A stretch of 64,000 bases of DNA. Origin: an uncultured bacterium (GTDB lineage Bacteria; Bacillota_I; Bacilli_A; RFN20; CAG-826). Made by a program: the position numbers and the translations under genes. The notes beneath the pieces were generated by a model, which ran no database searches, was not told where the DNA came from, and saw only the letters and a list, made by a program, of their open reading frames with translations. Positions within the stretch are counted from its first letter, which is position 1. Every line of letters starts with the position of its first letter. Positions 1-64,000 of this stretch are shown in pieces. The stretch is taken from positions 12,574-76,573 of the forward strand of contig CASFSG010000025.1 of assembly GCA_949297305.1 (NCBI GenBank), in the 5' to 3' direction.

Positions 1-1
1 G

Positions 2-277
2 CTAGGTATTGAGGCTATTGTCACCGTTGCCTTTGGTTGGATTGTAATTTATGGCATCGTCTTTTCGCTCATTTCTCTTGTCTCTTCAATTATTGGCTTA
101 ATTTTTTCAAAGAAAGGCTTAAATAGCGCATCTTTAAAAGTTATAAAATTAAAAAAGGCTGGCTTAATCATCAATATCATCACGCTTATTGCTTCAATTA
201 TCTTCTTCATCATATCTATTATTTTAACGATTATATTTTTGAATTATTTGGCCGATAACGGAACTTCCGCTTCTTAA
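2..277 (+). CDS. small polytopic membrane protein, 3' part (5' end outside the window); paralog of the next gene
   Basis: Frame is open from the window edge to TAA at 275-277. Hand translation LGIEAIVTVAFGWIVIYGIVFSLISLVSSIIGLIFSKKG...IISIILTIIFLNYLADNGTSAS is collinear with the C-terminal two thirds of the 292..693 product (SIIGLIF/SIVGLIF and ISIIL motifs). Confidence 0.6.
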   Translation, partial: LGIEAIVTVAFGWIVIYGIVFSLISLVSSIIGLIFSKKGLNSASLKVIKLKKAGLIINIITLIASIIFFIISIILTIIFLNYLADNGTSAS

Positions 278-291
278 AAGAGGGTTAAAAA

Positions 292-693
292 ATGACTGAA
301 GAAGAAAAAGTTAACGAAGTAATTGATGTTACTAAAGAAACAAATAGTGAAAACAATTCCCAACCTCCACGAAAAAGATGGAATATTTATGATACTTTAG
401 GAGTGGTGGGATTTGGTGTTGGAATTGAATCTATCTCTTTGGCTAGTGTTGCTTTCGCTCCTTTTTATGGCTTAATCTTTGGTCCGATTACAATTGCTTT
501 ATCAATCGTTGGCCTCATCTTTGAAATTAAAGCGAAAGAAAACTCTCCCGAAAGACTTAGACCATTAAAAATCGCTGGATATTATATCAATTTAGTGACA
601 ATTATCTTAGCTAGTGTTTTCTTGCTTATTTCAATTATTTTAACTGTACTTGGTTCGTTAGGCATCATTGAACAAATTGGGGCAAGTGCTTAA
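292..693 (+). CDS. small membrane protein with a hydrophilic N-terminus and 3-4 predicted TM helices; unknown function
   Basis: 133-aa ORF. AGAGGG RBS-like purine run sits just upstream (around 279-285). Hydrophobic segments are visible. It is a tandem paralog of the truncated upstream ORF. Confidence 0.6.
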   Translation: MTEEEKVNEVIDVTKETNSENNSQPPRKRWNIYDTLGVVGFGVGIESISLASVAFAPFYGLIFGPITIALSIVGLIFEIKAKENSPERLRPLKIAGYYINLVTIILASVFLLISIILTVLGSLGIIEQIGASA

Positions 694-753
694 AAATTTT
701 GGTTAACATAATATTTATTTGCTATTAAAATCAGAAGATTTTATAATTTTTTT

Positions 754-1953
754 GTGACTAAAATAATAGGACATATCGATTTAAACGCCTTCTTTGTTCG
801 TTGCGAAGAACTGCGCGATCCTTCTTTAATTGGGAAAGCGGTAGCGATTGGTCATCGCGGGCGCGGCGGAATCATTTCTACTTGTTCATATAAAGCGAGA
901 GAATATGGCGTTCATAGTGGTCAACCAACGTTTGAAGCTTTAAAGAAATGTCCTTCCTTAATTTTAATCGATGGTCATTATCACCTTTATGAAGAAAAAT
1001 CGCAGGAGTTCTTTCGTTATTTAAAACAATATTCTTCTTTGATTGAAAAGGCCAGCGTCGATGAATGCTACATCGATTTAACTAGTTATTTAGCGAAAGA
1101 AAAAGAACCTCTTAAAAAAATTAAAGAAATTCAAGATGGACTACTAGCAAAGACCGGTTTAATGTGTTCAATTGGCATCTCGATTAATAAATTTTTAGCG
1201 AAGATGGGTAGCGACCTCCATAAGCCGATGGGAATAACCATCATTCATAAAAAGGATATTCCCAAGTTGCTCTATCCGTTAAAAATCGATGATTTTTTCG
1301 GCATTGGTAAAAAGACGACCCCAAAATTAAAAGCCTTAGGAATTTTAACTATTGGTGATTTAGCTAAGAAATTAATCGCTGACGATGAAGAAATGAGACG
1401 TTTTTTTGGAAAAAACTTCTATACTTATCGCGATTTAATTTTAGGAAAGGGTAGCGATGAAATTATCACATTCGATGAAGACGCAAAATCGTTAGGCCAT
1501 TCAAAAACTTTAAGTGAAGATTTGTTAACTTATGAAGAATTAGTTCCCCATTTAATCGAATTAACTAAACAAGCCGTCAATGAAATAATAAAAGAAAATT
1601 ACCTCGCTAAAACTGTCCAAATCACTTTGAAAGATCATAATTTTAAAACGATTACTCGCTCAAAGAAACTCGATGAGTATTGCGCTAGCATCGATAAAAT
1701 TTTGCCGGTAGTTGAAAGCTTACTCATGAAAAATCTTCCTAATGAGCCAATCCGTTTAGTAGGAGTGACTTTGCAAGAGTTAGTAGCGAAAAACGAAGCA
1801 ATTATTCAATTATCTTTATTTGATAATTATGAAGAAATTGAGGAAGAATGTCGCACAAAATTATTAATCAACGAACTAAATCGTCGTTTAAAGAAACCAT
1901 CTTTAACAACTTTAGGAGAAATATATAAAGAGAAAAAGTATGGAATTAAGTGA
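754..1953 (+). CDS. dinB: DNA polymerase IV (Y-family translesion polymerase)
   Basis: GTG start. N-terminal IGHIDLNAFF..CEE motif, SVDECYIDLT catalytic acidic motif, and ISINKFLAKMGSDLHKP, all typical of DinB/UmuC. Confidence 0.9.
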   Translation: MTKIIGHIDLNAFFVRCEELRDPSLIGKAVAIGHRGRGGIISTCSYKAREYGVHSGQPTFEALKKCPSLILIDGHYHLYEEKSQEFFRYLKQYSSLIEKASVDECYIDLTSYLAKEKEPLKKIKEIQDGLLAKTGLMCSIGISINKFLAKMGSDLHKPMGITIIHKKDIPKLLYPLKIDDFFGIGKKTTPKLKALGILTIGDLAKKLIADDEEMRRFFGKNFYTYRDLILGKGSDEIITFDEDAKSLGHSKTLSEDLLTYEELVPHLIELTKQAVNEIIKENYLAKTVQITLKDHNFKTITRSKKLDEYCASIDKILPVVESLLMKNLPNEPIRLVGVTLQELVAKNEAIIQLSLFDNYEEIEEECRTKLLINELNRRLKKPSLTTLGEIYKEKKYGIK

Positions 1954-2821
1954 TGCAATCGATAATTTTTTTCAATATCTTCGCGTAGAAAAAGGAATCA
2001 GCGAAGAAACTTTAAAATCTTATCAATATGATTTAAAGAAGTTCTTTTTAACTTTCCCTAATAAGCGTCGTTTAGAAGATTTATCACCTTTAGATATCAA
2101 TGATTTCATCAAAATCCAAAGCAAAGAGAATTTAGCTACCTCTTCGATTTTAAGACGATTATCAGTGATGAAGAATTTTTATCTATTTTTAGAAAGAGAA
2201 CATCTCATCGATTTTAACAATATCGCAATTCATTCACCTAAAGCGCCTAAACGTCTACCATACGCTTTAACAATTAGAGAAGTTGAAGCTCTTTTAGATG
2301 CTCCAAAGATTGAAAAAAAGGACGAACTACGCGACAAGGCGATGCTTGAAACGATGTATTCTAGTGGGTTGAGGGTTAGCGAACTTCTCGCGCTTCCTTT
2401 AGGTAAAATTAATTTTACTCAAGGTATCATCGAAATTAGAGGAAAGGGCGACAAAATGCGACGCATCCCAATCGGTGAATATGCCCTAGAATATATTAAT
2501 CGTTACATTTTAGAAGTAAGAAATAAAAATCCTGGTCGGCAAAAATCTTATTTGTTTTTAAATCGATATGGCGAAAAGTTATCGCGACAATATTTCTTTA
2601 AACGCGTGAAAGTGTACGCTAAAAGGGCAAACATCGAAGTTAATGTTTCTCCGCATATTTTAAGGCACTCATTTGCCACTCACCTATTAGAAAATGGTGC
2701 CGAACTTAGAGCCGTGCAAGAAATGCTTGGACATGCAAATTTAGCGACGACAGAAATATATACAAATATTTCTACGCGGCGAATTTTAAGTGCATATGAT
2801 TTGTTTAGCAAAAGAAAATGA
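1940..2821 (+). CDS. xerD: tyrosine site-specific recombinase, XerC/XerD family
   Basis: N-terminal SAM-like core-binding domain (FLxYLxVEKGxSxxT). C-terminal RHSFATHLLENGAELRAVQEMLGHANLATTEIYT carries the R..HxxR..Y catalytic residues. XerC cannot be told from XerD by eye. Confidence 0.8.
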   Translation: MELSDAIDNFFQYLRVEKGISEETLKSYQYDLKKFFLTFPNKRRLEDLSPLDINDFIKIQSKENLATSSILRRLSVMKNFYLFLEREHLIDFNNIAIHSPKAPKRLPYALTIREVEALLDAPKIEKKDELRDKAMLETMYSSGLRVSELLALPLGKINFTQGIIEIRGKGDKMRRIPIGEYALEYINRYILEVRNKNPGRQKSYLFLNRYGEKLSRQYFFKRVKVYAKRANIEVNVSPHILRHSFATHLLENGAELRAVQEMLGHANLATTEIYTNISTRRILSAYDLFSKRK

Positions 2822-2853
2822 TTTAATATTTACACTAGAAAGGGGAATAAAAA

Positions 2854-4050
2854 TTGAAATACAAAAGAATCTTCTTAATTGTCATGGATAGCGTTGGCAT
2901 CGGAGAAATGCCAGATGCTAAAAAATATAATGATGAAGGAGCAAATACTTTTAAACACACCTCTGAAAGTGTTGGTGGCTTAAATATTCCTCATCTCAAT
3001 AGTTTAGGCATTGCCGATTTAGATGATATTAAAGGAACGAGCATCACCATTCATCCACATAGTTATTCGATGCGTTTACTCGAAGAAAGTAATGGCAAGG
3101 ATACGATGACTGGCCACTGGGAAATGATGGGGATATATACCACTAAACCATTTATAACTTTTACCGATACTGGTTTCCCACAAGCTTTAATCAGCGAGTT
3201 AGAAGAAAAAACCGGTCATAAAATCATCGGCAATAAAGCTGCAAGCGGAACTGAAATATTAAAAGAACTCGGCGAGGAACAAATGCGCGATAATTCCTTA
3301 ATTGTTTATACGAGCGCTGACAGCGTTTTACAAATTGCCGCAAGCGAAGAAGTGACCGGTTTAGATGAACTTTATCGTTGTTGCGAAATCGCTCGAGAAA
3401 TATGTCTTAGACCAGAATATTATGTTGGTAGAGTTATTGCCCGTCCGTTTATCGGTAATAGCCCAGAAACTTTTAAAAGAACCGCCAATCGCCACGACTT
3501 AGCACTTTCTCCTAGCGGCATAACCGCCATGAACATTTTAAAAGATCATGGCTATACTGTGTCTTGCGTAGGAAAAATCGCTGATATATTCAACAATAGT
3601 GGTGTCACTAAAACCGTGAAAACAATTTCTAATATCGACGGAATGGATAAAACGATTGAACAAGTTAAAAATGATGATTATACCGGTTTATGCTTCGTAA
3701 ATTTAGTTGAATTTGATAGCGAATATGGTCATCGGAGAAATCCGATTGGCTATGCAAAAGCCATCGAAGAATTCGATGTTAAATTAGGTCAATTAATAAG
3801 CGAATTAAAAGATGATGATTTATTGATGATTACTGCCGATCATGGTAATGATCCGATCCATCATGGCACCGACCATACCCGCGAAAAAGTGCCACTATTA
3901 ATTTATAATAAAAACTTTAAAAATGGTCACTATTTAGGCGAAAGAAACTCTTTTGCTGATATTGGAGCAACAATTTTAGCTAATTTCAATTTGAAGAAAG
4001 ATCAAACGATGATTGGAAAAGTCATCGAGGAGGTGCTAACGAATGAATAA
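2854..4050 (+). CDS. deoB: phosphopentomutase
   Basis: TTG start after a GAAAGGGG RBS. Motifs RIFLIVMDSVGIGEMPDA, GKDTMTGHWEMMG and ITADHGNDP...HTRE are typical of DeoB. Confidence 0.9.
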   Translation: MKYKRIFLIVMDSVGIGEMPDAKKYNDEGANTFKHTSESVGGLNIPHLNSLGIADLDDIKGTSITIHPHSYSMRLLEESNGKDTMTGHWEMMGIYTTKPFITFTDTGFPQALISELEEKTGHKIIGNKAASGTEILKELGEEQMRDNSLIVYTSADSVLQIAASEEVTGLDELYRCCEIAREICLRPEYYVGRVIARPFIGNSPETFKRTANRHDLALSPSGITAMNILKDHGYTVSCVGKIADIFNNSGVTKTVKTISNIDGMDKTIEQVKNDDYTGLCFVNLVEFDSEYGHRRNPIGYAKAIEEFDVKLGQLISELKDDDLLMITADHGNDPIHHGTDHTREKVPLLIYNKNFKNGHYLGERNSFADIGATILANFNLKKDQTMIGKVIEEVLTNE

Positions 4051-5050
4051 ATCTTTTATTATATTATTGCCACTAGTAATGGTAGGGCTTACTAGTTGCC
4101 CGACAAGCGAAAATAGTAGTGGAAGCACTAGTTTAACTAACGAAGAACCATTAAAATTCATCTCGCCAGCTGGCGCACCAGCCTTGGCGTTCTTTAATCA
4201 AGGAAACAATGAAAATTATGTGACAAATTCAACACCAACAAACGTTGCAGCAGAGCTACAAAAAAGCGAATACGATATGGTTATATTCGATAGCATCAGT
4301 GGTTTAAATACAATTCGCAATAAAGAATTGGATTTTAAATTAGCTCAAATTATCACTGGAGGAAATTTTTATTTAGCCGGAATTGATATTAAAGATGAAG
4401 CGACGCCAAATAGCGAGAGTTATGTTGTTAGCTTTGGCGAAAATTTAATCCCTGATTTAGTTTGGCGTTCTTTAGTGGACGATTATTGGCAAATTCCTAA
4501 TTTAGAAACGCATTATGTCAATTCGAACGAAGAAGCTCGCGCCATCTTAGCTAGCGGAATGCATAATGGTAATCCAGTTGACTATGTTTTTATTGCTCAA
4601 CCAGCTCTATTTGCTGTAATGAATAGCCCAGATGCTTCAACTTATGGCCGCGTTTCAATTATTAAGAATATTCGCCAAGAGTGGAAAGCGTATAGCGGGC
4701 AAGACGCAATTCCACAAGCCGGTATTTTTGTTCGTGAAAGCGTCTTAACTACTAAACCAAATAATTTAAAAACTTTCTTTAATGATTTAGACGATCGTTT
4801 ATTGACGGCGATTAATAATCCGCAAGAAGTCCGCGATGCTTTAAATGCCTATAATAGCGACTTAGTAGCCCAACAAGCTCGTTTTGGTTTTAATGGCAAT
4901 GTCGCTTATAATGTCCAAAAAGATCAAGCGAATGGTTTCGGTTTAGTTGCTCCTAGCGAAACAGTCGATGTCAATACATTTTTAGCAAAAATCAATAATC
5001 CAAATTATCCCGCCTTTAGTGAGGATTATTTCATCGAAATTACCCGCTAA
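4043..5050 (+). CDS. lipoprotein, probable ABC-transporter substrate-binding component (NitT/TauT/ThiY-like placement)
   Basis: Signal peptide with lipobox MVGLTSC. Start overlaps the deoB stop. The gene lies directly upstream of an ABC permease gene. Ligand unknown. Confidence 0.55.
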   Translation: MNKSFIILLPLVMVGLTSCPTSENSSGSTSLTNEEPLKFISPAGAPALAFFNQGNNENYVTNSTPTNVAAELQKSEYDMVIFDSISGLNTIRNKELDFKLAQIITGGNFYLAGIDIKDEATPNSESYVVSFGENLIPDLVWRSLVDDYWQIPNLETHYVNSNEEARAILASGMHNGNPVDYVFIAQPALFAVMNSPDASTYGRVSIIKNIRQEWKAYSGQDAIPQAGIFVRESVLTTKPNNLKTFFNDLDDRLLTAINNPQEVRDALNAYNSDLVAQQARFGFNGNVAYNVQKDQANGFGLVAPSETVDVNTFLAKINNPNYPAFSEDYFIEITR

Positions 5051-5052
5051 GA

Positions 5053-5835
5053 ATGAAAGAAAAGATTAAAGCCGCTTACAAAAAATATAAAGCTCTAATA
5101 TATATTATATTAGGAATAATTGCTTTTATTCTCTTGTGGTGGCTTTTATCACTAACACTAAAGACTTCTTTATTACCTTCACCGCTTAAAGTAATTGTTA
5201 GTTTAGGTCCTTTACTAGCAGATTCTTATACTTATATATCGATTGGTTGGACCTTACTTAGATTATTTACTAGCGTAGTAGTGGGCTTTGTTTTAGGCTC
5301 CATTTTAGGGATATTTGGAGCCTTAAATAAAGCTTTCTATAATTTTATGCGACCTTTCATTATCGTTTTAAGAACTTTACCAACAGCGACGATTATCTAT
5401 TTAATTATCGCTTTATCGCGAACAGTAATCGCCCCGTTTATCATCGTCTTTTTAATTGTCTTTCCGTTATGTTATGAGGCGTTAATTAGCGGAATAAAAA
5501 GCATTGATGAAAATATCATCATGGCTTTAAAAATCGATGGTACAAAGACTTTACGCGCGATTTATCGCATCTACCTCCCATTAGCGTGGCCTAATCTAAT
5601 ACTTGGCCTTGTCACCTCGTTAGGTTTAGGAATGAAAGTCTGCATCATGGCAGAAATCTTATCGGGCGATAATATTCCTGGTTTAGGAAGATTGATTTAT
5701 TTATATTATATGAATGTTGATATGGATAATATCTTAGCAATTTCTTTAATTGCAATTATTTTAATTGGTTTAACCGATATCGCCATTCATTACGCAAAAA
5801 AATTATTGCAGAAATATACGACAAAAAACGGTTAA
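5053..5835 (+). CDS. ABC transporter permease (BPD-type, SsuC/TauC/ThiX-like)
   Basis: Six hydrophobic segments. EAA-loop-like ALKIDGTKTLRAIYRIYLPLAWPNLILG. The start is 3 nt after the lipoprotein gene stop. Confidence 0.75.
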   Translation: MKEKIKAAYKKYKALIYIILGIIAFILLWWLLSLTLKTSLLPSPLKVIVSLGPLLADSYTYISIGWTLLRLFTSVVVGFVLGSILGIFGALNKAFYNFMRPFIIVLRTLPTATIIYLIIALSRTVIAPFIIVFLIVFPLCYEALISGIKSIDENIIMALKIDGTKTLRAIYRIYLPLAWPNLILGLVTSLGLGMKVCIMAEILSGDNIPGLGRLIYLYYMNVDMDNILAISLIAIILIGLTDIAIHYAKKLLQKYTTKNG

Positions 5836-6220
5836 AAATTATGTCTAAATATTAATTATCATTATAAAATAAATTGTAGCCTTCTACATAAATATTTATA
5901 AATAAAGAGTGATAGTGATAGCAAAATATATATTTTTGAATTTTCTTAATAAAAATAGGGTAGAGCAGTGGTAAAAAGAAAAAATATCCAAAAAAAATCG
6001 TTACTAAAACAAGAGACGACATCGTCAATAATAAAATTTATTAGTAGTATTTTAGTATTAAATTAGTTAAATATAATATGTGGAAAAGTGGTAGTTATCG
6101 GAAAGCGTGGCAGCACTATTATTTATATAAAAAGAGATAAAATCACGATACAATCAGTATTTATTATATTTTGGTTAACATAATGACACTTATGCGAAGT
6201 ATTGTATAATTCGAGTAAAT

Positions 6221-6553
6221 TTAATTATATTTCTGATTTAATAACTCATCCAAAGAGATACGATTTCTTTCTTCTTCGGTAAAGATGTTGATTATACAAT
6301 GATAAGCATCGATTAAAATCCAAGTCGATTCTAAGGAACCTTCGACATGATTATATGGAATATTATTTTTAGCGAATGCTTCAATGATGCTTTCTTTTAA
6401 TGCGTTAACATGTCGGACGTTTAAGCCGTTTGCTAATATGTATGTGTCCGCAAAAGGCGTTTTATCTCTCACGTCAATTATCACAATTTCTTCTGCCTTA
6501 TGTTCGTTTAATGTTTTTTTAACTAAAGCTGTTACTTTTTCTAATCTGGGCAT
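6221..6553 (-). CDS. rsfS: ribosomal silencing factor RsfS (iojap family)
   Basis: 110 aa with AEEIVIIDVRDKTPFADTYILANG...W.LIDAYHCIINIF, typical of RsfS. Its position after nadD/yqeK matches the Bacillus yqe operon. Confidence 0.85.
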   Translation of the reverse strand: MPRLEKVTALVKKTLNEHKAEEIVIIDVRDKTPFADTYILANGLNVRHVNALKESIIEAFAKNNIPYNHVEGSLESTWILIDAYHCIINIFTEEERNRISLDELLNQKYN

Positions 6554-7675
6554 TTATTTTTCTCCTTTGTTTAAATACATTGTAAAACACGCCTGCGTCA
6601 AACGATTATAAATATCTTTATGATGATTCAGTAAATATTTCCTGTTATCAATTAAGGTATCGATAAAGCCTTGATAATAATTTTTTAATGCGCTACTTAT
6701 TAACCAAGTCGAATCAAATCCTCGCGTCGGTTCTATTTTATCTGATAAATATGTAATCATGCCAATTTCATCCATTTCATCAATTCCAGTGCAATGAAAT
6801 TCAATCGCTCTTAAGATATGTTCATTCTTAATTCCAATCATTTCTTTTGCAATATAATGCCCTACAAACTGATGATAAGTAAAAAAAGGTAAATCGATAT
6901 ATTGTGGATAATATTTAAACATGATTTCTTGCATTTGATCGCTATCAAAATATTTTGTTTTACCTAAATCGTGAAGCAATGCTGCAATATAATAATTTTC
7001 TTTATTAGGTAAATTATTACTGATTGCAATTGCTAAAGCTAATCTTGCTACGCTTAAGGAATGTTGATATCGATGATCATCAATTATGTATTTATTTAAT
7101 ATATTATCCATATAATATAGATTATGGTTCTCAATATATTCTCTAACGCCTTCTATTTCATCAATTTTTTCTAATTGACGAATCTCCGTTGATGAAATAT
7201 CTGGAATTTTTTTATCGACAATTTTAATCATTTGATACTTCTTGACTATTTTTTCGTCGATATCGAGATTAACGCGAGGAAAAAAGATAATCTGTACTAA
7301 TTTACTGATTAGCAATCCTTCTTTCCAATCATCAAATTTATTCACTTGGTCGGCACCAATTAAAAAATAAATCTTGCGTTTGGGATATAAATCTAAAAAA
7401 TATTTAATGGTATCGATTGAGTAATTAATTTCTTCATCTTTAGTTAGTTCATATTCGCTATACGAATAATCATTTTCATCTAAATCTTTTAAAGCAATTT
7501 TTAACATCGCTAGCCGTTTGTCATCCGAGGCGTTAACATTTTTCCATCGCGGTCTTTTAGCTAAAATAAAAATTACCTGCGCATCAAATAAATCATGCGC
7601 ATATTTCGCCATCAAGATATGTCCTTGATGAATCGGATCAAATGAACCACCAAAAAGGACGATATTATCTTTCAT
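6554..7675 (-). CDS. nadD: fusion protein: nicotinate-nucleotide adenylyltransferase (NadD) plus HD-domain YqeK (Ap4A hydrolase family)
   Basis: N-terminus GGSFDPIHQGH (the HxGH nucleotidyltransferase motif) and ISSTEIR. C-terminal half has HSLSVARLA...LLHDLGK (HD domain, YqeK-like). Single uninterrupted 373-aa ORF. Confidence 0.85.
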   Translation of the reverse strand: MKDNIVLFGGSFDPIHQGHILMAKYAHDLFDAQVIFILAKRPRWKNVNASDDKRLAMLKIALKDLDENDYSYSEYELTKDEEINYSIDTIKYFLDLYPKRKIYFLIGADQVNKFDDWKEGLLISKLVQIIFFPRVNLDIDEKIVKKYQMIKIVDKKIPDISSTEIRQLEKIDEIEGVREYIENHNLYYMDNILNKYIIDDHRYQHSLSVARLALAIAISNNLPNKENYYIAALLHDLGKTKYFDSDQMQEIMFKYYPQYIDLPFFTYHQFVGHYIAKEMIGIKNEHILRAIEFHCTGIDEMDEIGMITYLSDKIEPTRGFDSTWLISSALKNYYQGFIDTLIDNRKYLLNHHKDIYNRLTQACFTMYLNKGEK

Positions 7676-8838
7676 TAACGCAATCTTTTATCAACAATTT
7701 TTGGACGCGAAGTATAGACGGAAACATTGTGAGGAACATAGATTCTAAAGACTTGTTTATGAGCGACAAAAGAGAACCATCCAAAGCCTAAAATGCCGAT
7801 GTCGCGTTGATTTGTTTCATCGACATAAATTTCATAAACCGTCATATCTTTTAATGAATTCATCGCCTTCAAGGCAGGTGTTAAAGCACCTTTAGCAATC
7901 AATTCAAAAAAGATCTCATCAACGCTATTTTTATGACGCGGCGCGATCTTTTTATAAGTGATTTTATTCGGGCGGAAATATAAAGATAAATTATTTAAAT
8001 CTTTTTCGCTACTGACGAGTTCAATCATCGCATATCCACCTAAACAAATAGCTTGGTTTTTACTGAGTAAAACGCCCTTTTTCTCGCAACCACGACTCGA
8101 TAAATATAAATCGATTGTCGAAGCATCAAGTTTTGCCAAAAGAGAATTATCATTACTAATCCCAGGAGTGTCATACATGTATGTATCATCGTCGAGAGGA
8201 ATCATCATGACACGCACCTTTGTATTCTTGTAATTTTTAGTCATAATCATCCCTTTAGATAAATTGTGATAGACACGTAAAAAGGCATTAATTAAGGAAG
8301 TTTTACCAGAATATTTTGGACCGATAACATAAGTATTATGCCCTTGACGCATTTCTTGAATTGTTTCGATGATTTCGCGGTTAACTTCATCGTTAGATTC
8401 GCTAGTAACCATCACTTTATCGACATGTAAATCGACTGCGCGAAAACGATGAGCGACATATTCTTCAATTGTTTCATCTTTTAAGTCGTTAGGTAAAAGG
8501 TCGCGCTTATTAGCAACAACGAGAATTTTATTATTTTTAATTAAACTATTTAATTTCGAATTAAAGGAAGCTTCAAAAGAAAATAAATTGATGACATAGA
8601 CAATTAATGATTGATTGTTTTTAGCGTCCATCACTAAAGAATAATATTCATCGTCGAGTTCTGGTTCGTTAGGACGCGCGTGAAATTTTTCTTTTTCAAA
8701 ACATTCATCGCAAAAGACAAAATTTAGTAAAGGATTGTCTAAAATTTCTTTTTTGACATAACCCTTTTCATTTGGGTTATCACTTTGTAGTAAAGTTCCG
8801 CAGTTATAACATTTTCTTACTTGGGCAAAATCACTCAT
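7675..8838 (-). CDS. yqeH: ribosome biogenesis GTPase YqeH (circularly permuted GTPase)
   Basis: N-terminal Zn-ribbon CYNCG...CDEC. Permuted G motifs ANKRDLL (G4) come before GPKYSGKTSLIN (G1). Synteny with yqeG. Confidence 0.85.
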   Translation of the reverse strand: MSDFAQVRKCYNCGTLLQSDNPNEKGYVKKEILDNPLLNFVFCDECFEKEKFHARPNEPELDDEYYSLVMDAKNNQSLIVYVINLFSFEASFNSKLNSLIKNNKILVVANKRDLLPNDLKDETIEEYVAHRFRAVDLHVDKVMVTSESNDEVNREIIETIQEMRQGHNTYVIGPKYSGKTSLINAFLRVYHNLSKGMIMTKNYKNTKVRVMMIPLDDDTYMYDTPGISNDNSLLAKLDASTIDLYLSSRGCEKKGVLLSKNQAICLGGYAMIELVSSEKDLNNLSLYFRPNKITYKKIAPRHKNSVDEIFFELIAKGALTPALKAMNSLKDMTVYEIYVDETNQRDIGILGFGWFSFVAHKQVFRIYVPHNVSVYTSRPKIVDKRLR

Positions 8839-9358
8839 ATAATTCCCTCCAATTCTTCAATAAATTTTTCTTTTTTAAATATTTTCTTAACGGACGATCA
8901 AGCAAGCGATTAAAATGGGTGGTGAATTGATCCTCGCGCACCAATTTATCAGTTAAGATAACTTTAATATTCGCCCCATTAGCCGCAACAACATCAGTGA
9001 CAACTTGATCCCCTATCATCATAACATTATTTTTATTTATTTTCGCTTCTTTTAATAATTTATTTAATCTACGTGCGAAAGGTTTTCTTAAAGAAGAAAA
9101 ACATTCCACACCTAATTCTTTCGCGTAAGTAAAAACGCGTTTAGAAGAATTGTTGCTGACAATAATCATCTTTATCCCGATGTCAAGCAATTTTTTCTTT
9201 AATTCAAAAACTTTTGGTGTCGGTAATTTTTGTCGATAAGAATCGAGAGTGTTATCTAAATCAGTAAGAAGATACTGAATATTATTTTTAGCGAAAAAAT
9301 TTAAATCGATATCATAAAGTGACGAGGCATAGGCGTAAGGAATAATTTTTTTGCACAT
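8831..9358 (-). CDS. yqeG: YqeG-family HAD phosphatase
   Basis: DLDNTL HAD motif I, IVSNNS motif II and GDQVVTD motif IV. Conserved position upstream of yqeH. Confidence 0.8.
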   Translation of the reverse strand: MCKKIIPYAYASSLYDIDLNFFAKNNIQYLLTDLDNTLDSYRQKLPTPKVFELKKKLLDIGIKMIIVSNNSSKRVFTYAKELGVECFSSLRKPFARRLNKLLKEAKINKNNVMMIGDQVVTDVVAANGANIKVILTDKLVREDQFTTHFNRLLDRPLRKYLKKKNLLKNWRELYE

Positions 9359-9359
9359 A

Positions 9360-12002
9360 TTAGTCTAAAGATAAGTCGTCATCAAAGATGGAAATTTGTT
9401 CATAATTTTCTTCCTGTTGTTCATCCTCATGATATCCGTCATTTTTTACTGATTGCTCATTTTCGATGACATTTTGTTCTTCGCCTAGCTTAGAGGTAGA
9501 AATATCAGGTTGATAGCTTTCGATTTTATTATCGATATAAATGCCTTTTTCATCATAGACAAAATCTAGCGAGGCACGATGAGGAATTTTTAAAATTTTT
9601 CGCGCGCATTTATCCATTGGAGTCAAATGGAAGTCATCGACATTAAATTCGAAATAATTTTTATCGCTTAGTAAGGCACGAATGAGTAAATTATCTTCAT
9701 CTTTAGCGATTTTCATCACTTTAATAAGATGCTGAACATCGCTTTTTAAATATTTATATAAGGAAAATGGTCTTGCTAAACGGTTAGTAAGTGGCATATT
9801 AGCAATTTCAAAGATGCGATAAGAACCATTATCTGTTATTAATAACAGTTTTTGTCGCTCTTCTTTCTTGAAGGCTAATACACTAGCGATGGTCGCATCG
9901 TTTCTTAAAGATGACATCGCTTTAATTCCACTGCTTTTTAATAAACTAGGCGAAATTTGATTTTCATTAAAAAACGAGGCATAACCTTCGCTAGTTGCAA
10001 CAAAGATGTTCGAATCGCCTTGCGAATAAGTGACATCGCTAATTTTATCATCATTAAATAAACGCATTGCCGTAATTGGGCGATTATAACGCACAACATT
10101 AAAATTATTCATCGCTACGCGTTTAATTTGTCCGTGCTTAGAAACTAAAACGAAATATAAATCTTCGCGAAAATTATTTAAGACAAAAGCCTTAACGATT
10201 TTATCTTCAGGCTTTAAGGAAATTAAATAATTAATATGCTTGCCTTCGTCTTTCCATTTATTTTCCTGAATTTCATAAACTGGTATGTGTAAAAAATTAC
10301 CGGTTGAAGTAAAGGCAATTAAATAATCGGTCGTTATTGCTTTGCCAATATAAACAATCGCATCACCATCTTTTAAACCAGGTAAAGGATTTTCGCCGCT
10401 CGAGCGATAAGATTTAAGCGATGATCTTTTTATATAACCATCATGCGTTAAAGCAATCATCGTCTCTTCTTTAGAAATTAAATCGCGACGATTGAATGTT
10501 TTAGTTTCTTCTTTATCGATGATTTGAGTTAAACGAGGACGACCGTATTTATTTTTAATTGTCATCAAATCGCTGATTAAGAGGCGACGAAGTTTTTTCT
10601 CATCGTCAAGTAAACTCTGCAAATATTCGGAATCCTCGAGTAAAGAATTCTTTTCATTTTCTAAAGTTAAAATATCGGTATTAGTTAAACGATAAAGTTG
10701 CAAAGAGACAATTGCCTCGGCTTGCTCTTCGTTGAAACCAAATTCTTTTTGGATATTATTTTTTGCATCACCTTTATCTTTTGAGGCGCGAATGACCTTA
10801 ATTAAATCATCGATAATTGAGATTGCTTTAATTAAGCCAATAACGATATTCAGTCTTTTTTTATTGATAGCTAATAAAAAGATGCTTCTTTTAGTTAAAA
10901 CGCTTAACTGATGATTGATATAACAATCGATAAAATCGATTAAATTCATCGTTTTAGGGTGACCTGAAACAATCGCAACCATATTGGCAGAATAAGATGT
11001 TCTTAAAGGTGTTTTATTCTTTAAATATTCTAAAATGATATCAGCTTTAGCTTCTTTTTTTAAATCGACGACGATACGAAAATGCTTGAGATCGCTTTCA
11101 TCGCGCACTTCGATGATGCCACTGACGGAGCGATCGAAACGCAATTTATCAATTTCGAAGGCTAAATCTTTCTTTTGAACTTTAAATGGTATTTCGCTAA
11201 TTACAATTTGGTTAATATCTTTGCCATAGATAATTTCAGTTTTCCCCACTATTTCAATTTTGCCGCGACCCGTTAAATAAATATCTTCGATTCCTTTTGA
11301 TTTATATATTAAACCACCGGTAGGGAAATCTGGACCTTGAACGATGTTTATTAGTTCGTTTATCGCACAATTTTTATTGCGAATGCGATAAATCGTCGCT
11401 TCGATAATTTCACTTAAATTATGCGTAGGAATTTCAGTTGCTAAAGCAACGGCGATGCCATCGCTACCATTGACGAGCAAATTAGGAAAGCGCGAAGGCA
11501 AAACGGTTGGTTCATATTGGCTATCATCGTAAGTTAGTTCCATATCGATTACATTTTTATCGATATCGCGAACCATCTCTTCAGCAATTTGACTCAAACG
11601 CGCTTCGGTATAACGATAAGCGGCGGGACCATCACCATCAATCGAACCTTTATTACCTTGAAAGTCAATTAAAGGATGATTTACTTTCCAATCTTGCGCT
11701 AGCCTCACTAAAGCATCATAAATCGAAGTATCGCCATGCGGATGATAATGGCCCATGACATCACCGACTATTCGCGCACATTTAGTGCGTTTAGAACTAT
11801 ATGTTAAACCAGCTTTTTGCATGGCGTAAATAATTCTTCTTTGAACCGGTTTAAGACCATCGCGAGCATCAGGAATAGCTCGATCTTGAATGACATATTT
11901 AGCGTAGCTAGCATAGCGGCTACCCATAATATCATCGAGTGGTTGCTCTTCGACGATTTCATTAAAGTTTTCAAATTCTTCGATTTGCTTTTTCTTAGCC
12001 AT
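9360..12002 (-). CDS. parC: DNA topoisomerase IV subunit A
   Basis: [24 protein letters not shown]..., [11 protein letters not shown] with the active-site Tyr. No GyrA-box (QRRGGKG) is visible in the C-terminal domain. plsY lies divergent to parE, as in Firmicutes. Acidic C-terminal tail. Confidence 0.8.
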
Positions 12003-13947
12003 TATTAATACCTATTTCAAAATTATCGATTTCAGAAAAATCGACATTTTCTTCAACCCATTTTCTTCTAGCAGCAATATCTTTACCCATTAAAACAGAG
12101 ATTCTTTGTTCGACAACAAGAGGATTATCGATGCCAATTTTTAATAAGTGACGAGTTTTCGGATTCATCGTCGTTTCCCAAAGTTGAGCAGCGTTCATCT
12201 CTCCTAAACCTTTAAAGCGTGAAACCGTCGCTCCGCGACCAACTTTCTCTTTTGCCTGCTTTAACGACTCATCATCCCAGGCGTACTCAAAAATTTCTTT
12301 ATGATTAATTTCTTTTGAAACGCAATATAAAGGCGGCATAGCTACATAGAGGCGACCACTTGTGATAATTGGTCGCATAAAATTATAGAAAAACGTTAAT
12401 AACAATGTCTGAATATGGGCACCATCAGTATCAGCATCTGTCATGATGATGACTTTGCCATAATGCATATCCTCAACATTGAAGTTTTGCCCATAACCAG
12501 CCCCGATGGTGTTGATTAAAGTTGCAAACTCTTCGTTTTTTAACATGCGATCTAAAGTGATGCTATCAGTATTTAGAGGTTTACCTCTGAGAGGTAAAAT
12601 AGCCTGAAATAAACCATTTCTTCCAGTGCGAGCGTTCCCCCCTGCCGATTCGCCTTCAACAATAAATAATTCATTATGTTCGTAGTTTTTCGATTGTGCA
12701 GGAGTTAATTTATCAGAAATGATCATTTCAACTTTTTGTTTTTTATTTGAACGCATCTCTTCCTTAGCTTTTCTAGCAGCAATTCTTACTTCGCTACTAG
12801 CGACGCACTTTTTAATTAAATTGATGGCAAACTCTTTGTTTTCCGATAAATAATAAGTGAAATTAGAATAGACAAAATTATTGACAATTGTTTGAGCTTC
12901 CGGCGTTCCTAATTTGCCTTTAGTTTGTCCTTCATATTCGAGAATCTCTTCGGGAATTCTTAGAGAAACAATTGCGGTTAAGCCTTCGCGGATGTCACTA
13001 CCCTCTAATTTCGTTTTGCTTTTGAGTAAATTATGTTCGACCGCAAAATCATTTACCGCGCGTGTGATGCCGGTTTTAAAACCGATTTCGTGCGTTCCGC
13101 CATCTTTAGTTCGCACGTTATTAGCGTAACTATAAATCGATTCATTATAATCGTCATAACAATACATGAAGGCAATCTCCATTTCGATATTATTTTCTTT
13201 GCCTTCATAATATATCGAATCACCGATTTTGCGTTTATTTTCATTCAAAACATTTAGATATTCTAAAATGCCATTCTCGTAATAATATTCTTCTTTTAAA
13301 TTTTGCCTTTCGTCGATCGCTACAAATTTAACACCTTTGAGAAGAAAGGCTTTTTCGCGGAGGTGATTAGAAATTGTATCCCATTTAAAATCGACGGTTG
13401 AAAAGACATTTGGATCGGGCTTAAAACGAACGAGAGTACCGTGTTTTTTAGTATTGCCAAGAACCTCTAGAGGAGTTTTAAGTTTTCCGCCATTTTCAAA
13501 ACGCAGATGATAGATTTGTCCATCGCGATAAACTGTGACATCGCAATATAAGGACAAAGCATTAGTGGCTGTCGCACCGACGCCATGAAGGCCACTGCTA
13601 GTTGCATAAACTTTACTTGAAAATTTGCCGCCACTATGTAAAGTAGTAAAAATTAATTGTACGGCCGGAACGCCGGTCTTTTTATGGATATCGACAGGGA
13701 TACCTCTACCCTCATCCATAACCGAAACCGATCCATCTTTATGAATGATGACTGTAATCGTTTTGCCAAAACCCGACATCGCTTCATCGACAGCGTTATC
13801 TAAAACCTCCCACACTAAATGGTGAAGACCGCTAGCGTTAGTCGAGCCAATATACATCGCTGGACGTTTTCTAATCCCTTCGATGCCATCTAAAAGATCG
13901 ATATCATCAGCGGTATATCTATGTTCATTATTATATTTATCAGCCAT
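11995..13947 (-). CDS. parE: DNA topoisomerase IV subunit B
   Basis: GHKL ATPase motifs (LHHLVWEVLDNAVDE, DEGRGIPV, GLHGVG). Toprim motifs ELFIVEGESAGG and IMTDADTDGAHI. The gene overlaps the parC start. Confidence 0.8.
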   Translation of the reverse strand: MADKYNNEHRYTADDIDLLDGIEGIRKRPAMYIGSTNASGLHHLVWEVLDNAVDEAMSGFGKTITVIIHKDGSVSVMDEGRGIPVDIHKKTGVPAVQLIFTTLHSGGKFSSKVYATSSGLHGVGATATNALSLYCDVTVYRDGQIYHLRFENGGKLKTPLEVLGNTKKHGTLVRFKPDPNVFSTVDFKWDTISNHLREKAFLLKGVKFVAIDERQNLKEEYYYENGILEYLNVLNENKRKIGDSIYYEGKENNIEMEIAFMYCYDDYNESIYSYANNVRTKDGGTHEIGFKTGITRAVNDFAVEHNLLKSKTKLEGSDIREGLTAIVSLRIPEEILEYEGQTKGKLGTPEAQTIVNNFVYSNFTYYLSENKEFAINLIKKCVASSEVRIAARKAKEEMRSNKKQKVEMIISDKLTPAQSKNYEHNELFIVEGESAGGNARTGRNGLFQAILPLRGKPLNTDSITLDRMLKNEEFATLINTIGAGYGQNFNVEDMHYGKVIIMTDADTDGAHIQTLLLTFFYNFMRPIITSGRLYVAMPPLYCVSKEINHKEIFEYAWDDESLKQAKEKVGRGATVSRFKGLGEMNAAQLWETTMNPKTRHLLKIGIDNPLVVEQRISVLMGKDIAARRKWVEENVDFSEIDNFEIGINNG

Positions 13948-14051
13948 TAAACAATCCTACAAATTTTCTAACCGAAGAAATTATAACAAATTTTAGTTTT
14001 AAAAGTAATAAACTTTTAGTAAAATTATTCAGGTAATAACAAATCAAAGCA

Positions 14052-14780
14052 ATGGATGTCATTTTATACAATATATTAATCGGTTTAAGTTGTTTCTTTG
14101 TGGGTTATTTATTTGGCTCAATCCCTTTTGGGGTGATTGTTGGTAAAGTCTTTTATAAAAAAGATCCCCGCGATTATGGTAGCAAAAATAGCGGCGGCAC
14201 GAATGTTGGCCGCGTCTTTTCAAAAAAAGCCGGCGTATTAACGATAATTTTAGATATGCTAAAGTGCGTCATCCCAATGTTATTAGCCTTCTTTGTCATT
14301 TTATATACGCCACTAAAAACTATTTTAGGTGAAGATTGGCTCTTTGATGATGGAATTATTTATTATTATCTAGCACCGCTTGGGGCAACAGTAGGTCATT
14401 GCTTCCCCTTGTTTGCTAAATTTAAAGGCGGAAAGATCGTCGCGAATCTATGTGGCTTTGGTTTAGCAACTTCTTGGCTAGTTTCTATCTTCGGTATCAT
14501 CACCTTCTTTACAACTTTAAAAACGACTAAATATGTTTCTTTATCAAGCATATTAACTTCCATAGTTGGAACAATAGTCGCCTGGGCTATTGCTATCCTA
14601 AATTTATATTATCCTGCTATTAGTAATTTGTTCATGTGGGGTAATGGCTATTTTGTCTTACCAGGATTTGAATATGCAACAACTTTGACCATCATGACTT
14701 TCATCACGATTATCCGTCATCATACTAACATTAAAAGATTAATCAACCATGAAGAAAATAAGGTCAAATGGTTAAAATAA
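14052..14780 (+). CDS. plsY: glycerol-3-phosphate acyltransferase PlsY
   Basis: GYLFGSIPFG, GSKNSGGTNVGR and GHCFPLFAKFKGGK motifs. Polytopic. About 242 aa, somewhat longer than typical PlsY. Confidence 0.85.
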   Translation: MDVILYNILIGLSCFFVGYLFGSIPFGVIVGKVFYKKDPRDYGSKNSGGTNVGRVFSKKAGVLTIILDMLKCVIPMLLAFFVILYTPLKTILGEDWLFDDGIIYYYLAPLGATVGHCFPLFAKFKGGKIVANLCGFGLATSWLVSIFGIITFFTTLKTTKYVSLSSILTSIVGTIVAWAIAILNLYYPAISNLFMWGNGYFVLPGFEYATTLTIMTFITIIRHHTNIKRLINHEENKVKWLK

Positions 14781-15101
14781 ATAGTATTAAATTAGTAGTT
14801 TTTTAGTTAATATTACTTTGGTGCATAAATTATAAACATAGCCGTAGATAAAAAAATATTTATAGTTATTATCGAATGTTTTGATTGACATTTTTTAGTT
14901 TTTCCACTTAGTTGTGTAAAAATAGTTAGCTTACGCATTATTGCTCGACTTAGAGGTCACTACCATAGGTAATAATTTTATAAATTTTGATTAAACTATT
15001 CTTGATTTTGTCACCAAAATTATGACTAAAAAATATTTTCAATTTAGTAAATTTAACATTAATTTTATTTAAATCTATTGGTCTGATTTTATAGTATTAT
15101 T

Positions 15102-15617
15102 TTAATAGCAAATATAAATAAGATTTTCTGCAAACATAAAGCCATATCCATCTTTATCGAAGACGAATGGTCGTTTATCTTCCGCAATATTTAAGATATT
15201 TCCATGGAAAGCGAAACCTAAATCGCGCATTTTAAAATAGATATCATAACGGTCGCTAGTAAGGCTTAGTCCATAAAAGGTGATATTAGGATCAGTAATC
15301 ACAATATCACTAATGCAATAATCATTACTCGCGTTTCGATAGGTTAAATAGCAGACATATTCCTTAGGAAGATATTCTAACCCGTCATCTTTAATAACGA
15401 ATTCATAACTAACATCAAGATAATGTGGAATAATGTCACCTTCAATTAGAAATTCAGCGCACGCTAAATTGAATTCCTCTTCTTTAATTGTTTGATTAAT
15501 CCAATAACTAAAATTTGCGTCGCTTGGCTTATTAGCAACATCGACATGGTTATTATTACAAGATGATAAAATGGGTATTAACATCAATAAAGGAATAAGC
15601 TTATCTTTAATTTTCAT
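15102..15617 (-). CDS. small lipoprotein, paralog B of the island pair; unknown function
   Basis: The track ORF starts at a TTG (15632). ATG at 15617 gives the canonical signal MKIKDKLIPLLMLIPILSSC (lipobox ILSSC). The mature part aligns with the 15607..16017 product (KPxDxNxxYW, YxFxI..G.E..P..YV.Y, I.I.DP.I..Y, M.D.GF). Confidence 0.7.
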   Translation of the reverse strand: MKIKDKLIPLLMLIPILSSCNNNHVDVANKPSDANFSYWINQTIKEEEFNLACAEFLIEGDIIPHYLDVSYEFVIKDDGLEYLPKEYVCYLTYRNASNDYCISDIVITDPNITFYGLSLTSDRYDIYFKMRDLGFAFHGNILNIAEDKRPFVFDKDGYGFMFAENLIYICY

Positions 15618-16017
15618 ATATTCTTTGAACAATTATTGTTTTTCCTTTCTTAAAATAAATTGATAAATAGCCATTATTGCCGGTATAATCATAAATTCCA
15701 CCACCTTCAAAGCCAAAATTATCCAACATAATTGAAACTTTCATTGGGCTAGAATTAAGACAAAAATTATATAAGACAATCTCAGGATCTTTAATCTCAA
15801 TTGTGTCGATGACACCATTTTCAATTTGATAAGAAACATAAGTTTGAGGAAATTCTTGTTCACCTTGTTCATTAATAATAAATTGATAATCTCCATCTAA
15901 ATAAATATTGCTATCGAGATATTGTCTTGAATCATCAAAACTAACCTTTTCACCAAGCCAATAATTTAGATTAGTGTCCCGCGGCTTTTCTAAGTGATTG
16001 CAACTAGAAACACTCAT
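15607..16017 (-). CDS. small lipoprotein-like protein, paralog A; its export signal is cut off by an in-frame TAA (possible pseudogene or cytoplasmic restart form)
   Basis: 136-aa ORF starts MSVSSC. The same frame upstream reads ATG(16056) MKKILLLILPL-TAA(16021..16023)-A-MSVSSC, which is a complete lipoprotein signal peptide apart from one stop codon. Confidence 0.6.
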   Translation of the reverse strand: MSVSSCNHLEKPRDTNLNYWLGEKVSFDDSRQYLDSNIYLDGDYQFIINEQGEQEFPQTYVSYQIENGVIDTIEIKDPEIVLYNFCLNSSPMKVSIMLDNFGFEGGGIYDYTGNNGYLSIYFKKGKTIIVQRIYEN

Positions 16018-16020
16018 CGC

Positions 16021-16056
16021 TTAGAGGGGTAATATCAATAACAATATTTTTTTCAT
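16021..16056 (-). other. detached signal-peptide fragment (MKKILLLILPL-stop) of the paralog A lipoprotein gene
   Basis: ATG at 16054-16056 is preceded by GGAAG 8 nt upstream. Eleven sense codons are followed by TAA at 16021-16023, in frame with the 15607..16017 ORF. Confidence 0.7.
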
Positions 16057-16059
16057 ATC

Positions 16060-18282
16060 TTATGCTTCCATAATAGGACTTACACAATAAAATCCTACAA
16101 AATTTGTATAATTTAATTCATCACTATATTTGCGATTACATGTTTCTGGATCTAATATTAATTCACTACTATAATCTAAATTTGTAACATCGGTCGTTCC
16201 AGGCTTATGCGACCATGTACCATCGGAATTTTGACGATAAAAATGAAAATCATAATCTGGATTTATATTGCTGCCAGCAAAATTAACATCATCAACCACT
16301 AGAGCGATTTTATATGTACCTGGAGGGCAAATTTCGTTTTTATTAATCTCTTCAAAATAAAATTGATATTCAATCGAATCTGCTCTAATCAAATTAACAA
16401 GAAGTTCAATATTAGGGATATCTAGAACATTAATTTGTCTATCCAATGATTGGCCAGGAATGAATAATAGATTTTCATATTTCTCATTCGGATTCCTTTT
16501 CGCGTTTAAAGCATAAGAATAACAATTTGTCCAACTTGGAAGAAGTCCAGTATTCCACTCCCAAGGAAAATAATCTAATTCATAACAAGATAATGGCATA
16601 TTATAGTTAGATACATAAAATTTAATATCTCCAATGCAAATACGGCCTTTATTGTTATCGCCTGTATGTTCACCATTATAATCAGAATAAAAGCGAATAC
16701 GATATGCAGGTTGATTAAATTCAATTTCATAAGTAGTAGGATTATTTCTGTCGCGAGGCAAAGCTGTTTCTGGTGATAATAAGTCAAAAATAGGGATCCA
16801 AGTTCTTCCGATATACTGCTGTAATACAGCGTTTCCATTGGTATCATCGAGCAATTCACTAGTTAATTCTCTCCAGTGAGACAATTCAACATCCATTCGT
16901 GTTATTGCTCTTGGAAATCTAAATTCAATAAAGGCGTAATCAATGCCATTTCTAATTGGTGACATCACGATATATTCATTATGGATATAACCAGTACGAT
17001 ATCTTCTAGTTTCAAAAGTAAAACCATTTACATTATGTTCAATGTAATTCTCTTTGATATCATCGGTGACAGGGTAAGCGTCAGCAAAGCCGTACTCGTC
17101 AGGATGGACGATTGAAATTGCATAATCATTTGGTTTGGTGAATTGTTTTTCACACCAATAAGGGAAAGTTGGTCCAGAAACGGTTGCGGTAAGTGATAAT
17201 CTAATATAATAGATGCTACTACTATTGCTTAAACGAGCGTTATGCCACTCATCGCTAGTTAATGTCCATTTATTTTGGTCAATAGTCCTAGAAGAAGGAA
17301 CATTTTTGTTATTATCTAATATTTCAAAAACAATATAAGTGTTATATTGGATAAACCATTCCTCTTTAAACAAACTATTCCATTCAAATGTCGGCCTAGA
17401 TGTAACATAGTTGCCACTAGTTAATTCAATATTATTTGGATATATTAAATGAGACGCATTATAAAAAGCATCTTTAGCAGCTAAATTCATTGGGAGATTT
17501 AATCTTAAGGTCACAGCATATAAAATTTCGGAGTAAGTCAAATCATCCAAAGTTACATGCGTTAACGCTTTATTATTTACACTATCTCGCCAACCACTAT
17601 GAACATAAATATCTCCAGTTAAAAAATTATAATCATAGGCAATTACTGCATGAGCGGCAGTTGTCGTAGTATTTTTAACATACAAAAGAGTAGGAACGCC
17701 ATCTTTAATATTTTCGATTGTGTGTGCTTTTAAATTTGCCATGTATCTATTTTTGACTTCTACAGATACTTCGCTAGTTGTAAAATCGTTATAATCATAT
17801 AAATAATATTGTAAGAAACTTTGAAGTTGAGAAATATTTAAAGAAAGATATTCTTCATCCATCGAATCAAAATATAAGTAAGTAAAATAATTTTTTGCTA
17901 AGTCAATGAGCTTAGCTTGAAAATAAACACCACTATTATTGGCTACCCATTCAAAATATTCACTTTCTAATAATGCGCTTACCGAATTCATCGGTTCAAA
18001 TTTAATACCAGGAGACGGGGTAGATAACGGAATTAAATAAAATGAATTGTTTATTTTATTTGAATTAAATGTAGCATTTTGTTCATAAACATTCGGAACG
18101 AAATTATCATCCCAATATGTGTCATAATAACTAAGTAACATTCCAAGTGAAACAAAAGCACATGTACCGTGAGTGTTATTGCCAAAATTATTTTTTAAAT
18201 TAAAGAAATAATGCGACGCATAATTATCTTCTAGATATAAAGTATTATCCTGCTCAGTAATTAAAGTATTAAACAAAGTCAT
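16060..18282 (-). CDS. large exported-type protein with an N-terminal clan-CA cysteine-peptidase-like domain (C39-like/C10-like), central beta-rich region and a second C-terminal Cys/His module; signal peptide detached by an in-frame TAG
   Basis: 740-aa ORF. N-terminal HGTCAFVSLGMLLSYYD (Cys41, codon 18160-18162), AAHAVIAYDY (His211) and VHSGW resemble YvpB/C39-like or streptopain-like peptidases. C-terminal WTNCYSYAL (Cys587, codon 16522-16524) and DYDFHFYRQNSDGTWSHKPG (His680, codon 16243-16245). The domain family is recalled from motifs, not searched. Confidence 0.65.
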   Translation of the reverse strand: MTLFNTLITEQDNTLYLEDNYASHYFFNLKNNFGNNTHGTCAFVSLGMLLSYYDTYWDDNFVPNVYEQNATFNSNKINNSFYLIPLSTPSPGIKFEPMNSVSALLESEYFEWVANNSGVYFQAKLIDLAKNYFTYLYFDSMDEEYLSLNISQLQSFLQYYLYDYNDFTTSEVSVEVKNRYMANLKAHTIENIKDGVPTLLYVKNTTTTAAHAVIAYDYNFLTGDIYVHSGWRDSVNNKALTHVTLDDLTYSEILYAVTLRLNLPMNLAAKDAFYNASHLIYPNNIELTSGNYVTSRPTFEWNSLFKEEWFIQYNTYIVFEILDNNKNVPSSRTIDQNKWTLTSDEWHNARLSNSSSIYYIRLSLTATVSGPTFPYWCEKQFTKPNDYAISIVHPDEYGFADAYPVTDDIKENYIEHNVNGFTFETRRYRTGYIHNEYIVMSPIRNGIDYAFIEFRFPRAITRMDVELSHWRELTSELLDDTNGNAVLQQYIGRTWIPIFDLLSPETALPRDRNNPTTYEIEFNQPAYRIRFYSDYNGEHTGDNNKGRICIGDIKFYVSNYNMPLSCYELDYFPWEWNTGLLPSWTNCYSYALNAKRNPNEKYENLLFIPGQSLDRQINVLDIPNIELLVNLIRADSIEYQFYFEEINKNEICPPGTYKIALVVDDVNFAGSNINPDYDFHFYRQNSDGTWSHKPGTTDVTNLDYSSELILDPETCNRKYSDELNYTNFVGFYCVSPIMEA

Positions 18283-18306
18283 CGTCTCACTATCGGTTAA
18301 ATACGC

Positions 18307-27474: not shown

Positions 27475-29314
27475 CTTCCTCAAACTCCTTTTCCAGTGCT
27501 TCTTTTTTAATTTTGTTGTGTTCTTTAATAATGCGCGCTCTTTCAAGCGGGTCGCTATTATTATTCAAAGATTGTTGCAAAATTTCTTTTTGATAAATCT
27601 TATTTTTTTGTTCATTGATAATATCGCGATACTCGTCCATGGTTTTTTCGTTATAAGATAGGCGTGGCATGTTATCGCTAGAAAGATCATTCAAAACTTT
27701 TTCTGCTTCATCTTTATTAGCAAAATCCCCCTCTTCCAAAGAGGAATAGATTACATTTATATCAACTTTATCGTGATGCGATAAATAATCGATAATAAAA
27801 TTAGCAATTAAACGATTAACTTCATCATAAAAATATCCAATGTTTCGATCATAATAAGCGACAGCTTCCTTAAAATAGAGCATTTCTTTTAACATATATC
27901 GTTCAGTCAGAATTAATTTGCGATATTCTTTGAGTGGCAAAGATGAAAAAGTGCGATTTAAATCACCACTAAAGACAAATTTTTCTTCTTCGTGCAATTT
28001 TTGTCGTTGACGATTTTCTTTTTCTTTAACTAAATAGGCTTTTAATGCTCGCGGATCATAATGCGTCGCTTCGCTAAGCTTATATAAATAATTATCGTAA
28101 ACTAAACTATCGCTTATATTGGCAAAAAAAGGTACAAAATAATCGATAACTTTTTTGATATTTTCTTCATTAGATAGGGGCGAAACATTTTTGTAATAAT
28201 CTAAAATGAATGTAAAGGAATCGACTAAAGAATTGATGAATAAACGTAATCGATCTGGTCCATCTTGATTCAATATTTCGTCAGGATCGCGATTTTCGCC
28301 CTCCAAAAAAACGATTCGGTAATTAATTTTAGCTTTATCGAGTTCACTAATTGCTTTCATTGTCGCGATTTTACCTGGATTGTCGCAATCTAAACACATG
28401 CGTATTTCAACATTTAAGCGTTTAAATAGATCGAGATGTTCTTTTGTTAAAGCGGTACCCATCAACGCTACCGCATTATTAATTCCAATACGGTCGAGAG
28501 CAAAAACATCCATAAAACCCTCTAAAACATATAAATACTTATCGTGTCTTAAGGAATCTTTAATTCGTGAATAATTGTACAATATTTTCGACTTTTGAAA
28601 TAATCGCGTCTCAGGAGTATTGACATATTTTGCTAAGTCGCTATTTTCGAGTAATCTCCGCGCGCTAAAACCAACGATGCGCCCATCCATATCATCGATT
28701 GGAAATATGACTCGCCCAGCATTCATATCGCTAGTTAAATCACGGCTAGTCTTCGTAATACCGATATTTTCAATATTTTTTAACGAATACTTCTTTTGTT
28801 CAAGATGAGTGATAGTTAATTTAGGATCGTTAAAAGCATAACCGAGACGATATTTTTGTTGCATATTTAAATCGATATGACGACTAAGCAAATAATCTTT
28901 AGCGATTTGACCTTCTTCAGTTAACAGACCATATTGGTAGAATTTAGTTAAATCTTCTAAGCAACTATAAAGAATTTCATCTTCTTGCGAAATCTTTTTA
29001 ACATAACGCGTATCTTCTTCTAGACGCGGATCATCATAATTAATGAGCCGCGCGACTTTTTTTAAGGCATCAAAATAAGAAATGTGTTCATAACGCATTA
29101 CAAAAGTAATCGCATTACCGCCATTTCCACACGAATAACATTTATAAATTTGTTTTTCGCGCGAAATCGACATCGAAGGATGATGATCATCATGAAAAGG
29201 ACATAAAGCAACAAAGTTGCGACCCTTCTTAACGACATTAATGTAGGAAGAAATAATGTCGACAATGTCAGCGCGTTTGAGAATTTCTTCGGTTAAAGTT
29301 GCTTGATAAATCAT
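27452..29314 (-). CDS. dnaG: DNA primase
   Basis: Zinc-ribbon [14 protein letters not shown]...YKCYSCG and Toprim EGFMDV...DCDNPG. Lies upstream of sigA as in the classical operon. Confidence 0.9.
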
Positions 29315-29361
29315 AATAATTATCTTTAGATAATAAATACTATTTTTATACTATTTATATA

Positions 29362-30732
29362 CTATTTTTCAATTTGTTCTTTTAAATAATCAACAAGTTC
29401 TGAAATTGGTAAGCGAACTTGTTTCATCGAGTCGCGTTCGCGAACGGTTACTTGCTGGTCGAGCAATGAATCAAAGTCAAATGTCACACAAAAAGGCGTT
29501 CCAATCGCATCTTGTCGGCGATATCGTTTGCCAATACTACCTGTAACATCGTAAGTTACACTAAAAAATTTATTGAGAGTTTTAACAAGTTGAAAGGCTT
29601 GTTCACTAAGTTGTTTACTAAGCGGTAAAATGGCAACCTTATAAGGTGCTAAAGATTTTTTGATGCGCATGACGATGCGTTCGTCATTTTCGAGTTGTTC
29701 TTTGTCATATGCCTCGCAAACGACCATTAAAAATAGCCGATCAAGCCCCATTGAAGGCTCGATGACGTAAGGAAGATATTTTTCGTTACTATCAGTATCT
29801 AAATAAGATAAATCTTCACCACTATAATTTTGATGACGACCCAAATCGTAATTCGTACGATCGGCAATGCCTAAAAGTTCGCCCCAACCAAAGGGATAAC
29901 GATATTCGATGTCAGTTGTCGCTTTAGAATAAAAAGCGAGTTCATGGGGCTCGTGGTCGCGATATCTTAAGTTTTCAGGTTTAATATTAAAAGATTCGAT
30001 AAATTCGAGACAAAATTGTTTCCAATACTTAAACCATTCTAAATCAGTATCAGGTTTACAGAAAAATTCTAATTCCATTTGTTCAAATTCACGCGTCCGA
30101 AAAGTAAAATTCCCGGGAGTAATTTCATTGCGAAAACTTTTACCAATACTAGCAATGCCAAATGGCAATTTTTTTCGCATCGAACGTTGAACATTCTTGA
30201 AGTTTACAAACATCGCCTGAGCAGTTTCAGGGCGAAGATAAACTAAAGTCTCCTTTCCTTCAGTAACGCCGATATGCGTACGAAACATCATATTAAATTG
30301 ACGGATTTCGGTAAATTCATTTTTACCGCATTTCGGGCAAACGACACGATGCGATTTAATAAAATTATTTAAGTCATCATTAGTCATATTTTTCACATCT
30401 TCACTAGGAAAAAGTTCTTCAATTAAATCATCCGCGCGATAACGGGAATGACAATGTTTACAATCGATTAAGGGGTCGGAGAAATTCTCTACATGTCCGG
30501 TGGCTTCCCAAACTTTTGGATTCATTAAAATCGCAGCGTCAAGCCCAACGTTCGTCGGTGATTCATGAACGAATTTTTGCCAATAATAAGCTTTGATATT
30601 ATTTTTTAATTCGACTCCTAAAGGACCATAATCCCAGGTATTTGATAATCCACCATAAATCTCCGAGCCTTGGAAAATAAATCCGCTCGTGATTAAATGA
30701 TTCGTGATTTCTTCAAACTTTTTATCTGCCAT
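29362..30732 (-). CDS. glyQS: glycine--tRNA ligase (homodimeric class II type)
   Basis: 456 aa with [42 protein letters not shown] and IEPS.GLDR motifs. Confidence 0.9.
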
Positions 30733-30766
30733 AATTATTAATTCCTCTTAAAAATGCACGCGATAA

Positions 30767-30794
30767 ATTATATTTATCTCATTTTTTTTGTCAA
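30767..30794 (-). promoter_or_regulatory. consensus sigma-A promoter upstream of glyQS
   Basis: The minus strand reads TTGACA (30789-30794), a 16-nt spacer, then TATAAT (30767-30772), about 35 nt before the glyQS ATG. The leader is too short to hold a T-box. Confidence 0.6.
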
Positions 30795-30839
30795 CCTATT
30801 ATAAGTGTAGTTATTTAAATTTTAAGGTTTTGCTTCGTC

Positions 30840-31550
30840 TTATAAATACTTGATGCTCGTTAATTTGATGTCGAGATTATCATAGATAAAATCGCTTAAT
30901 AAACGAATGATTTCTAAACATTCATCATCGTTAAAGGCAATATGTGAAAAGCGTTCGCAATCGACTTTGAATATATAGCGGATAATTTTAAGTTTTCTTT
31001 CGCCTAAAGCGATATCTTCTTCCGCTTTAAAAGCACAGCGACTAACAAAACCGCCGTCGCGCAAACTTAAAGCCACCAAATCTAACTTCTCTTTAGTGCG
31101 AACGCAATAATCTACTTCAAAGCCTAGTCCATTTAAAATAAGTATTTTAGCTAAATAGATTAAAGATAAAGTCATTCCAGAAAAATTGTCATTTAATAAT
31201 GATAAAACACGATATAGATAGACAAATTCTAAGTTCTTATCAATATTAAGCGTCAATTTATTGTTGACTTCTTTCAAAAAATTTAAATATTTTAAATTAG
31301 GCAAGTTAAGACGAATATTATAAAAAGCTTCGATGACATTACCTTGACGGAGGAGCAATCCTTTCTTCGATGAAGTTAAAAGGAAGTTACTATAAGTAAA
31401 TTCTTCAACGCTAGGGTGATTTTTAGATGTTAATTTCATCACTCCTTTCGCTAAAAAAGCATAGCTCCCTTCCTTGGTAAGAACCGTAATCATCTTATCA
31501 AAATCATTAAAAGGAGTTGAAGCGACGACAATGCCTTGAATTTCTTTCAT
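30840..31550 (-). CDS. recO: DNA repair protein RecO
   Basis: 236 aa. N-terminal OB-fold pattern (GIVV...PF.DFDKMITVLTKEGSY.FLAKG). Conserved position immediately after era. No zinc-finger Cys pairs are visible. Confidence 0.7.
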   Translation of the reverse strand: MKEIQGIVVASTPFNDFDKMITVLTKEGSYAFLAKGVMKLTSKNHPSVEEFTYSNFLLTSSKKGLLLRQGNVIEAFYNIRLNLPNLKYLNFLKEVNNKLTLNIDKNLEFVYLYRVLSLLNDNFSGMTLSLIYLAKILILNGLGFEVDYCVRTKEKLDLVALSLRDGGFVSRCAFKAEEDIALGERKLKIIRYIFKVDCERFSHIAFNDDECLEIIRLLSDFIYDNLDIKLTSIKYL

Positions 31551-32423
31551 TTAATAACCTAATCTTTTTAAAATGCTTAAAGAATTAGTCCAATCTTCTT
31601 TAACTAAAACATGTAAATCTAGATAGATAGTTTTTCGATAATACTCTTCGATGGCTTTTCTTGATGCTATGCCAATACGTTTAATCATCGCACCTCTTTT
31701 TCCAATTAAAATTGGTTTATGAGATTCCTTTTCAACATAGATAGCTGCTTTAATATAAACTTTGCTTTTTTCTTCCGTTAAATTCTCAACATAAATCGCT
31801 ACACCATGGGGTACTTCTTCGTTCAATAAATTTAAAATGGATTCGCGAATTAATTCGCTAACTAAATAAGCGCTCGATTTATCGGTAACTTGATCTTGAG
31901 GATAAAAAAATGGTCCTTCTGGTAAAACTTTTTTAATCTCCTTTAATAAAGTATCGACATTAAAGCCAACGCGCGCTTCTAATTCAATAATGAACGCATG
32001 AGGAAACTTTTCTTTTAAATTGTTTTTTAATTTAATCGCCTCTTCGATTGTAATTAAATCTATTTTATTAATCGCGATAAATAAAGGAATATCTAAAGGT
32101 ATTTTTTGATAGATTAACTCATCTCCTTTATTTTCTTTCCTCGAAGCATCAATAACTAAAATAATAGCATCGACATCATTTAATGAGCCAAAGGCTCTTT
32201 CATTCATTTTTTCACCTAAAATATGTAGAGGTTTATGGATTCCAGGTGTGTCTAGAAAAACAATTTCAGTCTCCTCATCATGATAAATTCCGCGAATAAT
32301 ATCACGAGTTGTTTGAACTTTGCTTGTCACAATCGCAACTTTATGTTCGATTAAATTATTTAAGATAGTTGACTTACCGACATTGCTTTTACCAATAATA
32401 GCAACAAAACCACTTTTCATCAT
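31551..32423 (-). CDS. era: GTPase Era
   Basis: GKSNVGKSTILN (G1), DTPG (G3), NKID (G4), and a C-terminal KH domain with KPILIGKRGAMIKRIG. Confidence 0.9.
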   Translation of the reverse strand: MMKSGFVAIIGKSNVGKSTILNNLIEHKVAIVTSKVQTTRDIIRGIYHDEETEIVFLDTPGIHKPLHILGEKMNERAFGSLNDVDAIILVIDASRKENKGDELIYQKIPLDIPLFIAINKIDLITIEEAIKLKNNLKEKFPHAFIIELEARVGFNVDTLLKEIKKVLPEGPFFYPQDQVTDKSSAYLVSELIRESILNLLNEEVPHGVAIYVENLTEEKSKVYIKAAIYVEKESHKPILIGKRGAMIKRIGIASRKAIEEYYRKTIYLDLHVLVKEDWTNSLSILKRLGY

Positions 32424-32824
32424 TATAAATCCGAATCATCGAAAGCAAAGGGCAATAAATCGTCAATTGTCGTTTCTAAAATATCATCGTGTAAATTGGC
32501 TAAGTAAATATGACCGTTACGCGGGAAAATTTCCGAGATAACTTGGCGACAAGCACCACAAGGAGAAATTGGTTCTTTCGTATCTCCTACGACCGCTAAA
32601 GCGACAAAATCTTCCATATGCTTACCGCTCATTAACGCATGATAAAGAGCATTTCTTTCAGCGCACATCGATAAGGGGTAAGAAGCGTTTTCGATGTTTG
32701 CCCCATAATAAACTTCACCATCTTTACATAAAAGCGCTGCCCCTACTTTAAATTTCGAATATGGAACATAGGCTAGTTCGCGCGCTTTTTTTGCCTCATT
32801 AACTAAATCAAATTTGTCCATCAT
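32423..32824 (-). CDS. cdd: cytidine deaminase
   Basis: CAERNAL and PCGACRQ zinc-binding motifs. 133 aa. Confidence 0.9.
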   Translation of the reverse strand: MMDKFDLVNEAKKARELAYVPYSKFKVGAALLCKDGEVYYGANIENASYPLSMCAERNALYHALMSGKHMEDFVALAVVGDTKEPISPCGACRQVISEIFPRNGHIYLANLHDDILETTIDDLLPFAFDDSDL

Positions 32825-33263
32825 TTCTCCCTCCTAAAATTTCTTCTTGCAACGAAAACATCTTTTTTTCTTCTTCGATATTTTGGTGATCATATCCTAA
32901 TAAATGTAATAGGCCATGAACGAATAAAAACGACATTTCCCGCTTTAAAGTATGCTTATATTCTTCCGCTTGTTTTTTTGCGTGGTCGGTAGAAATAATA
33001 ATTTCACCTAAATCGATTATTTCATTATTATTTAGTCCTTCATCATCATCTAAAAAAGCAAATGAGATGACGTCGGTTGAATTATCAATATGGCGGTATT
33101 CTTTATTAATGCGATGAATGAAATCATCATCAACTAAAATCACGCTTAAATAATAATTCTCTTTTTTATTTAATTTGGCGAATGTTCGCGTTGCTAAAGA
33201 ATTATATATCTTCTGATATTCATCAAATGATGAATCTTGATAATTAGTGAAATCCATCTCCAT
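32808..33263 (-). CDS. ybeY: rRNA maturation endoribonuclease YbeY
   Basis: HGLLHLLGYDH metal-binding motif and TDVISF. 151 aa. Confidence 0.9.
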   Translation of the reverse strand: MEMDFTNYQDSSFDEYQKIYNSLATRTFAKLNKKENYYLSVILVDDDFIHRINKEYRHIDNSTDVISFAFLDDDEGLNNNEIIDLGEIIISTDHAKKQAEEYKHTLKREMSFLFVHGLLHLLGYDHQNIEEEKKMFSLQEEILGGRNDGQI

Positions 33264-33314
33264 TGGAAAAATATTTTAACATATAAATAAAATTATTTGT
33301 ATTGCAAATCAGTA

Positions 33315-34487
33315 CTAACAAATGAATATTTCATAAAATAACATCTTTTCCTTTAAGTAGGTTTGATAATCCTTTTCAAAATCAAAAGCAATTTTAAGAT
33401 GCGAATTTAAATAAAATAAGGTAAAAAAGAGAAAAAAGAAATTCGTCATCGATAAACTATCAATTAGTATAGATAAGATAATCGCTACGATAAAAATTAA
33501 GAATATCTTTAGATATTTAATAACATTTAAATAATTAATGTAACGATAAGATTTAAAGTGTAAAGATTCAATAAAAGATATCGCCGCTTTCTTTTTCGAT
33601 GAAAATAAATCGTTTTCTAAAAATTCAATATGATGTTGATATTTTTTTAAAGTAGGCGTGATGAATAAATATTCCAAAACGTTTAACAAAAAAATGATAG
33701 CGATACCACTGACATATAAATAATTAAAAATTATTAACGAAATTCCTAGTAAAAGAATAATAAATAATGAGGAAAATAATCTTCGCGGTGTTAAATATAG
33801 TTTGCTTTTATAATTTTGAAACAATCGATAATTATCTTTTGTAATTTTTTTATTTGTTAATAATGATAAATAACGACGATCAAAAGCCTTTAAAGAAGAG
33901 ACAATTATTTGTCCTAAAGTAATTTCTAAAATAGCAAAAAGTGATAAAAAAATAAATGGCAGATAAATGATAGCAAAAGGAAAAGTAATAAAAGAAGCGA
34001 TCAAAGACAAAGTCGCTAGTAATTCACTAAAAATAACTAAAAAGTGATAAATCGGTTTAAGCTTAGGCATTTCTTTAGCAATATATTTTTGTTTATTATA
34101 AGAGGCAACTTCCAATGTTAAAAAAGTAAAGCGAAGAAAAAATTTCTTTTTAGTTAAAAAATATTTACCTTGGTAGGGATCATAGATATGAAATAAGCCG
34201 GCCACCTTCTTTACTAAAACGAGATGAAAATTCTTTGTCCCTTTAAAAGAAGCTAAAAATATTTTCGGTAAATTTTTATATTTGACATTATTTTCATAAC
34301 GATACGCCTTCAATTTTAAACCGTTTGTTTTAGCGATTTGTTCTAGTTCAAAAATTGAATATTGTTGATCGATATATTTACGAGCTAAATATAAATAATT
34401 TGGATTGTGATAAAGATTAGCTAATAGCATTTTTAGACTAGCGAATCCGCAATCGTTATTTCCAGTTTGATAGCAAAAGTATTTCAT
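33315..34487 (-). CDS. C39 (bacteriocin-processing type) cysteine peptidase domain fused to a polytopic membrane domain; no ABC ATPase domain
   Basis: N-terminus YQTGNNDCGFASLKMLLANLY (Gln7/Cys13), NFHLVLVKK (His88) and IYDPYQG (Asp103) form a complete C39 catalytic set. It is followed by about 260 aa with multiple hydrophobic helices and ends with no Walker A/B. Confidence 0.7.
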   Translation of the reverse strand: MKYFCYQTGNNDCGFASLKMLLANLYHNPNYLYLARKYIDQQYSIFELEQIAKTNGLKLKAYRYENNVKYKNLPKIFLASFKGTKNFHLVLVKKVAGLFHIYDPYQGKYFLTKKKFFLRFTFLTLEVASYNKQKYIAKEMPKLKPIYHFLVIFSELLATLSLIASFITFPFAIIYLPFIFLSLFAILEITLGQIIVSSLKAFDRRYLSLLTNKKITKDNYRLFQNYKSKLYLTPRRLFSSLFIILLLGISLIIFNYLYVSGIAIIFLLNVLEYLFITPTLKKYQHHIEFLENDLFSSKKKAAISFIESLHFKSYRYINYLNVIKYLKIFLIFIVAIILSILIDSLSMTNFFFLFFTLFYLNSHLKIAFDFEKDYQTYLKEKMLFYEIFIC

Positions 34488-34608
34488 CGTCTATTTAATA
34501 GGATAAAATTGCTTCTTTGTGTCGTTTTTATTCGAAAATGAGAATAAATGATTATACGTAGTATAATAACTACTATTTTTATACTATAATTCAACTATCG
34601 AATTTTAT

Positions 34609-34637
34609 TTAAAAAGAAAACCCTCGCTCGGAGGGTT
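34609..34637 (-). terminator. rho-independent terminator downstream of rpsU
   Basis: Minus strand: AACCCTC-CGAGC-GAGGGTT hairpin (plus 34619-34637) followed by TTTTCTTTTT. Confidence 0.75.
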
Positions 34638-34656
34638 AATTTTTTAATCAATTTAA

Positions 34657-34830
34657 CTAATATGATTTACGACGGGCCATTTCGCTTTTTAATTTACGGC
34701 GAACGCCAGGTTTAAGATAGAATTCTCTTTTACGCGCTTCTTGGAGAGTGCCGGCTTTATTAACGAGACGTTTAAAGCGACGAAGAGCTTCATCTAAAGA
34801 TTCGTTTTCTCTAACAATTGTTTTAGGCAT
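34657..34830 (-). CDS. rpsU: 30S ribosomal protein S21
   Basis: [21 protein letters not shown]...[10 protein letters not shown]. Start moved to ATG 34830, which has AAGGAG 8 nt upstream. Confidence 0.9.
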
Positions 34831-34877
34831 TTTATCATCTCCTTTCCGCAACGAGAATTAATATAAACTATTTAATA

Positions 34878-35519
34878 TTATTCTTCAACTATTTTTACAC
34901 CATTACTTGTGCCAATGCGCGTCGCTCCAGCGTTAATCATTTTAAGTGCATCTTCCTTGGTTTTGATGCCACCACTAGCTTTTACGCCAATATAACTAGG
35001 AACACTTTGTCGCATAATTTGGACAGCTTCAACAGTTGCTCCAGCTTTAGAAAAACCGGTTGATGTCTTAACATAATCAGCGCCACCACGAACTGCCGCT
35101 TTCGCGCCTTCAGAAATTTCCTCATTCGATAATAGGCAAGTTTCTAAAATAACTTTTAAGAGGCGACCACGCGTATTTGCCTTGACCATATGAACTTCTT
35201 TTTCAATATAATCATAGTCGTGTTCTTTAAGCATGGTAATATTAATTACCATATCGATTTCATCCGCGCCATTATCGACGGCTTCTAAAGCTTCTTTAGC
35301 TTTAAGCGAAGGAGTATTCGCGCCTAAAGGAAAACCGACGACCGTGCAAACTTTCACATCGCTGCCTTTTAACAAGTTTTTCATGACGCTAACAAAACAA
35401 GGATTAACACAAACGCTATAAAAATTATGTAAACGCGCCTCTAAAGCAATTTTTTCAATCTCTTGAAGCGATGCATCGCTTTTAAGCAATGTGTGATCAA
35501 TTATTTTATTTAGTTCCAT
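34878..35519 (-). CDS. deoC: deoxyribose-phosphate aldolase
   Basis: IDHTLLK, VCV.P, GFPLG, EIDMVIN and YVKTSTGF (Schiff-base Lys) motifs. Confidence 0.9.
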   Translation of the reverse strand: MELNKIIDHTLLKSDASLQEIEKIALEARLHNFYSVCVNPCFVSVMKNLLKGSDVKVCTVVGFPLGANTPSLKAKEALEAVDNGADEIDMVINITMLKEHDYDYIEKEVHMVKANTRGRLLKVILETCLLSNEEISEGAKAAVRGGADYVKTSTGFSKAGATVEAVQIMRQSVPSYIGVKASGGIKTKEDALKMINAGATRIGTSNGVKIVEE

Positions 35520-35548
35520 CTTATTTTTCCTCCGCTTAATATTTTACA

Positions 35549-35749
35549 TTATTTAGCTTCTTCTGTAGCTTTTTCTTTTTTGCTTACGACGCTGCGACCT
35601 TTATAATAACCGCATTTAGGGCAAACATTATGAGCCTTAATTGTCGCGCCACAATGTGGACAAGTGATTAAACCACTAACCGCGAGTTTAAAATGCGTAC
35701 GACGCATTCTTTTTGTCGTTTTTGATGTTCTTCTAAAAGGGACTGCCAT
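35549..35749 (-). CDS. rpmF: 50S ribosomal protein L32 (zinc-ribbon form)
   Basis: [20 protein letters not shown]-terminus. CPHCG...CPKCG. Confidence 0.9.
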
Positions 35750-35831
35750 ATTTATTACCTCCTATAAATCGTAGATATTATATAGACATAATAAAAAATA
35801 AGCAAAGTTTTTTCATACATTGTAATATAAT

Positions 35832-37112
35832 TTAGTATATATCTTCGATTTTATCATATATCACTTCAATAGTTTGACCTATAGAAATGAGGTTAGAAAA
35901 GGGGATAAAAACTTTTAGATATTCTTCGCTATATCCTTCGAAAACTCCAAGCGATTCATGATATCTTTCAATTAAAACCTTAACTTTTCTTTGGTAGAAT
36001 TGTTTCGCGTACTGTCGATGCATCTCCTTAGCTAAAGTTATTAACTGATGAACACGTTTTTTCTTCGTTGCATGAGCGATATTGTCTAGATATAATTTGG
36101 ACGCTACTGTGCCTATACGCTCAGAATAAGGAAAGGGGTGAATTTCACTAAAGGCACATTTTTTAATGAATTGGTAACCATCTAAAAATAGATCGTCATT
36201 TTCATTAGGAAAACCAACCATGATATCAGTTGTAATTGCTGCTAAGGGCCGAACTTGACGAATTTTATTTATAGCGGCAAGATATTCCTCTTGCGTATAA
36301 TGGCGATTCATCATACGCAATATTTCATTTGAACCAGCTTGCAAGGGAAGATGAAAATGTGGCATAACTCTACGATCGGCGATTAACTTCAAAAATAAAT
36401 CATCAATTTGTCTTACTTCAATCGAAGAAATGCGCAAACGAAAATCTTGTGGTAAAACATTTAATATTTCTGCTAATAAATGCGAAAAATTATATTGCAA
36501 ATTGTCGCCATAACGATAGCTAGCCATATCAATGCCCACTAAAACAATTTCGCGATAATTCATTTCGACTAAATACTTTACTTCATTTAAAATATCGTCT
36601 TTATCGCGATAACGCGACTTGCCGCGAGCAAAAGGGATTAAACAATACGAACAAAAAGAATCACAGCCGTCTTCTATTTTTAAAAAAGCACGCGTCCGCT
36701 CGCTATTAAAAAAAGAAGGACAATGTTCATAAGAAAAATAACGAGTATTTTTATCGACTAAATTAACATTTTTCTTTGATAAAAAATAAGAGTTTAATAT
36801 ATCGATAATTTTATACCGATTTGATGTTCCTATGATAATATTAGCCTTACCTTCCGCCATAATGCGTTCGCTATCAATTTGGCTATAACAGCCCATGATA
36901 ACAATGATTGCGTTAGGAAATTTAAAACGCATACGCGAGAGAATTTGCCGTGATTTATGGCTTGATACATGCGTAACTGCGCAGCTATTAATAATTATCA
37001 CATCGGGATTAATTTCGTCGTAAAGATAACCGTTTTTGCTTAAAAGCTGATTAATCACGCTAATTTCATAATAATTAACTTTGCAACCTAAATTATAAAG
37101 ATAATATTTCAT
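35832..37112 (-). CDS. mtaB: radical-SAM methylthiotransferase, MtaB (YqeV)-like
   Basis: N-terminal LGCKVNYYE, radical-SAM CDSFCSYC and a C-terminal TRAM-like region. Position downstream of rsmE matches Bacillus. Confidence 0.75.
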   Translation of the reverse strand: MKYYLYNLGCKVNYYEISVINQLLSKNGYLYDEINPDVIIINSCAVTHVSSHKSRQILSRMRFKFPNAIIVIMGCYSQIDSERIMAEGKANIIIGTSNRYKIIDILNSYFLSKKNVNLVDKNTRYFSYEHCPSFFNSERTRAFLKIEDGCDSFCSYCLIPFARGKSRYRDKDDILNEVKYLVEMNYREIVLVGIDMASYRYGDNLQYNFSHLLAEILNVLPQDFRLRISSIEVRQIDDLFLKLIADRRVMPHFHLPLQAGSNEILRMMNRHYTQEEYLAAINKIRQVRPLAAITTDIMVGFPNENDDLFLDGYQFIKKCAFSEIHPFPYSERIGTVASKLYLDNIAHATKKKRVHQLITLAKEMHRQYAKQFYQRKVKVLIERYHESLGVFEGYSEEYLKVFIPFSNLISIGQTIEVIYDKIEDIY

Positions 37113-37900
37113 AATCGTGCTCTTTTATTCATCTTTTTTAAAAAGCGATATTCCTGATGCTTGATTTTGAAAATCAATCTTTTCGAAATAAAACCATTTT
37201 CAATCAAAGCGTTATAAAATTTTTCGCGATTAGAGGCTAAATAAGCATCGATAACATCCTTTAAACGTTCAAGTATGTGCGCATAATTAGGTTTTTTTAA
37301 ATAGCGATCAAATAAAGCTATTTTCACATCTAATCGTCCTTCATTATTAATAACATATACAGTTTTAAAATCATAATGATAACAAATTAGAACTTTTTCA
37401 TCTTGATATAAAGGGACGAGTTTAGAAAATAGGGAATTATACAAGGAAAAATTATATGTATCAAATAGGTCAATAACCGATGTCGCATAATGATCGATTA
37501 GACGCGAATAAGGGGTTTTTAATAACTTTCCAAAATTCGTAGAATAGATTAAATTAATCGAACGAGAGAAGATGGGAACATAAATTTTATTATTGCCCTC
37601 TAGTAGATAGGGTAAATTAATCATCTTTTCTTTGATATAATCGTTTGCTTCTTTCGAATTGAAAGATGATTGTTGATATGCGTAAATCACCGCTTCTTCA
37701 ATTTTCTTTTTGTTTAATATAGATCGGAGAATTATATTGGCCCTAATTAGCATAAATTCATCGTCAATATCATAATAAAACAAGCGATACATCGGAATAT
37801 TTAAAAACATATATCGATATTCATTATAAAAAAAATATTCTTCGTGATGGCGGAGATTTTTCTTTACCTGATACTTTTCTAATGTCTTAAATAAATTCAT
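37109..37900 (-). CDS. hypothetical protein (263 aa, Tyr/Phe/Asn-rich, no motif recognised)
   Basis: The ORF overlaps the rsmE stop by 1 nt and the mtaB start by 4 nt, so it is probably translationally coupled. No family recognised by eye. Confidence 0.5.
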   Translation of the reverse strand: MNLFKTLEKYQVKKNLRHHEEYFFYNEYRYMFLNIPMYRLFYYDIDDEFMLIRANIILRSILNKKKIEEAVIYAYQQSSFNSKEANDYIKEKMINLPYLLEGNNKIYVPIFSRSINLIYSTNFGKLLKTPYSRLIDHYATSVIDLFDTYNFSLYNSLFSKLVPLYQDEKVLICYHYDFKTVYVINNEGRLDVKIALFDRYLKKPNYAHILERLKDVIDAYLASNREKFYNALIENGFISKRLIFKIKHQEYRFLKKMNKRARL

Positions 37901-38622
37901 TATTTTTTCTCTAAATAACTATCGATGACACTAAGAGCATAAATAGCAGCGGTTTCAGCTCTTAAAATTCTTCGACCCAAAGAAATAATTTGGTAACCAT
38001 TAAGAGTTGCTAAATTAATTTCTTCAGTAGAAAATCCCCCTTCCGGACCAATGATTAGGGAAATTGATTCACCTTTTTTAATATTTTTTAAACCATTAAG
38101 AAAGGAAGCGGTTTTTCCTCCTGCGCTTTCATAGGCGATAAATTTATGATCGGCTTTAATATTTTTTAATTCAGAAAAGTCAATTAAACGATGCAAATAA
38201 GGAATTTTGATGCGTTTAGATTGTTCGCTGGCTTCTTTTAAAATTTTTTGATAGCGATTAATTTTATGTTCTAAACGAAAATTTTTCTTATTAGCAATGG
38301 TCCTAGAAGTAGCTAAAAGAACGATTTCTTGCACTCCAAGTTCAGTTGCTTTTTGTAGTACTAAATCGAGTTTTTCGCCCTTGATTAACGACATCACTAA
38401 GGTGATATTATTCATCAATTCATGATTTTCTTCTCTGGTGGCAACAATTTCAAAATCTAAAGGTTTCAAACTGATAATCTTACATAAATGGACTTTTTCT
38501 TTATAAACAACTTCAATTTCTTCATTAATTTTCATCCGCATGACTTTTAAAATGTGATTAATATCATCATCATTTAAAATGACGCGGTTATTGATAATTG
38601 CCCCAAAATATCTTTGACTCAT
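37900..38622 (-). CDS. rsmE: 16S rRNA (uracil1498-N3)-methyltransferase RsmE
   Basis: PUA-like N-terminus (HILKVMRMK..E) and C-terminal SPOUT knot IGPEGGFS.EE...LG.RILRAETAA. Confidence 0.85.
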   Translation of the reverse strand: MSQRYFGAIINNRVILNDDDINHILKVMRMKINEEIEVVYKEKVHLCKIISLKPLDFEIVATREENHELMNNITLVMSLIKGEKLDLVLQKATELGVQEIVLLATSRTIANKKNFRLEHKINRYQKILKEASEQSKRIKIPYLHRLIDFSELKNIKADHKFIAYESAGGKTASFLNGLKNIKKGESISLIIGPEGGFSTEEINLATLNGYQIISLGRRILRAETAAIYALSVIDSYLEKK

Positions 38623-39053
38623 TTTAAAGGCACTCCATGAATATCGACTAAATCTTTTTTTACTAAGTAATAGATAGCAACAATAATAAAATAAATCTCA
38701 TAGACTAAATAAGGAATTAAAAATGCCCAGATTGTCAGCGGAGTAAAGAAATACAATATTAATGATAAACCTAGTAAGAAGATTGTAATTAAAGAATAAA
38801 TAATTCCCAACTTAATTTTTCTTAAATAAAAAGCATGGCCACCACAAAAACCAAAAATTATCGCTAAAATAGCGATAATTATTCGACTTTTCTTCTTAAT
38901 AGGTGCATCGACCACATTAACTTTATCTAAAACTTTCGTCACATCTAGAGTTAACGAAGCATCACCATCTAAAGGCTCTTTTCCGCCGCAAAAAGGACAA
39001 ATATCTTTATCTAAGCGCGTCAATGAAGCAGAACAATATTTACAACGTGGCAT
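38619..39053 (-). CDS. zinc-ribbon plus TM2-domain membrane protein
   Basis: N-terminal CKYC...CPFCG zinc ribbon. AILAIIFGFCGGHAFYLRKIKLGIIY matches the TM2 domain pattern. Confidence 0.6.
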   Translation of the reverse strand: MPRCKYCSASLTRLDKDICPFCGGKEPLDGDASLTLDVTKVLDKVNVVDAPIKKKSRIIIAILAIIFGFCGGHAFYLRKIKLGIIYSLITIFLLGLSLILYFFTPLTIWAFLIPYLVYEIYFIIVAIYYLVKKDLVDIHGVPLK

Positions 39054-39101
39054 AAAAAACCTCGTATCAATTATATATTGATAAATTTATTTATGTTAGT
39101 C

Positions 39102-40241
39102 TTATCGACGAAATATTCTTTTAAATTTTTCAAAAGGTGAATCGCTCGATTTACTTTGAGCCCTAATTTGCTCATAAAGTGCTTTTTCCGAACGCGACAA
39201 GGAAGTAGGCGTTTTAATATCAAGATGGATATATTCGTGCCCAGGAGTGCCGTTTCGCATGTCTTTAATACCTTTGCCGCGCAACTTAAGAATTTGATCT
39301 GGTTGTGTTCCAGCTGGCACTTTTACTTCAACTTCGCCATAAACGGTAGGAACATCGATGACTGTCCCTAAAGTAGCGTCGATAAAAGATAATGGGATAT
39401 TAATGTGAATATCGTTGCCATCGCGGCGGAAGAAATCGTGTTGGGCAATAGCGATTTCAATATATAAATCACCGTTTGGTCCACCATTTACGCCACGATC
39501 ACCTTTTCCTTGCAAGCGGATTTGTTGACCAGCATTAATACCGGAAGGAATATTAACTTCAATATCTCTTTTGACACGGGTATAGCCATTCCCACCACAA
39601 GCATCGCAAACATGTTCAATAACCTTCCCTTTTCCGCCGCAACTAGGGCATGGTGCTTCACTTTCCATCACTCCAAATAATGTCCTTTGTTGCGTTCTAA
39701 TATAGCCGCGACCACCACATTGTGAACAAGTGTGAATATCGCTAGCAGAACGCGCGCCACTGCCATGACAAACACTGCATTGCTCATCATAAGTAACCGG
39801 CACTTTAATTTTCTTACCTAAAATTGCATCCATAAATGAGACGCGTACGCGCATCAAAGTGTCGTCGCCTTTACGAGGCGAAGTAGCGCGAGATGATCTT
39901 TGACGTGAGCCGCCACCAAAAAAGGAGGCAAAAATATCGTTAATGTTAATATCGCCAAAACCTTGACTTGAAAAGCCTCCGCCTTGGAAGGGATTACCGC
40001 CACTAGAAGCCCCTTGTTCAAAAGCAGCATGACCAAATTGATCATACATTTGGCGTTTTTTATCATCGTAGAGAATATCATAAGCCTCCTGCACTTCTTT
40101 GAATTTTTCTTCCGCACCAGGCTCATGGTTAATATCTGGGTGATATTTTTTAGCTAGTTTACGATAAGCACTTTTAATCTCATCTTTCGATGCGCTTTTA
40201 TTAATCCCTAAGATTTCATAATAATCGCGTTTATTAGCCAT
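39102..40241 (-). CDS. dnaJ: molecular chaperone DnaJ
   Basis: J-domain DYYEILG...YHPD, a G/F-rich linker and four CxxCxGxG zinc-finger repeats. Confidence 0.95.
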   Translation of the reverse strand: MANKRDYYEILGINKSASKDEIKSAYRKLAKKYHPDINHEPGAEEKFKEVQEAYDILYDDKKRQMYDQFGHAAFEQGASSGGNPFQGGGFSSQGFGDININDIFASFFGGGSRQRSSRATSPRKGDDTLMRVRVSFMDAILGKKIKVPVTYDEQCSVCHGSGARSASDIHTCSQCGGRGYIRTQQRTLFGVMESEAPCPSCGGKGKVIEHVCDACGGNGYTRVKRDIEVNIPSGINAGQQIRLQGKGDRGVNGGPNGDLYIEIAIAQHDFFRRDGNDIHINIPLSFIDATLGTVIDVPTVYGEVEVKVPAGTQPDQILKLRGKGIKDMRNGTPGHEYIHLDIKTPTSLSRSEKALYEQIRAQSKSSDSPFEKFKRIFRR

Positions 40242-40270
40242 AAAAATTACCTCCTATAAGCAAGCGAAGA

Positions 40271-40290
40271 GGTTCTAGTAAACTAGAACC
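40271..40290 (-). other. perfect stem-loop in the dnaK-dnaJ intergenic spacer (possible processing or stability element, not a clear terminator)
   Basis: GGTTCTAGT-AA-ACTAGAACC palindrome. No U-run follows on the minus strand. Confidence 0.4.
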
Positions 40291-40321
40291 TGTCCGCATT
40301 GATATTTATTGATGAAGAAAA

Positions 40322-42160
<1,839 letters not shown>

Positions 42161-42763
42161 TTATTCCTCCTTATTATCTTGATTAGTTTCTTGATTTGAT
42201 TTATCAACATATTTGCTGACGCTGACCATCGCCGGACGAACGAGATGATCATGAAGTTTATATCCTTTCGCTAGCACTTTTTCGACCCGATCATCATCAG
42301 GGTTATCTGTTTCAATCGTTTCGATCGCATGCATTACGTTAGAATCGAATTTATCTCCAACTTTAGGAGTTATCTCATTAATGCCCTCATTATTTAAGAC
42401 CGAAATGAGATTTGAATAAATGTAGCGAAAGCCAACTAAATAATTTTTCGTTTCTTCGCTAGGTGCCTCATTAGATAAGGCTACATGGAAGGCATCTAAA
42501 ACCGTCAATAATTCATTTACGAATCCTTCAAGGCGATATTTAATTGCCTCACGATGATCTTTTTCAATTGATTTACGAAGATTTTGCATATCAGCATAAG
42601 CTTCATAATATTGATTTTTATATTTTTCTAATTCTTTCTTTAAGTTCGCAATTTCTTCGTCTTTAAGGGCTAAAACTTTACTAATTTGTTCTTTTTTGTC
42701 CCTTTTTGATAAATGTTCATCTTCTTTAAGATTCGAATTTGCGTTTACTTTGTCTTCTTTCAT
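42161..42763 (-). CDS. grpE: nucleotide exchange factor GrpE
   Basis: Coiled-coil N-terminus and C-terminal G...H.A.....V.KGY.L.D...RPAMV. Lies between hrcA and dnaK. The start overlaps the hrcA 3' end by 38 nt. Confidence 0.85.
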   Translation of the reverse strand: MKEDKVNANSNLKEDEHLSKRDKKEQISKVLALKDEEIANLKKELEKYKNQYYEAYADMQNLRKSIEKDHREAIKYRLEGFVNELLTVLDAFHVALSNEAPSEETKNYLVGFRYIYSNLISVLNNEGINEITPKVGDKFDSNVMHAIETIETDNPDDDRVEKVLAKGYKLHDHLVRPAMVSVSKYVDKSNQETNQDNKEE

Positions 42764-43787
42764 CTAAATCTTCATTATCTCCTTCCTTATCGTCTAAAAA
42801 ATATTTATCTAAAGAAGAGACTAAATATTCTAGACTTGAAACAACTTTGTCATAATCCATTCTCTTTGGACCAACAATCGCAATGTTTCCTTGGCGATCG
42901 TTAGGTAAAGAAACTTTAGCAGAAATAATCGAGACATCTTCATCATCACTACTTTCCCCACCGATATGATAAGAAATTTCGTTGGTTTCACCAGCAACTT
43001 TTTTGAAAACATCAGGCTTATCTAATAAAGTTAGGATTTTTTTAATCTTATTGGCGTCGTTAGCGATATCCGGATTATCGAGTAATCCTTGTTGACCATA
43101 CATTTGCAAACGATCGCGAGCGAAAGTTAATAAGGTTTCAATCATCGCTTTATAAACGACATCATGCTCAATAATATAATCGCTTAATAAAGGTTTTAAG
43201 GTTTGCATTTTTTCGCCTAATTGAGCAATAGGCGTGCCTTTAAGACGATCGTTAAGAAGTTTGACGCAAGACTCGACATCGGCAATTTTCGTTTTTTCTT
43301 CTAAAACAAATGTCTTGTTTTCGACATAGCCTTGGTCAGTGACATAGACGCAGGTAATCGAAGAATTTGTTAGAGGAATAATTTGCACTGAAACTAGATG
43401 TTCCTCTTCAGCTTCAGGACCTAAAACCACCGATACTAAATTAGTCATATGCGCAAGTATTTCACAACTTTTAGCAATTACATCTTCAACCGATTTAATC
43501 TTTGAATCTAGAATCGTTTGCATGCGATATTTAAATTCTTCGTCTAGACTTCTTTCGCGGAGATTATCGATGTAATAACGATAACCTTTACTCGATGGTA
43601 CGCGACCGCTCGAAGTGTGTGTCTTTTCTAATAAACCAGCTTTTTCTAAAGCATTCATCTCCGCGCGAATTGTTGCACTTGAGTAGTTCAACCCGTAAGT
43701 TTCAATTAAATATTTACTGCCGACGGGTGTCGCAGTTTTAATGAAGTCTTCAACGATTAATTTGAGTATTTTATCTTGACGATTCAT
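42726..43787 (-). CDS. hrcA: heat-inducible transcription repressor HrcA
   Basis: N-terminal wHTH R...IL..IV.DFI.TATPVGSK.L...Y.L.YSSATIR.EM..LE..GLLEK.HTSSGR.PS..GYR.Y. CIRCE operators lie upstream. Confidence 0.9.
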   Translation of the reverse strand: MNRQDKILKLIVEDFIKTATPVGSKYLIETYGLNYSSATIRAEMNALEKAGLLEKTHTSSGRVPSSKGYRYYIDNLRERSLDEEFKYRMQTILDSKIKSVEDVIAKSCEILAHMTNLVSVVLGPEAEEEHLVSVQIIPLTNSSITCVYVTDQGYVENKTFVLEEKTKIADVESCVKLLNDRLKGTPIAQLGEKMQTLKPLLSDYIIEHDVVYKAMIETLLTFARDRLQMYGQQGLLDNPDIANDANKIKKILTLLDKPDVFKKVAGETNEISYHIGGESSDDEDVSIISAKVSLPNDRQGNIAIVGPKRMDYDKVVSSLEYLVSSLDKYFLDDKEGDNEDLDERRQSKRKFES

Positions 43788-43808
43788 CTAGCGGGCTACT
43801 CCTTTCTT

Positions 43809-43834
43809 CTAGCACTCTTTTTACTAAGTGCTAA
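43809..43834 (-). promoter_or_regulatory. CIRCE-like operator 1 (TSS-proximal, spacer one nt short)
   Basis: Plus strand cTAGCACTC-N8-aAGTGCTAA, against consensus TTAGCACTC-N9-GAGTGCTAA. Confidence 0.7.
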
Positions 43835-43838
43835 CGAT

Positions 43839-43866
43839 ATTATACATGCCCGATTAGCACTGTCAA
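43839..43866 (-). promoter_or_regulatory. consensus sigma-A promoter of the hrcA-grpE-dnaK-dnaJ operon
   Basis: The minus strand reads TTGACA (43861-43866), a 16-nt spacer, then TATAAT (43839-43844). The -35 box lies inside CIRCE operator 2. Confidence 0.7.
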
Positions 43867-43880
43867 GAATAAAGTGCTAA
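43854..43880 (-). promoter_or_regulatory. CIRCE operator 2 (overlaps the -35 box)
   Basis: TTAGCACTg-N9-aAGTGCTAA has canonical 9-nt spacing, with mismatches only at the innermost positions. Confidence 0.75.
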
Positions 43881-43919
43881 AAAAATAATAAATATTAATT
43901 GTTGGTATAATTATCACAT

Positions 43920-44333
43920 TTAATGATGATGCCACGATAAAGCGATAGTATCACTCAAGCGATCAAAAATTGTTCTTTCCGTTTTAACAACAAGCATAAA
44001 AATCGCATTAACAATTACTAGCGGCACTAAACCGATGGCAACGCTTTTTGTTAAAGCGTTTTTGAACGAAAGAGGAGCCAAATTTGTTTTCATAATCTTA
44101 ATGTGTAGAAGATAACTTCCAATCGTGCGTCCATGAAAAAAATATAAAGTAATTGTATTAATAATCGAATAAACAAGCCAATCAAAAAAGAAAAATAAGA
44201 AGACATTCAAAAACCAATTCAAATAACGCGATGCGTAAATGATAATTATCACGATAGAAAATGCAATACTTGTCGCGATAATTAAATCAATTAAATAGGC
44301 AGTGATTCGAGAAATTCTTCTAGCGTTATTCAT
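43920..44333 (-). CDS. RDD-family membrane protein
   Basis: N-terminal RRISRITAYLIDLII (the R..A.liD pattern of the RDD domain) and three hydrophobic helices. Confidence 0.6.
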   Translation of the reverse strand: MNNARRISRITAYLIDLIIATSIAFSIVIIIIYASRYLNWFLNVFLFFFFDWLVYSIINTITLYFFHGRTIGSYLLHIKIMKTNLAPLSFKNALTKSVAIGLVPLVIVNAIFMLVVKTERTIFDRLSDTIALSWHHH

Positions 44334-44335
44334 TT

Positions 44336-45439
44336 TTAATCAATTAACTTAAGTAAAATCATATCTAACAAAGGCATTCCTTTTTTAGATGCCATAATTC
44401 TATCACCTTTTTTCAATAATAACCCTTCATTAAGTAATTCTTTGATCACTGATTCTTTACTTTTTAAAAGTGAATGATGAAATTTGTTTTGATACGCTTT
44501 TAAAGAAAAACCATCATAAAGCCTCAAATTGGTAATCAAAAAATATTTTCGATCTTCATCCAAGGTTATTTCTTCGCATTCATTATTAAAAGATCTAGCA
44601 AGATATTTTTTTAAACTCATCGTATTTTTATTTCGCCTTGAAGCAAAATAACTTGACGCTCCTAAACCAATACCATAATATTCTTCATCTCTCCAGTAAG
44701 TTAAATTGTGTTTTGCGTAATACATTTTACTTTTAGCGTAGTTAGATACTTCATAATGTCGATAATGATTATGCGCTAAAATTTTCTCAATTATATCAAA
44801 ATATTTTCGACTCAAATCATCGCAGATTTCTTCTTCCTTAAGATTATATAAAAGTGAACCCTTATCAATTATTAAAGAATAAAAGGAAAGGTGTTCAACG
44901 TTTAAAGAAATCGCTAACAGAACATCTTTGATAATATCGTTAATATTTTGCTCTTTGAAACCATAGATAAAATCTAAATTAATGTTTTTAAAGCCGGCTT
45001 TTCTTAAGCGAATTATCAAATTGCAAAGATTATAATAGGAACTTTGCCGACCATATTTTTGAAGAATGGAAGAATTAAATGTTTGTACTCCTAGCGAAAG
45101 GCGATTAATATGATATTTCTTAAAAAGATTTATTTTGCTATCGGTGAGATTTTCAGGATTGCATTCAATACTGAATTCAGTGTTTTTGGTTAAGTAAGGT
45201 TTTAAATGCTCAAACAAGTAAATTAAATCTTCTTCGTTTAGAGCACTGGGGGTGCCACCACCGATATAAATAGTTTTGAGTTTATGTTGGATATTAAGAC
45301 TTTCAAGTTCATTAACAAGAGAGGATAAATAGGGTTTAACAAAACCAGAGTAAAGCAACTTAGGAAAATCACAATAAGAGCAAATTGATAAACAAAAAGG
45401 AAGATGGATATATAATGAACGACATCTTCCTGCATGCAT
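44336..45439 (-). CDS. hemW: radical-SAM heme chaperone HemW (oxygen-independent coproporphyrinogen oxidase-like)
   Basis: LYIHLPFCLSICSYCDF radical-SAM motif, GGGTPS and the HemN_C-like end. Position between lepA and hrcA matches Bacillus. Confidence 0.85.
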   Translation of the reverse strand: MHAGRCRSLYIHLPFCLSICSYCDFPKLLYSGFVKPYLSSLVNELESLNIQHKLKTIYIGGGTPSALNEEDLIYLFEHLKPYLTKNTEFSIECNPENLTDSKINLFKKYHINRLSLGVQTFNSSILQKYGRQSSYYNLCNLIIRLRKAGFKNINLDFIYGFKEQNINDIIKDVLLAISLNVEHLSFYSLIIDKGSLLYNLKEEEICDDLSRKYFDIIEKILAHNHYRHYEVSNYAKSKMYYAKHNLTYWRDEEYYGIGLGASSYFASRRNKNTMSLKKYLARSFNNECEEITLDEDRKYFLITNLRLYDGFSLKAYQNKFHHSLLKSKESVIKELLNEGLLLKKGDRIMASKKGMPLLDMILLKLID

Positions 45440-45443
45440 TAAA

Positions 45444-45752
45444 TTATTTATCTTCCTTTTTTATTTCTGTAGCATTTTTAGCTTCTTTTTTCTTTTCTTC
45501 GTCTAAAAGAACTTTTTTAGCATCTTCAGCCATTTCTTGATTAATTTTCTCGTCTTCAATAGGCACTAAAATGCGATCGAGTTCTTCTTGAATTATTTCT
45601 TCTTCGTTTTTTTCCTCTTTTTTGATTTGTAAAGCAGAGAACTTGCGCCTAACTAAGATAATAACGACAACGACAATGCCAAAAAATCCAAGTAAAGAAG
45701 CGATGATAATTGCTGGTAAATATTGTTCAGAAATTAAATAAAACATATTCAT
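45444..45752 (-). CDS. small single-pass membrane protein with a Lys/Glu-rich cytoplasmic tail
   Basis: 102-aa ORF with one N-terminal TM helix (AIIIASLLGFFGIVVVVIILV) and a highly charged low-complexity tail. Confidence 0.5.
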   Translation of the reverse strand: MNMFYLISEQYLPAIIIASLLGFFGIVVVVIILVRRKFSALQIKKEEKNEEEIIQEELDRILVPIEDEKINQEMAEDAKKVLLDEEKKKEAKNATEIKKEDK

Positions 45753-45770
45753 AATTAACGTTTCCCAATT

Positions 45771-47228
45771 TTAATATCTTTTTAAAGGTGTGTAAACAAA
45801 TTTATTCTTTAAATTTTCGCGACGATAATAGCCTCTTTTAGCCAAAGCATCCATCGATGTTCGAGCGGTTTCATATACGCACCCTTCTGCTCTTTTATAT
45901 TGCGCGATGGTGTAATATTTGCCAATTGTCATATGGCGAACGAAAAAATGTGCTTGTTGTGGCCTTAAAAAAGGATCAGATTCTAACAAATCAGCAGCTA
46001 GATTTTCATATTCTTCTTCGGTATAACGTTTATTTGGTAATTGAAGGGCTTTTTCTCCACTAGGAGGTGTAACGACATCATTGCTAGTGGAACTTTCAAT
46101 TTGCACATCAACTTTTTTTGGCGCACTTTCTTCAACCGGTGTTTCTTCTTTAATATGTGGTAAGCGTCCATATTGCGTTTCACTTTTATCGATGTGAAAT
46201 TCTTTTTTAAATTCTTCATCGCTCATATTGCGAAACATCGAATCTTTTAAAACAGCGCCTTCAACAGCAATTAATTTATCAGTAAAGTTGCCGAAAGCTT
46301 CTTCGAGGACATCGGTAGCATAAATGATTAAATAGGTTAAATCGCGATTGCGCTGCACTTCATTCATCACTTCTTTTAAACGAGAAGGATTCTTTGATAG
46401 TAAAATTTCGCACGGTAATAAATGAGCAATCGATTCATATTCCCCGCGTGCCAAAATATGCTTAAAAAGAAGGATAGATAGTTCTTCATTATAACTATCG
46501 AATGGCTTAATATAGTTTAAATAGTAGAAGGCACAAATTGCTTTAACGACCAAAGGCGCTCCACTATTATTGACGAAATCAAGCAAAATATTCATATGCT
46601 TTTCAATTTCGTTAACTGGTGCGCCATTATCATATTGACGATTGATAACAAATTTAGTCTTTGCGCTTTCTAGATCGCGCGAGCGATAATAGGTAGTTAA
46701 TTCAAATTGGTGCGACAACACCATTAAATAATTGCCAAAAAAATCATCATCTATTGCAATTAAAGGATTATTTTGAAATGAACACAATGCTTCATAATAA
46801 TATTCTAAAGGAGCATATTCTTTATTTCGATTATCACGATTAATAATATTAGAAATTGCGATATCGTTGATGATAATTCCTTTAAAGGAAGCCATCATCT
46901 TCAAAATTTCTTTCATCGCATCATCTTTAATTTGATACATTTTTAAATCTTCTTCGCTAAAGCGCGAATATTTATAGAGAATATTAACAATGCGACTTTG
47001 TAGTTTTTGATAACGAGAATTAATAGAAGGTGTATAAACGATCTTATAAAATCTTTTAGTTAAATCAAGTAAGGGGGTTTGTTGAGCATATTGTTCGCGA
47101 TAACGGGTGATGTTATCCCATAACTTATCAACCAAAGAGGTTCCTAAAGTATTTGCCACTTCGCTTTTAGTAGCGTATTGTTCATCGGTAAATCGACTAG
47201 CTAATTTATTTTCTTGAGCCATAAGCAT
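45771..47228 (-). CDS. Fic-domain-like protein with degenerate active-site motif and a C-terminal winged-helix domain
   Basis: Where HPFx[D/E]GNGR is expected, the sequence reads YIKPFDSYNEELSILLFKHIL (residues 239-259), flanked by Fic-like helices (PLVVKAICAFYYLNYI...DLTYLIIYATDVLEEA). The C-terminal ...YTIAQYKRAEGCVYETARTSMDALAKRGYY... resembles Fic-associated wHTH domains. Confidence 0.55.
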   Translation of the reverse strand: MLMAQENKLASRFTDEQYATKSEVANTLGTSLVDKLWDNITRYREQYAQQTPLLDLTKRFYKIVYTPSINSRYQKLQSRIVNILYKYSRFSEEDLKMYQIKDDAMKEILKMMASFKGIIINDIAISNIINRDNRNKEYAPLEYYYEALCSFQNNPLIAIDDDFFGNYLMVLSHQFELTTYYRSRDLESAKTKFVINRQYDNGAPVNEIEKHMNILLDFVNNSGAPLVVKAICAFYYLNYIKPFDSYNEELSILLFKHILARGEYESIAHLLPCEILLSKNPSRLKEVMNEVQRNRDLTYLIIYATDVLEEAFGNFTDKLIAVEGAVLKDSMFRNMSDEEFKKEFHIDKSETQYGRLPHIKEETPVEESAPKKVDVQIESSTSNDVVTPPSGEKALQLPNKRYTEEEYENLAADLLESDPFLRPQQAHFFVRHMTIGKYYTIAQYKRAEGCVYETARTSMDALAKRGYYRRENLKNKFVYTPLKRY

Positions 47229-47307
47229 TCCTCCATAAAATTATTATATAAAGAAACTTCTCTTATTACAATAAGAAATACTAATTTTTAACTATTATTA
47301 TACCAAA

Positions 47308-49119
47308 TTATTCCTCATCGTCATTAGAGAGAACACTCATGAAAGCTTCTTGTGGCACCTCAATTGACCCAACCGCTTTAAGGCGCTTTTTTCCTTCTTT
47401 TTGTTTCTCTAAAAGTTTTTTCTTACGCGTAATATCGCCGCCATAACATTTTGCTAAAACATCCTTGCGAACAGCCTTGATATCAGTTCTAGCAATAACT
47501 TTGCCGTTAATAGCAGCCTGAACTGGAACTTCAAATTGTTGGCGAGGAATGATGTTTTTTAATTTTCTTGTAATGATAGAACCGCGTCGATAAGCGTCAT
47601 CTTTATAGACGATAGTCGATAAGGCATCAATTGTTTCGCCGTTTAACATAATATCCATTTTCACTAATTTATTTGGGCGATATTGACTATATTCATAGTC
47701 AAAACTCGCGTAGCCTTTCGTAATTGATTTTAACTTATCGAAGAAATTAAAGACGATTTCACTTAACGGCAATTCATATTTAATAATCATTCTTGTGTCA
47801 TCGAAATATTCTAGCGTTTGATAGATGCCTCGCCTAGCTTGGCATAATTCCATCACCGCTCCAACATAATCTTTCGGTGTCATTATATTAGATGCAACAT
47901 AAGGTTCTTGAATTTCTTTAATTTTAGTGACATCAGGCATTTGGGATGGGTTATCTAATTCTAACATCGTTCCATCAAACAGATAGACGTGATAAATGAC
48001 GCTAGGAGAAGTCAAGATTAAGTCAATATTATATTCTCTCTCAAGACGCTCTTCGATGACATCCATGTGCAAAAGTCCTAAAAAACCACATCGAAAGCCA
48101 AAACCTAGAGCTTGGGATGTTTCAGGTTCATAAACCAAAGAAGAATCATTCAAAGATAATTTTTCTAAAGCCTCTTTTAAGTCATTGTAATGTTTGCTAT
48201 CAATAGGATATAGGCCTGAATATACCATTGGATGCATCTTGCGATAGCCAGGCAATGGACTAGCGGCCTGATTATCTTTCAAAGTAATTGTATCGCCGAT
48301 AAAAACATCTTTAATGTTTTTAATTTGGGCTGCTAAATAACCAACCTCTCCGCTATATAAAACATCGCGTTTAATTTCTTTTGGGGTGCGTATACCTAAT
48401 TCGGTCACTGTATACTCTTTATTAGAGCCCATAAATTTTATTGTATCACCAACTTTTACTTGGCCATTTTTTAAACGAATTAAAACGATAACACCACGAT
48501 AAGAATCGAAATAAGAATCAAAGATTAAAGCTTCTAAAGGCGCTAAATCGTCACCACTAGGAGCAGGTATTTTTTTAACAATTGTTTCTAAAACATTTTT
48601 TATTCCTTCGCCCGTTTTAGCGCTGACTAAACATAAACCCTCATCTCCTAGACCGATACGTTCTTTAATTTCTCTTTTAGCATTATCAATATCAGCGCTT
48701 GGCAAATCAATTTTATTAATAATCGGAATTATATATAAATCATTATCAATCGCTAAATAAACATTGGCTAAAGTCTGTGCTTCCACGCCTTGCGAGGCAT
48801 CTACTAGTAAAAGCGCTCCCTCGCAGCTAGCTAATGAACGACTAACTTCATAAGAAAAGTCAACATGCCCAGGAGTGTCGATTAAATTAAAAATGTATTG
48901 ATGTCCATCATCTGCCTTATAAGCGATTGTAACAGCATTTAATTTAATTGTAATTCCTCTTTCACGTTCCAAATCCATCGAGTCGAGATATTGCTCTTTC
49001 ATTTCGCGACTTGAAATTGTCTCAGTCAATTCCAAAATGCGATCAGCAAGAGTAGACTTACCATGATCTATATGGGCGATTATTGAGAAATTGCGAATGT
49101 ATTTTTGTTTGTCTGACAT
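47308..49119 (-). CDS. lepA: translation elongation factor 4 (LepA)
   Basis: [28 protein letters not shown] and NKIDLP. LepA-specific C-terminal domain [21 protein letters not shown]. Confidence 0.95.
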
Positions 49120-49156
49120 GCTAAGTTATTATATTTAAAAAATATAATGATTACTA

Positions 49157-51505
49157 TTAATTTTTATGTTTTTGATAAAAGTTTTCCAATTCATTAATGA
49201 GATCATTTTTATCATTTATGACGCAATAATGATCCCATTCGTCTTTAAACAGTTCGTTATAAGGGGCTTGCAAATAACGATCATCGATTAATAAAGCTGC
49301 TCCAACATCACTAGGCGTTCTTATTAGTCGACCCACTGCTTGCATAACTTTATTTAAGCCAATGTTGACATAACTATAGATGAATCCATTTATCTTATTT
49401 TTGTCATAATAGTTTCTAATTAAATCGCGTTCATATGATATTTGTGGTAAACCAACACCAACTACTACCACCCCAATGAGACGGTCATTAATTAAATCGA
49501 TACCTTCACTAAAAGCTCCGCCAATAATAACTAGACCAATAGTTGTATTGATGTTTTCACTTCGAAAATGGCTTAAAAAATCATTTTTATCCTCTTCACT
49601 CATATCTTTTGTCTGCAAATATATATCGTAAGTAGCTGGGAATGATAAGAAAGGGAGGATTTTTTCTAAATATTCGTAAGAAGGGAAATAAATCAAATAA
49701 TTGCCTTTTTTCATCGAAATAAATGTTTGAATATATTCGGCGACGGCGTTATAAGAGGAATCACGATTTTTATATTTTATAGAGATGTTTGATGCGATTA
49801 AAATAGCTAAATTTTCTTTTTTAAAAGGGCTTGGCAAGGCTAAAAACGGATCGCTATCATCTCCACCTAATAAATCGATATAGTAGTTAATTGGCGATAA
49901 AGTCGCAGAGAAATATAGTTTGCCATAAGCTTTTTTTGCGGCTCGCTTAAGTTTTGCTGATGGATCGAGGCAGTAAATATTAAGTGCACAATCCTTTGTC
50001 GAATTTTTTATATATAAAGCGCTAGAATTATCAAGTTCATCATAAATTAAAAGAAACCTATTAATAGCGAAAAAGAAATTCATTACTTCTTCGTTAACAA
50101 TTTCATCATTGTTCTTTAAAATGTTTTTGATTTGCGTCAAATATGTCGCTAAACTACTTGACATTTGTTCAGGCAAATCATCGATAAGAACATAACCTTG
50201 TTCATATTCTTTATTAATTTGTTTAAACAATTTGTTCAATTTTCGATATATTCTTGCATATCCTTTATTTTCTGGCAGCAATTTAGTGAGATATTTAGTT
50301 TCTTTGAAATCTTGGTAAGAAATATTTGCACTATACATATCCCTTCCTCGTTCAACTAAATTATGAGCTTCGTCGACTAGGAAAAATAAATGATAGATGT
50401 TTTCATCAAAAAATCTTTTTAGATAAACTTGTGGGTCAAACACATAGTTATAATCAGCAATAATTACATCTGCATATAAGGATAAATCTAGGCTTAATTC
50501 GAACGGACACATCGCCTCTTCTTTAGCAATTTTATCGATTAATTCATTATCGAAAGCTTGGTATTTTTCTAAATTAGAAGTTATAACTCTTTTTAATTTG
50601 GTGTAGTAGTCAATTGTAAATGGACATTTATCTGGATTGCATTCTTTTTTCTTTGTAAAACAAACTTTTTCTTTCGCTTTGATGACAATATAGCGAAGCG
50701 GCATTCCTTCAGCGATTAATAGATTTAAAGCGTTTGTGGCGGTATTTTTGCCACTGCTTTTAGCGGTTAAATAAAATATTTTATCGAGATAATTATCTTT
50801 AAAAGCTTTAATTGTTGGAAATAAAGTTGAAATTGTTTTGCCAATACCAGTTGGTGCTTCAACAAACATTTCGCCACCTTTTTTTGTTAAAGAATAGACA
50901 TAGCGCGCGAGCATTCTTTGACCCTTACGAAAATTCGCAAAAGGAAAATCGAGTTCAGCTGCCATCTTATTTCGTAAAACGATATGATTTTCGATGTTCG
51001 AGTAAAAATTGAGATATTCTCTTAAATAACCATTAATCTCTTCTTCTAAATCTTCGATGTTATATACAAAATTTTTAATCAACTTGGAATTATCGAGTTG
51101 GCTAATGTAAGTCAAGCGCACTCCAATATGCTTTAAATTTATTTGATGGGCATACATTAAGGCATAGCATTTAGCTTGGCCCAAATGCCAATCTTTTTGG
51201 CTTTGATAAAATTCCTCTAAAGGCACAATTGTCGATTTTATTTCATCAATTTCGGGCAGCGAACTTAAAATGATTCCATCCGCCCTTCCTTCTAAAGCGA
51301 TTATATAATTATCAATCTTAAATTCTTCTCCTAATAGATACTCGCTTAAATAATTGCTTCCTTGTCGCCGTTGATAAAAGGCATGTATTCTTGTGCCCTC
51401 ACGCATCGTTTCATCGGAAAAAACGCGCGAATCGATATCCCCGCGTCTAAGCAAAAAGTCTACTAAGCCATGGACGGATAATTTTATTCTTTTCAAATTA
51501 TTCAT
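49157..51505 (-). CDS. fusion of an N-terminal PD-(D/E)xK (Cas4/AddB-like) nuclease domain with an Fe-S cluster XPD/DinG-family helicase
   Basis: Nuclease motifs G..IH (37-41), GRAD76GI, IDE88IK90 and Q110AKCY114. Helicase Walker A EAPTGIGKT and DEAH box VDEAHNL. Four Cys are in VCFTKKKECNPDKCPF...AMCPFE (Rad3-type 4Fe-4S insert). C-terminal QAVGRLIR motif VI. Confidence 0.75.
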   Translation of the reverse strand: MNNLKRIKLSVHGLVDFLLRRGDIDSRVFSDETMREGTRIHAFYQRRQGSNYLSEYLLGEEFKIDNYIIALEGRADGIILSSLPEIDEIKSTIVPLEEFYQSQKDWHLGQAKCYALMYAHQINLKHIGVRLTYISQLDNSKLIKNFVYNIEDLEEEINGYLREYLNFYSNIENHIVLRNKMAAELDFPFANFRKGQRMLARYVYSLTKKGGEMFVEAPTGIGKTISTLFPTIKAFKDNYLDKIFYLTAKSSGKNTATNALNLLIAEGMPLRYIVIKAKEKVCFTKKKECNPDKCPFTIDYYTKLKRVITSNLEKYQAFDNELIDKIAKEEAMCPFELSLDLSLYADVIIADYNYVFDPQVYLKRFFDENIYHLFFLVDEAHNLVERGRDMYSANISYQDFKETKYLTKLLPENKGYARIYRKLNKLFKQINKEYEQGYVLIDDLPEQMSSSLATYLTQIKNILKNNDEIVNEEVMNFFFAINRFLLIYDELDNSSALYIKNSTKDCALNIYCLDPSAKLKRAAKKAYGKLYFSATLSPINYYIDLLGGDDSDPFLALPSPFKKENLAILIASNISIKYKNRDSSYNAVAEYIQTFISMKKGNYLIYFPSYEYLEKILPFLSFPATYDIYLQTKDMSEEDKNDFLSHFRSENINTTIGLVIIGGAFSEGIDLINDRLIGVVVVGVGLPQISYERDLIRNYYDKNKINGFIYSYVNIGLNKVMQAVGRLIRTPSDVGAALLIDDRYLQAPYNELFKDEWDHYCVINDKNDLINELENFYQKHKN

Positions 51506-52434
51506 TTGATTGATGATGGCAACAAAAAGTTATATCCATTAATAAAAGAAACATCATTCATCATCTTATGGCCTTCTAATTGAACCATTTTTAACGCTAA
51601 ACGACCATCTTTCAAAGCGAGTAATAAATGACGATTCTCAATTAATATTTCTCGCTTAGGACTAATAACATCGTCATAAATGACTGCCTCAAATATCTTA
51701 AATTTCTTTTCGCCTAAAAATAAATAAGCACCAATATGAGGCGATAAGGCACGGATTTGATCAAAAATTTGCTTCTTTGTTCTTTCTAAATCAATTTTTT
51801 CATCTTCTGGTTTAATTTTATCGGCAAACGTAACGAGGCTTTCATCTTGTTTAACGCCTTTATTCTTGCCCTCAATAATTGGCATAATTTCCTCATCGAC
51901 AAGTTGATAAGAAGCATTGATTATCTTTTTAATTATCGAAGCATAGTTATCAGTTTCTAGGATTTCAAAATCGCGAATAGCAAAAATTCTACCAGCGTCC
52001 ATTTTATCAATCATTTCCATCAATGTGACACCGCTAACTTTTTCTCCATTTTCAATTGCTCTTTCAATTGGAGCAGCGCCTCGATATTTTGGTAAAATCG
52101 AAGCGTGGAGATTAAGGCAAAGATATTTAGGAATATCCAAGAGGCCTTGAGGAATAATTTGCCCATATGCCATCGTTAAAATCAAATCAGGTCGTAAATC
52201 TTTTACAAATTCGTATTCACTACGAATCTTATGAGGCTGAAAAACTGGAATGTTATACTTTTCAGCAATAACTTTTGTCGGAACTTTTTTGATGATGCGC
52301 TTACGACCAACCGGGCGATCTTCTTGAGCAATCAAGCCAACGACATGATAGCCATTATTGATGACAAAATTTAATACTTCTGCACTTAATTCGGGCGTAC
52401 CCATGAAAACAACACGTAAATCTTTTTTATCCAT
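51502..52434 (-). CDS. fmt: methionyl-tRNA formyltransferase
   Basis: VVFMGTPE N-terminus and the LNLHASILPKYRGAAPI motif. Start set at ATG 52434 (MDKKDLRVVFMGTP), although the track ORF starts 8 codons earlier. Confidence 0.9.
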   Translation of the reverse strand: MDKKDLRVVFMGTPELSAEVLNFVINNGYHVVGLIAQEDRPVGRKRIIKKVPTKVIAEKYNIPVFQPHKIRSEYEFVKDLRPDLILTMAYGQIIPQGLLDIPKYLCLNLHASILPKYRGAAPIERAIENGEKVSGVTLMEMIDKMDAGRIFAIRDFEILETDNYASIIKKIINASYQLVDEEIMPIIEGKNKGVKQDESLVTFADKIKPEDEKIDLERTKKQIFDQIRALSPHIGAYLFLGEKKFKIFEAVIYDDVISPKREILIENRHLLLALKDGRLALKMVQLEGHKMMNDVSFINGYNFLLPSSIK

Positions 52435-52531
52435 AATTATTATTATAAACGAGTTCATTTAATTTAAAAATGCATTAATAATGAGATGTTGTTAGAAAAA
52501 ATATAAAATATTAAAGAAGGGAAATTAACAT

Positions 52532-54211
52532 ATGAGAATTATTGTTGTTGGTGGTGTCGCTAGTGGAGCAAGTTTTGCATCTAGACATCGCCGTTTAAAT
52601 GAAAATGATGAAATTATAATTTACGAAAAATCAAATTATATAAGTTATGCAAATTGTGGATTACCCTATTTTATTGGAGAAGTGATAACTAACAAAAGCA
52701 ATTTAACCCTCCAATCACCAGAACTATTTTTAAAAAGATTTAATATTTTGGTCAAGGTCAATCACGAAGTAATTAATATTGATAAAGAGAAAAAAGAAAT
52801 CGAAGTATTAGATAGAAAAAATAACATAAAATTTATCGATAAATATGACAAATTAATCCTTGCTACAGGCGCAAAAGCAATTAAGCCAAATTTGCCAGGA
52901 ATTGAACTAGAAAATATCTTGACACTGCGAAACGTTGAAGACACTTTTAAAATAAAAGATTTTATTTCGCATAATAATGTCGAAAGTGTCGCTATTATTG
53001 GAGGTGGCTTTATCGGCGTAGAAATGGCAGAAAATCTTTGTAAAATTGGAAAAAAAGTTCATCTTATCGAATTAGGGGGGCATATCTTAACTAATTATGA
53101 TGAGGATATGGTACCACTACTAGAAAAAGAAATGAGAAAAAACGGAATTTCGTTGCTATTAAAAAAAGAAACACTCTCATTTAGAAAAGAAGATAACTAT
53201 ATTAGAATCGATTTTAAAGATGGCGATAATTTAAAAGTAAACGCTGTTATTTTAGCTATTGGAGTAATTCCTGATAATGAGTTGCTTAAAAAAGCTGATT
53301 TGCAATTGGGGATTAAAGGAAGCGCCGATGTCAATGAACAATTTCAAACAAGTGATAAAAACATCTATGCAATCGGTGATTTAATTCAAGTTCGTAATTC
53401 TATAAGTAAAACAAATGGTTTGATTTCCTTAGCTGGTCCAGCAAACAAAGAGGGTCGCTATTTAGCAGATATTTTAAATGGTGTGCACGAAAAATTTGAA
53501 GGTATTTTCGCTACCTCCATCATTAAAATATTCGATTTAGTAGGTGCGACTACTGGATTGAATGAAAAAGTTATCAGAACATTAAAAAAAGAGTATGAAA
53601 AAGTTATTATAGCGCCTTTATCGCATGCATCTTATTATCCAGGAGCTTCCACATTAACAATAAAATTGTTGTTCGATAAAAACAATTATGAAATTTACGG
53701 CGCTCAAATCATCGGTAAAGAAGGGGTTGATAAACACATAAATGTCATAGCTACAGCAATTAAAGCCAAAATGAAGGCTTACGAATTGAAAGATTTAGAC
53801 TTAGCATATGCTCCGCCATTTTCTAGCGCTAAAGATCCGATTAATTTTTTAGGTTACATATCTGACAATATCCATAAAGGTTTGATAAAGCAATTTTATA
53901 TCGAAGATATTCCTATGATATTAAAAAATCAAAACAATGTATTGATTGATGTTAGAACTAATTATGAATATTCTTTAGGACATATTGCTGGTTCAATTCA
54001 TCTAGAATTAGATAAATTGCGCATAAACCACAATATATTAGATAAAAACAAAAAGATATATATTCACTGTCAAAGCGGTCTAAGAAGTTATTTAGCTTGT
54101 CGCTATTTAAGCAATATAGGATATGAGACTTATAATTTAGCAGGCGGTTATTATTTTTATTCGCTCAATAAAGACGATGAAAAAGAAACGCTAACGAGTA
54201 AATGCCGTTAA
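52532..54211 (+). CDS. CoA-disulfide reductase / persulfide reductase with a C-terminal rhodanese domain
   Basis: GGVASGAS FAD motif, redox Cys in SYANCGLPY, a second dinucleotide motif IIGGGFIGVE, and a C-terminal rhodanese active-site loop IHCQSGLRS. Confidence 0.85.
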   Translation: MRIIVVGGVASGASFASRHRRLNENDEIIIYEKSNYISYANCGLPYFIGEVITNKSNLTLQSPELFLKRFNILVKVNHEVINIDKEKKEIEVLDRKNNIKFIDKYDKLILATGAKAIKPNLPGIELENILTLRNVEDTFKIKDFISHNNVESVAIIGGGFIGVEMAENLCKIGKKVHLIELGGHILTNYDEDMVPLLEKEMRKNGISLLLKKETLSFRKEDNYIRIDFKDGDNLKVNAVILAIGVIPDNELLKKADLQLGIKGSADVNEQFQTSDKNIYAIGDLIQVRNSISKTNGLISLAGPANKEGRYLADILNGVHEKFEGIFATSIIKIFDLVGATTGLNEKVIRTLKKEYEKVIIAPLSHASYYPGASTLTIKLLFDKNNYEIYGAQIIGKEGVDKHINVIATAIKAKMKAYELKDLDLAYAPPFSSAKDPINFLGYISDNIHKGLIKQFYIEDIPMILKNQNNVLIDVRTNYEYSLGHIAGSIHLELDKLRINHNILDKNKKIYIHCQSGLRSYLACRYLSNIGYETYNLAGGYYFYSLNKDDEKETLTSKCR

Positions 54212-54293
54212 GTGTAAGTTGTCTAAAAAATAATACTTGTTTAATATAAACAAGTTTGATAAGATAGTTAACGCTGAATTGAGGTAAAAATAT

Positions 54294-54557
54294 ATGGCAC
54301 AAATTAAATCACAAATCAAAAGAAATCTCACAAATGAAAAAGCTCGCCAACGCAACGCTGCGATTAAAAGTGAATATCGCACTCAAATTAAGAAAGTGCG
54401 CGTTAGTGCTGCTAAAAGCGACAAAGCAACTGCAACCATCGAATTAAATAAGGCTTATGCTTTATTAGATAAAGCTGTTTCTAAAGGCGTCATTAAAGCA
54501 AATACTGCCGCTAGAAAAAAAGCCGAAATTCAAAAATTGGTTAATTCAATCGCTTAA
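54294..54557 (+). CDS. rpsT: 30S ribosomal protein S20
   Basis: MAQIKSQIKRNLTNEKARQRN.... GAGGT RBS lies 8 nt upstream. Confidence 0.9.
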   Translation: MAQIKSQIKRNLTNEKARQRNAAIKSEYRTQIKKVRVSAAKSDKATATIELNKAYALLDKAVSKGVIKANTAARKKAEIQKLVNSIA

Positions 54558-55520
54558 GTTGAGATTAAAATTAGGGAAATTAATTAGAAATATTTCTAGA
54601 GCAAATGAGCGGTCTAAAAGACCGCTTTTTGTTTTTAAATCAATTAAATATAAATTGTTTAAAATTTTATCAATATCTTCATTTGATAAGGAAGAGCTGT
54701 TCTTTAAAGTCATTTTTATCCGATATTCATGCGCATTAAGTTGACGAGCTATCTCGCGATAATCTAAACCTTGATTGTACAAAAACTTAACTTGTTTAAC
54801 TAAACGAAATTGATTTCCTAATAATGGGACAAGTGTCTCCACCGCACCTTTACCTAAAATTTCTAAATCATGAAAGATGTCTAAAGCCGCTAGATTATTA
54901 TGACGATATAGAGCGTTTACTAATGCATAAACATCATCATCAAGTGGTTTAGTTACCAACAAAAATACATCAGTAATTTTAATTTGATGATCTTCGCAAA
55001 AAAGCATCAGTTTATTTGCTTCGTTCATAAAAGTAAATAAGTCGCCGTTAACTCTTTTGTTTATCTCTTTGATAGAAGCATCGTCAATTTGATAGTTTTT
55101 ATCATTAAAATATTTCTTTATATATTTTGGCCAATCGTTTTTCTCCAATGATTTTAATTCAATAATTTTGCCACTTTTTTTTGCTAAAACGTATATTTCG
55201 TTCGTTTCTAAAATATCATCATTACCATATAAGAAATAGACATCAATTGTTTGGTCTAAAGAATTTAAAGAACGCAAAATAATTCTATTTTTTTCGTTTA
55301 ATTTAGTTTTTAATAAATTGGCGTTCTCAATCACTACCGCTTTCTTTTCACGCATAAAAGGAATAGTTTCAATCGCTAAGGAAATGTCATTAATATCATC
55401 TTTAAGATAATCAAAACGATTTAATGAAAATTCATCAATGATTTCTAAACTATTTTTCAACAGTTTATTAATCTGTTTTTTTATCATTAAAGGTTGCTTA
55501 CCAAAAAGTATGTATAACAT
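54546..55520 (-). CDS. holA: DNA polymerase III delta subunit
   Basis: 324 aa. The length and helical C-terminal pattern fit HolA, as does its conserved position next to rpsT and near comEC. Sequence motifs are weak. Confidence 0.65.
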   Translation of the reverse strand: MLYILFGKQPLMIKKQINKLLKNSLEIIDEFSLNRFDYLKDDINDISLAIETIPFMREKKAVVIENANLLKTKLNEKNRIILRSLNSLDQTIDVYFLYGNDDILETNEIYVLAKKSGKIIELKSLEKNDWPKYIKKYFNDKNYQIDDASIKEINKRVNGDLFTFMNEANKLMLFCEDHQIKITDVFLLVTKPLDDDVYALVNALYRHNNLAALDIFHDLEILGKGAVETLVPLLGNQFRLVKQVKFLYNQGLDYREIARQLNAHEYRIKMTLKNSSSLSNEDIDKILNNLYLIDLKTKSGLLDRSFALEIFLINFPNFNLNLSD

Positions 55521-55563
55521 ACTTTAATGATAACAATGATTAATCAATTAGTCCATGAAACAA

Positions 55564-56886
55564 TTAGGAATTTTCTTTGGTGGAAATTTTATTCTTCTTT
55601 TCGCTAGGAGCAATTTCGTTAGCTTTAGTTAATGCCCACTTTGTCACAAGTGGCCCGACCAATTCATAAATTATGGTACTAACGATAATGCAAGTATATA
55701 GAAGTTCACCAACAAATATCAGATTTTCATTTCCGATGGACGTAAAGAATAATTCGGCATTGCTTGCTAGACCTAAAGCAACGCCAGCTTGAGGAATTAA
55801 AGTAAAGCCTAAATATTTACGCACATTAGGTTCGCATTTTGTCACACCTGCACCAATTGCTGAACCCGACCATTTGCCAATAACGCGACAAATTAGATAA
55901 ATTGCAGCGATAATAATAATTAATATTGCATTTTCGTTCATAAAAATACCAAAGTTTAAGTTTGCTCCGCTGATAATAAAAAAGAGCATGAAAATAGGCG
56001 CAGTAAATTTATCGAGAAACATTCCAGTATTTTCAATTCCGCGCGCCATATTCACATACACCGCGCCCATCGCCATAATCGTGAGCAAATTTGATAATTG
56101 AAAAGAAAATCCCCAGCCGAGCGTTTCGGTGTCAATTAAAGAAAGGCCTGTGCAAATTAAAACAGCAAAAATGCAGAGCATCATGCGATTGCCGCGGCCT
56201 GTAAACCAACGCGTTGCTAATGAAATGATTAAACCAAAAACGGCACCAATAACTAAAGAAATAATTATCTCTAATAGTGGAATTACAAGAGCAGTTACTA
56301 TATCAAAAGAGCCACCAATTGTTAAAATTTTACTAATTGCAAACAAAATTGCAAAAGCAATTAAAGCAACGCCGTCGTCGAAAGCAACTACAGGAATTAA
56401 AGTTCTAGTTACTGGGCCGTCGGCTTTATATTGTTGAATTACTAAAAGCGTAGCGGCTGGAGCAGTCGCACAAGCAATGGAACCTAAAACTAAAATCATT
56501 GGTATAGTTAAACCCATATCTTTTAATCCAGCAAAATAACCGATAAAAAGACCAGCAATAACAATCATTGCCCCACCAAGAGCCTCAAAAATAGTAATCA
56601 CTGTAGCCCGTTTACCAACCTTTTTTAATGCGCTCAATTTAAAAGAACCACCAATTGTAAAAGCGATAAATCCCAAAGCGATATCACTTATCCAACTAAT
56701 GCTAGATAAAATATTATTAAAGAGTTCTTGATTGAACAACCCTAAAACCCACGGACCAATTAAAATACCGCCTAAAAGATAACCCGTGACATTAGGGAAA
56801 TGAATTAGTTTCATCAATTTTGACATTAATAAACCAACCCCAACGGCTATACCAACCCAGAGGATGGAAGCAATAACCACCGTCAT
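55564..56886 (-). CDS. cation:proton antiporter (Na_H_Exchanger/CPA-type), no RCK/TrkA domain
   Basis: 440 aa with about 12 hydrophobic helices. N-terminal NVTGYLLGGILIGPWVLG is typical of CPA antiporters. It ends after the last TM helix. Confidence 0.7.
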   Translation of the reverse strand: MTVVIASILWVGIAVGVGLLMSKLMKLIHFPNVTGYLLGGILIGPWVLGLFNQELFNNILSSISWISDIALGFIAFTIGGSFKLSALKKVGKRATVITIFEALGGAMIVIAGLFIGYFAGLKDMGLTIPMILVLGSIACATAPAATLLVIQQYKADGPVTRTLIPVVAFDDGVALIAFAILFAISKILTIGGSFDIVTALVIPLLEIIISLVIGAVFGLIISLATRWFTGRGNRMMLCIFAVLICTGLSLIDTETLGWGFSFQLSNLLTIMAMGAVYVNMARGIENTGMFLDKFTAPIFMLFFIISGANLNFGIFMNENAILIIIIAAIYLICRVIGKWSGSAIGAGVTKCEPNVRKYLGFTLIPQAGVALGLASNAELFFTSIGNENLIFVGELLYTCIIVSTIIYELVGPLVTKWALTKANEIAPSEKKNKISTKENS

Positions 56887-56889
56887 AAT

Positions 56890-57219
56890 TTAAAAACTTC
56901 CTTCATAACTTTCTAGTGGAACAATAAACATTCCGCCATGACAATTTTTAAAATGATTTGTCGCTTTACTAATTATTTCTTTGACTACAGGAATATCTTC
57001 TTCGTTAATAACAATATAAATTGTTAAATTACTCTCATATTTGATATGTTCTAAATGTGATAAATTAATAAACATTGGTATTTCACCGTCGTTATCTAGA
57101 GCATGTTTCAAAGATGACGATGGTAAGACGGTACCATTAAAACCTTGTTTAGATAAATTAAAAAGAGCCTCTTCGGCAGGACGGCTATTTTCGAGAATTA
57201 TAAATGCTAAGTGTTTCAT
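56890..57219 (-). CDS. PII-like small signalling protein (resembles the DarA/PstA-type c-di-AMP receptor family)
   Basis: Start set at ATG 57219, with GAAAGAGG 7 nt upstream. 109 aa with a beta-alpha-beta x2 pattern, a long central loop and C-terminal GGMFIVPLESYEGSF. I recall a similar GATVFVMPVD..F end in DarA. The stop lies 3 nt before the antiporter start. Confidence 0.5.
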   Translation of the reverse strand: MKHLAFIILENSRPAEEALFNLSKQGFNGTVLPSSSLKHALDNDGEIPMFINLSHLEHIKYESNLTIYIVINEEDIPVVKEIISKATNHFKNCHGGMFIVPLESYEGSF

Positions 57220-57288
57220 AAACCAACCTCTTTCCGTCAATATTATAGTCCGATACTATTGTTGAACAATAGTAATTTCACTTTTTTA

Positions 57289-59304
57289 TCAAAAAAACCC
57301 AATATAGGTAATTGTCCCTTCTAAGTCCGTACGACGAATTTTAATATTTTGAGCATTTAAAATCTCGATAACTTCTTGATGAGGATGACCATAATAATTA
57401 TTTGCCCCAACAGAAATAATCGCTTCAAGCGGACTCACTTGTCGAATGAATTCTTCGCTTGTAGAGGTATTGCTCCCATGATGACCGACTTTTAAAATGT
57501 CGCAATCTAAGGATGGGTGATCAATGATTATTTTTTCTTCAATTTTCTTACTTGCGTCCCCCATTAACAAAAATTTATAGTTAATAAATTCAAAATAAAG
57601 AACTAATGAATTATCATTTTCATCCTCGTTGCCTTGATAAATATTTAAGTTTTCAATATAAAAACCACCATGTTTCAACGGGAAGGAATCACTACTAAAT
57701 AAATAGTTTTTCACTGTAAAATTTCTCCTGAGATTATCTAACGCCCCATTATGATCAAAATCGTTATGGGTAGTAATAACAAAATCAAGTTTATTTATTT
57801 GCTTTTTTCTAAAAAAGGGAATGAGAGTCTCTTTTGCAATATCGTTATAAAGCGAACCACCTGTATCAATTAAGATGGTTTTTCCGTTATCATTAAGTAA
57901 AATAGCGTCACCCTGACCAACATTAATAAAATAAACGCCATTATATAAATAAGATCGGATGGGAATCGCATTAATTAATAAAATAATAATTGTTGAAAGA
58001 GAAAATATTTTAAAATGTCTTTTCATTCTTGCTTCTAAGGCAAAAAGGGTAAGAAATATTAAAAAATAATATATCAAAAGAAAGAATGATGTCAATTCGC
58101 CAAGATAAATGCGAATATCAATTCGTGCAAAAAAACAAATTACTTGATATAAAAAATTACCATAACCATTCAAAATATTTATAAAAGGATAAAAATAAAA
58201 AGAAATTAAAGAAATTATGACAAAGGGCGAGTTTAAAGGAACGATGATAAATTGATAAAATAAAGAAAATAAATGAATAGAACCATCGAAAGAAAGCGAA
58301 AAAGGTAATACCGCTAGATAGATAATGACAGGAACGCTGATTTTTTGAAATAGTTTTCTCCTTTTATACATCGTTTTATTGATAAATGACATCATAAAAG
58401 AGATTAAAAAACCAACATAAAAAGAACTTTGATAAATTAGATGATAATCAAATAGTAAAAAGATGAAGGCAGTAATCGAAAGCATCGTTAAACGCGATAT
58501 TTTTTTCTTAAAGAAAAATTCATTAGATATTTTAAAAATTTCTAAAAAGAGAACCCGCATAATCGACGGCCGATAAAACGAGATTAAAAAATAAGGTGAA
58601 AAAATAATTAAAGGCACAATCATTGATACTTTCTTAGAAAATTTTAAACCAACAAGGTAAGTGAGTAGATGCATCATTATATGAAGATAAATGCCATTTA
58701 CCGCAAATAGATAGATAATGTTTAAATCGCTAGTTAATTGAATAAATGAAGAATCATAGTCTTTATTAAAAAATAAAAAAGCGTCGATAATGGCGCTGGC
58801 GTTATCATTGAAATTAGCTAAAAATTCATTTTTTCTTGCCTTAAAACGCAAAGGGTTCATCCAAATAGTTTCAATATTGCGACTATTTAATTGACGATAA
58901 ACGCCTTTGTTTGATAAATACTCTTTAAAATTAAATTGACTTTCGTATGTTGTAAATTTGATTTCTTCTACAAAACCTTCAATCTTTAAATAATCGCCGA
59001 CTTCATAAGTGTGATCTTTTAAATAAAGATAAAATCTTTCTCCTTTAGATAAAAAAAGGACATAATTATTCTTGCTTTCGATAACTATGCCTTGATAAAT
59101 TCCGTTGTTAGGATTATTAGTGAACTTAATTAAACTAACTAAAAATCCTAAAATCATCGTTAAAAGAATATAGATGAAGACCTTTCTTCCTTTTCGCAAA
59201 TAAATATAAATTAAGTATCCAATACTTATAATTATAAATATCGGAATTTTATGTAAAACTAATAACCCTAACGCAAAAGCGAAAAGGAAGAAAAAGATCA
59301 TCAT
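57289..59304 (-). CDS. comEC: DNA internalisation competence protein ComEC/Rec2
   Basis: N-terminal TM/OB region, a polytopic competence domain and a C-terminal metallo-beta-lactamase domain (INVGQGDAILL, TTHNDFDHNG, VGHHGS). Confidence 0.85.
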   Translation of the reverse strand: MMIFFFLFAFALGLLVLHKIPIFIIISIGYLIYIYLRKGRKVFIYILLTMILGFLVSLIKFTNNPNNGIYQGIVIESKNNYVLFLSKGERFYLYLKDHTYEVGDYLKIEGFVEEIKFTTYESQFNFKEYLSNKGVYRQLNSRNIETIWMNPLRFKARKNEFLANFNDNASAIIDAFLFFNKDYDSSFIQLTSDLNIIYLFAVNGIYLHIMMHLLTYLVGLKFSKKVSMIVPLIIFSPYFLISFYRPSIMRVLFLEIFKISNEFFFKKKISRLTMLSITAFIFLLFDYHLIYQSSFYVGFLISFMMSFINKTMYKRRKLFQKISVPVIIYLAVLPFSLSFDGSIHLFSLFYQFIIVPLNSPFVIISLISFYFYPFINILNGYGNFLYQVICFFARIDIRIYLGELTSFFLLIYYFLIFLTLFALEARMKRHFKIFSLSTIIILLINAIPIRSYLYNGVYFINVGQGDAILLNDNGKTILIDTGGSLYNDIAKETLIPFFRKKQINKLDFVITTHNDFDHNGALDNLRRNFTVKNYLFSSDSFPLKHGGFYIENLNIYQGNEDENDNSLVLYFEFINYKFLLMGDASKKIEEKIIIDHPSLDCDILKVGHHGSNTSTSEEFIRQVSPLEAIISVGANNYYGHPHQEVIEILNAQNIKIRRTDLEGTITYIGFF

Positions 59305-59308
59305 CTTG

Positions 59309-59851
59309 TTAAGACGACCTTAGGACAATATAATTTTTAATTTTTTCAAAGGTTGCATTGCCGATACCTGAGACATTTTTAATGTCTTCAATTCGTCCAA
59401 ATTGACCGTTTTCATCGCGATAAGAGATAATCGATGTGGCAATAGCATTTCCGACGCCATTAATTTCCATCAATTCATCTTCGCTTGCCTCGTTGATGTT
59501 AACTTTCGCAATCGGTTCATATTCGCACACATCATTCATGTCATATTTAGGGGCGATATAAAACGATAAACCATCTTGCAAAACATAACTCGTATCATAA
59601 GCGAGTTCATCGGCATTACTTGTAACGCCGCTAGCAAGCTCAATAAGCATTTCTAAAGTAGAATTCGGATCGAGAACATAGGTCCCAGCCCGAGTTATTT
59701 CACCGGAAATAGAAACGCTCAACGATGTTAATGATGCGGTATTCTCACTGACAATATTGCCGACAACATTTCCAAAATTAGGATCAACAAATTGGAAGAC
59801 AACAATCAAGACAACAACGCTAACCAAGACTCCAATAAATACTTTGACCAT
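59309..59851 (-). CDS. comEA: competence protein ComEA (DNA receptor)
   Basis: N-terminal TM anchor, an SLBB-like region and C-terminal tandem helix-hairpin-helix INEASEDELMEINGVGNAIA...IKNVSGIGNATFEKIK. Confidence 0.85.
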   Translation of the reverse strand: MVKVFIGVLVSVVVLIVVFQFVDPNFGNVVGNIVSENTASLTSLSVSISGEITRAGTYVLDPNSTLEMLIELASGVTSNADELAYDTSYVLQDGLSFYIAPKYDMNDVCEYEPIAKVNINEASEDELMEINGVGNAIATSIISYRDENGQFGRIEDIKNVSGIGNATFEKIKNYIVLRSS

Positions 59852-59908
59852 TCTATTTTCACCTCCGCTATTTTATTAGGGCGAAAAAAGTTTTTTGGTC
59901 CGTAAAAA

Positions 59909-62455
59909 TTAATTATTTATTAAAGATGCAAGCGATTTTAAATAATTTTCATATTTTTCTTTTTCGTTTTGGACTTTTTCTTTTGGTGCTTTAGCAAGAA
60001 AATTAGGATTATTTAAAATAGCTTTTGAACGTTCAATTTCTTTCTTTAAGCGAGCGATTTCCTTTTCTTTTTCCTCCTTATTCTCTTCTACTTCCAAATA
60101 TAAGGTATAATTGCCGAAAGGATATTTTTGATATTTACCATCTTTAGAAGTAAATATAAACTCAACTTTTTTAGCAAATGTAAAACGCTTTAAATAAGAG
60201 GCAAATTCGCTAAAAAGGGTTTTTTTGCTTTCAATTAATAAAGAAATATTCGCGTTAGGGGCAATCTTGTTTTCAGTTTTATAACTACGAACAGCGCTTA
60301 TAAAATTATACAAAACATCAACTTGTTCTAAATCTTCACCTTTGATATCAACTTCAAAAATTGTCGGATAAGTTTCTTCCATGATAGATTTGCGATGTGA
60401 TGGTAGATTTTGGTAGAGCTCTTCGCTGATAAATGGTGCGTAAGGATAAATTAAAAGAATGATATTCTTAAGCAAATAAAGCAAAAGGCCTTTGACGCTA
60501 TTTTGATAATTAATATCATCATCTTTAAGACTAACTTTGCTCATTTCAATATAATTACCGCAAAATTCATCGTAAACGAAATTGTACAAAATCGCCATCG
60601 CTTGAGAAAATTCATATTCATCCATAAAATTCTTAATCTTCTTTAAAGCGATGTTATATTTATTTAAAATATCAAAATCAATTGGTTTTAAAAGTTTTTT
60701 ATCAATTTGGTAATTGTTATCATCGCTCAAAGATAAAACATAGCGAGCGCTATTCCATATTTTATTTAAAAAAGAGCGGTATGACGCTAATTTATCTTCA
60801 TTATAACGAATATCTTGTCCAGGCGCGGAACCGCTAACTAAAAAAATTCTTAAAGCGTCGATGCCATATTTTTCAATTACCTCAATCGGATCAACTCCGT
60901 TTCCCGCACTCTTCGACATTTTTTTGCCAAATTTATCACGAATTAAGCCGTGAATTAAACAGTCTTTAAACGGCGATTCTTTCGTTAATTCAAGACCTTG
61001 GAAAATCATTCTAGAAACCCAAAAAAAGATAATATCATAACCGGTTACCAAACAAGAAGTCGGATAATAACGTTGATAATCATCACTTTTAGTTGGCCAA
61101 CCAAGTGTTGAAAATGGCCACAAAGCACTTGAAAACCAAGTATCGAGAACATCGTCGTCTTGTTTATATCCTTTGCTAGTCAAATCATCTTCTGAAACAT
61201 AGACATTGCCTTTATCATCATAATACGCCGGGATTCGATGACCCCACCATAATTGTCGCGAAATGCACCAATCATCAGCGTTTTCCATCCATCTTTTGAA
61301 AGTTTCATAATAACGCGAGGGATAAAATTGCACAGTGCTTTTTTCTAATGCTTGTTGAGCTAATGGTTTAATTTTGACAAACCATTGTTTCATCACCATT
61401 GGTTCAACAATCGCGTCTGATCTTTCACTATGACCGACTTGATGAACAATTTCTTCAATTTTGACTAAATTTCCTTCGTTTTGAATTCTTTCAACTAATT
61501 TTTGACGACATTCATAGCGATCTAAACCAACAAACTCCCCAGCATTAGCCATCATCCTAGCATCAAAATCTAAACAACGAGTAATCGGTAAATTGTATTT
61601 TTTTGCTAAATTAAAGTCATTAGGGTCATGCGCCGGGGTGCATTTCATAGCTCCTGATGCAAATTCTTTATCGACATAATTATCAGCGAGAATCTTTAAA
61701 GGTTGATGATTAGCAGGATTGATTACTAATTCACCAATTAAATGTTGGTATCTTTCGTCGGTAGGATTAACAAAAATTGCTTCATCGCCAAACATCGTTT
61801 CAGGTCGCGTCGTTCCAACAATTAAAGTTTCATCTTTTCCGATAACCTGATAACGGAAATAGTACATTTTTCCTTTATCTTCCTTATAGATAACCTCGAT
61901 GTTACTTAAGGCAGTATGTAAAACTGGATCATAATTGATAATCCTTTCACCTCGATAGATTAAACCTTTGTTGTAATAAGAAACAAAAACCTTCTTAACA
62001 GCTTTTGATAAACCTTCATCGAGAGTAAATCTTTCGCGAGTATAATCAACAGAAATGCCGATTTTTTCAAATTGGTGATGAATAATATTCGAATATTCAT
62101 CTTTCCATTCCCAAATTTTATTTACTAAACCTTCGCGTCCTAAATCATATCGTGTAACGCCTTCTTTAAGTAAAATACCCTCGACTTTCGCTTGTGTAGC
62201 AATTCCAGCGTGATCGGTTCCAGGTAAATATAATACATCGTATCCAAGCATTCTTTTATAGCGAGCAATAATATCTTGAAGAGTTTCATCCCAAGCGTGG
62301 CCTAAATGCAATTTACCAGTAACATTAGGCGGCGGAATAACCATTGAAAAAGCTGGTTTGGTTTTATCTATGCCTGCCAAAAAATAATCATTATTTTTCC
62401 AAAAATCGTATTTGCCTTTTTCGACTTCTTGATGAAGGAAATTTTTGTCTAACAT
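59909..62455 (-). CDS. valS: valine--tRNA ligase
   Basis: PPPNVTGKLHLGH (HIGH), KMSKS, an editing-domain insert and a C-terminal coiled coil. Confidence 0.95.
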   Translation of the reverse strand: MLDKNFLHQEVEKGKYDFWKNNDYFLAGIDKTKPAFSMVIPPPNVTGKLHLGHAWDETLQDIIARYKRMLGYDVLYLPGTDHAGIATQAKVEGILLKEGVTRYDLGREGLVNKIWEWKDEYSNIIHHQFEKIGISVDYTRERFTLDEGLSKAVKKVFVSYYNKGLIYRGERIINYDPVLHTALSNIEVIYKEDKGKMYYFRYQVIGKDETLIVGTTRPETMFGDEAIFVNPTDERYQHLIGELVINPANHQPLKILADNYVDKEFASGAMKCTPAHDPNDFNLAKKYNLPITRCLDFDARMMANAGEFVGLDRYECRQKLVERIQNEGNLVKIEEIVHQVGHSERSDAIVEPMVMKQWFVKIKPLAQQALEKSTVQFYPSRYYETFKRWMENADDWCISRQLWWGHRIPAYYDDKGNVYVSEDDLTSKGYKQDDDVLDTWFSSALWPFSTLGWPTKSDDYQRYYPTSCLVTGYDIIFFWVSRMIFQGLELTKESPFKDCLIHGLIRDKFGKKMSKSAGNGVDPIEVIEKYGIDALRIFLVSGSAPGQDIRYNEDKLASYRSFLNKIWNSARYVLSLSDDNNYQIDKKLLKPIDFDILNKYNIALKKIKNFMDEYEFSQAMAILYNFVYDEFCGNYIEMSKVSLKDDDINYQNSVKGLLLYLLKNIILLIYPYAPFISEELYQNLPSHRKSIMEETYPTIFEVDIKGEDLEQVDVLYNFISAVRSYKTENKIAPNANISLLIESKKTLFSEFASYLKRFTFAKKVEFIFTSKDGKYQKYPFGNYTLYLEVEENKEEKEKEIARLKKEIERSKAILNNPNFLAKAPKEKVQNEKEKYENYLKSLASLINN

Positions 62456-62459
62456 TTTC

Positions 62460-62690
62460 TTCTCCTAAAAAAATAAAAGCCGCGTTTAAGGACGTATTTC
62501 ACGCGGTACCACCTTAATTCATATCGAATAATCAATATGCTCTTATAACGCTATAAAGGGCGAACCCATCTATCCTCTAAAAGCGACCATAATCAGCTTG
62601 CCTATCTAGCTTCCACCATCCTAGATTCTCTAAAAGGTAGTCCTAATTAACTTCTTTTTTCCTCGGACATCAATATCTTATATTTTAGCG
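62460..62690 (-). promoter_or_regulatory. T-box riboswitch leader of valS with intrinsic terminator
   Basis: The minus strand contains AGAGA and GAUGGUGGAAGC stem-I elements, the T-box sequence AAGGTGGTACCGCGTG (plus 62500-62515), and a CCGCGU/ACGCGG terminator helix followed by CTTTTATTTTTTT (about 62466-62507). The candidate Val specifier GUC in AUGGUCGC is a low-confidence assignment. Confidence 0.85.
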
Positions 62691-62703
62691 ATGATAAAAT
62701 CAA

Positions 62704-63285
62704 TCATTGCGCAAGAAAATTAGAAATTTTTTCTTTTAAAATGTCAATCCCCGTTTTATTTAAAGAAGAAACAAAAAGGATATCTTTACTTAAATAATTG
62801 TTTTTTAAATAATTGACTGCTTTAGCTTTTAAACTTTGATTCAATTTGTCGGCCTTTGTTAAAACGAGCAAATAATTAATCTTTAATTCATCGAAATAAT
62901 TTAAAAGCATCGTGTCATCTTCATTTAAAATTCTTCGACTATCAAATAGAAAAACTACCAAAGCTAAATAAGGGTTTTTTAAATAATTTTCCATCATTTT
63001 TCCATAAGATAAAATCTCATTGTTTTTCCGACGAGCATAACCATAGCCAGGACTATCGACTAAATAAAATTGGTTGTCGATTAAATAATAGTTCAACAAT
63101 CGAGTATGACCGGGCGTAGAAGAAACATAAGCCATCCGTTTATGGTTGCATAAAGCATTAATTAAAGAAGATTTACCAACATTACTTCGACCAACAAAAA
63201 GAACTTCCTTTAGACGAGCAAAATTAATTTGCCCGTCATAGGAAGATGTTACAAATTTAATATTATTAAAATTGATATTAATCAT
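62704..63285 (-). CDS. engB: ribosome biogenesis GTP-binding protein EngB/YsxC
   Basis: GRSNVGKSSLINAL (G1), DSPGYGYA (G3) and TKADK (G4). Position downstream of lon matches Bacillus. Confidence 0.9.
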   Translation of the reverse strand: MININFNNIKFVTSSYDGQINFARLKEVLFVGRSNVGKSSLINALCNHKRMAYVSSTPGHTRLLNYYLIDNQFYLVDSPGYGYARRKNNEILSYGKMMENYLKNPYLALVVFLFDSRRILNEDDTMLLNYFDELKINYLLVLTKADKLNQSLKAKAVNYLKNNYLSKDILFVSSLNKTGIDILKEKISNFLAQ

Positions 63286-64000
63286 TGACGAATCGCTACT
63301 TTAACTGCATCATCAACATTATCCATAAAGACAATTTTTAATGAAGACTTAACTTCTTCAGGAAGTTCATCAACATTCTTTTTATTATCGCGAGGAACGA
63401 TTATTGTCTTGATGCCACTACGAAGAGCGGCTAAAGATTTTTCCCTTAATCCGCCGATAGGAAGAGCGTGACCACGCAAAGTAACTTCGCCAGTCATCGC
63501 AACATTATTATCAACGCTCTTATGCGTCAAACAAGAAATGATTGCGGTCGTAATAGCTACTCCGGCACTAGGACCATCTTTAGGAACAGCCCCTTCAGGA
63601 ACATGAATATGGATATCATTTTTTTCAAATATTTGACTATCTATATGATATTTATCGGCGTTCGCCCGAATATAATCTAAAGCAATTGAAGCGCTTTCTT
63701 TCATGACATCGCCCAATTTACCAGTCAAAATCAATTGACCTTTTCCAGGGAAATAATTAACTTCAATTGGCAAGATATCACCACCATATTCAGTATACGC
63801 TAAACCTGTAACAACGCCTACTTGATCATTAACTTCCTTTTTCGAATTTTCAAAAATGGCAATGCCGAGATATTTTTCGATATCGTTAGCGCTAACAACT
63901 ATATTTTTAACGTCTTTATTCGTTAAAATTTCAACACAAATTTTACGCATCACACTCGCTAATTTGCGCTCTAATTCACGAACCCCTGCTTCGCGAGTAT
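63282..64000 (-). CDS. lon: ATP-dependent Lon protease, C-terminal part (5' end outside the window)
   Basis: The frame stays open to the window edge (...YTREAGVRELERKLASVMRKICVE). The proteolytic domain has the catalytic Ser in PKDGPSAGVA and Lys in GGLREKSLAA. Confidence 0.9.
   Translation of the reverse strand, partial: TREAGVRELERKLASVMRKICVEILTNKDVKNIVVSANDIEKYLGIAIFENSKKEVNDQVGVVTGLAYTEYGGDILPIEVNYFPGKGQLILTGKLGDVMKESASIALDYIRANADKYHIDSQIFEKNDIHIHVPEGAVPKDGPSAGVAITTAIISCLTHKSVDNNVAMTGEVTLRGHALPIGGLREKSLAALRSGIKTIIVPRDNKKNVDELPEEVKSSLKIVFMDNVDDAVKVAIRQ

Follow-up and report, generated by a model that had tools for sequence, protein, structure and literature searches.

Does an ochre codon in the middle of a lipoprotein signal peptide mark a gene that is being lost, a protein that is now kept inside the cell, or a surface protein whose export can be turned on and off? 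The question is raised by three adjoining minus-strand genes, referred to here as genes 1, 2 and 3, in the window, which is the whole 64,000-nucleotide stretch of DNA that was analysed. The genome to which the window belongs (G000) is a metagenome-assembled draft of 1.22 Mb in 93 contigs, 94% complete. A first-pass annotation, made from the sequence alone, had noticed an early in-frame stop in both gene 1 and gene 2, and had read the pair as a sign of selection against export or of a switchable export state.

An interrupted lipoprotein signal peptide

Gene callers give gene 2 only as a 136-aa ORF (16017-15607). The longer gene to which this ORF belongs has the following features.

15607-16056, minus strand: gene 2, a small lipoprotein gene of 149 codons, broken at codon 12 (window sequence; intact alleles of 149-150 aa in relatives)
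16065-16069, minus strand: GGAAG, a Shine-Dalgarno-like element 8 nt 5' of the gene 2 ATG, within the last codons of gene 1 (window sequence)
16054-16056, minus strand: ATG, the original start of gene 2, at which intact alleles start too (window sequence and relatives)
16021-16023, minus strand: TAA ochre codon, codon 12 of gene 2, in the hydrophobic core of the signal peptide; TTA (Leu) in all relatives (comparison)
16015-16017, minus strand: in-frame ATG, which encodes Met14 in the intact protein and follows the TAA after 3 nt, without a Shine-Dalgarno element; a possible low-level restart codon
16000-16002, minus strand: Cys codon of the lipobox (VSSC), the lipidation site in the intact gene 2 protein (window sequence; family alignment)

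The minus strand reads ATG AAA AAA ATA TTG TTA TTG ATA TTA CCC CTC TAA GCG ATG AGT GTT TCT AGT TGC, and the translation across the stop is MKKILLLILPL*AMSVSSCNHLEKP, also read as MKKILLLILPL*AMSVSSC and onwards. This agrees with the first reading of the locus as MKKILLLILPL, TAA, one Ala codon and a second ATG. A lipoprotein signal was defined as a positive n-region, a hydrophobic h-region and a lipobox of the form [LVI][ASTVI][GAS]C approximately 15-35 residues from the start, and gene 2 has all three parts (MKK / ILLLILPL(L)AM / VSSC), both in the window and in the intact alleles. The frame from start codon to lipobox is broken in the window and in two other assemblies, L019 and L020, and is unbroken in all other relatives. 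The signal that had been proposed, with a KK n-region, an h-region and the lipobox VSSC, is thus borne out by the sequence, by the relatives and by the conserved Cys of the family, and the sequence likewise agrees with the earlier remark that a GGAAG element precedes the upstream ATG and that none precedes the second one.

Gene 2 belongs to an uncharacterised family of 59 representative clusters (at 50% identity), the members of which are 160-190 aa long. Nearly all of them begin with a lipoprotein signal, and Cys19 is at least 90% conserved in a 49-member alignment. The motif KP.DTNL.(F/Y)W follows straight after this Cys, and ITDP.I..YGL..NS is found further on. Searches with gene 2 returned no Pfam or NCBIfam match and no PDB sequence match, and its AF2 model (pLDDT 87) has no meaningful fold neighbour in the PDB, the best TM being 0.37. 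The enzymes that process lipoproteins are encoded in the genome, as Lgt (PF01790, G000:C3, 164 bits) and LspA (PF01252, G000:C31, 115.8 bits) were both found with scores above their cut-offs.

Origin of the stop codon

An assembly or sequencing error would be one explanation for the TAA, in keeping with a metagenome-assembled draft that contains some strain duplication, and such an error had been named at the outset as a finding that would overturn the first reading. A lookup of the exact 136-aa product returned two further ENA assemblies, L019 (ERZ16268138), which over 8 kb shows 4 SNPs relative to the window (99.95% identical), and L020 (ERZ17292902), with 22 SNPs over the same length (99.73% identical). 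Both independent assemblies share the window's TAA as well as its TAG amber codon in gene 1. As the identical TAA is present in three assemblies with different SNP profiles, it is not an assembly or sequencing error. Nor does translation appear to continue through the codon, whether by readthrough or by its decoding as an amino acid: no suppressor tRNA with anticodon CTA, TTA or TCA was found by Aragorn in the whole genome (36 tRNA genes), TAA ends ordinary genes genome-wide, and in-frame stops are rare. Rescue of gene 2 by frameshifting was rejected as well, since a stop comes up in both other frames no more than a few codons from the TAA. Altogether, an artefact or a recoded codon is extremely unlikely.

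The site reads TTA in the conspecific contigs L021, L023, L024 and L025 (98.4-99.1% identical to the window), and in the sister-species contigs L010, L022 and L054 (~90.7% identical); the sister species (genome G002, record CASFQR01) encodes a 150-aa protein with 93% identity. The 90%-identity protein cluster holds eight distinct sequences, seven of which are 149-150 aa long with Leu at position 12, and the 136-aa form is the window's only. Contig L021 also spans gene 1, where it has GAG in place of TAG and encodes a 796-aa protein. Since the relatives have TTA and GAG, both stops are single-base substitutions derived in the window's lineage, with the gene 2 change at position 16022 and the gene 1 change at 18309. 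The TAA had been described as one change away from TTA, and TTA is indeed the codon that every relative has.

Three further searches covered the locus. The JGI metagenomes were scanned with a degenerate 40-mer across the TAA site, with no match; a contig scan with the intact gene 2 protein returned the sister-species record CASFQR01 and nothing more; and a search with the detached 41-aa N-terminal peptide of gene 1, for TAG carriers with an intact gene 2, gave no new contigs.

The neighbouring genes and the cassette in other genomes

The genes on either side of gene 2 are lipoprotein genes too, and their features are as follows.

16060-18432, minus strand: gene 1, a large peptidase-like lipoprotein gene, 790 codons in the window, cut at codon 42 (intact 796-aa allele in L021)
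18307-18309, minus strand: TAG amber codon, codon 42 of gene 1; GAG (Glu) in the conspecific contig L021 (comparison)
17472-17473, minus strand: position at which gene 1 of the stop lineage lacks, in frame, 18 nt (six codons) that L021 and L053 have (SNP table and comparison)
15102-15617, minus strand: gene 3, an intact paralogous lipoprotein gene with 35% identity to gene 2 (ORF and comparison)

The TAG of gene 1 is preceded in frame by MKNKKANFILFLIQIISLSFCLIPHNNNLSSISDTDRHIRA, and the ORF that remains after it encodes 740 aa (18282-16060). The first-pass annotation held that genes 1 and 2 had each lost the export signal through a single nonsense change. The part about single-base stops stands (GAG to TAG and TTA to TAA), but the TAG of gene 1 sits 21 codons past the lipobox Cys and so lies outside the signal peptide. 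Gene 3 had been said to keep an intact signal, and its translation (15617-15102) agrees, with MKIKDKLIPLLMLIPILSSC as the signal. Genes 2 and 3 share 11 nt, where the end of the one overlaps the start of the other, and with such an overlap the stop upstream may lower the expression of gene 3.

The assignment of gene 1 as peptidase-like is just a lead, as scores for its family are below the curated cut-offs: gene 1 scored 25.1 bits against NF045837 (Mplas_Cys_pep, putative cysteine peptidase; cut-off 45), and its homologue in genome G026 scored 14.9 against PF13529 (Peptidase_C39-like; cut-off 24). The C-terminal part of the protein contains invariant Cys and His motifs. The structure model is poor (mean pLDDT 55, with the N-terminal 340 residues below 50), and a fold search with this poor model detected only a beta-sandwich of CBM/discoidin-like type, located centrally in the protein. 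A SNP at window position 16067 changes the penultimate residue of gene 1 from Gly to Glu, and the same SNP weakens the Shine-Dalgarno element of gene 2, which is GGAAG in the stop lineage and GGGAG in the intact strains.

The cassette is an accessory, strain-variable module, comprising one peptidase-like and two small lipoproteins. At the cassette locus of the sister species genes 2 and 3 are kept and gene 1 is absent, and in G026 the large gene is found together with three gene 2 paralogues in tandem. Similar arrangements occur with other small genes, unrelated in sequence to gene 2: in G036 (L049, G036:C1:105000-116000) a small lipoprotein gene from a different family stands behind each of two large genes, and on contig C47 of G000 (L050) a 424-aa paralogue of gene 1 is followed by a 189-aa lipoprotein gene. 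This recurrent layout of a large hydrolase plus a small lipoprotein hints, as far as gene order can, at cognate partner proteins, and the parts of the cassette are plausibly linked in function.

The middle one of the three G026 paralogues (L047, G026:C35, 3761-4416, minus strand) has a frameshift about 70 codons in, which leaves its signal peptide intact and puts its body into another frame. The gene 2 family undergoes birth-and-death turnover.

Haplotypes, linkage and age of the stops

A SNP table covering positions 15000-18900 places the window, L019 and L020 in one clade, and L021 and L023-L025 in another. In the flanking genes, 15-37 SNPs separate the stop clade from the intact clade. The series that yielded intact carriers are ERZ16268179, ERZ17292903 and ERZ16268071. 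A strain comparison had been suggested as a check on whether the two stops vary together, and they do, the TAA and the TAG occurring together in all three assemblies of the stop clade. A fourth contig, L053 (ERZ16268194 scaffold_20488), also has the TAG, and its haplotype is a mosaic, like the stop clade in the 5' part and like L021 in the 3' part, the latter including the 18 nt that are deleted in the window, which indicates that recombination between the lineages occurs. L053 corresponds to window positions 18358-16457, loses homology at 16457 inside gene 1 before gene 2 is reached, and then runs into an adh_short gene that was not found in G000. The break reflects either a chimeric assembly or a rearrangement that has damaged gene 1 further.

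Only 2 nt separate gene 2 from the closest intact allele, the stop being one of them. Synonymous divergence between the window and L021 is 0.006 for gene 1 and 0 for gene 2, and ranges from 0.035 to 0.22 for efp, UPF0154 and parE. Both the 2-nt difference and the low synonymous divergence of the cassette indicate that the lesions are very young. The pN/pS of the cassette is 0.66, compared to 0.04-0.07 in the flanks.

In comparison with the sister species, synonymous divergence is 0.11-0.23 for genes 2 and 3, and approximately 0.55 for efp and parE. That the cassette is far less diverged at synonymous sites than the flanking housekeeping genes suggests, from these sequence comparisons, that it may have been exchanged horizontally or swept across strains and species in recent time. 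L020 shares the cassette haplotype of the window, and its parE (12001-13947) differs from the window's by 17 SNPs, almost all of them synonymous, suggesting that a recombination tract ends between plsY and parE.

Rarity of interrupted genes in the genome

Whether two adjacent stops are more than random decay depends on how common such lesions are in this genome. From 409 kb of the sister genome G002, 363 ORFs of 100 aa or longer were searched against G000 with tblastn; with shadow ORFs left aside 350 remained, and 321 of the 350 had orthologues in G000. A true internal stop was seen among the 321 orthologues in just gene 2 and one duplicated hsp20 copy, the other flagged cases being start-site differences or contig ends. 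In-frame stops occur in approximately 1 of 321 orthologues (~0.3%), and the reverse comparison, into the sister genome, gave a similarly low rate. With ~0.3% of genes disrupted, the chance of a second lesion next door is approximately 1%. The adjacency of the two stops is therefore non-random, as the first-pass annotation had argued, and functional coupling of genes 1 and 2 would be the simplest explanation for it.

A six-frame scan found approximately 105 lipoprotein-like signals in the genome, and the truly interrupted ones are the two on contig C25, those of genes 1 and 2. Lesions scattered across the whole island had been put forward as the pattern expected of generic pseudogenisation. Part of this pattern is seen, in the frameshifted paralogue in G026 and in the missing gene 1 of the sister species, two observations that also speak for the cassette being dispensable. 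Stops that appeared inside matches to distant homologues were not counted as decay, the case that was checked (G001) being the natural end of a shorter gene. Near-duplicates are present in G000 for an hsp20 gene (contigs C7 and C49, the C7 copy having a stop at codon 103) and for an RNase III-like gene (C65 and C23), which suggests that the bin contains redundancy or more than one strain.

Probable early gene loss and its alternatives

The TAA is very probably a very young, lineage-specific null allele within an accessory cassette, paired with a null allele of gene 1, and thus a case of early gene loss. The TTA to TAA change in one strain lineage would cut the gene 2 precursor after 11 residues, and the native product, exported and lipid-anchored, would no longer be made; at most, reinitiation at the ATG 3 nt past the stop might yield a little signal-less cytosolic protein. 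In this lineage the adjoining gene 1 carries a second recent nonsense change, GAG to TAG, and the two stops would jointly inactivate a surface cassette that other strains have intact and the sister species has only in part. With one partner lost, or with the module no longer of use, the other partner would have been free to decay.

The selection against export proposed at first would require that the stops detach the signal peptides and that the restart ATGs give cytosolic proteins which are used in the cell, and this is very unlikely. The distance of 3 nt between the TAA and the next in-frame ATG of gene 2 is compatible with termination-reinitiation, which, in the systems tested in PMC10666635, works at very short range after an early nonsense codon and is almost abolished at 24 nt; the downstream ORFs of both genes are, moreover, still open. 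Gene 1, however, has its ATG 24 nt from the TAG, too far for such coupling on that evidence, and neither ATG has a Shine-Dalgarno element. The presence of an ATG soon after each stop had been taken as meaningful, but both are ordinary Met codons that pre-exist in the intact alleles, and the youth of the lesions, with gene 2 only 2 nt from an intact allele, is alone sufficient to explain why the downstream frames are open. A restart product of gene 2, without n- and h-regions, would be neither exported nor lipidated and would miss its normal compartment, and as the family members are essentially all lipoproteins, a cytosolic role would be without precedent. That stop and sense codons instead interconvert often, turning surface display on and off, is more improbable still. 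Both states do exist within the species, in samples of the same accession series, but the change is a plain transversion, the site shows neither a simple-sequence repeat nor an invertible segment nor a change in homopolymer length, and the A7 tract after the ATG is identical in all conspecific strains. The stop carriers form a haplotype separate from that of the intact carriers, and the linkage of the stop alleles to many flanking SNPs makes them a lineage marker and not a switch. With no other interrupted signal in the genome either, the data do not support a switchable state or an 'export off' state with retained function.

Another possibility is that the two early stops were positively selected, the shedding of a surface peptidase/lipoprotein module being advantageous through escape from antibodies or from phages that use it as a receptor, or through relief from its cost. 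This seems unlikely overall, though it has several observations in its favour. The knockouts adjoin each other in a genome in which in-frame stops are this rare, the stop haplotype comes from several samples in two accession series, and the pN/pS of the cassette is as high as expected of a surface protein under host pressure. Both stops (codon 12 of 149, codon 42 of 796) are also unusually N-terminal: the two separate probabilities for stops this early are 0.047 and 0.12, and the joint one is approximately 0.006, a post hoc figure for two events in which nonsense-mutable sites are weighted uniformly. Purely neutral decay does not predict stops this early in both genes. Nonsense changes make up 2 of approximately 15 differences in the cassette, where ~6% would be expected at random, a slight excess that is not significant. 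Early stops might have been favoured, with the same low likelihood, as the cleanest nulls, which spare the cell truncated exported fragments. A combined version, in which adaptive nulls with early stops avoid loading the Sec/Lgt pathway with truncated products and a little gene 2 protein is still made by restart, without its signal, is an unlikely extension of this idea. Against adaptive loss, there are two events only, with no independent recurrent knockouts seen in separate lineages, intact alleles are at least equally common in the same sample series, and gene 3 is still intact. The adjacency is accounted for just as well by functional coupling combined with drift in a clonal lineage.

Early gene loss thus being the preferred reading, gene 2 should be annotated in this lineage as a 149-codon lipoprotein pseudogene, and not as a 136-aa cytoplasmic protein. 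The case is one of routine accessory-gene loss caught very early, and its use is mainly in annotation.

Comparison with known systems

A close parallel is the strain-specific nonsense unitary pseudogene of host-associated bacteria with reduced genomes. As in such pseudogenes, one base has changed in a codon that is conserved in relatives, the ORF is otherwise intact, and the allele is confined to one lineage and to an accessory cassette partly missing from related genomes. The present case differs in that two adjacent genes are hit, the stops are very N-terminal and the genome is otherwise almost without pseudogenes. In Mollicutes, phase-variable surface lipoproteins are turned on and off via repeat slippage or site-specific inversion. 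The small AT-rich genome and the presence of expressed and non-expressed states of a surface lipoprotein among strains are similar here; in contrast, the change at this locus is a point substitution on a distinct haplotype, with no repeat tract or invertible element and no sign of reversibility.

The layout of the cassette also resembles, by analogy only, pairs of a hydrolase and a cognate small lipoprotein in the style of a protease and its inhibitor or an effector and its immunity protein. The differences are that no sequence or fold link to a known inhibitor or immunity family was found for gene 2, and that not all of the small proteins behind the different large paralogues are homologous to one another. 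Circumstantial evidence that the large and small proteins cooperate comes from the two knockouts occurring as a pair, from the intact alleles of conspecific strains and from the absence of gene 1 in the sister species, and the pairing could guide a first functional test of this uncharacterised family. The likeness lies in the layout itself, which is seen on contigs C25 and C47 of G000, in G026 and in G036, and in the persistence of the small genes without the large gene in the sister species.

Follow-up and report, generated by a model that had tools for sequence, protein, structure and literature searches.

A conserved C39 peptidase joined to a shortened exporter-like membrane domain, without an ATPase, encoded upstream of ybeY in uncultured gut Bacilli

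PCATs, the peptidase-containing ABC exporters, are the textbook case of ATP-driven peptide cutting and export. PCAT1 of Clostridium (Acetivibrio) thermocellum, ComA, LagD, LahT and SunT all carry an N-terminal C39 catalytic tetrad followed by a six-helix membrane domain, and the protein described here, P0001, is built in the same order. It departs from the PCAT1 type in having neither an ATPase nor coupling helices and in a membrane domain some 65-70 residues shorter, and also in its setting, the gene being a single-copy core gene within a housekeeping operon, outside any bacteriocin or pheromone cluster, with no adjacent double-glycine substrate found. The closest relative of P0001 in our tree is the Mbov_0121 family (NF045998), which occupies the same slot upstream of ybeY(-cdd)-era and presents the same puzzle: its C39 domain is catalytically intact, although the genome encodes no double-glycine peptide (PMC6609329). 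Members of that family are, however, ~670-690 aa long and most have both Walker A and Walker B, whereas P0001 has 390 aa and lacks the ATPase and coupling helices alike. Several mollicutes also encode, downstream of the Mbov_0121-type gene and translationally coupled to it, a membrane-anchored protein of 120-125 aa, which is absent at the P0001 locus.

Two further systems invite comparison. SbmA/BacA (SLiPT) and engineered MsbA without its ATPase have ABC-exporter-type membrane domains driven by the proton gradient (PMC8442886, PMC13316013, PMC4979069). P0001 shows no sequence-family match to SbmA/BacA and only a weak fold match (9g3d), and SbmA, unlike P0001, has no peptidase and is an importer. 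The HlyB-type CLD shares with P0001 a papain-like C39 fold placed N-terminal to an exporter-type membrane domain, but it lacks the catalytic Cys and does not cleave, and HlyB retains its ATPase; in the P0001 family the corresponding Cys13 is 100% conserved. To our knowledge, SbmA/BacA and engineered truncations are so far the only cases in which the ABC-exporter fold works without ATP, and we found no published description of an ATPase-less C39-membrane family.

The window analysed here is a 64,000-nt stretch of DNA from a genome of 1.22 Mb that is ~94% complete and belongs to a clade which we take, from MAG names and GTDB usage, to be RF39-like; the host group consists of abundant, uncultured gut and rumen bacteria. 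The gene for P0001 (33315..34487, minus strand) is a 390-aa ORF with an ATG start, which the earlier note, made from the sequence alone, had described as a C39 peptidase with a membrane domain and without an ATPase, and this observation is confirmed as a whole. Residues 1-130 (34098..34487, minus strand) form the C39 (double-glycine type) cysteine peptidase domain. A Lys-rich linker, KQKYIAKEMPKLKP, follows at residues 131-147 (34047..34097, minus strand), which has no secondary structure in the AlphaFold2 model and is by alignment ~8 residues shorter than in full-length relatives. The remainder, residues 148-389 (33321..34046, minus strand), is a shortened type-I/IV ABC-exporter-like membrane domain as judged by AlphaFold2, Foldseek and alignment. 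Since the Lys-rich linker conforms to the positive-inside rule, P0001 should sit in the membrane with its C39 domain in the cytoplasm.

The peptidase assignment is firm. Pfam PF03412 (Peptidase_C39) matches residues 4-129 at E 5.9e-15 and 55.7 bits, with a gathering cut-off of 22 bits, and the full catalytic signature claimed in the note was found in place when codon positions were checked: Gln7 (34467-34469), Cys13 (34449-34451), His88 (34224-34226) and Asp103 (34179-34181), all on the minus strand. These residues are also conserved, a point on which the original reading had depended, as among 150 family representatives Q is kept in 97%, C in 100%, H in 99% and D in 99%, and the four residues of P0001 align with their equivalents in every full-length PCAT compared. 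A search with the family profile matched the LahT150 peptidase (6mpz) at E 5.5e-12, and PCAT1 and ComA were also among the best matches. Judging by its sequence, P0001 would cleave a double-glycine-type leader after Gly-Gly/Ala/Ser. A catalytic tetrad of the C39 type can also serve other acyl-transfer chemistry.

For the membrane part, the AlphaFold2 model (mean pLDDT 79.6) places six long helices within residues 148-389, at 148-168, 175-211, 217-254, 258-296, 303-341 and 347-389, which bears out the polytopic domain of about 260 aa without ATPase motifs that had been proposed. The top Foldseek matches of P0001 are PCAT1 structures (8vp5, 6v9z, 4ry2), with E ~1e-10 and TM-scores of ~0.6, and the match spans peptidase and membrane domain together, the peptidase-on-membrane arrangement being kept in the model. 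HlyB structures are among the matches, and the membrane domain searched alone also finds BmrA, TAP, McjD, MsbA and SbmA, the last (9g3d) weakly at E 7e-3 and TM-score 0.38. The suggested comparison with a type I exporter fold thus gives a PCAT1-like domain of six helices, in shortened form. Pfam finds no match to PF00664 (ABC_membrane) in P0001 and the domain of the whole family has lost those ~65-70 residues relative to PCATs, so the translocation path may be gone. On the other hand, the domain is under as much constraint as the peptidase and has conserved polar residues specific to the family, Glu291 (33615-33617, minus strand), Asn at 254 and often Glu188, which suggests that it is more than an anchor; Asp203 (33879-33881) and Lys227 (33807-33809), both on the minus strand, are conserved too. 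By analogy with its relatives, P0001 is probably a homodimer.

The absence of the ATPase extends beyond a missing domain. Pfam finds no PF00005 (ABC ATPase) match in P0001, the C-terminus of which aligns at the junction between membrane domain and ATPase in full-length relatives, and no ATPase remnant lies downstream, where ybeY begins after 51 nt. Coupling helices, carried by the intracellular loops of exporters, are the contacts with the ATPase. Compared with full-length PCATs, the first intracellular loop lacks ~12-14 aa and the second ~19 aa; both deletions fall at the sites of the coupling helices, which in the alignment are absent from all ATPase-less members. The earlier statement that no separate ATPase gene lies nearby holds for the whole 81-kb contig by Pfam search. 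Across the genome there are 30 ABC ATPase Pfam matches, and the search for stand-alone ATPase genes that had been proposed returned no orphan, as every one with readable flanks adjoins its own permease or is SufC; a single 467-aa ATPase ORF stands at the end of contig C33, its flank unreadable and any partner out of view. No ATPase gene is linked to the family gene in any of 45 loci.

P0001 is a member of a widespread family. Our search returned 388 matches, counted as sequence clusters at 50% identity, of which 258 have E<1e-10; among the 150 top-scoring matches listed, almost every protein is 385-420 aa long. Of 36 genomes sampled from the same family, 33 carry one copy of the gene, and two of the three that lack it are only 54-66% complete. 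At the level of families, the gene occurs in f1, f3 and f7 and is missing from f2, f4 and f8. Values of dN/dS lie between 0.09 and 0.28 in the C39 domain and membrane domain alike, and proteins identical to one another, or nearly so, are encoded on independent contigs of several different sources. The P0001 family is therefore a conserved single-copy core gene of uncultured small-genome gut Bacilli, under purifying selection. Close relatives were checked for full-length PCATs and their homologues have ~390 aa; full-length forms are confined to distant lineages, the mollicutes and family f14, and no remnant of an ATPase follows the gene, contrary to what a simple truncation predicts. The idea of a truncated PCAT retained as a leader peptidase anchored in the membrane stands as to descent and probably, on sequence grounds, as to activity, but not as a local truncation, the domain loss being old and fixed. 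A repurposed protease, another of the ideas raised at the outset, might also describe P0001.

As to descent, the full-length PCATs that resemble NF045998 immediately precede ybeY(-cdd)-era in code-4 mollicutes and in one table-11 genome, and adjoin rpsU in family f14. In the tree the ATPase-less proteins form one clade (SH-aLRT 100), consistent with a single origin of ATPase loss, which we accept on the sequences, and this clade groups with the ybeY-linked PCATs (SH-aLRT 97, with a long-branch warning) apart from ordinary PCATs (96). Because the branches joined are long and AT-rich, the sister relation to ybeY-linked PCATs rests partly on synteny. The NF045998 model itself scores P0001 at 39.8 bits over model positions 2-237 of 673, below its equivalog cut-off of 500. 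Mycoplasma genitalium MG_390 ('sunT') and JCVI-syn3A 0401 are, from annotation, presumably proteins of the NF045998 type, and MG_390 presumably belongs with its ybeY-linked full-length members.

The position of the gene is as characteristic as its product. Downstream lies ybeY (32808..33263, minus strand; PF02130, E 4e-43), followed by cdd, era and recO, and ybeY is downstream of the family gene in all 45 loci that extend far enough. The gap to ybeY is only 51 nt, in which the terminator scan finds none, so the P0001 gene probably heads a ybeY-cdd-era-recO unit and does not sit alone, as had been supposed. The description of a location inside a housekeeping operon as unusual is accurate in that the ybeY-linked position is real, but this position is the inherited, defining feature of the family. 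Upstream, the rpsU intrinsic terminator that had been noted is real (34619..34637, minus strand), with a 7-pair stem followed by a T-run. The proposed promoter region fared less evenly: a TATAAT at 34551..34556 (minus strand), read from the sequence and lacking a good -35, is the likely -10 of the gene's own promoter and is kept as TGTATAAT in congener L008/L020, but the promoter scan returned no consensus sigma-70 promoter for the gene and did not call the TATAAT. In relatives the ribosome-binding site of the family gene is sequestered in a hairpin, which suggests the low, controlled expression typical of a processing enzyme.

Substrate searches were negative throughout. The earlier note had seen no double-glycine leader ORF nearby, and no such peptide gene stands beside the family gene in any of the 45 loci; neighbours inserted at the variant loci L002, L030, L038 and L041 are only lipoproteins, an amylase and regulators, with no substrate among them, and no adjacent accessory or immunity gene was found at the P0001 locus. 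A genome-wide search for such peptides had also been proposed. Every small ORF of the 1.22-Mb genome was scanned for a strict leader pattern, for a G[GAS] site with a membrane helix after it, and for looser patterns in which Cys-Gly was accepted; no convincing candidate emerged, the matches being internal parts of known genes (the RnfE C-terminus, YneF, SecE, ATP synthase c subunit) or noise. A Tad-like locus in the genome encodes a Flp-like pilin of 52 aa, but the genome has no A24 peptidase. A role for P0001 as stand-in for the missing prepilin peptidase was considered and rejected, as few members of the order have A24, with or without the C39 gene, the Tad-like ATPase is missing from f3 and f7, where the C39 gene is present, and present in f4 and f8, where that gene is absent, and the pilin has no Gly-Gly site. 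Anti-phage defence was likewise set aside, there being no PADLOC match.

The explanation that we prefer, and to which we give about an even chance, is that P0001 is an ATP-independent membrane leader peptidase of PCAT descent, probably with a docking site and a conduit. In this account, a lineage of C39 transporters became fixed beside ybeY or rpsU in mollicutes and in related Bacilli with small genomes. Its RF39-like branch lost the ATPase domain, together with both coupling helices, a single time, and purifying selection has kept the 390-aa protein that was left, encoded by a core gene present in one copy at the start of the ybeY-cdd-era unit. The C39 domain would cut, without ATP, a double-glycine-type leader from a conserved cellular peptide or protein, or from a few of them, and the six-helix domain would most likely, by analogy with SbmA and engineered MsbA without its ATPase, act as docking site and ATP-independent conduit, passive or proton-coupled. 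Proton coupling in the P0001 family is conjecture drawn from the same analogy. Counted against this explanation are the lack of a substrate in the genome scans and the 45 loci, the lack of a Pfam ABC_membrane match and the shortened membrane domain. Some of the same observations favour a protein that is a membrane-anchored protease only, its six helices serving as anchor, dimerisation module or recognition platform (e.g., for membrane proteins), with no translocation and a product that remains in the cell or membrane. The shortening of the helices and of both intracellular loops, the absence of an exported-peptide gene from the motif scans, the fixed position of a housekeeping-type core gene and the hairpin-sequestered ribosome-binding site of relatives all agree with such an enzyme. 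One helix would be enough for anchoring, however, yet all six persist at a dN/dS no higher than that of the peptidase, Glu291 and Asn254 are conserved polar positions specific to the family, and the PCAT1-like peptidase-on-membrane arrangement is retained; we regard the anchored protease as possible but somewhat doubtful.

The other readings carry far less weight. An ATPase subunit encoded elsewhere, raised at the outset as a possible partner in a split transporter, might be sought among the 30 ABC ATPase matches, above all in the contig-end ORF in a genome ~94% complete, but the family-wide deletion of both coupling helices and the lack of an orphan ATPase gene make such a partner unlikely, and with all other stand-alone ATPases beside their own permease or SufC and none linked in 45 loci, we consider a split transporter highly improbable. 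Use of the C39 fold for non-proteolytic acyl transfer, such as lipoyl transamidation, with the membrane domain as importer, has a precedent in that a transamidase role, with uptake of lipoyl-peptides and transamidation of the lipoyl group, was suggested for the syn3A homologue 0401 where a double-glycine peptide is absent (PMC6609329), and SbmA, ATPase-less and of related fold, is an importer (PMC8442886). That proposal is nevertheless pure speculation in its source, while the complete Gln/Cys/His/Asp set and the matches to LahT150, PCAT1 and ComA fit a peptidase, and we think this chemistry very unlikely here. Within a single genome the missing ATPase and missing substrate do give the look of a relic, but hundreds of intact homologues of equal length, near-universal single-copy presence, dN/dS well below 1, invariant catalytic residues and near-identical proteins on independent contigs mean that a decaying bacteriocin exporter, a truncation or pseudogene, or an assembly or gene-calling artefact can be practically discounted.

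P0001 offers a natural, strongly conserved version of a PCAT without ATPase and coupling helices but with its protease intact and its six helices under constraint, and with it the question whether the fold can work without ATP. As the closest relative of the orphan C39 transporter kept by mycoplasmas and the minimal cell JCVI-syn3A (PMC6609329), and a small single polypeptide, the family could be an easier handle on what that transporter does. As long as no substrate has been found, its practical value will be modest.

A broader proposal, which we put forward as speculative and on balance unlikely, is that the C39 lineage beside ybeY or rpsU may serve a conserved cell process, maybe recombination or gene transfer, and not bacteriocin export, with the RF39-like branch as a natural ATP-independent peptidase-translocator. 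If this is true, ABC exporters would have turned into secondary or facilitative transporters twice independently, once in SbmA/BacA and a second time here, and only here with a processing enzyme attached; the substrate of P0001 would then also explain what the orphan C39 transporter of JCVI-syn3A does. Orphan C39 transporters without double-glycine peptides occur in mycoplasmas and in JCVI-syn3A (PMC6609329), and the one experimental hint as to function comes from MG_390, a non-essential gene that belongs to the sigma-20 recombination/gene-transfer regulon, its loss lowering transformation by homologous recombination about tenfold (PMC4446450, PMC6105099). This link to recombination concerns one species and the full-length protein, and 4 of 12 family genomes have the C39 gene but no detectable ComEC. 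The upstream region of P0001 has no other copy in the genome and only a vague resemblance to that of comEA. Its 14-mer TTTTCGAATAAAAA, not conserved upstream of the C39 gene in congeners L008 and L011, is also found before comFA, where it overlaps the end of the preceding gene.

The C39 gene (33315-34487, minus strand) encodes a 390-aa protein, P0001, in which an intact C39 peptidase under selection is fused to a selected, shortened six-helix domain of the exporter type, and its place at the head of the ybeY unit is fixed. Peptidase_C39 is the sole Pfam domain in the protein (residues 4-129, E 5.9e-15); ABC_tran and ABC_membrane gave no match, in agreement with the earlier note, which had seen no ATPase in the ORF. 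Codon positions place the catalytic residues Gln7, Cys13, His88 and Asp103 just where that note had them, and in an alignment of 150 representatives they are conserved at 97%, 100%, 99% and 99%, respectively. Membrane-part residues that stand out in the same 150 are Asp203 (96%), Lys227 (97%), Asn at position 254 (91%) and Glu291 (96%), although P0001 itself has Phe at 254. By alignment, Asp203 and Lys227 are also found in ordinary peptidase-containing ABC transporters (PCATs) and are hence inherited; only the ATPase-less family of P0001 homologues has Glu291, Asn254 and, frequently, Glu188.

An AlphaFold2 model based on nine family members (mean pLDDT 79.6) lays out a peptidase domain (1-130), a Lys-rich linker and six long helices at residues 148-168, 175-211, 217-254, 258-296, 303-341 and 347-389. 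In Foldseek searches of the PDB the top matches were structures of PCAT1 from Clostridium (Acetivibrio) thermocellum (8vp5, 6v9z, 7t55, 4ry2; E ~1e-10, query TM-score ~0.6), followed by HlyB and the isolated LahT and ComA peptidase domains, so that the structural check proposed for the membrane part returned the exporter type. The membrane part alone matched BmrA, TAP, McjD, MsbA, CydDC and the ATPase-less SbmA (9g3d), and the family sequence profile matched LahT150 (6mpz, E 5.5e-12) and PCAT1 across the peptidase and first helix.

Searched exhaustively, 1.84 billion representative proteins contained 388 matches to P0001 (258 with E<1e-10), and the best 150 of the 388 are nearly all 385-420 aa long and align end to end. 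The window's genome (1.22 Mb, 93 contigs, ~94% complete) has exactly one C39 domain. In a set of 60 relatives, 33 of the 36 genomes from the same taxonomic family have the gene in single copy, and two of the three that lack it reach just 54-66% completeness. Elsewhere in the order, families f3 and f7 carry the gene and f2, f4 and f8 do not. Named carriers are uncultured 'Bacilli', 'Candidatus Onthovivens', 'Candidatus Fiminaster', 'Firmicutes bacterium CAG:449' and misnamed 'Coprobacillus' MAGs, from gut and rumen, a lineage that, going by GTDB names, we take to be RF39-like. Pairwise dN/dS between members 57-80% identical is 0.09-0.28, equal in the peptidase and membrane domain, values that are rough with dS close to saturation in these pairs, yet clearly below 1. 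The idea of a truncated PCAT therefore stands as far as descent from full-length C39 transporters goes, and falls as a local truncation against hundreds of same-length homologues and dN/dS below 1. The only name for any member across sources is 'cysteine peptidase family C39 domain-containing protein', and our literature search found no published description of the family. The combination is new and its parts are known: a natural PCAT derivative, kept as a core gene, without ATPase or coupling helices.

Descent was traced with NF045998, the mycoplasma NCBIfam model 'Mbov_0121 family peptidase domain-containing ABC transporter', which P0001 matches weakly and in part (39.8 bits where the cut-off is 500, over model positions 2-237 of 673). 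Across 200 genomes of the window's class, full-length matches (~670-690 aa) occur in code-4 mollicute genomes (families f28 and f18) and in almost every small table-11 genome of family f14; matches in larger genomes are ordinary PCATs. Full-length relatives, whose existence the earlier note had left to be checked, are, among these 200 genomes, confined to these other families and larger genomes, and homologues within the same family are ~390 aa. Ten loci, nine from mollicutes and one from a table-11 genome, have the full-length transporter directly 5' of ybeY(-cdd)-era, and in f13 and f14 it adjoins rpsU. A maximum-likelihood tree of the peptidase-plus-membrane region unites the ATPase-less proteins in a single clade (SH-aLRT 100), which joins the ybeY-linked transporters (97) within the rpsU-linked group; ordinary PCATs stand apart (96). 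The tree program warns of long, compositionally odd branches, and synteny provides independent support.

The C-terminus of P0001 aligns exactly to the junction of membrane domain and ATPase (full-length residue ~450-465), upstream of which the family has ~64 residues fewer than its full-length relatives: ~8 before helix 1, ~14 between helices 1 and 2, ~12-14 in the first intracellular loop, ~19 in the second, and ~6 between helices 5 and 6. Coupling helices are where ABC exporters contact their ATPase domain, and as aligned both intracellular deletions appear to take out coupling-helix segments. ATPase and coupling helices were lost in one ancient event. Without three defining features of a PCAT (ATPase, coupling helices and cognate substrate), and far below the NF045998 cut-off, P0001 is therefore called PCAT-derived and not a PCAT.

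From its annotation we take MG_390 of M. genitalium to be probably a transporter of the ybeY-linked mollicute type. It is annotated as a C39 'sunT' ABC transporter, and a sigma-20 (MG428) promoter drives it together with MG_389, alongside recA, ruvAB and further genes of recombination. A deletion mutant is viable, and its transformation by homologous recombination falls tenfold with DNA entry unaffected (PMC4446450, PMC6105099). JCVI-syn3A retains such a transporter (0401) without a double-glycine peptide, as do other mycoplasmas (PMC6609329). The present finding would surprise a transporter specialist and bears on these orphan C39 transporters of mollicutes. In five code-4 mollicute loci a ~104-125-aa protein with one N-terminal membrane helix lies between the full-length transporter and ybeY, starting 1-8 nt before the transporter stop in four (L048, L059, L062, L064) and 46 nt after it in L051; its position matches that of MG_389, and the ATPase-less family lacks any equivalent of it. 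Most ybeY-linked mollicute transporters (L048-L064) keep Walker A and Walker B. In many of them a simple regex, perhaps too strict, did not find an LSGGQ-type signature, which hints that their ATP sites may be degenerate.

An exporter fold can work without ATP, since SbmA, an ABC-exporter-type membrane domain without an ATPase, transports peptides driven by protons (PMC8442886, PMC13316013) and ATPase-stripped MsbA still transports, dependent on a pH gradient (PMC4979069). The reading that we favour, with middling confidence, is that P0001 is an ATP-independent peptidase with a conduit role. The peptidase would lie in the cytoplasm, as the positive-inside linker and even helix number suggest, and the protein would dimerize like its relatives. 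It may cut one conserved cellular substrate, or a few, at a double-glycine-type site with no need of ATP, the membrane domain then letting the product through, whether passively or by coupling to the proton gradient, or just positioning enzyme and substrate at the membrane. A less likely alternative is that the protein is a protease whose membrane domain is an anchor only. Use of the C39 fold for other acyl-transfer chemistry is unlikely; a transamidase role has been put forward for JCVI-syn3A 0401 as a speculation of metabolic reconstruction (PMC6609329).

The earlier note had also offered a partner ATPase encoded elsewhere. The window's genome contains 30 ABC ATPase domain matches and five ordinary fused exporters; as that note had said of the vicinity, none of the 30 is on the C39 gene's contig. 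In the genome-wide search it advised, each stand-alone ATPase gene sits beside its own permease or is SufC, apart from a 467-aa ORF at a contig end, and because they are so paired we consider such a partner very unlikely. That the gene is a relic is scarcely credible against a family-wide ~390-aa build, near-universal single copy and dN/dS clearly below 1. As an observation on the assembly, several short contigs nearly duplicate parts of longer ones with a few substitutions (C78/C1, C46/C21, C49/C7, C81/C64, C48/C25, C42/C18), hinting at a strain mixture; the contamination estimate is 3.6%.

The rpsU terminator noted upstream of the C39 gene is real (34619-34637), but the gene does not sit alone as had been thought: only 51 nt, terminator-free, separate its stop from ybeY (PF02130, E 4e-43), and it therefore more likely heads a ybeY-cdd-era-recO unit. 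In all 45 fetched loci reaching far enough, ybeY lies downstream on the same strand, usually as the immediate neighbour, with cdd-era-recO-glyS beyond; on the upstream side, one large subgroup of the family has rpsU and another has dnaK-dnaJ. The rpsU ORF itself (34657-34851, minus strand) has a mechanical TTG start giving 64 aa; the true start is probably the ATG at 34830, since the 57-aa S21 read from it (MPKTIV...) matches relatives.

Across the related loci L002-L046 we surveyed the 45 nt 5' of the C39 start codon. In 23 of the 27 distinct loci with a Shine-Dalgarno, base-pairing is predicted between it and a CCUCC-type stretch upstream, just 5' of the gene start, with covarying stems (CCCCC/GGGGG, CCUCC/GGAGG, CCCUC/GAGGG), against only 24% of 84 other Shine-Dalgarno genes in the same loci (Fisher p = 2e-8). 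This suggests that the family's translation may be throttled or controlled by a start-codon hairpin. A TATAA-like -10 often falls in the hairpin loop, and the left arm is thus possibly outside the transcript. Neither Shine-Dalgarno nor hairpin is present before the window's own C39 gene (34488-34535) or in its genus.

Four genome-wide motif scans yielded no credible double-glycine-leader peptide and none lies beside the C39 gene in any related locus, consistent with what had been reported for its surroundings. The sequence upstream of the gene occurs only once in the genome. A 14-mer, TTTTCGAATAAAAA, is present 49 nt 5' of the C39 ATG (34529-34536, minus strand) and 61 nt 5' of a ComFA-like helicase gene (contig C27:7221, minus strand). 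It contains a near match to TACGAATA, the streptococcal ComX box consensus. The sharing is probably chance, because the 14-mer overlaps the preceding gene's stop at comFA and is not conserved at the C39 gene in congeners. The comEA (SLBB + HHH_3) and comEC (676-aa open frame) genes (57289-59851, minus strand) follow valS directly after a 57-nt spacer, 24 kb away from the C39 gene and on its strand, a spacing also seen in the congener genomes G001 and G002. The comEA upstream region bears merely a vague resemblance to that of the C39 gene, and ComEC is undetectable in 4 of 12 family genomes that retain the C39 gene.

A24 prepilin peptidase is absent from the window's genome and rare throughout the order; the C39 protein as a stand-in for it was rejected on phyletic grounds. 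Outside the window, a Tad-like locus (contig C15:1660-6283, minus strand) encodes a T2SSE ATPase (PF00437, E 1e-20), two polytopic proteins without Pfam matches and a 52-aa Flp-like pilin starting MSEIKGQLLG. Lastly, a 263-aa ORF without Pfam domains (37109-37900, minus strand), between rsmE and an mtaB-like radical-SAM gene, is kept at the same position in most related loci (L004-L047) and is a genuine, lineage-wide gene without assigned function.
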